A stretch of 64,000 nt of DNA. Origin: Marsupella aquatica (lineage: Eukaryota > Plantae > Marchantiophyta). Below are positions 1 through 64,000 of this stretch, one piece after another. How positions within the stretch are numbered: position 1 is the stretch's first letter; every line of letters starts with the position of its first letter. The stretch lies in NCBI GenBank assembly GCA_973895155.1, contig OZ316898.1, positions 17,598,752-17,662,751 on the forward strand. The letters run 5' to 3'. The position numbers and the translations under genes are program-made. The notes beneath the pieces are model-generated. The model did not search any database, was not told the origin of the DNA, and saw nothing but the letters and a program-made list of their open reading frames with translations.

Positions 1-329
1 CTATAGTAGAGGCCTACTCCTTTGGCTGAAACACAGAAAAAGGTACTTTCTGTGGTGTTTTGATGCTAAATAAACAATAAAACATATTTCAGAGTTAAAC
101 ACAAAATACTGGTAATGGCTTATTAAATATCACTAGTCCAATTACCCCTTCCTTGAACCTAAATAGATATGAAGAAAAACAATCTTGTATAATAAAATTC
201 CATGCTATTCAGTTAATCTTTGCTTCATTCTTGTTTTTTGTCCACCCTCATTTCAGTTTTGTCTTTATTTGGAATCAATATCATTTTTGTCCATACTCAT
301 TTTTAATTTAATTGAGATCATGATCACCT

Positions 330-1100
330 CTGTCTGTATCAAGGGTTAAGGTCTAGAGACTTCACTCGAGACCCTAGACCTTTAAGAGTATTCTTGGTTT
401 GCGCTTTTTTAATAAGATTGATTCCTTGGAAATAATTATAGAAAAAGGAGCATACTGGGACGGAAAAGCATACCGCCAATGTATCTGGTTTAGCTCGCCA
501 AATAGTTTCCAGTAGATACCGATCCATATCCAATGCCACAATAACCCTACTTTTCCATCCCTAAAGTATCGCAATGTCCGATGTCAATACATTTGCAATT
601 TCCGTTCCTAAAACAATCGGACATTTTTGACGACAATACCATCAGGAGTTTCCATGCCCATACTATTGGTCTAAAATTGAACGCTTCCGTTGACAGAAAA
701 TGTGCAGAACACACATCCAATCAAACGGGCATCGGACACACTATCTCATTCTGTAAAATGATACTTGATATATGGCAAATTGGTTCAAGTAACCAATCTC
801 AAGTGAGAAAGACCCAACCTCTTATGGAAGTTGTGGGTCCTGTTTGTAATACCAGACGACAGGCATAGTTGTGGTTGGAGCATTACTTTGAGTGGCAGAC
901 CGGATTTATCTTATCTGGAGGGCTAATAAATTGCTCCGTGGACGCACTACCTCTTATGGTAGGCTTTCCTTGTTTCTATTACAGACAGACTGGTCATGTC
1001 AGGTTTATGCGGTCAATTTTGGGGAGAATCACTAAATTACAAGTACTTTTAAAGCTTGGTTGAGTATTATTTGAAATTTGGGACAGATGGGAAGGGACTC
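330..1100 (-). mobile_element. Possible highly degenerate LINE ORF2 C-terminal relic
   Basis: Broken minus-strand frames give CVFC, HFL..VWAW, LLWHWIW and TIWRA fragments, in the order expected for the zinc-knuckle/IWxxRN tail of plant LINE ORF2. There are many stops and frameshifts, and no RT core is visible. Confidence 0.25.
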
Positions 1101-2505
1101 TTCCAGCCCAAATGACAAGCAGGATTAATCTTTATGGCAAAAAGTTTTAGGGCTAACCTTAAGTACTAAGTTAAATCCATCAAATTTTGCCCTTTGAGAC
1201 CCCGAACTAGTGCACGAGGTGAGTTGGGGTTAACAGCTTCTAATCCATACCTTACTGCCAGTTATTAGGTGTCTATAGATAGGCTTATTGACTAACATAG
1301 TGGATAATGGGCAATGTCAAATGTGCAAGCAAACAAGAAAAATCTTATTGTTAGGAGGAAAAACATTTCCTTGTATGAGGAAAACATCTCATTTTGCTAG
1401 AGAATTTAGTCACTAGCTAGCCAAAACCTGGTTAGTAAAATCAAATGCTGGGACTCCTCTTTTGGCTAGCTACGTTGCTAACCATACGTGGTCTTAGAAA
1501 TGCACTTGACATACAAAATTTGGCAAAAATTAAAAGACATTAAGAACCACTAATAACTCGCTAACAATACTCTATTTGCTTCCACAAATTCGTGCCTCCT
1601 CACATCGTGCAATACCTCAATGTTGGGTCTGTCAATCATGATGAGCTGTGACTCGCTTGGAATTCACACAAATAGAGGGAGGACGCTAAGAGAGAGAGAG
1701 AGAGGGAGCAAGGGAATCCACCCATTATAATAATATTTTGTTTGAGGAAACAAGAACGCCAAATACAACCAACAGCACGTCCTTAACATTAACGCGAATA
1801 ACATTAGATTAGCTGTCAGTGAGAATATAGAATGGCTGGCATGGGGAATATTTTCCACTGTTGTTGTTGGTCTTTTTGTTTATCAATACTCTTTACATTA
1901 CAATAATACTACTTTCTGCTTTTCCTCATGGCCCATACAGTCGGCTCTGTCTAAGTGCATACTCCATAAGCACAATAACTGGTTAAGTGCAGGGCATCCT
2001 ATTCTTCATTTTATATTGAGCAAGCAATTTTTATAATATTTTCTGAGCGCACACAGGCCTGGACTCATTTGGCTAAATGACAACTTCATAAGGGCTAACC
2101 CTTGGTATAGAAACTTATGGGTAAATACACAACCCCATAAAATTGCTTTCACCTATAAATGGATGCCCATTCTTAGTAGACTTAAAAATGCACTTAGGGA
2201 CTTGGGCACAGAACTCAGGGCAGGGACAAGAGGTAAGTATAGCATTACGATGGCCTGGGCATAGGATGGCCTGGGCATAGGGTTATGAGGCCATAATACT
2301 GTGACCAGAAAGCAAAGAAAAGCTGACCAATGGGAGCAACTGAGGAGCTTTTATGAACATTTTAGGAGAAGGTAATATGCAATTCACTACAGAATGAAAC
2401 TAAATGATTTGATTTTCATGGCAGTAGATTATGAAAATAACAGGGATCTCCATTAATAGCTACACACCAGTAACCTTAGTCGGGTATCAAATTTATCAAT
2501 TGCTC

Positions 2506-2589
2506 CCTTGGAGGGCCCATTACACATTTAACCAAGGGATGTAAATTCCCTTGGAGGGCCCATTACACATTAACAAAGTGATGTAAATT
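2506..2589. repeat. Two-copy ~43-bp tandem repeat
   Basis: cccttggagggcccattacacatt(t)aac(c/a)aag(g/t)gatgtaaatt occurs twice head-to-tail. Confidence 0.85.
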
Positions 2590-3489
2590 ATGGACACTAG
2601 TCAATAAGTGCACTGTTTAGGGGGTGTGCACTTATCAAGGAATTCTCCACACCTGGTTTAGTGCACGCTGGATACGTATCCTCGTCCTCGTTGGAGCATA
2701 ATAGTATTTTCTTCAGTGACAGCTCAACAGCAAGCACTGTGGACTGTGGTCTATCAGTTGAGATGTCGTCAAATCATTCTCTATCGAGGCAATTTACTTT
2801 ACAGCATTGCAAACTCTCTCAGTCTCTCTCTCGGTCTCTCTCTCGAGCTTTCTTTCTCGCCGCGTTCTTCTGCGGATTTGCATTTCGCGCAAAGCATTGA
2901 CTCGCTCTGCCATAGCCCATGTGCGCAGCATTATGCTCTACTAGTGCACTGTACAGTACGTAGCGGAATTCTCTCTCGTCTCAGTTCTCACCGCAAGCGA
3001 GAGGCATCGGAAATTGCTGATCTGAGCTCGCATCAGCACTTGAGTGGTCGGCTTTGGGCAGGCGATCAGGCACGCGAGCTCCCAGACGAGGAACGACTGT
3101 CGAATTGGAGGCGGCCAGGCAATTTTTCAGATCGATTCTTCGCTGATCGCGGTGTTCGCTCGACATCGGAGAGTCGGAATCGGTGCGGAGAGAGTTTTTT
3201 TTCTTCTTCTGAAACGAGCGAGAGGAGAGGAGAGAGGAGAGGCTGCTCTGGGTCTGCCAGTCTTCGGGCTTTGTTGGCAGAGAGGTGTGCTTGTTGTTCA
3301 GAAAGTGGTGTGGTGTGGTGATTTGAGGCGGGGGATTCGATTTCGAGGCGTAGACGAGTCGGATCATTCGTTGACCTGTAGGGTAGAGTATTACCTCGAT
3401 TGGGCATTTATTGCTTGCAACGTGTTGGCGAGGGCGGGCTTCAGTTTCGGTTCGGTGTCGACAGGAGCAAAGGTTGGAGCGGAGGAAAG

Positions 3490-5201
3490 ATGGCGGAGAC
3501 GAAAACTAGCGGGAGTTGGAACCTCGATGGCATCGCAGCGAAGCTGCAGGCGAAGGCTGACGAGCTGTTGAAGAGCACCTCGAGCACTGCTGGGAATGAG
3601 GGGACGGACGATGACGCCGCAGCAAGCACCGGAGGCAAGCGGGAGGCGTTGAGAAACGTGGCGAACATTGTGAAGGGGCAGGCGGAAAAGGGATTGGAAA
3701 CCTCGAAGGAATACCTCACGCAGGTCGTAGGGAAAGTGAGCTCGACTGCGAGCGCGCAATTCGCCGACGCGAAAGAAAAAGGTGTCACTCATTTTACTAC
3801 CGCATCTGAAAGTGCCAACGTGCAGTACGCCGCCGTGAAGGAAAAAGCCTCTACTCACCTGACTGGCGTGCAAACCAATATCAACAAAGCTATCGCTCAG
3901 GGGCAAGCTAAGGCGACCAGTACTGGCGAGGAAACTACTGACCGGGTAAGTTATCTCGTTCGTTAGTGCCAAATTGCTCTGGCCAAAGCTCCATTGCTGT
4001 GTGGCATTCCGTGGTCTCTATCTGCAGGCATTCGATCTTTAGCTCAGCTGAATGACTGAGACACTTCAAGCTCTCTCCAGGGATTGTAGCGGTGCTGCTT
4101 GACTTTGGAGGTCACTTCCGAACCTTGACAAGGATGCGTTGTAGCCGATTTAGGATAGTTTGCTGCTATTGAAGGCCTAAAGTGTACGCTAAAGACGCTA
4201 ATCCTGATGAGGATGCGAACCACACCGACGATGCTAACGTCTCGCGAACTTTCAAGCCATTATCGTCGGTTGAAGATCTCGGATGAAGTGAATGAGAACA
4301 TCTTCGAATAATGAATGAGTCAATTTATGAAAGTTGTATCTTTAAAATCAAGCAAGCATCCGATAAGACCAGGCGATCTCATAGTAGTCACTTCAATATC
4401 TGTAATGGGATGCCAGGCATCGTACAAAGTTGACGTCGTAATCATACAATTTCTTTGAAAGTCAACATACGCCTCCAATATGTTACAGCTATGAATTTAG
4501 CTACAACTGAACTATAAGAGCTTAGAGCTTTGTTTGAACCAAAATCTCAGCGTTAACTGAGACGAATATGTGTCAATCATGCCTCGACTGTGAAAACATT
4601 GGCTTTGTACATCTCTGAGCTAAGTTCGTCCTGTTCGCCTTAGGCAGGACAATTACTTCAACGGATAACATGCTTTTCTCGAAAGAATCCTGGACGTGCA
4701 CTTGCAAGTGACTTTGATTTATCCTGAGTAAGCAAGGGGCGCGTTCCGAGAACCAGAGTCTCTTCCTTTACGTTTATGTAACATCTCAAGAGACCCAAGA
4801 GGGGTAAGAGAGGTCAAGACAGTATGAGACAAATGCGGTGAATGCCGCGATGACATCAAATGAAGTTGCGAGATTCACTTGAGTGTTGATCGTCTTCCGT
4901 TACTGATTTGTTGGACCGGTGGTTGCTTGCCGTGGGATCCCTGCAGGAATTGCCGACTGCGGAGGAGCCCTTGACGTTCCCCTACAGCTTGATAGCTTGG
5001 TTCGTTTCCCTGTGTCATGGAAAGGGTACCGACACTACCACCGCGACGTCGGGATCGACTACTTCGACCACCAAAGACTTGTCCGCTGAATCCCTTCATA
5101 ATGCGGCAGTAACGCTGACTGATGCTCTCGAAGAAGGGGTTGAAAGCGTCGGTAACAAATCGCATACTGCTGGAGAAGGCTCTGCGGAAACAACCACTTA
5201 A
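3490..5201 (+). CDS. LEA group 3-like (11-mer amphipathic repeat) protein, 236 aa; exons 3490-3945, 4947-5201
   Basis: ATG at 3490; the phase-0 donor CGG|GTAAG joins acceptor CTGCAG|GAA in frame. The protein is A/K/T/E-rich with 11-residue periodicity (TASAQFADAKE KGVTHFTTASE SANVQYAAVKE KASTHLTGVQT). Confidence 0.7.
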
Positions 5202-6048
5202 GCGAAAGGTTTGTAACATCCCATGACGCAACCATAATCACGACTCCCCTACGCATGTTCTCATTTCGTTCCCTTGATATTTCATCCAGTATATAACGTT
5301 TTCCCTTTCTCGCAGCTGTGTTAAAATTGTGTTTGAGAATCTCTGCATATTAGTCAGTTGCATAGCAAGTCTGCTTTTCGAGCTCACAGAAAGTTTGTTC
5401 TACGCGTAAGGTTGACTTGATCATCGAGTAGTTATGATTGTGAAGCGATATCTTGATCCCGTCAAATTGAACGAAGTAAGCAGTGTGCCTTATTATCTCT
5501 AATCTTGTTTGGTTTGAATTTCTTAAATCTATAGACCTATAGTTAAACCATGATCCCGGCGATAGGACGAACGCAGTGGGGTTTAGGCATTTCCATAGGT
5601 TTTACGTCTTTAAAACGTCTTTAAAATAATTCTTGGCACACAAATTGACTAACCAGTAAGGCTACCGTTCCCGATGTGTAAGCCTTAACATGTCCAACCT
5701 ATGTAGTTCAGCGGATGAGTCCATCGTGCTTTCGAATTTGGCATCAGCACCTCTATGATCACAATTCAGTCAAACAAGATCGCACTACTGTCTGATCTTT
5801 CCCGAGCATCGTTGACGCACTATTTCCAGTGTGCTGATCTTTCTGTCGCTCCTCAGGATTTTGGATGGCTCCGTGATGATAACCATTAGACATCACCCGC
5901 TTCGCTTTCGCTGCTGGTTCGTTTCTTCCTACCAGAGCTACCGCTCCAATCTGATCGCGTGCTCTAGTTACTCGCAGGTAGTCTATCTTTTGATGAAATG
6001 TTGCGTTGACATTCGCACCATTTGCTCGCTGCCATTCTTTACGCAGTT

Positions 6049-6051
<3 letters not shown>

Positions 6052-6081
<30 letters not shown>
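6052..6081. repeat. (CT)n microsatellite
   Basis: Directly visible TC dinucleotide run. Confidence 0.95.
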
Positions 6082-6083
<2 letters not shown>

Positions 6084-9010
6084 ACAGGTATGGTGAGAAC
6101 CCCGTCGAGTAGCGTTACATACAGACAAGTATAGACTCGAGAATGTAGCATGCTACCGTATAATCGCAGTACTCCAGCGACTAATCCTCTCTGGTCAGAT
6201 TGGTCAGCAGTAGACGAATTCTTCCACCTCTTTAGGTTGAGGCGGTGATCGTAGTAGCCTATTGGGCCCCTTTGTGGACGTGCTTTAGTCCGGTCCTTCC
6301 ATGGTAGCCGCCAACTTGATTGGCCTGGAATTGCACATCTTGCAAGTATGGGGTCGGACTGACCCACTCAGAATTGAAGATAGGGAATTTCTCATATATT
6401 CTGTTAGTATAATTTGTGTTTATCTATAGTAGCCAATAGGGTACTGAGGAGGTTCTGTATTTCGGGAGTCGGGTGGAAATGGGAGTCGGGCGGAATGTTT
6501 TGAACTCTTCGGTCTTGTTGGTTTCTTCACCTAGAAAAAGTATCCCCAAAACAACGGTTCTCCAGATCTGCACCGCTATAGTATCACCGATTGCTAGGTG
6601 CTGTCTACGAGAGAATGCTAAACATGCTTTCGCGATCATGTCGATTGGCAGCGCCGAAGGCAGTCCCTTATGAAGCAAACAAAACTTCAATACTGTAATC
6701 CCTGAGTGGTTGCTTCGCCTGTACAGCATCTTGTCTGTCACGCTGTCGGTTGTGGTTTCACATTATGAGAAACTTTGGCACGAAGTCAAATCCTGAAAGT
6801 CTATAGATTACTCTGTTGGGAGTACGTCTCTATAAATGCTATCCACTAGCGCGTGACAAGAGTCGTTAGAATCTGAAGGAATGTGACAGATATGACAGAG
6901 TTTTGGGAGTTGCATACGAATCATGTGAACTTCTCTGTCCCTAAACAGTATTGTCGACCATATGTTATAGGATTTTGATAGTTAGATGAGGTTCGGTACT
7001 AGATTCGCGTTTTAGATTCAAAGAAGAGCCGATTCATATGATTGCTAAGCTCACTCTAATATCTACTTATCGAGCATGTCTTGCAGTCGCAAAAGTGTTC
7101 ACTTTGGGCAGGATGTGTATAGCCTTTTGGTCGTAGTTTTATGCTTAGTAACTGAAGCTGTACCTTAGATGGTTGGAATCAGTTACATTTGGTCCAACAA
7201 AATATGGGAGGTTTTGTTTCTCCAAGGCTTCACATTACTTCGGTGTTTGGCACGAGATTGCAAGCCTGAACACGAAGTTATGGTGCTGCCATGCCATCAC
7301 CCAGTCGGGCTCAAACGTTGGCACTTTAGGTGACGAGCCCAAGCAGAGCGAATGGAAACAAGTGCACAACGTCAAGTAGAAAACATGATTCTGTTGCTAC
7401 AGTCTATTAGGTGATTCAGAGTATGACAATATAGTGTTACTCTTGCTAAAAACCTTAGGTTGTTCACCTGCTGAAAAAGTAGGAGATGTTGTGTCGTTCG
7501 GTACAGTGCTCTCTTGTATATATTTTAGCTTGTGATTTTGTCCTCTTGACTTACGGGTACAGTAGGAGGTTGAAAAGTCTGAGACTTTTGTGAGGCAACA
7601 TAGCTCGTTAGAACTTGGCTTAAAATTTGAACTTCTGCACTAGCTGTAGATTTATGCAAACATGGGCTCTACTGAACGTCACTGAGAACTCGGTTTACCT
7701 TAAACTGACAAGAAAACTTTGAAGGGATCTTATTCAGCATGATCTATCTGCATGTTTCGTTTAGAAGCTCCTACGATAGTTGATGAGTCGATAGATGCAG
7801 TCCTATTTCCTGTTCAGTATCATAGGCCAGTTTTGAAATTTTTCTTAAGTTTTTGGTCTTTGAGTATTACGCTATTCAGTCGCCAGGCAGGCAGTTAATA
7901 GAATGACTTGAGAAGCACCAAATTTTACCTACAGACCCTACCGCTGTCCCCAGTCTAGCCGCAGATGTACATTATTATATCATGAAGTGGAAAGTTTTGA
8001 GAGCGTACATGTCCAAATTAATGTGGATCGAGGCCGGTATCTCCTAACGTTCTTGGACTTTTAAGTTTTGATTACATGTCACAGGCTTACTTTAGATCGT
8101 TCTCTTTGGACTTTGCTGCAGATTCCGGCATTCTAAATCAATGGAAGTCCCGGCTGGTTTCGGCTTCGTTGGACTGGAATCGGAACGCACGCTTTGATCT
8201 GAAGGGTTGAGCCACCACACGTCAAGGACGAATGTGGTGGAAAAACTGGAGGACTATCACCAGTCTCGTCAGGGGCTGCGTACGCATGTAAGGAGTACAC
8301 AAAGAATTGTAGAACAGAAAAATGTGTGTAGTTGACCGAGTATGCCACTATCCATGTAGGTACCTGTGCTGAGAACATACCCTAGTGTCGAGTAATAGAT
8401 TAAGAGACGGGCCCTTCTAGATTTCCCGATATGGTTGGATAGGAATCATTCTTTTCATGATTTTGTACGTATTTCACTTCCGTCTCTGCTTGCTGCAGTC
8501 TGTTGATTACTTCTGATTGCCTCAGATGTCTCAAATCCCGGGGAAGATATGGTACCGATTGCGCTCTGTAATATGTAGTGTGCGTTTTGCAATTGCTCAA
8601 GGAAACCTGTTTTGTAACGTTCATTCGAATAAATTTCCTAAGGATTGTCTTCCATGGGTCCTTGTCCGTTGGATTCGCTGTACTGTTATCGTCTATTGGG
8701 TCTGTAGTTCTTGCGCTCATCCACCTTTTCGGGCTTCAAAGGATCTCGAAATCGTTTAACGATTGTGAGTGAAACCAGATCAGATTTTGGAGCAGGAATA
8801 CCAAATTCAGGTACGATAACGGAAACTGTCACATGGGAAAAGTTGGAATATATACCAGGAATCACGAGAATCGAGTATTGACGAATGATTATTCCGAAGG
8901 CCAGACGAATGAATACTGCCAGAACTCAGTAATAATTTATTATTCGTGAGAAGTACGCACTGTGGAATATAGAATATAGCATGCCCATCCTGGAACATTG
9001 CTTTACTTTT

Positions 9011-9207
9011 TGTCCGGTAGTGATATGTAATTGGACAAAATTAGAGAGTAAAACTAGTATACATATTAAATGCAAATGAGATAAAATAATATAAGTAAAG
9101 TACATAACTTTGTGTCCGGTAGTGATATGTAATTGGACAAAATTAGAGAGTAAAACTAGTATACATATTAAATGTGAATGAGATAAAATAATATAAATAA
9201 AGTACAT
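9011..9207. repeat. Two-copy 102-bp tandem repeat
   Basis: The unit tgtccggtagtgatatgtaattggacaaaattagagag...aaagtacata starts at 9011 and at 9113. Confidence 0.9.
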
Positions 9208-9385
9208 ACAAATAAAAGCACAGTGACCAATGGGAAGTACAATTAAATTTTATGACACAAAGATCTTACCAGTTGTGCACTTTCTTCAATGTGTTTTATT
9301 AGTGACATGCATTTCAATAAAAATCATAAACTTTAAAGGAATAAAAACCATAAACTTAGGAAAGAAAGTCCTGAAGGGAACTTAA

Positions 9386-9398
9386 ACCGCCACTGTCC
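9386..9398 (+). repeat. Left TIR of the Kolobok-type element
   Basis: ACCGCCACTGTCC preceded by TTAA; exact reverse complement of 19351-19363. Confidence 0.92.
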
Positions 9399-9936
9399 CT
9401 CGCCAAAATGTGGATCCACCACATTGCTTTATATAGGCAAAACTTCAGGTCCGGGCATTCACGACTGTTTCAGCCCAGGTAGCTTTTTGGCCCGGTTAGC
9501 TGCCCAGCTGTCCCAGTGACCTTACTTGTATAGAGGGCGAGATGAAGCCTAGGTGGGGCAAGTCCTCTCGTCCATCCTGCGCTGAGTGGGCGATCCTTTT
9601 TCTCCTCCCATGCTGCGCGTGCATCCACAGCAGAATCGATCGATCATTTTCTTCCCCCGATGTTGCGCGACTGTTCACAGCTGCCTCTGTTTCTGGCTAT
9701 GGTTGTGTCGTCGGTAGGAGCTGCCTCTGTTTCTCTCTATTCATAGCTACTGCCACCAAAGTCCAAGCGACTTTACATGAATCGAGCAGATGAAGGCGGC
9801 TAAGCCCTGATCGAGCTTTTCAACTTCTGTAGGAGCATTAACTAATCTGGCGTTGTTCATTTCGTGCACACACATGTGCTGGTAATATGATTTGTGAAGT
9901 ATGCAGTTCATTGTTTTGGCTTTGTAGATCATGTAG

Positions 9937-10042
9937 AGCGGAGTGACTTCTTATCAGTTTCGGGATCGATTCGCCCCAACAGAATGTGAAGCGGAGTGAC
10001 CTCTTATCAGTTCAGGGATCAATTCACCCCAACAGAATGTGA
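9937..10042. repeat. Two-copy 53-bp tandem repeat inside the transposon
   Basis: agcggagtgac(t/c)tcttatcagtt..gggatc.attc.ccccaacagaatgtga starts at 9937 and at 9990. Confidence 0.85.
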
Positions 10043-11268
10043 AATCCTTGTTGGCTGGAGCGCATTTCAAGTTTGTGTTGATTTTCCTATTAGCTCCCAC
10101 AATATTTCGAAGTAGTGCTCGCTGAGGAAATCACACTTGCTGCTATCATGCTCAAGGCAGTCAAAGGAAGTGAAGCACGAATCGAAAAGGAATGACCAAT
10201 CGAAGAATTATATACTGCCTTCAATCGATCGCAAGTTAATTACATCACAAAGCTCTGTTCTAAATTTTCAAATATGCTTCCAACATAAGCCAAATAGAAA
10301 CCTCCATTCACCACGTCTAAGTGAATCGACGTCCTTCATGGTAAAAAATGTTTCGCAATCCCTATGCCGAGCACAAGAGTCATCCTTTTCTTGTAAGTCA
10401 TCACAGATAAATGAATTATAGTACATATTCGAACGCCGATGTATCGAGATCCCAATTGGAATGTGACACTGTGATTGAGTTTGACGTTCGTAGACATGGC
10501 ATTGTTCTTACCAGACAGTGTACAATTGAAACGGAAAGAGCGACACTACCGATAGAAGTGAAATTGATAGAAATTATGGAACTTCTCAATCGTCAACTTC
10601 CTGATGTCCCCAAGTAGTAGAGCATTGCTGCAAAGATTCTCTGGCACATTAGAGGTGAGGAAGAGCAACAGCCAATGTGAAGTGGAAGGCACAAGAGCTT
10701 CAGCTCCAGTGAACTCCGATCCTCTTTATAATGAGAACATGTCATTCTCCCATTCTGCGAGAACTACTTGGCCACTCCTTGCAAGGGTCTTTTGCATACG
10801 TGTGGACGAGTGCATCACCAAATCGGGAATGCTAGGAATCAATCTGAGGCCAATCACTCTCAAATACTTGGCCTCCCATCCCGGCGCCCATCCAATGAAG
10901 CTCACTTACGTTGCGCTACAATGTTTAGTGACGCTCACTTACTGGTGCTCATTATAGAATGCCTTGCCCATGCCTGTTGTGGCCCATGCCTGTTGTGAAT
11001 GGCCATTCACAACTCACACAGGTTGTGTATGTACATAAATTCTCTGCCTCTATTGCTCCTCACTTTTTCGGCTTACGAACATTGCTTCTCACTTCTTTTG
11101 GTTTACGACTTGGGAAGAAGGGCATAGTTCAAGTTCTAGTACACTTGCAACTCGCTTTCTTGTTCCCTTTATCGTTCGCTACCCCTCTCTTTCTGTTGAG
11201 TCCGACGCTCCAGCAAGAAGGGTGTGTTGATCTAGTGTTGGAAGAAGGGTGTGTTCAACTAGTACTGC

Positions 11269-11592
11269 TGCGGTTCACATTTTTTCGTTCGGCAGTTCAG
11301 TTGTTGTCATTCCTTCAAAGACTTACCTGGGTTATTGACGGCCGGGGGGGGGGGGTTATTTCAGTTGCGGTTCAATTTTTTTCGTTCGGCAGTTCAGTTG
11401 TTGTCATTCCTTCAGAGACTTACCTGGGTTATTGACGGGGGTTATTTCAGTTGCGATTCAAATTTTTTTCATTCGGCACTTCAGTTGCTGTCATTCCTTC
11501 ATACACTTACCTGGGTTATTGACCGGGGGGGTTATTTCAGTTGCTGTCATTCCTTCAGAGACTTACTTGGGTTATTGACCGGGGGGTTATTG
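11269..11592. repeat. ~85-95-bp tandem repeat (3 full copies plus 1 partial) upstream of the KolX-like gene
   Basis: Recurrent unit ...ttcagttg(t/c)tgtcattccttca.a.acttacctgggttattgac.gggggttatttcagtt. Confidence 0.9.
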
Positions 11593-11610
11593 ATCACCCT
11601 TGCAATCAGC

Positions 11611-12354
11611 ATGAATACTTCCAGGTTTATTCAATCTTGCATGCCTAGAATCTTAAAATTCTCTTCCCATTTACCCAAGAACTTGAATTATGCATGTGTA
11701 AAACTTGGTAGTTAACCTTCGTTTTCTTCTTGGTCATGTGTACGTTGCCGTGTGGCCATTTTGCATGCATATACTTTGCTTACCTTTGCAAATATGTGCA
11801 TTTGTTTCCAATTGACTTTCCTTCATGCACACATAATACTTGCTTGTTCTTCTCAATTTGGTGTAAAATGTAACCTCCATCAAGCAACAATTACCTGGCT
11901 TACTTTTCTAGGGATACTAACTACACATTTTGAATTCCCTATATTTTGAAGGAGCACTGAACATCAAAATAGGCCGGCGGAACTTATCTCCTATGGAGAT
12001 GACATATATCGTTTATCATGGCCAGTTCCTCCACCAGGGCGTCGGAAATTCTGACTTTTCAGACATGCAGACATAGTTGCCAGGTTCTCTGAGTTTTGTA
12101 GAGCAATAGACGACAACCTTGAGGCCCTCAACTCTGCCCAGGTTCTTTCTCCTGCAACAGCTCAAGATTTTCATATGTGTGCGGCATGGGCATACACTGA
12201 AACAGTTCCTCGTCGACAGAGGTATGTTGTGTATCGGAAACTAGCATTTGTTGCTAGCTTTGCGGAAAGAACACCTTTCCCAACAGCAGTCACAGCTGCA
12301 GTGCAGTCCACCTGGGAGCTACCAGGCGAACAACATGTGGGTTTTCGATTTTAG
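11611..12354 (+). pseudogene. KolX-like second gene (P2X7 intracellular-tail-like C-terminal motif); exons 11611-11624, 11952-12354; one in-frame TGA at 12052
   Basis: Manual translation: MNTSR|STEHQNRPAELISYGDDIYRLSWPVPPPGRRKF*LFRHADIVARFSEFC...RRQRYVVYRKLAFVASFAERTPFPTAVTAAVQSTWELPGEQHVGFRF*. The end fits the RYxxYR...RxPxPxxVxxxIxxxFP...GxYxGF signature of KolX/P2X7-C. Splice phases match; exon 1 is tentative. Confidence 0.7.
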
Positions 12355-13023
12355 GTTTCTACTTTGTATTTTCTTTTCTTTTCATCAATGTTGTTTCGTC
12401 ATGTGAGTTATTCTTTCATGGGTTCTCAGTTTCACCAGTTTTGTTCATATTTGTTTCACATGTGCCTCCTTTTCTTTCCCAACTGCAAGTATAAACAACC
12501 TGGGAGTTGCTCAGCAAAGACCATGTCGGTGTATGCCTTTAGTCTTCATCCATGTTAACTTATTGTTTCAAGGTTTCTTTGTTCTACTATACTATAATTT
12601 CATTTTTTTTCTTGGCATGTGCCTCTTTTCTCCCAATTGCACTGCAGAACCCATGGGAATTAGGAGGCAATTTAATGTATCTCTATTTGTTTATTTCCTA
12701 GTATTATCATTGTATGGGTTCTTTGTGCTACTTGTTTTTTGTGTTTGTTTGGCTTGTGCCTCCTTCCCCCTCCTTTGGGTTGGAACTCCTACTGGATGGC
12801 AGCATGGGGGTTCAATTCCCCTATGGAGTATTGTTAAATTATGATAAATATTTGCAATGTATGAGCTAAGTTATTTTGCAATGCAATGCCATGCATGTTG
12901 CTCTTCTATTATAGGTAGAGCACGTATAGATACTTGGTCCATAGCCATTTCCCAAACTTGTAATAGGGCAACACAACTCACCACTTGCATTGATGGTGCT
13001 AAAATAAAATAATGTATCAAGTA

Positions 13024-16000
13024 TCACATATCATAATCTACACCTCTTCCAAATATGATATGGGCCACGTCTTTCTTCCACCTGATGCTTCTAGGAACTA
13101 GGTCACGAACCTTTGATGTGCGCTGACGTGTACATGTATTACTAGGCTGTCTTGTTTGAACTCGTACCACCTCTCGACCAATGTTTTCATTCCAGCACAT
13201 TGCAGCACATGCCATCTGAGCTTCATGGGTCATGGAAAAATGAATTCTCTTCATAGCATATTTGTTGATGTTTCCATGAAATGTTTCACTGAAGAAATTT
13301 TCTCAGGCTCTAGTGTAAAAACGAACATTGATTGCAGTGACGTTCTTATGCAACCATTGCTTCAAAGCTCTATGTGTAGCGCCCCCTACAAAATCCACAA
13401 GAATCCATATTTGAAAATATTATAAATCCGAAAAGATTAGGTAACAATCCAAAAAAATTATTTCTCTCATACACAAATTACAATTGAACCAAGTTTAATC
13501 AATAGTAGCATTTAACTTACCTTCAACATAGTATGGCATATAAGTTGCACCTTCCTCACAACACTTGCGAGGAAGGAAATCTTTGCAAGGTTCATGGTTA
13601 CCAGCCCAATGATCAGCTACCGTGATGATCTCCCTAGCCAACCTAGTAGCATCATCATTTCCCTTGTAAGTAGTCAAAACAATATAATTCAAGAGTTAGT
13701 TTAGTTCAAATAATGAAACAATTGAATTGCTTGAATTAATTTGAATGTAACTGAATACCATAGTTACCAGTCTACCTTTCTTTTGCATTGCAACAACAAT
13801 AGTAGAACCAACTCTTCAACTTATCACCAAGTTGTTTCTCTGTCAATTCTGGATACTTCAATTGCCTCCTGGTATGCAATGTGATGTCCTCCTCTGAAAG
13901 CCCTTTATGTCTTCCAATGCGGCGCACCAAGTCTGTCTTATTTCCTGTATGCCTCAATAGGTGGTCCTTGCACCAATCTGACAACACTCGAATAGTGAAT
14001 CTGCCCAATTCCTGCAAGGATATAGCACAATCGATCCCACCAGCAGGTGTTGTTTCTTTCACATTTGCTAGCTCTTTGTTAAACTGCTTCAAAAGATTCT
14101 TGCATTTGTGCCATAGATCCTTCTGGTTATCAATATTGAACTCATGAAGAATAGCATCAACTGTGTTGTTATCATCGTGAACAACCTCGTTAATTGTAAC
14201 TCCAACATCTTGAAGATGTTGTAGGGCACGACGAACACCAATTGCCTCAATAGCGCCAGAATTTCCAGCCTCAACGCGATTGATTGTAACAAGCTCTACT
14301 ACCTTACTAGTAGCCACGTCTATTACGGGAACAGTGCCATGATATCCAGAACGAGATGAGTCCCAACGACAATCCACATATAAAATCATTGGAGTGGAAC
14401 CTACAATTATCATAAATTCACAAAATATTTAGAAAGCAACATTTACATGCATGCATTAACAACCTAGAATATGTAGTAAATTGATAAACTAATCAAGCAA
14501 CTTACTAGCTAGTTAACAAATGTTTCACTAGAAGGAAGATTGACATACCATCTCTTTCTGCTAAGCTTTGTTGCAACCTTTGTTTCTTATGATTCCAGAC
14601 TTGCAGTACTGCTCCAATCCATCCAATGTCTCTTCTGGCTCCATTTTGAAATCGAAACCAGTGGGTGTTTCTTGGGACATGGATCTCAATGTGAGAAAAT
14701 AGTTCACATATGATGTTGTGTGTTAGACCAGCAGAGAGAGCAGAGTGATAAATTAGTCCAGTGATTGCAGGAACACCTGTAATCATGAATAAAACAAGAT
14801 TTGACTTAAAACCTTTTTGTTTCAAAATGCATAATATTAAATTAAAAAAAGTACAATAGTATAAACAAATAGTATTAATTTGAGCAGATGACATGTACCT
14901 CTATGAAGTTCATTCTCTCCAGTCATGAAAGATTGTGTATGCCCTTTTGGGCACTTCAACTTCAATATCCACAACTGATGGTGTGTCACTATGTCATCAA
15001 CCAAATACTTATCGACACAACCTTCAACACGACAATTCACACAAAATTCCTGGAAAAATTCATGGACCTTGCTTTTTTGCCAAAAAGCATACTCCACTAG
15101 GCTCTGAGGATCTGACTGGGTTGTATTTTCTTGAGATGATGGCTCGTACTCAAAATCCAAACTGGAGTCAACTTCTACTTGCTCAGAGGAAGTAGATGCC
15201 TTGAAAAACACACAATAATTAGTAAGCTATGTAGAGATGCAATTAATTTAAAACATATAATTATAACTATGAATTGATGCAAATGACAAAGACAACAATG
15301 TGCAAAAATACAAATGATACCTGAGTGACATTCTCTTCAAACCCAGAATCCATGAGAACCATATTGTCTAATCCAAATGTTGTTGGATCAGCCACTTCCA
15401 GCAAACGAATGGCTCCATCCTCATTTGATATCTGTTAAGGGTTTAGGGTGCAGTATTTGTTTCTTAGTTGAAGGTACAGTTTCCATAAAATGAATGCATT
15501 ACCTATGTAAAGTAAAGTTCCTGATTAATTTTGCATCACTTGTCAATTTAGATCTGTTCCATGAATAAAGAAAAATAATCCCTTCCCCAGACCCCTAACC
15601 AACCTCTACAAATACCATCTTCAATGCTCAAATGTTTTTGACACCCACTAAACAAAGTATGGCAATTCATAGAAAAGATAGCGCAAAACCTGTCTGATCA
15701 CTAAACGCCATGGCTAGGGCCAAAGAAGTCAAAGAAATAAGCTAAGCATGATATTAGGGTTTAGGGTTTAGGTTAAAAAAAATTCCATGAAACATTACAT
15801 TAGGGAAAAAACTATTGTAACCTCATTCTATTGTATGCAGCTTGGGCAAGGGTGATGACTCAAAAGTTAGTCCTTGTGCTATCATTATTGAAAATTATTC
15901 TTGTTAGCATATTATGTACAGTATTTGACGTTAAAATTTAATCCTTTTGTTATCATCATATTTTGTCATTAATTTGATGTTTGCAAACAAAAAAATTACA

Positions 16001-17225
16001 GTCTGTGCATTATATTGTACATGTATAACATGTACAAAAATTACATGTATGTGCATTATTTTATGGAACAAATATAACAAAGAACAAAAGGATCTTAAAA
16101 ACCCTAAACAAAGTTACCTGGGAATCAGACATCAAAGGGCCATCTTCCATGTTTATGTTGGAATGCGGAATGTGTTGTGCATCCTCCTCCCCAGACTCAA
16201 TGTGGTCAGATACACTAGTGTTCAAGTCTGAATCATCTTGCTCTTCGTCTGAAGGTGATGCCTCATCAGGAATGGATTTGTCATTATTTGGATTGGATGA
16301 TGATGCACCGCAAGATGGCTGCAAGACAAAAATACAAACATGGGTAGACAATACTAAATCATGATGTACCAAAGACAAAACCTCTAAATTTTGGATAACC
16401 CTAATTGTTTTAATACGTCAAAAAGGAGAGATGCTGAAAGAGATTACTCGCATGAAAACCTAGAAAAACAAGGATTAGTGAAATAAAGCAATCTTGAGAC
16501 TAGAATGAGAAATGATATAAAAAATACCCTGGCAATGATCCCAAATGTTCCCAAGTCATCTTCATCAGCAAGGTGTTTATCATTTATCCACCCAAAGTCA
16601 TTAGGGCCCTCACATGCTGGTACTTCCTCTTGAGATCGTTGACACCGACCGCTAATAGCAGCAGAGATTTGCATGGACATACCATCCATGAGCCAAGCCA
16701 TCAACTTCCCATGGGACCATTTGGTGGCATCCTGTAAGGCATGGTATATACATATATGGGTTCCAGGAAGCCTACATCAAAGACTGCCCCCAGCTTGGTG
16801 ATAATCCCTCCTGCCTGGTTGACGTACCATTTGTCCTACTCTGGCAACCAAAACCATATTGACAACAACAAGTTTTTGCTAATTAGATGTCCTTATATTT
16901 GTGTAGTACCTCAAACATCATGCTTCTTCAAGTCTAGAATGAATATCATGCTTCTTCAAGTCTAGAATGCACTTGTGGATGAAAATGCAAGAGTTTAGTT
17001 AGCAGGTTCATACCTTCCTTCACAACATTGCAAATGCCTTGTATCTGACCCAAATGAGTGCCTTCCTACCGGGCAAGTCCTAAAACAAAAGTGGGCCGTC
17101 TCCCTCACCCAATCTGCATTTGACCCGCATGAGTGGCCTGACTTTTGGCAGGTTCTAAAACCGAAATGGCCAGACTATCATCCTCTACGACGGGTGAAGG
17201 CTAGTTCCCTTTCCATGGCCATCAT
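13024..17225 (-). pseudogene. Kolobok-type DDE transposase, ~830 aa, 9 exons (17225-17014, 16840-16528, 16318-16118, 15431-15321, 15199-14899, 14776-14549, 14400-13776, 13662-13521, 13385-13024)
   Basis: Motifs: CxxC...CPKGH; VDCRWDSSRSGYHGT (D1); NSGAIEAIG; VVHDD (D2); KDLWHKCKN; DHWAGNH..C; SETFHGNINKYAMKRIHF..AMCWNEN (E). GT-AG junctions are phase-compatible except 13776/13662. In-frame stops lie at 17175-17180, ~16779 and 13303. The 5' exons are less certain. Confidence 0.85.
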
Positions 17226-19350
17226 CGTTATCAATTGTGACATGAAGCCGCTACTGTGTGATAAACCATGCCATCCCGCCCCTACCCTGTACGTTTTGTG
17301 TAAACTGAGAATTGCACCATACAACTAGCCGGTTGTCGTTCAATGTAAACGATCTTGCCCCTACCATGTCATTTTGTGTACACCAAGGATTGCACCAAAG
17401 AACTAGCCGGCTCATCTAAGTGTTGAAGTGCATGGCGCAAGGAAGGAAAAGCATCGCCGATTCGCGGTTCTCACAAACATTGTGTTTCTTAGGCAAGATG
17501 GACAGAGAAGATTACAATAGTTTGGCTACTCTGCTGTGCCGATTGCTTTCCCCTATTGCAAAGGCAGGATACTGAGTACGAATCAAAGTTTCATACTCAG
17601 TACTCTGCTCACCAACATACTAATATCATGCTTTTAGACAATGTTGCGGCCCTAGTAAAGCTGTCGTATCTTCTGCGCAGCAATGTGCGAACATCATTGT
17701 TGCATGTAAATCAACAAAGAAGTAAATCAAACATGATGTTGCCAGTAATGACTTGAGAGAGTGACAGCTTGACCTGCAATCGTAGCTTATAATAGAGCAA
17801 TTGATATAGTTGGTGGCTCATCCCAGTAGCAGTTGGGCTTTGCTTGTCGCGTTTTGCATTTTGTGTCTCCAGAAAGATACAGAATCGCATGGCAAGTTGT
17901 CAGTTGCCTTTCAATTTTATGAAGATTGATTACACCAAAATAACCGTGATACTGAAATACAGTTGTCAGCCGGGTTCAGCTGAGTCCGGAACCGCTTTCT
18001 CCGAGAATTACTGTGGGATTGGACATGGTGGCCTAGTTTCGGAATTGGTACTGCCAGATTCAAAATTGTGTGAAGCTCTTCCGGATCTGGCATGGTGGCT
18101 CTGGTTTGGGATTCCAACTCGCTTCTTCCGTGACGGCGCCTCATTTGGAAGTGTTCAAATCTTTGTGGGCTGCATCTTGGTTTGGCATCTGGATTACTAG
18201 TTCCGAGAATTGTAGTTATCTCGTTGACGAAACGTTGGATTTGGTATAACACCCGGTGTAACATGCAGCTCGATTTGGTATGGTGGCTCTGTTCGGGAAT
18301 TACCTGCGTGCTCCAAGACGCATCAGTTGGAACATTCAAATCTCTGGCACACGGTACCATTTGGCAGTAGTGTGGAAGTTGTTTAGGATTCGGGAGATTG
18401 GCAGAACTCCCCCGTCATATCTCTGCTGTAAAAACTCTCAGGTTGGCGACATTTACATGCATGCTTTTCTGACTGTAATAACCACCAACACTACATTCGA
18501 AGAGGATGTTCAAGCCGGATCTGTAATCAGGGTTGTTTAGGTCTTTGCATATGTAGAAAGAGCGTCGTTCTTGTGCTCACATTAGTGGAAATCAGGCAGG
18601 AATAAGGATGACTGAGAAGTTCTTTGGAGACATGAACGCGAGGGTTATTTTTTTGATGGGGAAATGGTCAATCCAATGTGTTTTGGGTGCTGTTACTCAC
18701 TGCGGTACAGCCATCCGCAGAACATAATAACAAGGGATCAACAGAGATCCATCTGCGCTAGTTTCATATAGTCGGCTTTAGAAGGCTGCCATTCTGATGA
18801 TCTAATTGCTTGGATCAATCACCCAACAGGTCAAGAAACTTTTTATTTTCCCTTCATTCAGGTTCTGGATATGCTCAGAAGCGATGTTGAACAAAAAAAG
18901 GCGAAGTCCTTGTGTGCGCCGGCCTCCTATGTCAATTGCTTTCGTCGGCCGACTATGTCAATGACTAAAAATATGCCAAAGGATGAGGCGATTTTGGTTG
19001 CGTTAGTTCTTGTGTACTTAGAGAACATGTCGATTAGGCCATTCATGCAGAAGAGCACACGCACAAACCCATGTCGATTGAGTGTGTTTTTTCAAGGCCA
19101 ACACACTCACAAACGTTCATGGCTATGGCAGCATGTTTTGCAGCCCCTAAACTCACGAACCATGATACCTACGCATTCACACGAACAAACGACTGACGGA
19201 AAGTCCAACACACTTTTTGGACCACTACTGACCCACCTACTATTGCGGACCACTGGGGCTATGGCAGGGACGCAGCGCCTTGGCTGCCTTGGCTGGGCAG
19301 GTCTGGAAGAATGAGCCTTGACCGGCGCTTGGTGCTAGCACTAGTTATAT

Positions 19351-19363
19351 GGACAGTGGCGGT
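19351..19363 (-). repeat. Right TIR of the Kolobok-type element
   Basis: GGACAGTGGCGGT followed by TTAA. Confidence 0.92.
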
Positions 19364-19373
19364 TTAAGATAGG

Positions 19374-19911
19374 CACTTTCTTCAATGTGTCTTACTAGCG
19401 ACACTCATTTCAATAAAAATCATAACCTTTAAAGGAATAAAAACCATAAACTTAGGAAAGAAAGTCATGAAGGGAACTTAAGATAAGATGTGTTGACATT
19501 ACTTAGAATGATTCCTCTCACTCATGAGAATACTTAACCATAAACTTAGGAAAGAAAGTCATGAACGGAACTTAAGACACTTAGAATCATTCCTATCACT
19601 CATGATAATACTTAACCATAAACTTAGGAACTCATGAGAATACTTAACCATAAACTTAGGATGTGTTGACATTACTTAGAATGATTCCTCTCACTCATGA
19701 GAATACTTAACACTTAGAATCATTCCTCTCACTCATGAGAATACTTAACCATAAACTTAGGAAAGAAAGTCATGAAGGGAACTTCAGACAGGATGTGTTG
19801 ACATTACTTAGAATCACACCATAAACTTAGGAAAGAAAGTCATGAAGGGAACTTCACACAGGATGTGTTGACATTACTTAGAATCATTCCTCTCACTCAT
19901 GAGAATACTTA
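19374..19911. repeat. Modular AT-rich minisatellite (host target locus of the transposon)
   Basis: Shuffled modules accataaacttaggaaagaaagtcatgaagggaactt, gatgtgttgacattacttagaat and attcctctcactcatgagaatacttaa, each present 4-6 times. The first ~108 bp match the left flank at 9276-9385. Confidence 0.9.
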
Positions 19912-20379
19912 AAAGCTGTAGAAAATGAAGCCCTTGGTTTCTCTCTAGGAGATAGCAAAGTTTAAAAATTAAGGGGGCTGCCAAAATACATTCAAAATAC
20001 TATAGGAATGAATTAAAATTCTATATGATACAAAGTATGCCCCTTGTTAAGGTACATTCAAATAAAAATACATGATACAAAAATATGACTAAGACAAAAC
20101 ATGAAAGTTGGATTCACCATATAGCAGTGTCAAAAATGCGCCCGTAAAATGCGAAACAAATGGACTGCTTGCTGAGAGCAATTTTGGTGGAGTGCATGGT
20201 AGAAGAATTAAGAGCACTCTCACCGGTGCTCGCCAAACAGCTGTTTGGTGCCTCCTAGGCCTGTTTTGGTGCCTCCTAGTCCGGATTCAGGCCCCACTCC
20301 CTGCTCCACTAAGGGGTGTCAATACTCTGCCATACGATGATAGTAGGGTGTCTCAAACCTCAGCCATACCAGGATCATA

Positions 20380-20804
20380 GGGCATCTCAAAGCATGAAAG
20401 TTACAGATTTGTGGTATATCCCATAATGGGACCTAGGTATGGAATTTCAAAAATGTGGGGAGGTAGCATTGACCCTGCCCCATAGGGCAGGACTTACCAC
20501 CTCACCTGTTTCATAACTTATTTTCCTTTTCCCTCCATTCTTGAACGGTCGCCACCTCAAATGCAGCAACCTTCGTCACATCAGGCGCAAAGCCTATGTG
20601 TCTTCCATTGTGGCTTTCCGGAGTCTCGGAGTCCTAGGATTCCGGATTTGCGCTTAAAGTTGCGAGAAAGTTACAGGTTAGGTGTTGAGCCCATGGGCTT
20701 TCCTTGGTAACTGAAGACTGACTATCATAACTGTTACGGGAGTTCCCGTAATACTGGAGTTATGGGAGGGCCTTATCTTGTTAACAACAGACTTTGAAAT
20801 GCCC
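20380..20804 (+). mobile_element. Non-autonomous MITE-like repeat, copy A (Harbinger/Tourist-like ends)
   Basis: Begins GGGCATCTCAAAG and ends CTTTGAAATGCCC|TAA. The internal sequence recurs in inverted orientation at ~21225-21613 and ~23088-23522. Confidence 0.55.
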
Positions 20805-21224
20805 TAATAGGGCTTGTCGAACCCATGTCATAGACGAGACACTTGGCCATACCCAGATAATATAGGGCATGTCAAAACAGTTCCATAAATAAGATATGGC
20901 CAAGGTCATAAAGTGTTTTATGTCCAGGAGGTAAGTCTACATGGGCTACCCGAATACAAGCCCTGTAACAATCTTATGTCTAAAAAGGTTAAACCCATAA
21001 CATTTTGCTTATGCAAGGACTTTGACATGCCCTAACAGCACCATAAATGAGACACAGCCATAGCCAGACTGTAGTATGGCCAGGAAATAAGGAGTTAAGG
21101 GCTACCTAAACATAAGGCCCATAAGAATCTTAAGTCTGAAAAGTTTCAGTCCTTAACACTTTGCCTACAGGAATAGTTTAGGCAATAGTTTGATTCGCTC
21201 TAATGTCTTCCTACTCAAGAGTTA

Positions 21225-21613
21225 TGGATCCCGGAACTCCCGTAAAAATTATGGAAATCAATCTTCAGCTACTGTAAGGAAAGCCTGCAGGTTTAACACT
21301 CCCTTCAATACTTAACCAGTAACTTTAGGCAAATATCCAGAAACCCAAAAATATGAAAACCTGCAAAAGAAAGCATGGGGGTTTGCCCTCAATGTGATGA
21401 TGACTGTTGCATTTGAGGTGGCGGATGGCCTAGAATAAAAGAAAAATGATAGTTACATGTTATGAGATTGATCTGAGACTGTAACGCATGCCTTGTGAGA
21501 TGGGTCAATGTTACCTCCCCCCAATTTAAATGCCTTAATTGGTCCCATACAGAGAGTCACAATATGGACCATAAATCAGTAACTTTCAATCACGACCCAT
21601 TTTTGAAATGCCC
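21225..21613 (-). repeat. Diverged inverted copy B of the 20380-20804 repeat
   Basis: Reverse-complement blocks gaactcccgtaa, gttgcatttgaggtggcg and gggtcaatgttacctcccc; ends TTTGAAATGCCC. Confidence 0.7.
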
Positions 21614-21819
21614 TCTTGGTTCCCTGTCCAATCGCCAATGTGTACCTTTTCATTGTATTTGTATGGGTGGTTATGAGCCATTACCTGGCTTGCGTTTCTG
21701 AGACTCCAGCTCCCTGGAGGGTGATCCAATTTTTAGGTTATAAATAGAATAAATCTACACTCAGGGCTAACTCTTGTTAATCCATGGCCACTCACGGGCC
21801 ACAGGTGTTACACCCTTGC

Positions 21820-22083
21820 CTTGGGCTTGTTGCCCTCGGGAATTACATCCCATAACCCTCTTGTAGCCATGGGTTACGCTCCACAAAACCAACAGCTGCA
21901 GTTTCAAGGGCCTTTGTGTGTCCTTGGTGTTGTAGAGACGTCCAATGATTACTTATTCAGACGGTCGGTCATGGCTAGGTTCTGGAATGCAGGACTGCTG
22001 GCCTTGGCAGTAGAAAATGAGTAGGGGTAACCAATCCCCAAGAGGGATAATGGGATGTAACCTCTGGGAGCAGTGAGCCCGAG
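21820..22083. repeat. Imperfect inverted repeat (~58-bp arms), small fold-back/MITE relic
   Basis: ttgggctt..ttacatcccataaccctcttg..ggttac (21820-21878) pairs with gtaacc..caagagggataatgggatgtaa..gagcccgag (22027-22083). Confidence 0.6.
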
Positions 22084-23087
22084 GGGGTTACAGCCCATTA
22101 TCCTCAAGCGGGGATGAGGTACCAAGCCTAAGCCCCCAAGTTCACTTTTATGCAAAAAAAATTGTATCCTAGGTACTGTAGCTGTTTAAGTGTACTCATT
22201 TAAATTTGAGAATCCCCAAGCCAGACTGACACAGTTTAGGTGGACTTACATGCTGTGTAATGCTTCAAAACTTTACACAAACTAACAAACAGAAACCGGG
22301 ACAGAAACTCACAACCGGCTTCACAAAGGCGGTGACATTGGGGTGACCTGGGAATGGAGGGGGTTCCCATTGAATTTGGGACCCCTTAAGCTATTATAGT
22401 CCATAATGCTCCAACAACAGGACCTTACTACAATTAAAGGCTTGAGAGATTTTAGTTATTACTAATTGTAATAAAAGTAAAGGGGAATACTCTTAAACCC
22501 GCTCTTAAACCCCCACTAGCCAACTGAAGACAAAAACTTGGTTACACATATTTCACCATTTTTAGTACTTTTTCCCAAAATTGTGGAGCAAAGTCTCACA
22601 GCAGAGGAAAGGAATGTGAAAAAGTGAGAAGTTGTGAAAACTCCTCCTTTTATATGGCCAGTGGTGATTTAAGGAGGGAATTGTCTCCAAGAACGTACTG
22701 AAAAGTACAAAGGGAGAAATAGTCTCCAACAATGTACTGAGTATGTGCAAAGGGAAAATCACTAAGGGCCTTAAGGTACTGTACAATGTGAGAAATATAC
22801 AAAGGAAAAATCATTAATATGGCGTCTCAAAGCTGAGAAATTAAGTATGGTAGCATAAAGGAATGATCTTAACTTTTTCATAAGGTTGTGTAAAACTTTT
22901 TTTTGTTTTATCTTTCACCAGCCTCTAGTGTGACTCATGATAATGGCGGGGATAATGGCATAAGACCAATCCTTATGGCAAAAAGTTATGGACTATGAAT
23001 TTAGTAGTGGACCATAATTTTTTGTGTCCTTAACCCATGATAACTAAGGAGTTAAAGTCCATCAAACACATTGTCTTGAAACCTGGC

Positions 23088-23522
23088 GTTAGCAAGATAA
23101 GGCCCTCCCATAATTAAGTATTACAAGAACTCCCATAAAAGTTATGGGAGCCAATCTTTGGCTACCATGAGGAAAGCCTGTGGGTTCAACACTTAACCCG
23201 TAACTTTCTTGCAATTTTAGAAGCAAATCCGGAAATCCAGATTGACTCCGGAAATCCAGACTGATGGGAACTCTGAAAAGCCGTGACTGAAGGCTTGTGG
23301 GCTTTGCGCCTAATGTGATGATAGTTGCTGCATTTGAGGCCACACTTGATCAAGAATGGAAGAAAAAAGGATATATGCTATGAGACAGGTGAGACCTGAA
23401 CTCATTCCTTATGGGGTGGGTCAATGCTACCTCCCCCCAAATTTAAAATTCCACAACTGGGTCTCATAACTAGAGTAATGGGAAGCAGCACAAATCCAAA
23501 TAATGACCCAGCTCTGAGATGC
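23088..23522 (-). repeat. Diverged inverted copy C of the 20380-20804 repeat
   Basis: caagataaggccctcccataa, gcaaatccggaa, gttgctgcatttgagg and gggtcaatgctacctcccc are reverse complements of copy A. Confidence 0.75.
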
Positions 23523-24014
23523 AGTCCTTAATCCTAAGGGCATTAAAGCACTGTAGAGTGCACCTAAATATATAAAGGGAAACATCACTATTTAAGTGCA
23601 TTAGCCTGATTAAACATTCTATGAACGTAAATAGAGATGAAGACCAAAAACATCTTGCAAGACAAAGATGCATCTTTGTCTCCATCCCTTATTTTTTCAC
23701 CTTCACTTATATTTTGTCTTTATTGAGAGTCAATGTCATTGTTATTAATCTTTGCTCCTTTCACTTTTCAGTGTTATTAATCTTTGCTTCCACCTTTTTT
23801 TTGGTACACTTTCACTTTTCAGTTTTGTCCTATTGAGAGTTGCTTTTTGCATTGCTCGCTTTATTAGTGCTGTTTGTTCGTAGAGTACCTGAACAGGTGA
23901 ACACCTGCCACTGCGTGGATCCCGCTGGCTGCCAGGTAAGCTAAGGCATGGTACAGCTTTACTGTGGGTCGGGCGTTCAACCCGACCAAGAAGGGACGAC
24001 ACTCAACACCCATG

Positions 24015-24250
24015 AAAGGAAAGGCAAGGAAAAGAAAGGCGTGTGAAAGGAAAGGAAAGGCGTGTGAAAGGAAAGGAAAGGCGTGTGAAAGGAAAGGAAA
24101 GGCGTTTGAAAGGGAAGGGAAGGAAAGGCGTTTGAAAGAAAAGGAAAGGAAAGGAATTGAAAGGAAGGCGTGGGAAGGGAAAGGAAGGGAAGGGAAAGGA
24201 AAGGAAAGGAAAGGAAAGGAAAGGAAAGGAAAGGAAAGGAAAGGAAAAGG
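24015..24250. repeat. (GAAAG)n purine microsatellite with a 20-bp higher-order unit
   Basis: gaaaggaaaggaaaggcgtgt repeats degrade into pure GAAAG. Confidence 0.95.
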
Positions 24251-24339
24251 CGTTCCTCAGTTTCGATGTCTCTGAGCTCCGTGTCTGTGTGAGGGAGAGA
24301 ACGACGATGAGAGACCGAGAGACCGAGAGAGAGGGAGAG

Positions 24340-24850
24340 GGAGAGAGAGCGAGAGAGAGAGCGGAGGCAGTGGTTGCTGCATGCTTGTCGTCGTGAGTTT
24401 GTCACCTGCGATCGGGATTTGATGTGCATTTCAATCCCTGCATTTCTGTGAAGAGAATGACGAGAGGAGGTGAAGGCAGTGGTTGCAATTCGGGGGTCTT
24501 GAGTTTGTGAGCTCGAATCCGGATTGGATTCTACAGTACTTGTAGTAGGTGGTGGCTCGATAGAAAGTTTGCTCTCGCTCTTCCCTGTGTGTGTCTGTGA
24601 GAGAGAGAGAGAACGACGATCACAGAGAGAGAGCGAGAGAGGAGTCGAGGGCGGAGGCAGTGGTTGCTGCGTGCCGTCGTCGGGAGTTTGTCACCTACGA
24701 TCGGGATTGATGTGCATTTCAATCCCTGCATTTCTGTGAGAGATTGATGAGAGGAGGTGAAGGCAGTGGTTGCAATTCGGGCGTCTTGAGTTCGTGACCT
24801 CGGATCCGGATGTACAGTAGAACTTGTAGGTAGGTGGCGGATCGATAGAT
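24340..24850. repeat. ~290-bp two-copy tandem duplication upstream of FIP2
   Basis: gcggaggcagtggttgctgc...tgatgtgcatttcaatccctgcatttctgtga...gaaggcagtggttgcaattcggg occurs at ~24361 and ~24651. Confidence 0.85.
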
Positions 24851-25344
24851 AGATTGCTCTTGCTCTGCCGGTTTTTTTTGGGGGTGTGTGTGCGCGCTAA
24901 AGAGAGAGCGAGCGCGAGAGAAGGAAACGAAGAATTCGGGGTAGAAAATCTCTCTCGACAAAGGGAGCGCGGGCGGGTCGAGGAGCTTCTGCGTTGAGAC
25001 AAGGAAGCAAGCGCTAGTTTGTGAATGAGCGAGTCGTAGGAGGGCGACACGAGAAAGATGTTGTGCTATGGAGGCTGACGACGATGACCGGGTTCGATTG
25101 TTGAGTGGCGATTGCGGCCGTATCGATCGATGAGGAGGATGGAGTATCGAGCGCACCTTGCCAGCTGACGACGGAGAGCTGCTGCTCGCGGATTGCGTTG
25201 TGTTTGTACTCCGCATTGCTTGCCCGATCGAGGTGGCGGAGCCAGTAGTTGTGTTATCCTCAAATCGTCGCTAGGTGGATCTGTGGACCACGCTTCCGAC
25301 CTTATTAACGTCTCTCTCTGTCTGTCCCCTCGCGAGCGCGCCTG

Positions 25345-29148
<3,804 letters not shown>

Positions 29149-30709
29149 TGCCAAGTCTGCACGTAGACTACACTTAGCTATGGGATCCTGGGAGCTTCAT
29201 TGCCGCTACTCCTACCAATATATATTCTATTGTTAGGCCGACAATATAAACATGATTGCTCCTCTCAGCCGTAGAAGGCAGCTAATAGTAGTACTGGAGT
29301 ACAACAAACGCAGAAGTCGATTATAAGTAGTCTAGCATGACCCGATCACTAAACAAAGGTGGCTGTAACGGTAGATGGAGATTCTGGTGATTGATACCTT
29401 CAAGCTGGCATGCTCCTGCCAGGAGTATTTTCCAGTCACTTTCGGTAGCTTTAAAGTCTTTCCTCTCAATAGCTCGAAATATTGCTTTGATTACCAGCAA
29501 ATCCTCTGGAAATAGTTTGTTCACATAAAGTCCTCACCCGCCTATCAAGTGTTCAAAAGAAACTGATTATTCAGTCATCTGACAGGGTTTGAACGGAGTC
29601 CACGCGATCCTCGAGATGCTGTATGAGTAACATGTTTGTGTGGGACGCGAATGATGATGAAGAGCAAGTGCATGGTCGATCTTGAGGACCGCAGAAGCCG
29701 AGCTGAAGCCTAGCTCCAAGAGAGATGACTACAACATTCCTGCTGCTATCATGAAATATCATCAACTGATCTATATTCAGGCAAATCAGTACTTAACATC
29801 GATGTTCCTTACGTATTGAAGCTCTATCATCAAAAGCTGATTAAGACACAACAGCTCGTCTCAGCTTTGAGGATACTCTCCAGTGAGGTAGATGTAATGC
29901 AGGTTTCCACGAGGGACATTGGTTTCTTTGTTTGGCTGCTGTTTCCTAGTGATTCAGTGTCATTGTATCCTGTGCCAAAGATGCAAATTGCAAATAAATA
30001 ATCATCAGGATTGTGCTCAGATTGTGATCAGAAATGTGCTTGATGTCCAGAAGGATACATGTACCCCAAAATCGCTTCCCCTGAGATGGCATTTTAGACC
30101 TGCTGAAAAGACAACTTCGTAAAGGCTACTAATGGAATACTGACTCCATTCGCAGCAGTTTTAGATCACCATCCTGCAAATTCGACAAAAGTTCAATACC
30201 TGCGAGCTGACTTGCGTCAGAAATCCTCAGTTCAGTTTAGTTGTGTTATCTGATAAGAAGTTTGTACGACTCTAGAAGGCCAGCTATCTTCTAAACTTCC
30301 CATTCAGTAAAGGGCAAATAAGCTCTTGTTCACAAACCAAACAAGTGACCACCCCTCAGCCTGTCCACAAAGACGTGTTGGACTTATCCGACTGGCCTAT
30401 CATTAACAGTAGAGTGGAGAGATTTTCTACAATGTGCTTAAGTGCTTCCTCGTGCCATCATCCTCGTAGCAGGAACACCCGCCCATGCGTCTCTTAATGA
30501 TTGAGGCAGGAGAAAGAGGCATCAAGGAGTGGAACAGTGGAACAAATGGAGTTTTTAAATGAATAGAGGAACTGAAACTTTATAACAATTTACAACATTC
30601 TTATCTTGCAGATATAACTTCAAGGAACGATTCAGTCAACTTGATGGTATCCTGTAATCACAGAAGCCAGCAATAAATAGACGATTGGGCAGTACAAACA
30701 ATTAGACTG

Positions 30710-33700
30710 TTAAGCATTTGCTGCAGTTTCTTGCTGATCCTCCCTTCCCCATGCACCTGGCCACCAGTGCGGGCGTGTCACTTTTAAGTACACGTTCTTT
30801 TCAGGGATGTCCAGCTTCAGTTGGGATGGTTCTTTTTTTAATCGCAACAGAGCCAAGCCCCGAGGTCCAAGAACTGTAGTCACAGTGCCCACTTTTTTCC
30901 TGGTAGAAATGTCCACGACTGCTACTCCTGGAATTACTTCTTGTTGTGCCTCTGCAAACAGATGGATATCAGACTGGTAAGCTCAGGGGGTCATTCTCCA
31001 TTCGCCCACAACTCAAAATACTGAAGATTGCAGAGTCTGTCAATGTTATTCAGATGTGCGTCACATAATGAACATTTTGCGGGGCTCCAAACATTGCACT
31101 AATACGATGTACCCGTATCCACGTAAACCGAGCTGAACAACAAGATTTCGAAGCAGCCGTATAACCTCACCTTTACCATCCTCATGCACAAAGTCAACCG
31201 GCATGACTCGCTTTCTGATGACACCTCGATGGTGAGTTCGAGCCACCAGTTCTTGACCCACGTAACACCCTTTATCGAAGCTGATGGCATTCAGTCCTGC
31301 CAAATTGAACTCCAAAGGTATTGCCTCACCTGTATGATACACACTCCTATTAGATATCCAGACAAACATGGAATTGTAAGAATCCCTTGTCCAGAACCTT
31401 GTGCAAAACTGTTCCAATTACCTTTAGGGATCTCAGTAGACCCTTCCGCAACCCCTTGCTCCAACCTCCAGAGCAAATAATATTCCTCACCTACTTCCTG
31501 ATCTGCTTCTACCAAAGGGGCTGCAGTCACCAAAGTCCAATGCTGTAAGAAAATAGCAGTTAAGCCTTCAAGACTGAAAGTCTTAAGCAGAAATTCACCC
31601 CCTCCTGTGAACGACTCTTTTAGATCATGCCACATAAATACGGTTGCATCTCACAGGCTGTGCCATGAAGATAATTTCTATAAGCATCTTTCTATGACGA
31701 GAGAACTGTCATTGGGAAAACAAATGCCGCACGATCCTTCAACTTGCAAGTCCACCAAAATCACGTTTCTCTGATATAGATCACAGAAAGCTTTCCGTAA
31801 GATGTAGTGCTTACGGAGTGTGTTGCTAGGGAAAACACCCCTCAGGCCGAGTTCCGTTAACCGTGGGTCCTTGTACCAACACCAGCCATCACTTGTGCTT
31901 TCAGCAGCAGTCTGAGCTGCCGGGTCCTTACTGCCGGCCCAACCTATCGGTCCTGCCTCATCTTCACCCTTCGTGGTCGGTTCGTCAGCAGTCACACCAC
32001 CAAACCGCTGCCAAACTCGGAAGTCACTTGAAATATTCTCGATACTAACCTTAGCTCGCAGCCTGTGTCTGCTCCAAACACACAACATGTGTATTGAGTA
32101 TTGCGACACTTACTGCTTGTACCTGCAAGCATGCGCTATCTGTCTCTTGCGTCATTCCTCCCTGTACGAGGCTCTCAGAGGAGTGCCTCCTGACAATTAA
32201 TTAAATCAAGGCATAAACGATGATGCGAATACAGGATAGGTATGTACAAAAACAGACTGCAGTACAAAGTAGGCAATCTCTTGTTTAAGCACCCACAAGA
32301 ATTATATCACCTCACTATTGCAATTGCTCTCAAGCAGATCCTTGACCTATGACTCCTTCAGAGGACTTTCTGTAAATCATCTTCCCTGTCACTTCCAGAT
32401 TTCGATTTTTCGCGAAATCGTAGCTGCCTGGACAGTTAAGTTCTTTGCATTACATTTCGATAATGAAGTACACCCTTCCAACTCTCGCTTGACTTAGTCA
32501 AATTTCAGTTCAGGACGTACGATATTTTTCTTACATTTATGTTCCTTGGGCATCGGTGAACGTGCAAACATGTACTGGTTCTTCACGACATCTCCAATAG
32601 GTTGGTCCAGTAGCTCAAGGCCCTGAATGCACATTTTAACCTGATATGATCCTGTTGGCTCCAACACCAGGGATACGTTTAAAGCACGCGTTCAATTTTA
32701 GTGCGACAAAAAATTCGATAGAAGAGTAGGAGTTCACCTGTTAAGGTGAGACACAAGCTCGTCAGCTACACTTGAATCCACATCAGCTAGCAAATATGTC
32801 GACCCATCATCACCTGGGCCTGCTCCTGTTCGGTTAAGACGTTCAGTTGGAAGTCTTGGACGATAAAGAAACAGATCGTACAAAAATCTTCCTTGTGGAT
32901 TGAGCATTGCTGTGTACAACGGGGGCGTTATTGTAGCTCCAAGAACTGGACTTGGTGTTGGCACCTTGCTCTCGTTAGCTTTCCTTTCCAGCCGTGCGAC
33001 ATCGTTAGTCACCAAGCCCTGCAGAAACTTGAACACATCGGGCCCATCCAATCGAATAACCCCCCGACTCTTCACCTGAAAAATAATTAAACATGCATTT
33101 TATTCCAAAAGGCAAAAACCGTGGAGATGCTGAGCACCCCATTCATCTATAGGAACAATGAGATCTGATTCTTGACACCACCAGATCTTTGATCAGCTTT
33201 AAGACTATTGACAAACAACAAAACCCTCACAACCGTCACTATACTTTCATGATCACAAGCAAATCAGCAGAAGGTTTGAGACGTAGCAATTCTTCTAACT
33301 GCCTGTCCCATCCCCTTCCTCAAAATGAAACCACTGCAATCCCTAACTGAAGAGCGTGAGTGAGAGAGAGAGCGAGAGTCGAACAGGCAGAAGATCAAAT
33401 CTACGACACAATTCCCTCCAGAGAAATCAAAAGACTCGAGTGACTGTGGAGGCTAGCTGGAAGAATGATTGATTCCCCATACAGACAGACAATCTCTCTC
33501 TTCACCTGTGTATTGTACGGCCCTTGGGTAGCCAAAGGCGTCGGCCCGGATGAAGAGGCCCCTCCGCTGTGGACTGGGATCACTCTACTTGTTGCAATTC
33601 CCTTCTCGTTCCTCCTCCTCCCTTCTGCATGCCGTGCTGACGCTTCCAGAAGCGAATCCACCTGAGTTGGTCCCAGTGCAGATAGAATCCTCGCACTCTG

Positions 33701-33757
33701 GCTAGTTCTGCAGCACAAACTCTGCCGCACACGATTGGCTACAGTATGACCTCCCAT
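30710..33757 (-). CDS. IBA57: Mitochondrial Fe-S assembly factor IBA57/CAF17 (YgfZ/GcvT family), 447 aa; exons 33757-33506, 33075-32738, 32068-31815, 31520-31422, 31329-31171, 30951-30710
   Basis: Signature [22 protein letters not shown], plus [20 protein letters not shown] and DPRL..LGLRG. The N-terminus is R/S-rich like a presequence. Exons join in frame (1344 nt). Confidence 0.93.
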
Positions 33758-35287
33758 ACTGTTCGTTCTTCCTCACGACAAAGCTCAGTCGGCTCCCATC
33801 CACAGCTAACACCGATGGTTGAAATCTAGCGCAAAGACGATGAAACCGTTCATGCACCACACGTTGTGTACGTCGGAGCAGCCAACACTCTACGGACACA
33901 AGCACACCGCCATCATTGACAAAAAAATCAAATTAGACCATAGATGGAAACTGAAGAACAGAATAGGCACGAAATTGTCTTGTTTAAAATTCTCATCGCC
34001 CTAAATGAATTGTATCAACTCCTCGTGGACCAAAAGTGTCCAGCAATTATGTAAATTACGATAAGAGTCATCAATGGGAGGGACAGGAGCATCCGCACAC
34101 CTATCCGCATATCTTTGGCAGGCCAATATATGATTCTGGATTATTGATGGCAATAGTCAATCATGCGTACATGCTGATATTAGTGCGGTTCCTGAACAAA
34201 TCCTACTAGCTTCGAGTGTCGAGTCTTTCCCATTCCTCTACTGCAGGGTAAAATGTGGCTCTCTCGATCTTTTGTTTGGAAACTAGGGCAGCTCCAACAA
34301 TCTAAGCATCTACAGTACGGACGGCTCTGCTATACGACCGGGGTAAGAGGAATTCAGTCCCTCGTTGACTGAAGACCATTGCAAAACTCTCTTTCTAAGG
34401 AACATCATTTTTGCAATCGGGAAGGTACTGTATGTCTTTTGCTTCGGCGGCTCATTCTTTCAGTAGCGGAGATAAAATTCAGCGAACAAAATTTCTCAGC
34501 GTCGTCATCAGACATGCCTTGATACTGAATCACTAATGTATCGGCATCTGAAAGTGTTTGCTCTCATATGATCCAATAAGCTCTAATGGACTAAGACACT
34601 GCACTGCTGATGGCCTTTTTCAACTGAGAATCATGCAACATTGCTGCTTCGAATGCCAATCTAAAAATTCACACATTCAAGGAATTGAACGCCAGAGTTC
34701 CCGCAAATGATGGACAGTCGAACAGCATGCACTCACCACAACTTCAAATGACGCCGTCCAGGGACGAATTTATTGCATGCCGACACAATCGACAGAGAGC
34801 TCTGCAATGGACGACGAATCCGCTCTCCCAAGGATCCAAAAAATCAGCTCCAGAGTCCACAGCAACGAAGACTCCCAGAGAAGAATTCGGAGAAAGCGCA
34901 AATCCGGACACGGTGAAGATTCAAAGAATTGATCAACGAAACGAAAGGATCAATCAAAACCGAATAACTCAGAAGAACTGGGGAGTCGGGGAGCGACGGT
35001 CCGTTACAAGCAGATTCATTCAGATTACTCAACCTGAACAATTATTCAAACTTTCAGCCACATATGACCGAACTTGACGAACAGATTTTTCAGCTTTTGC
35101 AGATTTTGCGCACAGAGAATGTATGATTTCTCATCATCGACACAGAGTAAACAAAAGAGGACGAAGAAGAACGAGAGAGAGAAAACACGAGACCGGAAAA
35201 TCTCGGCATGAAATCTCGGCATGAAACTAGGCATGAAGTTGTTCGTAAAATCTGGGCATGAAATTCGGCAGCACAGGAGGGTTCTGT

Positions 35288-35612
35288 GGGGGACCTCTAC
35301 ATTTGGAGGTGGCGCCATTGGAAAGCGAGAGGACGAGAGAGAATTATTTTCGAGGAGACCTCTAATTTGGGGGCACCTTCAGAATGTGGAAGGTAGGTTA
35401 GACTTAGTGAGTGCTCCATGGTTGTGGAGGGACTGCCGCACAGGGGGGTTTTGCAGGGGACAGGGGGACCTTTACATTTGGAGGTGGCGCCATTGGAAAG
35501 CAAGAGGAAGAGAGAGAATTATTTACGAGACCTCTAATTTGGGGGCCATGAGCATTCTGAAGGTAGGATAGACTTAGTGAGTGCTCCATGGTTGTGGAGG
35601 GACCAACAGCAC
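35288..35612. repeat. Two-copy ~175-bp tandem repeat
   Basis: ggggacct.tacatttggaggtggcgccattggaaagc...gacttagtgagtgctccatggttgtggagggac occurs twice. Confidence 0.88.
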
Positions 35613-36093
35613 ATCACGTCCTGGTAATAGGGGGTCTCAAATATCCCCCCTGGACCTGCCTAAGAGCATCCGCACCCGTGCCCTGGGTCCGGACCGGTGC
35701 CTGCAAAACGTCAGAATTGGAGAGTGAAGGGGAATATCGGGCTTGCACCCATGCCCGGGATCCCCAAATGCTTTCCCGGCTCCAGGCTCATTCGAAATCC
35801 AGACCTGCAATTCAGCCAGATATTCCGAGCGGCAAAATGTTTCTCCCTGGCCAGAGAAATCCAATCTACGCTCCACAAAGCACCACATGTCCTCATCTGG
35901 GCAAGTTCAAACACATTCTCTTTGTGGTCCCGCCCTGCAGTGTTTGCATCGACATGCATCGAGGAATGCAGATTTCTCACTGTACAGTGCTCTCACGTTC
36001 TGCTCGTGGTCCCCTCTGGTCCTCGCATGCAATCTCTGTACGCGCGAAGTCTGCAAAAGTTGACAGTGTGTGCAATCTCCATTCATTTCAAGC

Positions 36094-37051
36094 ATGGCAG
36101 CGCAGCGAGGGAAGAATTTTAGTGCCCCAGAGTTGAAACAATTGTGCTATAGTTTTTTGGACATTTCACAAGATCCATGTGTTGGGTCGGGGCAAAAGAA
36201 GGATAGCTTTTGGGAGCGCATTGCAGAGCACTACGAGAGAAGCAAGCCGGGAGGAACCGAGCTGAGGACAGCCAAGTCTCTTGAAAGTAAGTGGGGTGAG
36301 ATTCGAAAGGACGTGTCTAGATTTATTGGCTGCCACAATACGGTAGACGCCCTCGACATTTTTGGCACCAATGCTGACGACACAATAGAGAAGGCTAGAG
36401 AGCTCTACAAACAGCGCCATCCCAAGGGCAAAGAGTTCTCATTCTCAGTTTGCTGGCACATCTTGAAAGATTGTCCAAGGTGGGCAATGCCTCAAGATCC
36501 GATGGCCAAGGGGAAGTCGAATCCCAAACAGCCAATTGCCCGGAAGCAAAAGCAATTTCACGATGAGCAAGTAGACAAGGAGAATTCCCCTCAGTTCTCT
36601 GATGGCAACATTGATTCTGACATCGACAAGGAGCCGAATGACAATGGCAGTGCAGTGGGAACATCGATGAAGAGACCCCTTGGAAGCAAGATGGCGAAAG
36701 ACAATGCCAAGAGATTGAAGGCCCAAGAAGATTGCATTTAGAGTCTCTGCCCAAGCTCAAAAAATCATTGCAGAAACTGGTCGTCAGCGTTTGAGAGTCC
36801 TTGAGACATCCACATTCATGAATATGCTTAGCATGCCCACAGATCATCTTGACTGTGCCACCCAAGATTTTTTGCGAGTCTTTAGGGAGCACGAGATGGC
36901 TAAATTGAAAGAGAGGATGACGAGAGAGAGCAACCCACTGCCCCCACAGCAGCAAGGACCTCCCTCCCAGTTCCCGTGGCACCTTGTGATGACAGGGACG
37001 ATGAGCAGGCAGAGCTGCCCACTTTTGCAAGAGGTCATGAATTTGACATAG
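36094..37051 (+). pseudogene. H1 Myb/SANT-like (NAM-associated) DNA-binding protein, +1 frameshift near 36738
   Basis: RGKNFSAPELKQLCYSFLDISQDPCVGSGQKKDSFWERI...SLESKW...CWHILKDCPRW...RPLGSKMAK. Removing one T at ~36738 restores a C-terminus (IRVSAQAQK..MLSMPTD) that aligns with the H2 protein. Confidence 0.85.
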
Positions 37052-37544
37052 AAGAATAGTTTTAAGATTTTTGCAAATGCCTTTTGAGAGTCAAAGGCCC
37101 GATGATGTAATTTTGTGAATTCTATAAATGAAAACGTTGGAAAGAATTCCAGTTTTTATTACAAGTTTAGCAATTGATGTTTGATGTGTTTCTTTTTTCA
37201 ATCCTCTGCCACGACACTACACACCAGGGCACAAAAAGTCAAAAAATTTGCTCATTATGTCTCAATCTTCTCGTCATTTCAGCAGCCCTCTACAGCAGTC
37301 AGGTCACCATTCAGAATAATTGATTTCAAGGGGATGGGATGACAATTGCAGAGCACACAGAGCTGTCATTTGTCTCAATGTTGTCTCAATTTTATCAATG
37401 TCTATTGGCAGCACAATAGTGTCTGCATTTCAAAGCACCATTTTGGATTCAGAATCTAGGAAAGTTGACAACTACATTTCTATCTGTAGCTCTATATATG
37501 TAGCTCTACCCGTTTCCACATTCAAACTGTCTGTCACTACAATG

Positions 37545-38919
37545 TCAAATCTGCATTCGTTTCATCCAATCTGCCATTTTCACCTCACCCTTCCGCTTCC
37601 ACAAATGCTCAATAAGATCATTTCGCAAATTGAAGTGTCCAGAGTGACTTTCGAGTTGGGCAGTGGCAGCCAAGTAGTCCTTCCATGGCATGGTTCCTCT
37701 CTGCACGGGCAATAATTGACCTCCCTCCATCCGGAAATCCTCATGCACCTCTCCTCTCATCCTCAATAATCATGTTATGAAGCACAATACATGCCATTAA
37801 AATCATTGTCACTCTTCCGAGGTGCCAAGATCTGGCAGGCTGCTTGACAATGCCCCATCGTGCCTGGAAAACTCCAAAGGCTCGTTCGACATCTTTTCTG
37901 ACACCTTCTTGGCATTTTGCAAAAAAACATTTCTTCTCAGACTGGGGCTGGTGAATCGTTGTCACAAAACAACTCCACTTCGGATAAATGCCATCAACAA
38001 GAAGATAAGCTCTGTTGTACTCTGTGCCGTTAATTGTATACTTGACCTGATCGTAGTTGTCATGTAACATGTCATTCACCAGTGGAGATCGATCTAGAAC
38101 ATTTAAGTCGTTGTTCCCACCAGGCAACCCAAAAAATGCATGCCAAATCCACAACTCTTGGTCTGCAATTGCCTCAAGCACTACTGACTTCAAGCCGTCT
38201 TTGTCGGTGAATTGTCCCTGCCAAGCCACAGGACAATTTTTCCACTCATAGTGCATGCAATCAAGTGAAGCAAACATCCCTGGGAATCCTCTCTTCTCAT
38301 TCACAGCAAGGAGTCTCTCAAAGTCATTCTTATCTGGCTTCCTCAAGTACTTTTCTTCATACAATTCTCGAATTGCTTTGCAGAACCTGTATAGGGACTT
38401 TCGAGCAGTAGACTCTCCCAGTCGACAATACTCATCAGTAGCATCCGCCCCAACTCCTTGTGCAAGCTGCCGAAGTGCAGCAGTAATTTTTTGGAGACCA
38501 GACAAACCCAATTTCTTCGTAGCATCTCGTTTTTGCTGGAAGAAACTATCATGTGCACACACGGCAGTGCAGATTTTTTTGAAGAGTCTCTTCGTCATTC
38601 TAAACCTTCGTCTAAAATATACTCCATCGTATGTACAGTTTTCAGCAAAATAATCGTTCCATATCATCTGGTGCCCACGTTCTCTCCTTCTCTCTTTATT
38701 GGCCCTCTTGCCAAGTACTGATCCCCCTCCTCGCTTGCGTTTTTGAGTAATCGAGTCCACACCTTGCATGGACAATGGCCCAGTGAACAGCAATTCGTTC
38801 AGAAAAGCTTGCTCTTCCTCCATTTCAGCCAACTCCGATTCGATCTCTTTCTTCAATTTCTCTCGCCAAGCCTCAAGTCGCGCAATGTATGCATAGGATT
38901 GAGGTTCTGGAATCACCAT
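37545..38919 (-). pseudogene. H1 Harbinger (HARBI1/DDE_Tnp_4-like) transposase; 392-aa ORF plus frameshifted C-terminus
   Basis: Motifs FRRRFRM, GFPGMFASLDCMH.EWKNCP.AW.GQ, YLLVDGIYP and RKDVERAFG..LHNMIIEDE. The conserved tail HFNLRNDLIEHLW is in another frame (37545-37766), implying a frameshift in the AG-rich tract at ~37755. Confidence 0.9.
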
Positions 38920-39615
38920 CGCTAATTTCTACGGCAACCTAGGTTGAGCTTGCTAGTGAAACTCGTTTTCAATTTCTCAAGAGTGCAGGCAACATCGCAA
39001 CCAGAATTCCACGGCAATTCTTCAGGTCAAACGAAGGTTCAAACCAGGCCGCTTAGGTTCAAACCGTAGGTTACGAACATTTGGAAGCCCAAAAGGAGGG
39101 CACGGGTGCAAACTGTGCAAAGCAGATTCTTGGAAAAGAGTACCCCGCCAAACAGCACCCCGCCAAACAGCACCGGATGGCAGCTTGCTTGCCCTCAACC
39201 GGTGCGGATGCTCTAAGAGCATCTCCAGCGGTCCTCCTTTAACGCCCGCAAATGCCAAATATTAAGGATGGCGGTCAAATATGGAGACTTGCACCTCCCA
39301 CCGGTGCCCTGTATCCCTAAAGTCATAGCGGCCGACTAGCCAACTTGGGTACCACTCGCCGCCAATTTTGGCATCATTGGAGGTCGCGAGACAAACCTGC
39401 CATCCTGCCCCCCATTGTAATCAACGGACCGCACATCACCACGCGTCATCATTGCGAAGTGAGACATGGCAAGTTTCAAAATGTATGAATCTCCCGCGAT
39501 GCTGTGAAATCACGACTTTTTTACTGTGTACCTTGAATGTTCGTGCACTCTGCACAGTGCACTCCTCGTGTGCTCTCGACAGACATCCAATTGCAGACAT
39601 CGACACTGTAGGATC

Positions 39616-40638
39616 ATGGCAACCATCCGCGGGAAAAATTACACAGAAGAATAATTGAAGCAACTTTGCTACAGCGTACTTCATGTCTCTCAAGACCCGT
39701 GTGTAGGGAATGGACAACGAGCTGAAAAGTTTTGGGACCGGGTGTTTGAACACTACAAGAAGCACAAGCCGCGCGGGAGTGAGGTGAGGGGGAAGAAATC
39801 ACTCGAAGGCAAGTGGCATGACATCAAGCATGATGTCTCCAAATTCATTGGGTGTTTTCAGCAAGTAGATTCATGTCAGACTTCAGGGACCAACGAGGCG
39901 GATACATTGAGAGCTGCGAAGGAGTTATACAAGGATAACCATCCAAAGCACATGAATTTTTCATTTGAATCTTGTTATTTCATTTTGAAGGACTGCCCTA
40001 GGTGGAGCAATCCAACCGACGATATGGCGAAGGGGAAGGGCAAGAAAAAGGTAGCAGCGAAAGGTGCAGAGAAAGATAAGGATAGCTCAAGCCCAACTCC
40101 AGAGGTTCTTGAGACATCAGACGATGACATTGCAGCACGAGAACCTGATGACTATGAGTCAGGATCAACGAGCAGGAAGAGACCTACAGGAAATTGGAGG
40201 GTGAAGGAAGAGTTAAAGCGAATGAAGCACCAAGAAGATGCTCTAAAGATGACAGCGTTGGCTCAAAAAGAGATGGCCGCTGCCAATGTTCAACGTGCTC
40301 GAGTAGCTGTAAACAATTCCAGTATGGCATTGCTTTCATTACCTACAAATAACATGACACCACAGTTGCAAGCTTTCATGGAGGAATGGAAGCTGGAAAT
40401 TGCCATCAATTTGAAGCAACGAATGCAGCAGCATATACATGTCCAGCCAATTCCTCTAGTGACACACAATCCACTGCCAAGCGTCTGACAGCCGGTATTC
40501 CCAATGCCAACGCCACCTCCAAATGTTGTTCAGGAACCAGAGGCATCTGAGGACGAAGGGGACGAAGCAATTGAAGTTCCAATCGGGGAGCAGCCAATGA
40601 ACCAAGATGATTTTATGGCAATGCTTGAGCGAACATAA
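39616..40638 (+). pseudogene. H2 Myb/SANT-like (NAM-associated) protein with premature stops at 39652 and 40486
   Basis: MATIRGKNYTEE*LKQLCYSVLHVSQDPCVGNGQ...SLEGKW...ILKDCPRW. The frame continues past TGA 40486 to TAA 40636-40638. Confidence 0.85.
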
Positions 40639-41861
40639 GTTTAGGTAGAAATTCCCTAGGTAGACTACATACAGGGGTAGCTTTGGTTCAACAGGACTCA
40701 CTCTTGTAAAATTGGATGAGTTTAATATGAGCAATTTTTTGTGCTTCAGGCATTTCATGGCATTGTCGTGAAGGACTGATAATTAATCAAAAAAATTCCA
40801 GCACATGGATTGTATTACAACATTGTCACATCTGGTTTACAAAAATGCAGCCGCCCTCAGGCCTGCCTTTGCAATTTCGAAGTACATCCTACTCTATGTA
40901 TGTGTTTCTGTCTATATCCGTCTATTGCCTCATAAAGAGATGGCCTCTGCCAATGTGCCTCTATATCCGCCAATTGAAAAACCGGGATTGTACGAGCTCA
41001 AACATTGAAACTTACAAAAACAAAACCTGCTCTACAGCAGACGACTTGTGTCCCCAATCAGTCCCCAATCGGTCCACTCCCTCCACTTTAGTCTGATGGC
41101 CATTGCCAATTGTAGATTTCACCATCAAATCGGTCATCTTCGCCATTCTCTGAATCAGAGAATTCCACCCTCGCCCTCCTTGCATGTTGAGGCTTCTTCC
41201 TCACTGCCTGAGTCTTCTTCTTCTCCATGCTTGTTTGGGGAGGCGGAACGGGAGGTGCTTCCTCTCTTGCAATGACCACTGGGAGCGATCCAACTGCATC
41301 AGCCTGGGTGGGAGCTTCATCGGATGTAGGAGGTCGAACTGAAAAGGGAGTACTAGGCCTCTCCTGCCTCCTACGCTCATCCACAGCTCGGATTGGAGGT
41401 GCCATAAATAATACTAGGGAGGAAACTGCTATTCCAATACCCAAGAGAATCACCCTCTCCCTCCACAACGTCGAGGCACAAATGCAAATGGGCAGCAAAC
41501 GTCGAGGCACAATTGCCTCCAAGCAGCAAACGTCGAGGCATGATTGCCTCCAGGCAGCAAACGTCGAGGCACTTGAATTGCTCCACAGAATGCCTCACTA
41601 CAATCCTCATTGCATAATGTATACAAGGGTTTGCAGCGAGTGCTAGCTCCACCTACAAGAGTAGAAGCTCCTGGTGAAAAAATGTGTTGGCAGTCCTACA
41701 GAATAGGACCTGTCCTGCAACTTCTTTAATGTTGAAGTGACTTGTCTGGCTTGCCATCTCATGTGAATCAGCACACGATGCTGGACAGAATTGACATGCC
41801 CTCAATTAAAGATGGTGACACAAAGGATGTTTGGCACATGCAAACGAGACACTCACCAAGG

Positions 41862-43181
41862 TCAATTAATATCAGTATAACCTGAGCCCCTTCGATGCCA
41901 CAAGTGGTCGATTAAATCATTTCTCAAGCGGAAATGGTTTTCTTTTTTGTGAATTTCTCTATTGGCCTCCAGGAATTCAAGCCAGGGCATTAACCCTCGT
42001 CTCACATTTGGTGGCCTCACCCTCAGATATGGAGTAAACTCTTCACCTCTTTCATCCTCTAATTATATCATATTGTGGAGGACCACACATGCCATGAGAA
42101 TGTGAGTCAAGTTTGACTCATACCAAGATCTTGCAGGCCTCTTGATAATTTCAAACCTGGCTTGGAGCACACCAAATGCCCAATCACCATCTTTCCTGGC
42201 ACCTTCTTGGCATCTGGCAAAGTGACTAAACTTTTCATTCTGTGGAGAATGAATAGTGGAAATGAACATTGACCACTCTGGATAGATGCCATCCACTAGA
42301 AGATATGCTCTATTATACTCAACACCGTTCACATGGAATGAAACATTAGCAGAATCATTTGATAACCATTCATTCAAAAGAGGGGATCTGTCAAGCACAT
42401 TCAAGTCATTGTTGCCCCCTGCCAAACCCCAGAATGCATGCCAGATCCAAAGTTCCTGATGTGCAATTGCCTCCAGTATGATAGACTTGGTCTTATCCTT
42501 GTCACTGTATTGCCCCTGCCAAGCAACTGGGCAATTTTTCCATTGCCAGTGCATGCAATCCAAGGATCCAAACATTCCTGGAAATCCCCTCTCTTGATTA
42601 ATTTCCAAATGATTCTGAAAATCTTGAGCGTTTGGCTTTCTCAAGTACCTAGCTTCATAGATTTCCCTAATGGCTTTTGTAAATCGATACAAAGACTCCA
42701 AGGCTGTCCTCTCTCCGATTCTACAATATTCATCCATGGCATCTGCCCCTGTACCATAAGCTAGTTGTCGTAGAGCTGCCGTTATTTTCTAGTGTGGAGA
42801 CAGACCTGGTTTTCTTGCTGCATCAAACTTCAAACATAAATAATCATCATGTTCACACACTGCAAGAAGGATTTTGTTGAATAATCTATTGCTCATTCGA
42901 AACCTTCTTCAAAATTTGAGTTCTCCATATGTAGGATTATCAGAGAAATAATAGTTCCACAGATCCTGTGCACCCTTCTCTCTATTCTGGTTGACATTCA
43001 TGCTTCTGCCTGGCCTTGACCCTCCATGTTTTCTTATCGTTGGAGGTGCCAGAATATGTTGGATGGACAACGGTCCACTATACATCATCATCCCCCAAAA
43101 TTGATCCTCCTCATCCCAATCGTCTTCATCATCTTCCACCATGTTCAAGAATTCCTCCCTCCATGCCTCCATAGGATCCAT
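41862..43181 (-). pseudogene. H2 Harbinger transposase, single frame with stops at 42909, 42789 and 42063
   Basis: Motifs F*RRFRM, GFPGMFGSLDCMHWQWKNCP, YLLVDGIYP, RKDGDWAFG (catalytic Glu lost) and HFRLRNDLIDHLW. Confidence 0.9.
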
Positions 43182-44581
43182 AGCAGCAAACCCGCGCAAA
43201 CCAAAATCTGAAAAACAGAGCACGGGCGATGGCGCACAACATCGAGGAGGAGAAAGACACCAAGAAACCAATTTGCTGTCTTGGTCATCGCGAACATGAC
43301 TGATGATGAGAAGATTGACAGGTTCAAACCGGGACTATACCAGTTCAAACCCTGGTTAACGAATACAGGTCTTATTTTGGAGGCGACCGGTGGGGAACGT
43401 TCAACTCGTCGTGTGCCATGCTATTTCCCAGGTGTTATTCCAGGGGTCAAATTTTTGGCTATAGCGGCCAAGGGCTGCCAAACCGTTGGAGATGCTCTAA
43501 GGGGGCCTACATTACAGGAGTTAGGGCCACAGGCAAAAAGTGTGCGGAAGCCTGGGAGGCAGGTATGCACAGTGCGTTCGCAGCATTTGACGGTTGGCTG
43601 TGGCAGGGTCACTTGCTGATACTTTTGTGTATGTGGACTTACATAGTGTCCTGGTAGGTAGGCGCTGCGGGGCCTTAAAATTATTGTCCTTATCAAAGTT
43701 GGGTGCCCGCTTCATGGGCCCACATCCGCACTTTCAGCCATCCATCTCAGCCCGCTTTGTATTGCCTGTGGGAGATATTCGAGACTCCGTAATTGCACAT
43801 CAATTTGTGACAATACAACGGTAATACACAGCGTGGTGTCATTCCATACCATGATAAACTCATTTTTTGTGTACAAATCATAGTGTACACCATATTATCA
43901 GATTTTGACGTGCAACTACCTGAGGCCACCGCATCCACATTTGGTGGTGCCTGTAAAATACCATGCACAAAGGATTAAGTATTATTAGTTCTGTTGGACG
44001 GTGAGGTTTCACAGTTACCTAGGGGCCTCTACATTTGGTCATTTGGTGGCACCCTCACCTATGCCCCTGTTCTGCCAGCTAACAAGAACAAAAGCCCAAT
44101 GCTCGGGAGAGCTTGCAAACTTTATTACAATAGCCCAAACACACAGCCAGCTAACCAGAATGTAAATTCGATATAGAATAAAGGTTACCGGTGTGTAATC
44201 ATTTCTGTAGGTCCTCCCATAATCTCCTGCCTGGAGACCTGTGATAGTTAGCTGTTTTCCATACCACATTGTTCTAGTGATAGTTAAGTATTTTATGTAC
44301 CACATTTAAGTACTAATGGGTTCAGTCTGAACCCTGCCAAAATGCCCAAACAAGCTTTTCTTCATTTTCTGGTCACAAGGTTAAATCTTAGTCACCCAGT
44401 GCCCAAACCTTAGTTATCCTACACATAAGGGGGGCTATACAAGATGGTGGGGGCCATTCAGTGTATTTCCATCCAAAGCAAAGCAGAGGGCGGTTTCACA
44501 CAATAGAGTTAAAATGCGTGAGCCAGATGTGTCTGGTCTGGAGGTAACAAATGCAAATACCCTGAATAGAAATGGCCACTT

Positions 44582-45000
44582 GGTCCATTCTTTTAGCCCA
44601 CAAGAGGAGGTCTAAGTTTTTGACAAAAAAGCATAAACACATCAGGTCCATTCTTTTAGCCCACAAGAGGAGGTCTAAGTTTTTGACAAAAAAGCATAAA
44701 CACATCAAGCCCCTGGCACATGACTAAGATCAGTAATGGTTTTGCCAGATTGTGCCTCAAGTTCATGTAAACGTGTGGCATGTTCCCACATTTGAATGGC
44801 TAACATTGCATCTTGCACATAGAAAACAGAACTGCTGTTGCCGAGTTCTGGTAAAGCCCCCCTATAAGCTATTGCAGTAGCCTGTAAACGTGTGGCATGT
44901 TCCCACATTTGAACGGCTAACATTGCATCTCGCACATAGAAAACAGAACTGTTGTTGCCAAGTTCTGGTAAAGCCCCCTATAAGCTATTGCAGTAGCCTG
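44582..45000. repeat. Two adjacent two-copy tandem repeats (64 bp x2 at 44582-44707; 117 bp x2 at 44766-45000)
   Basis: ggtccattcttttagcccacaagagg...cacatca x2; tgtaaacgtgtggcatgttcccac...gcagtagcc x2. Confidence 0.9.
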
Positions 45001-46200
45001 AACCCATAGGAAGGACTCCCTGTACCTAGACTCCAATGCTCATCCTTAGTCACAAGCATAATCTAAAAATATTCAATATTCTTTTATTAGATAAATTATG
45101 GCATATGGCTTCACTCTATGATAACTTCACTATGTGAAATAGGTCATGAAAGATACTTTGTGAATTACAGTATACATTTACCGTCACCTGGTGCTCAACC
45201 AAAGATCACTGGCAGAGTGCTTTCCAAAGATATAAGCTGAGTGTGGGAGGTTGGAGACAAGTTTAATATGAGGTTTGAGACCAGCTATTTTATGGTAATC
45301 CTAGTTGGAAAATCTCCCCCTGCAAAACTTAAAACGATAAAACCATTCCGTGTCTTTATGTTGCCACCAAAAATGGCTGAAATTGCCACTGGTTCTGAGC
45401 GACTTACAAACGTGCCATAGCTTTTGGTGAAACATTGGAACTTAGTTCGAGTTGATTACTTCCATAGAAAGCTTAAATTCAGCCCAAACTCTAATTCATC
45501 GTGATTTCAACCTCAGGTTGAGCTGTAATTCACCTGATTGCGGAGGACTTCAAATTGAGCCCACGTTTTACCGGAGATTTCCAACTGAGTGACCAGTCTA
45601 ATTACTCACGATTTGGATAAAAGCTTACAAGTGACCTTGAAGTCTAATTCATCAAGATTTGAAAGCTTCAAACTCTGCTCGAACTTCAATAGATCATGGT
45701 GTCAATAAATGCTTGAAAACGAGCTAGCTAACTGTAATGTGGTGAAATCTCCAATCAAACTGAAGTCTGATGGATCATGATTTATCTAGTAGCTTCCAAC
45801 GAACTTCTAAGCCTGACTGATGATGAATCCGAAAGTAGAAAAGTCGGCTACAAAATCCAAAGACAGGAAACAGAAGACAATTGACAACAGTTTGACCAAT
45901 GATTGGGCAATCTTTGATCGCTGTTAGCGATAGTGCTGTATATTACAATCATCTCTTAAAGCCAGGTGATAAGTTTGTAATGCAAGACTTGTCTCTCAGA
46001 GGTCACTGAATGTCCTCTATGTTCATAACAGAGACAAGTCTGAGAACCGGTCCTGGAACCAAGGCACGAGATGATTTGTACTTAACGAATTGAAGCACAA
46101 ATTGAAGATTACTGACGAGACAAACCCTATTGATCTCGGACTGATCCTAACGAAACTAGATCCGCTCCAGAGTACATGAAGCAAACCCTTTCAACGACAT

Positions 46201-48310
46201 CTATCTCCCTAATCTAGACAAGATAAGGACTCCAACTACAGAAAAGCATGCGCACGCAAACGTTGCTACGCAGATCATGAATGCAAAAAGTTGATTTGGA
46301 AGCTTCAAAAATTCTTGCATCTTCGTCAAGCCTCTGTCTATGAAAGGTGCAAGTGCAGCAGCCCCAGCAACTCGAAATGGTCTAGTGACATTGTTGCCAC
46401 CCCACATGAGCACGACAACCTGAACAACATCCACGAAATTTATTGTCAAAAATGCAAGCTGCCTTCCTTCAAACCTGTTTCATTTATATGAAGCTGCCAG
46501 TTTACCGTATTGTTCACATCCGTCTCCAAGAACAGTAGCAAGAGAGGTTAAAGAAGGTGGGAGGGAAGAGAGGGAATCAAGGCTTTGTGTACTGCAGTGT
46601 CCAGATGAGAATGAAGCAGTGAAGCTTTGAATATCAGAGGAGCTTACCAATAGCAACCGTTAATCAATCTATCAAGAGAATATTTAAAGGTGTGTTGAAG
46701 GATACAATCTACCTAGCGCACATCTGACTAAGTGACTTGAACCGGACTTAACCCGGAAAGACAGACAAATCCAAGTGTTTCCTTACCAAAAATACAGCCT
46801 CCCTAAAACCACGTACATATTTATGTGACATGAAAGGAACTCACCCCCAGGAGAGCCTTGAGGTTGGTAGCAGGGTTTTGGCCTGTGCTCTTTTCATAAC
46901 TAAGGAAGGCTAGAACAAAGAATGTTGTGTATGTGATGCCATCGAAAAGACCGTAAGCTAAAACTGCTGCAAGGCCCCACTTGGAGACCTTCGCGCGGAG
47001 TTCTGTAGCATTCGTCTGTGAACAAGACACATTTTTCAATCAAGAAAGAAAGGGAAACGTTACGGGGAAACGTTAGGTCTGCCTCGGAAAAATCAATTGA
47101 AAATCACTGCACGTGAAGTTCTCTGAAACTACAAATCTACGGTTGGTAGGGAACCTACTCAACCACATCAAAAGCCTCTTAGAAACTAGTCACGAGATGT
47201 ACAGAAATCTAGCGAAATCGGCTGACTGACGAAAATTACTGCCACAAGGTAGATTCTTCCAACTTTTAATGTATGCAACGAAGCAAATCGCAACTGTTGT
47301 TGAAGATGAAATTGTACCCGCCAGTTCTGCCAGAAAGACTTTGGATCTTCTTCCTGCAACAATCACCAAGCCCAGACCCAATTAATACATAGCATGAGCG
47401 AAATGTATCTGACACACCTTCATTGTCAACGAATTAGCAATACTACTTAAATAATACGGCATAACGTGTAGATTAGCACAAAGAGCAACAACATGTCTGC
47501 ATTTGGGCCAATACTGCGGGCTCGGAAAAGGATTTGGCAGTACAGTACTGAATAAGTGGGACCATTGTTCAAATACCGTCGTGCTATTTGTAATTAATTT
47601 TCCAAGTTTCCTTCTTTGGTTGCACAACCGCAGAATCCACGATTGGGTCGTTCATCAGGCCTGTGCTGAACTTTTGCAGTATGCTGCGTCATTATTTCTT
47701 AGAGGGTGATGATGCGTCACAAAGGGTTGGTTGATACTCTGATATCAGAACTAGAGAGCTACTGGCAGATTATGCACATTCTACAAAGCAATCTACAAGC
47801 AGCCGTTCTCCAAAGTTTAGGGTTTAGTCAGAAGCATCAACCTTAGACCCAATTAATGCATACCATATGCGACATGTAGCTGGCATTGCTGCCATGCAAT
47901 GGAATGCCAAAAGATCATTTCCCAAAACAGGAATAAAAGCATTAGATAGAATGTTGACCATTATCTAAAATCATTGCCAAGAGTCTCACCGCTATTGTGG
48001 ATTCCCTTGGGGAGTCTCCTGCTGATGATGATGATAAGGAAGAATCTGGAGAGGAAGAGGGCGGATCAGCTGCAGCCAAACACACGTGCGAATTGCCTTT
48101 TCTTCTTCCAACACTCGCGACTGGAAAACGAGAGCCTTTGCAACGGTACCATTCCCGTGGTGGTAAAAAATCACCCTTCTCGCTCTTCTGCGAGAAATTC
48201 AACACCTCACTCCTGACAGTCCGACGAGATTGCTGCTGCAGTGGACGAGGCTTGGGGAAAGGGAAAGTGGCAATGCTGGTCGACAAGGAACACTTTAATA
48301 AGGTCGTCAT
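46201..48310 (-). CDS. Conserved uncharacterised plastid-targeted membrane protein (DUF1279-like), 236 aa; exons 48310-47990, 47015-46845, 46419-46201
   Basis: S/R-rich transit-like N-terminus; WGLAAVLAYGLFDGITYTTFFVLAF; MWGGNNVTRPFRVAGAAALAPFIDRGL; three phase-0 GT-AG exons. Confidence 0.85.
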
Positions 48311-49181
48311 GTCGTGATCACCTGGAATCTTCAATCGAGTCAAGCATCCAGAATCCAGCTATGGCTGTACAGGCACTGGACTGGACTGGACTGGACTGGA
48401 CTGTGCTGAGCTGAGCCCGGAACCAGCTCAACTCATGAGAACAAAATCATTCTCATTATCATCACCAAGTGAGATCGATTCTAGCGACTTATGTGAACCA
48501 AGGCGATGCCAACCATTTCAGCTACTGACCTGGGCAGCTTCGCTAAACAGATGATTTTCACTCTACTGGCTGAAGTTAGTTTGCCCAGCAATTGGCCAGA
48601 TCACAATTTTCAGTATCCCTCTGGGTTATGTGGGTCACTGGGTTTGGGCAGATCACTCTCCTTCATTGAGTGATGGAGCGAATGGAAATGACAAAACGTC
48701 GGGTGGCGATTTCCTGCCCTTGAGCGAGTGATAATTCGAAGCTTTTTGGGGGCACCCTCACCTCTTTCTGTCCAGGGCTGCCATTACGGGATTTGGGGAG
48801 GTGAAATGCATATGGTATATATTGTTTAATCTTCCGGGCCTGGAATGGAAACGAGAACAAAGGAGAAAAGGGGGGACCACCCTAGTATTTTAAGGCTGCC
48901 ACTTCAAAGGGGAACATGAGGCGTCGTCCTTGTGGCGAGGGGATCTATAAACCACAACTACGTCTTATACATTTCGGTGCACAGTCATCTTTATGAAATC
49001 TTTTTTTATATTAAATACAACATCTTCACAGGATGCAAAAGTGGTTTAAAATACGACACCTTTCATTGATTTATAACAAACAATTTTACTACCACCATGA
49101 GTGACCTCTTTAACAAGAGAACTGCATGAAGAGTCTCTCTCCTTTGAACTTCGTCGTGAATATCCTGGAACCATTCCAAAG

Positions 49182-49334
49182 TGGATCTTATTTCAATTCG
49201 ACTTAGTTTGCTAGTCCATCATGCCATTGGTCAATTGCTGTCCACAAAGCAAGCCATCTGGATCTTATTTCAATTCGACTTAGTTTGCTAGTCCTCATGC
49301 CATTGGTCAATTGCTGTCCACAAAGCAAGCCATC
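49182..49334. repeat. Two-copy ~77-bp tandem repeat
   Basis: tggatcttatttcaattcgacttagtttgctagtcc...cacaaagcaagccatc occurs twice. Confidence 0.9.
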
Positions 49335-49979
49335 TTTTCCAATTTGTGCATTGATGAAAGTCCTCAGTTCAGTGTGAAGTCAAGTCGGATATACTGCCAA
49401 GTCGGATGCACTGCCAAAAGTGGTTTAGTTGGCTTGAGACAAGTGATCTTAATTCACAAAGAACCCTCTCCAAAGTGCGGTGAGCTATGGATTATAAAGC
49501 ATTGCAAACATACAAAGAGAACGTTCACATGCTTTAATAAGTGCCAATGGGAGAGTTCAACCTCCTCATCTTCAATTTGTGTCCGATGCATATTGCAGCT
49601 CTCTTTGCTTAATGTTCGCCAACTACAAGAGAAAAACTGTAGGCCTTCAATAATCTCCCTAAACTCTGACAGTTCATATGAGCATTCCATCAACACTTTG
49701 CACAAACGTGTCTTGATGCCGGGAGTTGTTATTGTCGAATGCAAGTTCTCATACATTCCTCTTTTCTCTGTCAATAATTCCTATTACGCAATAACATACA
49801 AACCTGTGTCAATATCTGTGAATGGCCCTCAAAAATCAAGAAGGGCCTAAAAAATGTGATGACCTAAAGCCTTCCAGGTGCTCTCGCAGTCGAAACAGGA
49901 GACTACTTTTCTAAAAAAATTGAACTAGAGTTTCCTGCTTCCAACGGGAGACATCCTGGAGTAATAATGATAGTATACA

Positions 49980-52900
49980 TTAGGAACCCTGAATTGACTG
50001 CTGAAGCTGCTTTCTAATGCTCTGTACTTGTGGCTCTATTGACTGATTCCCCTCTTGGTCACTAACAATTACTTTTGTCGCCATATTCTCAGTTTCAACA
50101 TACTGATCACTACGCTCTGCGGCACTATTGACTGATTCCCCTTCTTGATCACTAAGCATTGCTGTCGTGCCCATATTCTCAGTTTCAACAGACTGATCAC
50201 TAGGCTCTGCGGCACTACTGACTGGTTCCCCCTCTTGGTCACTAATATTTGCTTTTGCGGCCATAGTCTCAGTTTCAACATACTGATCACTACGCTCTGC
50301 GGCACTACTGACTGATTCCACCTCTGGGTCAATAACATTTCCTTTTGTGGCCATATTCTCAGTTTCAGCATGCTGATGACTAGGCTCTGCGGCACTATTG
50401 ACTGATTTCCCCTCTTGGTCACTAAGCATTGCTTTTGTGGCCATATTCTCAGTTTCAACATATTCATCACTAAGCTCTGTGGCACTGTTGACTGATTCCC
50501 CCTCTTGGTCACTAAGCCTTGCGTTTGTGGATATATGCTCAGTCTCAACATCCTGATCACCAGGCTCTGCGGCACTGTTGACTGATTTCCCCTCCTGGTC
50601 ACTAAGCATTGCTGTTGTGGCCATATCCTCAGTCTCGACAGACTGATCACTAAGCTCTGTATCCATGACCCTACTACCCTCACCTTCAATAGTCATTTTC
50701 GTGTCTATCTCAGGCACGGGCAGTGCAGGTGCAGGTGCAGGTGCAGGTGCAGATGCAGGTGCAGATTCAGATTCAGATGTCTCATCCGTATTACCCTGGA
50801 AGTCATCCCAGTCGTCGTCTTCTGAATCATCCTCCGGTGCGCTCTTGGTCTCCAGTGCACTTGGAGGAGGTTGTAATGAACTACTGCCTGGAGGTGGGAA
50901 CAAAGGCCTTGGACCATTGGACGTAGATGCCGTAGAAGGTTGCGACGGTTTTGGTAGTTCCAAGGGCAAAGGAGAAGGAGTAGTAGGCAGCCCTGTCTTG
51001 CCGGTTGGTTGTGGTTGTTGTTGCTGTTGTATAGATGCTTTGATAATAGTCTGTAGCTGTTGGCGAGACTCAGGCTGCAGCTCCAACATCACAGCCTTGA
51101 GTTGTGCGGCAGTGGATGGAACGGATGCAAGACGGGTAACCAGTTTCACAGCCGCAGTTCTCAGTGGTGTGGAGCCGGACTCCAAACTCTTGTCTTCAGT
51201 CTCAGCAGTAGCCGCGCCGATCATTGCTGGTAGTAGCAAATGTAATACATTCTGCTGTGCTTTGTCCCCTTCCACTAAGGAATGCCAAAGAATCAACAAT
51301 TTCAAACTCTCCGCAACTGCTGCAGCTGAAGCTGTCGTTAATGGTTTCTGAATTGAACTGTACACAATCTGCACAACATCTGCACCAACGTCACGGAGCA
51401 GCAAAAGGGCCCATGCATGAGGAGCCTCTCCTTCACCTGATGGTTGTTTCGTCGATCCTCCTCGGCTGACAACGCTCTCCAGAGACTGAAGGCCAGCTAG
51501 CTGAACCTGTATGTCCCTACTACTGGAAAGTAAGTAGCGAAGACAGTCGATACAGCATGCTTGTGCACACTTTCTGAAGTTTCTTCCCTCTGCCACATCT
51601 ATATCAGGAACAGCACACACCATTTCCATAATTACTTTCAGGAAAATTCTGACACGCGATGATACTGTAGAAGCTCCGTCAAGGTTGCTCTGTGGTCCTT
51701 CGACATGTTCTTTTTCTTCCTGTCCGGCAGCATATTTGATGCATAATTGTGCCAAGCTCTCCACCCCAGCAGCCAAGAGAGAAGCCCTCATGATCTGGTC
51801 AAATGTGTCACCCTCGTCAGTTGAACAACCACTTGGAGGCGTGGCGACGGCACCAATTAGAGAGCTCATAAATTCAAGAGTGGAAGATGCCACACTACTG
51901 CCATCCACCGATACCAAGTTCAAAAGCTTGATTCCTGCCGAAAGTAACTGTGGCAGCAGCAGGTCCCCATCCTCGGCACTCAAATGGCCCACAAGGTTTC
52001 CGAGACTTCCTAAAGCAGATGACATCACAACAAGTTGTGATTTGTCCACAATTCCAGGCGGAGAGACGAAACCTCCATTGAGACACTGAAAGATTTGGTA
52101 TAGACAGAGTTCAACAACTCGTAAGGAAATATCTCGACTTTCCAGGTATGACGGAGGACATGACTTGACCACCTGATCTACCAAACTTAAGACAGCAGAT
52201 GCAGAAACTTCCCTTAAGAAGGGAGATGAGATGACTTGCATCAGCTCATTGCACAGCGTGACGGATATCATATCTGGATTGTAAAAACCTTTGCAGCAAA
52301 GGCATCGAAGAGAGTTCAGGGCAATCAACTCTGGTATGGCGGTCTTCACCAGCTTGGAACTGTGGTGATAGGGCATGCTTCCGACAGCCGGTCTCCTTTC
52401 TATTGACTTCTTACCTGCATTACTTACGACGAGCATGCAAAGTGCCCACACTTGACGAAAATCGTCCACATTGAGTACTATGCCCTGCTCGGTGGAATCT
52501 AATTCGTCATCACCCTCTTTATCAGACAAATTTGAAGGTGCCTTTGCAAGGGCATCCAGTGTGACTGCTTCTAAAACAAACAACCACACCTCAGACAAAT
52601 ATTGTTCCACTGTACGTGCTATTGTCACGATTTGAATACCCTCCAGAAATGGCTGATATTCAGTTGGCAGTTTTGTTTTCCTATGAAGTGTAAGTGCCGT
52701 AAAATCCCTTAAAAGACCGATCCAATATGGACCAAGCGTGGTGGCTCGCTTTGTCAAGAGAGAACTTATCATCTTCCCATCTGGAGAATTCTTGGCATGC
52801 GTCTTCAGGCAAGCAAGGGCCCCCAAAAGGGTTACTTGGACCTTGCATCCAACCCACTCTGCAAAATTAGGATTCACAATATCATCCCATCTCAGTAGCT

Positions 52901-55900
52901 GTTTAGTCAACAAGTTCACCATTCGCTGAAGTAGAGGAACGTCTCCATCAGCGTTGCCACTGGTGATTATCCTGGCCACTAATTTTGATCCACTTGCAAC
53001 AAGCAGAGGGCTTGCCGACGGGTGGTCCAGTGCAGTCCGAGCGGCTGAAACCAGTTGTGCCTGATATTGCTCCAAAAGAAGATGTCCCTCATACATTGGG
53101 TCCCTCGTCTCTGCGAACTTCTCTAATATGACATCTAACAGCTCGATACCCATGGGTCTGATAATCTCCATAGGCCCTGTCGCAATCTGATATGCTACGG
53201 CAACTAGTTCTCCTAGGTGGAGGACAAGCCAATCTCCAAAAGATTCTAGCGATTTGGCACGTCCGAGATCAAAATGTGTGGGATCATTTCCCACAACTGC
53301 AGGTAATCGACGAAGACATTCTGCAGCAAACACTCGAGTCTTGAATCGAGGTAGTTGATCCATGCCCTTTGTGTTCATATCATCTTCATGTCTTCCATAT
53401 ATCCCAGTATGAGAATTCTCAATGATCATTCCTTGGTCGTCGTCTCCAAGCATGTCCACTTCCGTGTCTAAGTGAGAATCGTAGTCCGGCCCGCCTTCAA
53501 AGGCAGCAGCTGTCTTTGTTGTTGAAGCTGAAAGAACCACATTACGACAGAGATGAAGCCACCTAGAGGGTAATGAAGGGCATGATTCTTCGAACAATCG
53601 TTGCAGGGTTAAGCGAACAACATGGATAATATTTTCATCAGTCTCCTTATCCAGCATTGCAAAGAGATCCTGCTCAATTCGCTCTTCACACATTGCGACG
53701 GCATCTATCTCAGACATGTGATGAAACGTGGAGACTGCAGCCTGTCGAAGAGAGGGCTGCCTTGATGTGAGAGTAGGTCTGAGTGTATTCACATGGGCAT
53801 GAACAGGAACAGCTAACGGAGCAAACAGAACTAACTGCTGTGTGAAAAGCACACACTCAAGCAATGCTGCAGGCTCTCCACTAGTACCTATCTCTGCGAC
53901 TACTGCATTGCATCGAGTGAAAAGGGAACTTCCAGGAGACAATTCAGGTCCGAGTACTGCAACTATTGCATTTATGAGGCGACCGATGCTCTGCCCAAGT
54001 GCTGCTGCAACATGTTTCTCGGAAAGTAGAAGCTCCATAACCAGTGAGAGAGTTGCCTGGACCTGAGGAACATAAGCTAGACCAGCTGCATCGGCAGTAA
54101 GCCACAGTCCATGAAGGGGCCAGACAGGGAAGCCATCACTCGGATCCTTGGCCAAAGCACACAATGTCCGAACCGTTGCCGGTACCAAAGCTGATAAAGC
54201 CATTCCCCCAACGCTCTGATGCACGCAACCTAAAGCAAGAGCAACAGATCCTTTGAGGGGCAAGTAATTTGTGGTTGCTCTCGCATCTGCTAGCAATGAT
54301 CGAGTCAAGCTAACAGCAAAAGAATCACTGCCCAGACGGGCCAAGATTCCCAACCCCTCAGCTGCAGCACGCCGCTGAGCTGCTAACACTTCATCATCAC
54401 CCAGGATTCCCTGAAGAATTGCCTGCAATTGCTTCATAGCGTCCATGTCTGAACCAGGAGGTCGCAAACCTATCGAAGCCTTTAGCGCCCTTAAAAGAGC
54501 CACACAGGTGTTCGTCATATTTGCACTATGCCAGACTTGCCTCTTCCCAGATCGGCCTGCGTCAATCACAATCTGGATAAACTGCAGCTTTTTCGCCTCT
54601 TTCTGAGCAGCAAAAACAGTTCCGAAGCAAAGTAACATCTCATCTACGAGCATTGTAGTCAACGGCAAGGGTTGCGGGAAGGCAGACACTTCATAATCCC
54701 AGATACAGGGCGACAGATCGTCGGTACCACCTTCAAAGGCACGAAGTTCATCTTCAAAGGAATCCCTTCCAGGTATCCATGGCCCAAGCGAAGCATCTCT
54801 GCCGTCCAAAAGCTGCCTCAAACACGAACTGGCTCCAAATGATGCAGGGTCTCTAAATGGAGCTGTGCAGAGAGAGAGAAGACGAGAATGGTCCTGCTGG
54901 TAGGTCACGGGATCCGGTATAGCCTGGAAGGCCCTCAGCATTCGAATGGTAAAAAGGTCTATTGCAGGTCTCAGCCCAGAAGAAGCTTGTTGCAAAACGT
55001 TGGATGACAAGTAGGACAACGCCTTGCTGAGATAACTTATAAGAGGCTGGAGTAGAATTCCTTCGTTTATAGTAGCTGACATTGAAGGCACGACAAAGTA
55101 CGTCACAAAAGCGTTGAGTGCCTCCAACGCAGCTGACCACACATTTAATTGGACCTGTAACATGCTTTGAGACCCCTTAAGCCGCTCTTCAACCTTTTCC
55201 CCCAATTCCTTTGTCCACAGAAGCAGTAGATCTATCTTTTGCTCTTCTATTTCCTCCTTCGGCATAGAGGAAACAATTGAGGCTATCAACATCCACCCGG
55301 CCTCGTTCTCGGCGCACACGGATATGGGATTCCCTTTCTTTTGAAGCACCATTGCTTTTGCAAGGTCCCACACAGCAGCCGGGAGCCTCGAGGGCACACC
55401 AAGAACCAACCTTGGGCATGCTGTGAGGATTGCAGAAAGCATGGCTCCCTGTCCATGTAGTGAATCCAAATCCTGCCTCAGACGTTCACCCTTTTCAACA
55501 GCCACAGTCTCACGAAGTGCACGAAGGGTTGTAACGCCGCAAGAAAGTAGATTGTTAGCACTCGTTGCATCCACCTCGGCAAGCGTGCGCAGAACCAGAG
55601 CTGCTTCTACTCTCACCACCCTGGATTGGTTGGAAAGCATTGTGACCAAAGAGTTGTCCAAGGCATCATGGCCGGTCTCGGAAATCTCTCCAAGAGTGGC
55701 CAGGAGATGTGACAAAGTCCTCAAAATCACGACAAGCATGGCAGGATTGATATCAGGGGCAGACACCTGGTTTATCAGATTGTCCGTTAACTGTTTCTGA
55801 GTGGATTCACCCATTTGTTCCACAATCCCAACGCGAAGACAGAACAAAATACAAGCCTGTGCATGAGTGTCAGGACTAGAAGCAAGCATTCCGATTGCCT

Positions 55901-56993
55901 GCATGGCAAATTCAACCAGTTCCGAATCATTGCGCAAGTAATTCAAACGCATGCCCTGCAGAAAGGCAACCAATGCCATCGTAAGACTGACTCGAATCTC
56001 CTTGTAATTCGGCCCATTTGCTCTCACAAAAGGATTGATCAAATGCTTCTCAAGCCCGCCTTCTAAGGGCTTCGGTGGCGGAGGTGGGGGGCCCTTACCA
56101 GTGCCTTGTTGAGGCAGCTGGGCCTCCGGATTGTAACCTAGAGCAAGGAGTGCACCCAGAGCAGCTGCAAATGCATCCCTTACTGTTTGAGTCGAGTCCT
56201 CCAATGCCTTGAGGCAGAGCACACAACAGCTCTCCAGACCTGAAATCCCCACCCCAGGCCCTCCGATCACTGCTAACACTCTCAGACATCCAGCAGCTGC
56301 GGTCCTCACAAGCGCAGACCTGTCATGAACTCCAATCCTCGTTATAATTCTAAGAGCCTCAGAGTAAGCTGCTACTGCCCCTCCACCCCCTGAACCCTCC
56401 AGTGCATCCTGCAACAGAGCTAGGGCAGCCTGTCTCACACTTACTTCCGAATATCTCATCAGTTTGGCCACAATACTGATCGTCTCGACTAATCCAGATG
56501 TCAATTTGCTGCCAAAGGCCTGTAAGAGAGCTCCCAGGCATTGCGCCATCCCTATGCATGCAGAAGGGGCAGATCTTCGGTCCATTTGGTCCGAGAGCCA
56601 TCCCTGGAGAAGGCTCGTTCTCGTGTAGATGGAGATGTGATCTCCCTTCTCGATGAGGTGGACTGTTGCAGTAGCAGCGAGACGTCGGACTGGTGGTGCG
56701 ACTCCCAGCACAAGGAGAGCCTGGAGGGCTTCCTCGCATTTCTTCTGGCAACGGACGAGTGACCATCTCGGTTCCTGGCTGATCGTTGCGAGGAGATCGA
56801 CCAGGAGATCGAAGCAGAAGAGAGGTTCCGGGTTCTGATGTGAGGAGGCAGCCACTATTGATTCCAGCTGAGCCACCAGAATGCTCAGCTTGGACAATTG
56901 GCTGTCCATCTTTCGACCTATCTTTCCCCTCCTTTGTTCTGCCCCGCTGTGTCTCTCTTCTGTTTGCCTTCCACCCTTAAATCCCGACTCCAA
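49980..56993 (-). CDS. SWEETIE: SWEETIE / HEAT repeat-containing protein 5 (HEATR5/Laa1 family), 2337 aa, single coding exon (alternative start at 56909)
   Basis: Motifs LVAQLESIVAAS..PEPLFCFDLL, LGPWIPGRDSFEDEL.AFEGG.D, IGRLINAIVAVLGPELSPGS, PRFKTRVFAAECL, GHLLLEQYQAQL.SA.R.AL and DDDWDDFQ; uninterrupted 7014-nt ORF. Confidence 0.93.
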   Translation of the reverse strand: MESGFKGGRQTEERHSGAEQRRGKIGRKMDSQLSKLSILVAQLESIVAASSHQNPEPLFCFDLLVDLLATISQEPRWSLVRCQKKCEEALQALLVLGVAPPVRRLAATATVHLIEKGDHISIYTRTSLLQGWLSDQMDRRSAPSACIGMAQCLGALLQAFGSKLTSGLVETISIVAKLMRYSEVSVRQAALALLQDALEGSGGGGAVAAYSEALRIITRIGVHDRSALVRTAAAGCLRVLAVIGGPGVGISGLESCCVLCLKALEDSTQTVRDAFAAALGALLALGYNPEAQLPQQGTGKGPPPPPPKPLEGGLEKHLINPFVRANGPNYKEIRVSLTMALVAFLQGMRLNYLRNDSELVEFAMQAIGMLASSPDTHAQACILFCLRVGIVEQMGESTQKQLTDNLINQVSAPDINPAMLVVILRTLSHLLATLGEISETGHDALDNSLVTMLSNQSRVVRVEAALVLRTLAEVDATSANNLLSCGVTTLRALRETVAVEKGERLRQDLDSLHGQGAMLSAILTACPRLVLGVPSRLPAAVWDLAKAMVLQKKGNPISVCAENEAGWMLIASIVSSMPKEEIEEQKIDLLLLWTKELGEKVEERLKGSQSMLQVQLNVWSAALEALNAFVTYFVVPSMSATINEGILLQPLISYLSKALSYLSSNVLQQASSGLRPAIDLFTIRMLRAFQAIPDPVTYQQDHSRLLSLCTAPFRDPASFGASSCLRQLLDGRDASLGPWIPGRDSFEDELRAFEGGTDDLSPCIWDYEVSAFPQPLPLTTMLVDEMLLCFGTVFAAQKEAKKLQFIQIVIDAGRSGKRQVWHSANMTNTCVALLRALKASIGLRPPGSDMDAMKQLQAILQGILGDDEVLAAQRRAAAEGLGILARLGSDSFAVSLTRSLLADARATTNYLPLKGSVALALGCVHQSVGGMALSALVPATVRTLCALAKDPSDGFPVWPLHGLWLTADAAGLAYVPQVQATLSLVMELLLSEKHVAAALGQSIGRLINAIVAVLGPELSPGSSLFTRCNAVVAEIGTSGEPAALLECVLFTQQLVLFAPLAVPVHAHVNTLRPTLTSRQPSLRQAAVSTFHHMSEIDAVAMCEERIEQDLFAMLDKETDENIIHVVRLTLQRLFEESCPSLPSRWLHLCRNVVLSASTTKTAAAFEGGPDYDSHLDTEVDMLGDDDQGMIIENSHTGIYGRHEDDMNTKGMDQLPRFKTRVFAAECLRRLPAVVGNDPTHFDLGRAKSLESFGDWLVLHLGELVAVAYQIATGPMEIIRPMGIELLDVILEKFAETRDPMYEGHLLLEQYQAQLVSAARTALDHPSASPLLVASGSKLVARIITSGNADGDVPLLQRMVNLLTKQLLRWDDIVNPNFAEWVGCKVQVTLLGALACLKTHAKNSPDGKMISSLLTKRATTLGPYWIGLLRDFTALTLHRKTKLPTEYQPFLEGIQIVTIARTVEQYLSEVWLFVLEAVTLDALAKAPSNLSDKEGDDELDSTEQGIVLNVDDFRQVWALCMLVVSNAGKKSIERRPAVGSMPYHHSSKLVKTAIPELIALNSLRCLCCKGFYNPDMISVTLCNELMQVISSPFLREVSASAVLSLVDQVVKSCPPSYLESRDISLRVVELCLYQIFQCLNGGFVSPPGIVDKSQLVVMSSALGSLGNLVGHLSAEDGDLLLPQLLSAGIKLLNLVSVDGSSVASSTLEFMSSLIGAVATPPSGCSTDEGDTFDQIMRASLLAAGVESLAQLCIKYAAGQEEKEHVEGPQSNLDGASTVSSRVRIFLKVIMEMVCAVPDIDVAEGRNFRKCAQACCIDCLRYLLSSSRDIQVQLAGLQSLESVVSRGGSTKQPSGEGEAPHAWALLLLRDVGADVVQIVYSSIQKPLTTASAAAVAESLKLLILWHSLVEGDKAQQNVLHLLLPAMIGAATAETEDKSLESGSTPLRTAAVKLVTRLASVPSTAAQLKAVMLELQPESRQQLQTIIKASIQQQQQPQPTGKTGLPTTPSPLPLELPKPSQPSTASTSNGPRPLFPPPGSSSLQPPPSALETKSAPEDDSEDDDWDDFQGNTDETSESESAPASAPAPAPAPALPVPEIDTKMTIEGEGSRVMDTELSDQSVETEDMATTAMLSDQEGKSVNSAAEPGDQDVETEHISTNARLSDQEGESVNSATELSDEYVETENMATKAMLSDQEGKSVNSAAEPSHQHAETENMATKGNVIDPEVESVSSAAERSDQYVETETMAAKANISDQEGEPVSSAAEPSDQSVETENMGTTAMLSDQEGESVNSAAERSDQYVETENMATKVIVSDQEGNQSIEPQVQSIRKQLQQSIQGS
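50040..50662 (-). repeat. In-frame 90-bp (30-aa) coding tandem repeat, ~7 copies
   Basis: The unit VETENMATKAMLSDQEGESVNSAAEPSDQx is repeated at the SWEETIE C-terminus. Confidence 0.92.
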
Positions 56994-58758
56994 AATCGTC
57001 GAAATCCGTCCAGAAACACGAACAAGACGATCCTCCTGTACGACGCCCCCGATCTGGACAATGCTTCCACATCACCATGGCCACCTCCTACGTAAATGTC
57101 CTGAAGCTCACTTCAATACGGCAAATCAGACATTCCCGACCTCCTCCGCAAACACACGCTCACTTCAAATACGGCGAATCAGGGCCGCCGTCCACCCCCC
57201 TCCAGAGAGATCATCTGGTAGGTCTCAAGACAGACAATGTCAAGAAAAATGAGTTGAACGTAAGCAAATTGCTACGAATCGAACCAATTGAAGATCCCGA
57301 ACGGACTAGGGAAGGCAGAGAGCGCCCGTAAGCCTCACGTGTACACAAGAAGAAGAAAACTGCGAAGAAAGAGAGAACAAATGAATCTACCAAATCAAAC
57401 AATGATTGAAAGAAAGCATTTCAAAATGCAAAGATCTACCGCAACAGCGCAAGGGGCAGAGTATGACACCACAAGGGGAACGAGGAACGAAGAGGCAGAG
57501 GGAGATCGAGGAGCATATACCGCAATAACACGAAAAAATCACCAAAACCCTCAATGACGATTCCCGCGAGCTCCGCCAAGCGCTGCCGCAAGTTCACAGG
57601 ATTCACTACATAATCGTTCTCACATGGCAGCAGCAGCAGCAGCAGCGGCAAAACAAGCGAATCGGACGAGACTCATGAGCTGGTTCCGACAAACTCCTAC
57701 TGCTCGTCACATGCACCCGCAGAGCTCCAAGCTACACAAATACAACATGTCCGTCGATCGTTTCTGCACCAGTTTCTCAATCTGTTTCTCAATCTGCTAA
57801 GCTGTTTCCGCACAGCTACAAGCTACAAAAAATGCGACATGTCCGTCGATCTCTTGCGAATCTGTTTCGCAATCTTCTAAGCTGTTGCGAAGCTCGATCG
57901 TCTCGTCCTTCCTGTGCGTCTGAGCTCGATTTGTGCGCTCTCTCTTTCTTTGGGGCGGATCTGTTGAATTTGGGTTTTCGCATGTTCAAAGGGTCCAGAA
58001 TCTGAGTTGGAATGCATTGAATAATGGAGGTGTAAAGTGGCCTACACTAGTCCAGAAAAGTTGCAATCTGTACTATTCTAGCACATTGAAATGATGACTG
58101 AGATTCCATCTAGGATACGAAATATAATTTCTGTAGAGAATGGAGGGTATAGTGGGTAACCATTTTTGGACGTACCTACTATTCCCCTATTTTTGGAGGT
58201 ACCTTCTATTCTCTTTGATTAAGGTCATGTGTCTAGTTATTATGGTTCTTGTTCATTTATTTCTTGACGTACCTACTATTCCCCTATTTTGGGTGGTACC
58301 ATCATGTGTCTAGTTATTATGGTCTTTGTCCATTTATTTCTCTCCAAAGGTAACTTTGAATGCCTCATTACAAGATGTGTTGTCTGTGTAAACTTGAGTG
58401 TTGAAAACAAGTACAAAAATCCTGACAGGTCCAATCATAATTAATCGTAGAACCTGAAAGTATGATCAAGTACATCGAGTATATGTATGGTCTCCCATAT
58501 TTCTCTCGTATACACGGGTCTACATATAGTCGCCCAATACCTTGGAAAGGCTACCATACACCCTAAATCCTATTCATTATCTCTTGGAAAGTACCTCTTT
58601 TTGGACAATAATTATGTACTGTAATGGAGGTCTGGGCAGGGGTTCTATCCTGAACCACACTCTATGAAAGTTGAGAAAAGCTTCCCAACTGGCAAGGGTC
58701 AGGTTTTCTTCATTTTTTGGTCATAGGGTTACAAGCTAGTAATTCCAGACAAAACAGT

Positions 58759-58921
58759 CATTATCTTGTACATCTAGGCATTTTGGACACCATGCCATCT
58801 TACTAACAAAGTGCAATCACAAACTATGTCCTGGACCTACATTATCTTGTACATCTAGGCACTTTGGACACCATGCCATCTTACTAACAAAGTGCAATCA
58901 CAAGCTATGTCCTGGACCTAC
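58759..58921. repeat. Two-copy 81-bp tandem repeat
   Basis: cattatcttgtacatctaggca.tttggacaccatgccatcttactaacaaagtgcaatcacaa.ctatgtcctggaccta occurs twice. Confidence 0.9.
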
Positions 58922-59429
58922 TTTCTAGAGTGAAGTGTCTAGACCGTAACTCTAACCGAGGGCATAACTGAAAGTGAGGGTGTACACAAAACATGAGGGT
59001 GAAGACAAAAGAAGGAATGGCGGCAAAGATAAATAGGAAGTGGCATGGAACTCTTTTTTCTACAAGGCTCGTTTTTACTCTCCATCTCCCGGTCAAAAGT
59101 TTCTTCCTGGGCCTGTAAAGACATAACTGAAAGTGAGGGTGAAAATACAAAAGAAGGATTGGGGCAAAGATGAACAGGAAATAGTAAAGAACCTTCTTCT
59201 TTTTTGCAAGGGGTTTTTTTCCCTGTCACCTCTACTTATGTTCAAGGAATGGGTAATCAGGCTGGCGGTTACTAAGGAGGAAGGAGATTGCGGCTATGAG
59301 GCACTTACTATGCTCCCCTATGGCTGATTGGTGTGCACCAGTGGGAGTGCTCTAAGGGTATAGGTAGTTTTTGTGAGCTATATACATGGCCTACTGTTAG
59401 ATCTCCCTAGAAATGCTGAGAGCCGTTAA

Positions 59430-59670
59430 TTATGTATAAGATAATGATGGTTTAGGCGCAGGGTTTATATATAAGATAATGACTATCTAGGCACTGGGTG
59501 ACTAGTTCGTCCTGTCTGTATTTATGTATAAGATATAAGATCAAATGATGGTCTAGGCACAGGGTTATATATAAGATAATGATGATCTAAGCACTTTTAT
59601 GTATAAGATATAAGATCAAATGATGGTCTAGGCACAGGGTTATATATAAGATAATGATGATCTAAGCACT
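59430..59670. repeat. AT-rich minisatellite (tataagataatgatg.tctaggcac units)
   Basis: About six ~35-40-bp subunits, including an exact ~75-bp duplication at 59521-59670. Confidence 0.85.
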
Positions 59671-60405
59671 AGTCTGTAAGTAACCCTGTGACCAGAAAGT
59701 GAAGAAAAGCTGACCGGCCGTAGCCAAGTCCAAAAAAGTGTCGAGGCCATGATATCAAGTAGGCACTTTAGAATTCTAAATTTCAAGAAGTGAAGATGAC
59801 TTGTCTTGTGCGTTACCAACTCATTCTAACATTCGTAACTATAACTCTTGGAGTTAACACACCCCTGAACTACATCCACCTTGACTAGCTGTTGTCGCAG
59901 GGACAACCAAATGAGAATTGCATATCCTGTGAGAGGTGGGGCCTTCAAAGTGCCTCAGACTTCACTCGTTGCATGCACACAGATTCCTGACTACATCCGA
60001 CGGGCTCCAAAGGTCAAAGGAAACATAGATCTGGCCTGGCTCGGGACTCGAATTCTGTCTGGGGACTTGAATTATCTTTTCAGGTTTCAACATCAGACAA
60101 GAGACCAGGACAGAGAGCTCATGTAAAATGTATTCCACCGTAGTCTAGATTTTCAGTCACTTCCAGGAAACCGACTGCGACAAACCCCTTCACCTGTGCG
60201 TGCTGAAGACAACACAAGTAACCGATAATGCTTCCCAGAACGAAAGCTTTCTGCAATTATGACTCCAACTTCGTGCCATGAAAAGAACAAGGCACACCTG
60301 AAAATGTTTCCTTTGTCCCGGAACAGATATCACAGTTAAGGTACAGTGGTCCACCAACATTACACGTGATTACCCCGAACCCATCTTGATAGAAAGCAGA
60401 ATGTA

Positions 60406-63400
60406 CTATGGCCCACCAAGGGTAGCTCCATTTGTTGTGATAATCCGAGCAGCCTCCACCAGAATTCCCTGCTCTACTAGAAGATAATCATTTTTACTCT
60501 GAACATAAGAAACAAGGCAGTTAGGTAGCACTTTGCATCCTAATCTCGACATCAGACTTGACGCCTGCCAAGAAAGAATGAGCAATTGCGAATGACCTGT
60601 CTGCAGGCAAAATTGGATATTCGAACATTACTTTATATAAATCAGTTTTGATCAAATCACAAAGACTTACCATGGGCTTTATATTGCAGCTGACGGCAAG
60701 CTCCAATGCTGATGGGGAGAATTGTGAAATGTAACAGCGAGGCTTATCTTCCTCCAAGAAAACTTGGGGGTTTCGGTGGAGCATCTCTCGAATCTCCAGT
60801 GTGATAATTGGTACTTTCTCAAAATCCGTGAGGTGAATGGGTATTTTCGCCGCCAAATACTGCCATGGTGCTCGTGACTTATTGATTATCGCCTATTCAT
60901 TGTCAATTGAGGAACGGAGACAGTGTGTCAGGAATAACTATCTTTCACAACACTTGTTCAAATTGATGGTCCAAACTATCATCCATGTCTGAGTGGAGAA
61001 AAAAGAAAGTGGCTGATTACCGTCATACATTAAGACTACCATCTTCAAATTCGCGACAGTATGGCCTGTTTCTACCACTACTCATTCCTGGACGGTCCCA
61101 TCCCTTCCTCTGGCGTCCAAACACAAGATTCTCTTTCGTTAAAGTAATAGAGTGTCACATACTTGGCTTGTAAAAAAGGCGTTGGGGACCATAATTGGCT
61201 TCTTTTCAAGATTTAATAGGCGTGTTGAGATCATGCCCACCTCCTCCACCTTTCCCTCCACTGCCCCTGCCTGGAAGCAAACCCCCATGCATTATACTTG
61301 TGAGATCTACTATATATGGACTAAGTCAAAGGACATGGTTACGCAAGAGTCAGCCAATGATGACATGACAGCTTGATCAGGATGAGAAGGGGTTAGCAAC
61401 AGCGGATCTAGCAAAGCCTCGAGAATAATGAAAGGAGACGGCACAAGTTCAACAGACTAGCACCGTCCTTTCTGCCCTGCATTGCTTTTAGTCATATTGT
61501 TCATAATACAGACATTAGTAACACTCAAACGACCTAAAACCGTGATCACTACAACAGAATCCATCAGCAGATTAAGATATGGACCATATCAACAGAACGA
61601 CGACTACACATGAGAGAAGGAATTCTTTATAGCAAGCTTAACACAAAGGCGAGGAAGACAGAGCATCAACTTTGTGTTGTTAATGAAAATGTTACGTCAA
61701 AGACGAACCTTAATAACATCACCAACAGTGAATGGCTTGGAGAAAGACAGTGTTAATCCTGTAAGCAGGTTCGCTAAAATTTCTCTGGCAGCAAACGCTG
61801 TTGCTATACCTGGATTTGGAAGAGAAGTGAAAATTAGTATCAATGTACACTTTTAACAAATTATTTGTCACGTGGTCTCTTGACCGAGAATGACGAGATA
61901 ACCTTAGCCATTATTGTTATAAATAAATGCTGTGCACAAGGCTTATCAACCTCCATGAAGAATGCCTTACCTCCAATGCCTCCAACTGTCAGTAGAGATG
62001 AAACAGCCACACCAGCAGCTTCAGCGAGACCCAGAGCTCCGATGAAGAGCAAAGCCAAAGAAGAGATCTTGTCGAATCCTAAGTAACGTTCTCTCTCTTC
62101 TTTAGTGACCTGTCGACCAGCTAGCAAGCGCTTAAATACATTGCTTTTCCAGCGGTGCAGAAACCAGACGACACATAGTACACTACCCCCACTCCAGAAC
62201 TGGGTTAAGTATTGTGCAACTGTAGGACTTGGTGCAACAATCATACCGCTGCGTCCAAAGTGCAGGATACAGACGTCAGTCACATACAATGGTCGGAGAT
62301 GAACAATAGAGAATTCTATCTGAGAAGCACTGCCAATGGAGCAGCCAAATCAAACGGGCTATCAAAAATATGTAAAGGAGTGAGGACCATGAACGAAATT
62401 AGTCTGGGGTAAGAATCACATCCGTTGCAGATCTAATTGCAAAACCAGAATAGCTAGCTGCTTGTAAAGCCACTGAGGGACAGGATCAGAACCAAATATT
62501 CAGTTGATAGCATCGAATCCCAAAAACCTTCTGTACTCCTTAACAATGAGGAATCAATTTTGATAGGAAAATGCGTCCTGGAATGTTGCATCCGGAGACA
62601 GTCAGTCAACCGCAAGTGAGTGCTGGAAAGGCTAGAGAGGAGAATGATGTGCAAGCTCACACTTGTAGCGCAGTTAAGAGGGTGGCAAACAGGCGGGCTG
62701 GGTCCTGCATTGCCTTCCACACACTCAGCTCATATGGGACTCTCTCTTCGTCAGAAGCCAATTGCCTTTCTTGTCCTTGCAGGAGAGCTGCAGAACCCTT
62801 CTCCACATACCCATGCATCTGACGAAGGACTCTGGGAAGTATTACCCAGGCTCCAGTGAATATGGTCACGGGCAGAGATATTTCTAGAATTGTAGGGTTA
62901 GCCTCTAGAAACTTCTTCACTGGTGGGGCAGCCGCATCAATTGCTTCCACTACTGCCTTGGCAGAATCCACGATGCCATTGTAAGCAGCCTCAGCCCAAT
63001 CGGTCGCACTCTTTACTCCATTCTCAGCACCTTCTGTTGATCCATCTTTCCGTTCATTTTCACAAAATCCGAACAATTTAGTCGAGTAGCTTACAGAAGT
63101 GGACAGATCCCTGGCTACTGCCCCAAACTGAAGTGATAGTTGAAGAAGTTCTCTACAAAACTTACAATTTGGTGACTCTGAAAATTCTAGAGCCGTATTT
63201 CGCGATGACTAAAGATGACCTCCATGATACGAACATTCCGTTCTGTGTCTCAGTTCAGAAGGGAAAGTAATGTGAACACGAAATCAAAAGTGAGAAAGTC
63301 ATACCGGATGACGAGGTGAGAGTCACATTGCCTGGTGTATTGCTGCTGCCAGAAGCAAAACCCCGGGAGCCCATCAAAATGAAAGGGTGGAGCCCGAAGA

Positions 63401-63782
63401 TTGACGAATTTGCGCTCCGCGACTGATGAGTCCATCTTAGCTCCGGAAGCTTCAATTTTGGAGTCTCAATTAACGACACATTGTTGCTCACCCTCCACCT
63501 CTCAGAACGACAGCTCGTGACTGAAGTGCCTAACCCCGAAGAATGGGCCTCTTCTCCTCCATTCCACCCACAAGGAGAGGGGAAACGCTGAGAAAACGCG
63601 GCTGCGGAGGGAGGATCATCTGAGTGATTCGAGGGCAACAAAACAGGGCACTTGTCATCGAGCTGCTGCTGGCTGAGGAGAAAACCTCGGAGGCTGCCAC
63701 TCGAGAAACGAAAATCCGGCCCAGAGGTTTTTACAATTATTCTCCTCAGCCCGTTGAGGATGGAAGTACCTGACCGTGCCAT
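60406..63782 (-). CDS. MSL1: MscS-like mechanosensitive ion channel, MSL1-like (mitochondrial); exons 63782-63305, 63177-62661, 62248-61971, 61809-61709, 61270-61163, 60892-60671, 60498-60406; the 5' end may extend past the window
   Basis: Pore-helix motif LLTVGGIGGIATAFAAREILANLLTG..L.FSKPFTVGDVIKAGAVEGKVEEVG; PIMVPNAFFTSQAIINKSRA; VWFLHRWK; junction phases are compatible. The frame stays open to the window edge upstream of ATG 63782. Confidence 0.88.
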
Positions 63783-64000
63783 TGGAAGTACTGTACGGTA
63801 ACTAGCTCTGCAGCATTTCCCTGGATGGGTCCATCGTTGCTCCGCAAGCTTCAATTTTGGAGTCTCTAGTGGGTTTTGAGCATCCCTGGGAAGTTGAACG
63901 GCCACGTAAGTCCTGATTCCTCCACCATTGGCGTTAGACTCAAAGTGGGTCTTCACGACATGATGCGAATGCCCTAAGGTATTTACTGTATAGCAATTCA

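Follow-up and report, generated by a model that had tools for sequence, protein, structure and literature searches.

A disabled two-gene DNA transposon with homology to Kolobok elements, flanked by TTAA in a liverwort satellite

The window, that is, the whole 64,000-nt stretch of DNA analysed here, carries two genes in tail-to-tail arrangement between terminal inverted repeats (TIRs), and a short element with the same terminus further downstream. The features are listed below by position. The exon model is built on predicted splice sites; exons were searched singly and the continuity of the frame was derived from exon-length arithmetic.

9382-9385, unstranded: target-site duplication TTAA, left, from the inverted-repeat reading; a single TTAA in the neighbouring satellite unit
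9386-9398, plus strand: left TIR, ACCGCCACTGTCC, 13 bp, perfect; terminus ACCNCCAST also in Riccia and Calypogeia elements
11350-11591, unstranded: internal tandem repeats with units of 87/56 bp, within the long non-coding left part
11950-12354, plus strand: KolX-like partner gene; conserved ORF 12055-12351, stop 12352-12354, homology extending upstream across a TGA at 12052-12054
13024-13385, minus strand: predicted transposase exon 8; catalytic E 13287-13285 in SETFH, WNEN, premature TGA 13305-13303, stop 13026-13024
13521-13662, minus strand: predicted transposase exon 7; DHWAGNHEPC, 5′ junction 1 nt short relative to the conserved phase-2 intron (compared with Calypogeia L002 and Riccia L001)
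13776-14400, minus strand: predicted transposase exon 6; catalytic D 14374-14372, second D 14176-14174, DLWH 14119-14108, SAP-like insertion at about 14023-13907
14549-14776, minus strand: predicted transposase exon 5; helical region ahead of the catalytic core, aligned to Kol0 profiles
14899-15199, minus strand: predicted transposase exon 4; acidic stretch, then a Cys/His zinc-finger-like region C..C...C..GH, from the Kol0 profile alignment
15321-15431, minus strand: predicted transposase exon 3; tblastx to Calypogeia L002
16118-16318, minus strand: predicted transposase exon 2; acidic linker, from splice sites alone, without homology support
16528-16857, minus strand: predicted transposase exon 1; N-terminal helical domain, premature TGA 16779-16777, tblastx to Calypogeia L002 and Riccia L008
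19351-19363, minus strand: right TIR, 13 bp, from the inverted-repeat reading
19364-19367, unstranded: target-site duplication TTAA, right, from the inverted-repeat reading
22509-22668, plus strand: non-autonomous MITE of 160 bp with the terminus of the large element; TTAA at 22505-22508 and 22669-22672

An 18-nt perfect inverted repeat, CTTAAACCGCCACTGTCC, is present at 9381-9398 and 19351-19368. The perfect 13-bp TIRs with TTAA on both sides, which the first-pass annotation had reported, were found at 9386-9398 and 19351-19363. The combination of TIR and TTAA occurs four times in the window, compared to 0.11 expected occurrences, and the two additional ones are both ends of the MITE. The host satellite has a unit of 118 bp, and the adjacent unit contains one TTAA (19478-19481) at the equivalent position, so that it can be used as a (paralogous) empty site. 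In 10-21 contigs per sequencing run, the flanking repeat runs on without the element exactly after position 9385. The element family is multicopy: 517-819 contigs with 88-100% identity were counted per run, and fewer of these runs' contigs match the long non-coding left part than the region 11800-15199. In the extra 4.5 kb of the window copy (9400-11900 and 16900-19350), neither Pfam matches nor sequences resembling the Riccia or Calypogeia elements were detected.

TTAA|ACCNCCAST ends were also found in two Riccia elements, L007 (5.45 kb) and L006 (8.7 kb), at the right end of Calypogeia L002 and in the window MITE. TTAA abuts both termini in the window element, the MITE, L006 and L007, while no TTAA-flanked TIRs were present within the fetched flanks of Riccia L001, Riccia L008, the left end of Calypogeia L002 and Chara L003. 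With a TTAA duplication the termini read AC...GT and not RR...YY, as described before: the first and last bases fit the RR...YY pattern, the second and penultimate bases do not. A TA duplication with termini 1 nt longer is formally equivalent, and under this reading the ends are AA...TT and fit RR...YY. Nine out of nine liverwort ends show this dual behaviour. The equivalence of the two readings had been attributed to the palindromic CTTAAG, but it follows from the TTAA target itself and holds for any TTAA element. The terminus contains a promoter-like TATAAAAGG box. Taken alone, the empty site would formally also permit TTA to be the duplicated sequence (3 bp), the two ends then being unequal. 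In plants the other two-gene superfamily is PIF/Harbinger, which is characterised by a 3-bp TAA/TTA duplication, a DDE_Tnp_4 transposase and a Myb-like partner. It was rejected as a candidate: there was no Pfam match of the DDE_Tnp_4 or Myb-like kind, and the transposase is assigned to Kolobok (see below).

The predicted transposase gene lies on the minus strand and comprises eight exons with GT-AG borders. All motifs quoted earlier for a spliced DDE transposase are present on this strand: VDCRWDS (14380-14351), HDD (14179-14171), DLWH (14119-14108), SETFH..INKYAMKRIHF (13296-13237) and WNEN (13194-13177). The model has 766 codons, and the earlier size of about 830 amino acids has to be corrected. 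In KDLWHK.K, the K, H and K residues are invariant in 13 streptophyte relatives, and D and W are nearly invariant; DLWH represents the C/DxxH motif of Kolobok. Pfam searches with single exons gave a sub-threshold SAP match alone, and none of the RNA runs searched contained element sequence.

The first-pass annotation regarded the element as complete, which applies to its structure but not to its coding competence. Two in-frame TGA codons (16779-16777 and 13305-13303) interrupt the transposase frame. A frameshift is also probable, given that 1 nt is lacking at the exon 6/7 junction as defined by the inferred splice sites. The partner gene has one in-frame TGA (12052-12054). Because of the three stops and the probable frameshift, neither protein can be made from this copy, which is a dead member of its family. 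Other copies are numerous in the sequencing runs, and one of the codons broken in the window copy still encodes Arg in them: at position 13305, all contigs of four runs show a G, resulting in CGA.

The second gene points toward the transposase gene, as noticed before. Its plus-strand ORF (12055-12354) ends 669 nt from the transposase stop codon. By tblastn, related sequences were detected in Riccia L001, L006 and L007 (E 1e-11 to 1e-16), in three of three cases tail to tail with the transposase. The KolX cytoplasmic-ballast domain has seven conserved Cys, two zinc sites and corresponds to Pfam P2RX7_C. In an hhalign comparison of the partner with cnidarian KolX, a P value of 7e-6 and a score of 40.3 were obtained, compared to 12.0 +/- 2.2 for 120 shuffles (about 13 sd higher), and the detectable likeness is confined to the C-terminal 44 residues. 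The ORFs from the window and from Riccia did not match P2RX7_C even at E 10, whereas exons from the Actinostola element did (5.5e-12 and 8e-5). The Cys cluster is absent from the partner, and in Riccia the compact element L007 lacks a Cys-rich exon. A homologous-protein search with the KolX-like ORF found nothing. Thus, the tail-to-tail KolX partner proposed earlier is confirmed in layout and in its C-terminus, but it is not a canonical KolX.

A phmmer search of a library of 1.8 billion proteins with the core exon resulted in 203 matches, forming a continuum that begins with DxRxDSSR...QKDLWHK proteins and leads to DGRCDSPG...TDRH...DVWH proteins from Mytilus, Lineus and Actinostola (E 7e-6 to 3e-5). 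These animal proteins bear the motifs of the Kolobok-1_XT/BF/NV alignment published in PMC9587614 (Data S5). In Actinostola, a TTAA-flanked element with TIRs contains both the transposase gene and a KolX gene (PF20478, P2RX7_C), in tail-to-tail orientation. In hhalign, the streptophyte set matched the animal set, which we call Kol0 from its motifs and KolX neighbour and not from named reference families, with 99.9% probability (E 2.7e-33); the alignment spans 365 columns, starting at the zinc finger and ending past the catalytic E. For the Riccia relative a fold was modelled, and its best matches were P element, IS256-type and Hermes transposases (TM-scores 0.25-0.35), which like Kolobok carry the C/DxxH motif (PMC9587614). 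An Atlas look-up gave sub-0.9 leads to PF20700 clusters and nothing else. The earlier assignment of the transposase to the Kolobok superfamily is supported, as is the TTAA target.

Other origins were weighed against these results. PF20700 ("Mutator-like transposase") matches in the Chara and Closterium relatives (E 3e-7 to 2e-3, one above the cut-off), weak PF10551 (MULE) matches, which are the sole other Pfam signal in the relatives, the UniRef label "MULE transposase domain-containing" on a Chara relative (P0119) and the IS256-type transposase among the best fold matches could point to a Mutator-like element. The same borderline Pfam matches are, however, obtained with Kol0-type animal proteins that have KolX neighbours and can thus be ascribed to the distant relationship known between Kolobok and MuDR; PF10551 stayed under the cut-off in every protein tested. 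P elements, hAT (Hermes), IS256 and Mutator share with the window transposase the C/DxxH signature and an RNase-H-like DDE core that is interrupted by an inserted helical domain, but showed no significant sequence match to it, and target-site duplications are 8 bp for P and hAT and 8-11 bp for Mutator. With a TTAA duplication, short TIRs (13 bp) and the strong Kol0 profile match, we regard a Mutator-like origin as very improbable. TTAA is also duplicated by piggyBac, and Kojima et al. (PMC9587614, Data S6) reported piggyBac families with accessory proteins that carry the KolX C-terminal motif and few conserved cysteines. Their transposase is of an unrelated DDD type and their termini differ (CCC...GGG, compared to ACC...GGT here). 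No exon or relative had a Pfam piggyBac match, and the hhalign homology to Kol0, the C/DxxH motif and the fold matches to P element, hAT and IS256 leave virtually no credence for a piggyBac-type element. Riccia gene models annotated as ordinary "SAP domain-containing" proteins might suggest a domesticated host gene with incidental TIRs. In the window copy, stops break the gene, the TIRs are exact and abut TTAA, and there is a paralogous empty site; there are also hundreds of similar contigs and a MITE with shared ends, which makes domestication extremely unlikely. We conclude, with a probability of about 0.9, that the block 9386-19363 is a 9,978-bp cut-and-paste Kolobok DNA transposon of a streptophyte lineage, located in the TTAA of a 118-bp satellite and disabled in both genes.

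The Kol0 lineage includes Kolobok-1_XT, -1_BF and -1_NV (Kapitonov and Jurka 2007; Kojima et al. 2022, PMC9587614). The window element resembles it in the TTAA duplication, the short TIRs and the small second gene in tail-to-tail orientation. The order of blocks is also the same (zinc-finger-like region, D-x-R-x-DS, (T/H)D, D-x-W-H-x-x-K, H-x-x-C, E-x-(F/Y)-H), and the C-terminus of the partner, YR...P...V..(I/V)(R/K/Q)..(F/W)....G..VGF, aligns with KolX. In contrast to Kol0, a SAP-like helical motif is present between DLWH and the downstream core, where the Kol0 profiles have a gap; this insertion in the catalytic domain is SAP-like in the lineage and DEK_C-like in Chara. Further differences are the helical N-terminus, which is not THAP, the first motif DSSR instead of DSPG, the partner without the seven-Cys zinc cluster that is not recognised by Pfam P2RX7_C, the AC...GT termini and the streptophyte hosts.

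The host is of liverwort type, in agreement with its earlier description as a land plant. Relatives were found in liverworts (Calypogeia, Riccia), Chara and Closterium, among them an intact Riccia protein of 657 aa, and a homologous-protein search with the core exon added solely Riccia fluitans. The first-pass annotation left open whether the lineage is ancient or horizontally acquired. A recent transfer into liverworts from animals, protists or algae would agree with the patchy distribution, with liverworts only among the named land-plant matches, with one relative from dinoflagellate and prasinophyte transcriptomes, and with the chiefly animal and protist occurrence of Kolobok elsewhere (PMC9587614). 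Against this, a tree limited to the streptophyte sequences and seven Kol0-type animal proteins showed liverwort, Chara and Closterium sequences as separate, well-supported clades, split from the animal Kol0 set at 98% SH-aLRT. These separate clades favour long residence over recent transfer. Moreover, both liverwort classes carry the family, Jungermanniopsida (Calypogeia) and Marchantiopsida (Riccia), with 40-58% protein identity, and the GT-AG introns are plant-like with phases conserved between genera. We therefore consider recent transfer unlikely and lean towards an ancient lineage, as judged from sequence comparison. On balance it seems more probable than not that the elements form a distinct Kolobok lineage whose presence in streptophytes predates the land plants and which was active in liverworts until recently, marked by the putative DNA-binding SAP/DEK_C-like insertion, the non-THAP N-terminus, the TATAAAAGG box and the zinc-less KolX-like partner.

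For an intact copy we infer that the 8-exon gene would give rise to a DDE/RNase-H-fold transposase, which would bind the ACCNCCAST termini as putative binding sites and excise the element. Reinsertion would occur at TTAA via a 4-bp staggered cut, and repair would generate the TTAA duplication. The small convergent gene would provide a protein with a KolX-like C-terminus, which we assume to be an accessory factor. As to any current activity, the window copy could be mobile only if transposase were supplied by other copies.

hAT, Mutator, CACTA, PIF/Harbinger, Tc1/mariner and Helitrons form the backbone of land-plant transposon catalogues. Kolobok elements of a TTAA-specific liverwort lineage would bring in a further superfamily and would account for the Riccia and Chara gene models labelled "SAP domain-containing" or "MULE". 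The literature searched contained no characterised land-plant Kolobok, in line with the earlier suggestion of a little-described or undescribed plant lineage. If the distinct streptophyte lineage holds true, it would be the first one characterised in land plants, and the KolX C-terminal module that was captured by vertebrate P2X7 would be older and wider in distribution than the animal Kol0 elements, with a plant-side view of the module that became the P2X7 tail. A bryophyte-native, TTAA-specific and seamlessly excising element would be a candidate tagging tool, provided that there is an intact copy.

Resemblance also extends to Kolobok-1_OwFu, -16_CGi and -1_MyEd (PMC9587614, Data S5). In a comparison by eye, without a statistic, their blocks DARHGxRK, HDRN, NDxWHxxK, DHYxNxHxxC and VESFNN have resembling counterparts in the window element in DCRWDSSR, HDDN, KDLWHKCK, DHWAGNHEPC and SETFHG.

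The ends of the 10-kb element are marked by an 18-nt perfect inverted repeat, with CTTAAACCGCCACTGTCC at 9381–9398 and its complement at 19351–19368. With up to three mismatches allowed, the TIR together with TTAA was found four times in the window (0.11 expected), and two of these matches are both ends of a 160-bp MITE (22509–22668). The element is inserted into a satellite of tandem 118-bp units (9005–9385 and 19368–19800). To compare the pre-insertion sequence with the window, both flanks were joined by script: the next repeat unit rightward (19406–19485) spans the insertion point, is 97.5% identical to the joined flanks and has a single TTAA at 19478–19481, and thus represents an empty paralogous site. 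In each of four public runs 10–21 contigs pass position 9385 into the satellite and not into the element, and contigs cover the satellite flank 10 to 50 times as deeply as the element interior. The empty unit and the run contigs demonstrate the 9385/9386 boundary and the TTAA target independently of the TIR. The perfect 13-bp TIRs with TTAA on both sides noted in the first-pass annotation are confirmed. A TA duplication with termini 1 nt longer is formally equivalent; this ambiguity is common to all TTAA elements and not, as had been assumed, due to the palindromic CTTAAG. A palindrome directly inside the left TIR (AATGTGGATCCACCACATT, 9407–9425) has an arm similar to the TIR core (CCACCAC) and is a possible subterminal binding site. 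Shorter repeats of 32/38 bp follow at 19598–19749.

Features of the 10-kb element (exons other than exon 2 are supported by GT-AG borders and homology to liverwort proteins or loci)
9386–19363, whole element, 9,978 bp: TTAA, 13-bp TIR, 9,952 nt interior, 13-bp TIR, TTAA
16857–16528, minus strand, transposase exon 1
16318–16118, minus strand, transposase exon 2, placed by splice sites alone
15431–15321, minus strand, transposase exon 3
15199–14899, minus strand, transposase exon 4
14776–14549, minus strand, transposase exon 5
14400–13776, minus strand, transposase exon 6
13662–13521, minus strand, transposase exon 7
13385–13024, minus strand, transposase exon 8
14374–14372, 14176–14174 and 13287–13285, minus strand, catalytic D, D and E
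14119–14108, minus strand, DLWH motif
about 14023–13907, minus strand, SAP-like motif (Pfam SAP 21.8 bits, below cut-off)
12055–12354, plus strand, partner ORF, tail to tail, ending 669 nt before the transposase stop

The spliced DDE transposase recognized earlier is borne out by eight exons, each bordered by GT-AG, with phases consistent through exon 6, and by the presence of D, D, E and DLWH. Its frame is interrupted at three places. One TGA (16779–16777) lies within an N-terminal block conserved in Calypogeia and Riccia, and a second (13305–13303) replaces the conserved Arg of YTRAR-ENF in exon 8. Between exons 6 and 7, where a phase-2 intron is conserved, the frame is 1 nt short compared to Calypogeia and Riccia, probably a frameshift, provided that the inferred splice sites are correct. 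The partner gene has a TGA at 12052–12054, inside the region of homology to the Riccia ORFs, so that all three premature stops are TGA. Position 13305 is G in every contig of all four runs, giving CGA, which makes the stop specific to this copy or to the individual that was assembled. In a silenced element, a change from CGA to TGA is what C-to-T decay at methylated CpG would be expected to produce. The element is full-length in structure, while both genes are dead: the designation "complete" applies to the TTAA-flanked TIRs and the two genes, but not to coding capacity, in view of three TGA codons and a probable frameshift.

Transposase exons were used singly as queries. A phmmer search with the 213-residue core exon yielded 203 matches among 1.84 billion representative proteins, 72 of them below 1e-10; names were looked up for 30 of the 203. 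The stronger matches include Calypogeia fissa, Riccia sorocarpa, Chara braunii and Closterium, along with unnamed metagenome proteins and a protein that is listed for transcriptomes of Prorocentrum and Pyramimonas; Riccia fluitans was added by a separate homologue search. The weakest (E 7e-6 to 3e-5) are Mytilus, Lineus and Actinostola proteins with the blocks DGRCDSPG, TDRH, Q(F/Y)DVWH..KS, NHLWWC and LE(V/N)(Y/F)H, which are also carried by Kolobok-1_XT, -1_BF and -1_NV in a published alignment (PMC9587614 Data S5). The Actinostola contig has, behind the transposase and on the other strand, a gene of 138 residues that matches Pfam P2RX7_C, the KolX domain (exons E 5.5e-12 and 8e-5), and both genes lie between long, TTAA-flanked TIRs with 5'-AG termini. 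This neighbour and the TIRs independently identify the animal proteins as Kol0 elements, a Kolobok lineage. Profile–profile comparison of 13 streptophyte with nine Kol0-type proteins resulted in 99.9% probability and E 2.7e-33, aligned over 365 columns that reach from the zinc-finger-like region past the catalytic E; the sole large unaligned stretch is the SAP insertion of the streptophyte proteins. Pfam gave the streptophyte relatives borderline matches to PF20700 ("Mutator-like transposase") and MULE and nothing else, which would suggest a MULE/Mutator identity. The Kol0 proteins, however, obtain the same borderline matches, so these do not argue against Kolobok. The 10-kb element is thus a genuine Kolobok-superfamily transposon, as first proposed, and is part of a lineage of streptophytes that has an architecture of its own. 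PF20700 matches, borderline or passing, also occur in the Kolobok-type proteins P0063, P0058, P0110, P0119 and P0145, and one relative in Chara is named a MULE protein in UniRef; such names may misdirect automated TE classification.

In an AlphaFold model of a Riccia relative the core is confident (pLDDT about 90 at residues 280–410), with a predicted beta-beta-beta-alpha-beta-alpha-beta RNase H pattern. This model is closest in fold to P element, IS256-type and Hermes transposases and next to integrases, as would be expected for the hAT/P/MuDR/Kolobok group, which has C/DxxH in common (PMC9587614). Pfam SAP scores 25 bits in two relatives, which exceeds the cut-off, and the Chara proteins P0096, P0119 and P0087 show weak DEK_C matches where the liverwort relatives carry the SAP motif. 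Across the whole lineage, the catalytic-domain insertion seems to be a helical module that binds DNA. In the P0042 cluster, the 891-residue relative listed for both Prorocentrum and Pyramimonas could reflect cross-contamination or a shared source; its N-terminal domain has a weak VapB-antitoxin-like match.

Homology of the partner gene to the Riccia ORFs extends upstream past its TGA, and the ORF is kept in three Riccia elements (E 1e-11 to 1e-16), each time downstream of and convergent with the transposase. Neither Pfam P2RX7_C nor a word-based protein search gave a match to this ORF. When four aligned liverwort ORFs (X at one stop) were compared with six cnidarian KolX proteins, the last 44 columns aligned (P 7e-6, score 40.3; column shuffles of the liverwort alignment 12.0 ± 2.2, maximum 19.7, n = 120; reversed 15.2). 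The common pattern is R..(Y)R, ...R..(I/L/F)P....(I/V)(R/K/Q)..(F/W)....G..(Y/H/F)(V/A/T)GF. Unlike KolX, the liverwort protein has no Cys-rich N-terminal half, for which the compact Riccia element has neither room nor an ORF. Only the C-terminal module of the partner protein is therefore KolX-like, and the proposed tail-to-tail KolX partner holds in position, orientation and these 44 columns, but not in P2RX7_C match or Cys-rich half. It resembles the Cys-poor KolX-like proteins that occur in a few piggyBac families (Kojima et al., PMC9587614). A Riccia sorocarpa P450-Pfam gene model (locus L001, 13950–15491) overlaps the KolX-like ORF of a Kolobok element there (15554–15039, minus strand); the annotation is probably chimeric.

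TTAA flanks both sides of two Riccia elements, whose termini start ACC(C/A)CCA(G/C)T, and one Calypogeia end shows the same arrangement. TAAA-C-CCA-T is invariant in nine aligned family ends.

Family members and ends with the TATAAAAGG box (three liverwort species)
L007 (Riccia locus) 9248–14698, element of 5.45 kb; box end 14643–14702
L006 (Riccia locus) 6880–15580, element of 8.7 kb; box end 15525–15584
L002 (Calypogeia locus), box end 19595–19654
Window 22505–22672 including TTAA on both sides, 160-bp MITE with family terminus ACCCCCACTAGCC / GGCCAGTGGTGAT; box end 22613–22672

Four of five transposase-proximal ends have the box some 15 nt in from the terminus, and in the 10-kb copy it is mutated to TATAACTAG. 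Judged by its sequence, it is possibly a TATA box, which would make it a transposase promoter built into the element end. The MITE is related to the 10-kb element and is non-autonomous. Within the 10-kb element, some 4.5 kb (9400–11900 and 16900–19350) has no Pfam match and no counterpart in the 5.45-kb Riccia element; fewer run contigs match the left part than the genes.

Known Kolobok hosts are animals, fungi, chlorophytes, rhodophytes and protists (Kojima et al. 2022, PMC9587614), and a Klebsormidium family in the published alignment is of another type (Data S5). The literature retrieved on Kolobok in liverworts, Marchantia or land plants consisted of a general review and an automated spinach count. 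Judged against this literature, the claim of a little-described or undescribed plant lineage stands, and the element would probably be new to catalogues of land-plant transposons; its superfamily and mechanism are already known.

A quick maximum-likelihood tree (29 rows, 431 columns) was restricted to named matches or those with clear Kol0 motifs, about 170 others being omitted. It set the streptophyte proteins apart from the animal Kol0 set (98% SH-aLRT), with clades for Chara (99), Closterium (99) and liverworts (83–90), the window transposase grouping with Calypogeia (99) within the latter. Intron phase is the same between liverwort genera. Of the ancient or horizontal origin considered earlier, separate clades and conserved intron phase favour, without proving, long residence in streptophytes over recent transfer; the tree gives no firm branching order among the clades, and land plants are represented by liverworts only. 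The element sequence is present in runs from two studies with two organism labels. In each of the four runs 517–819 contigs match it, a quarter of them with at least 99% identity; so many copies suggest recent amplification.
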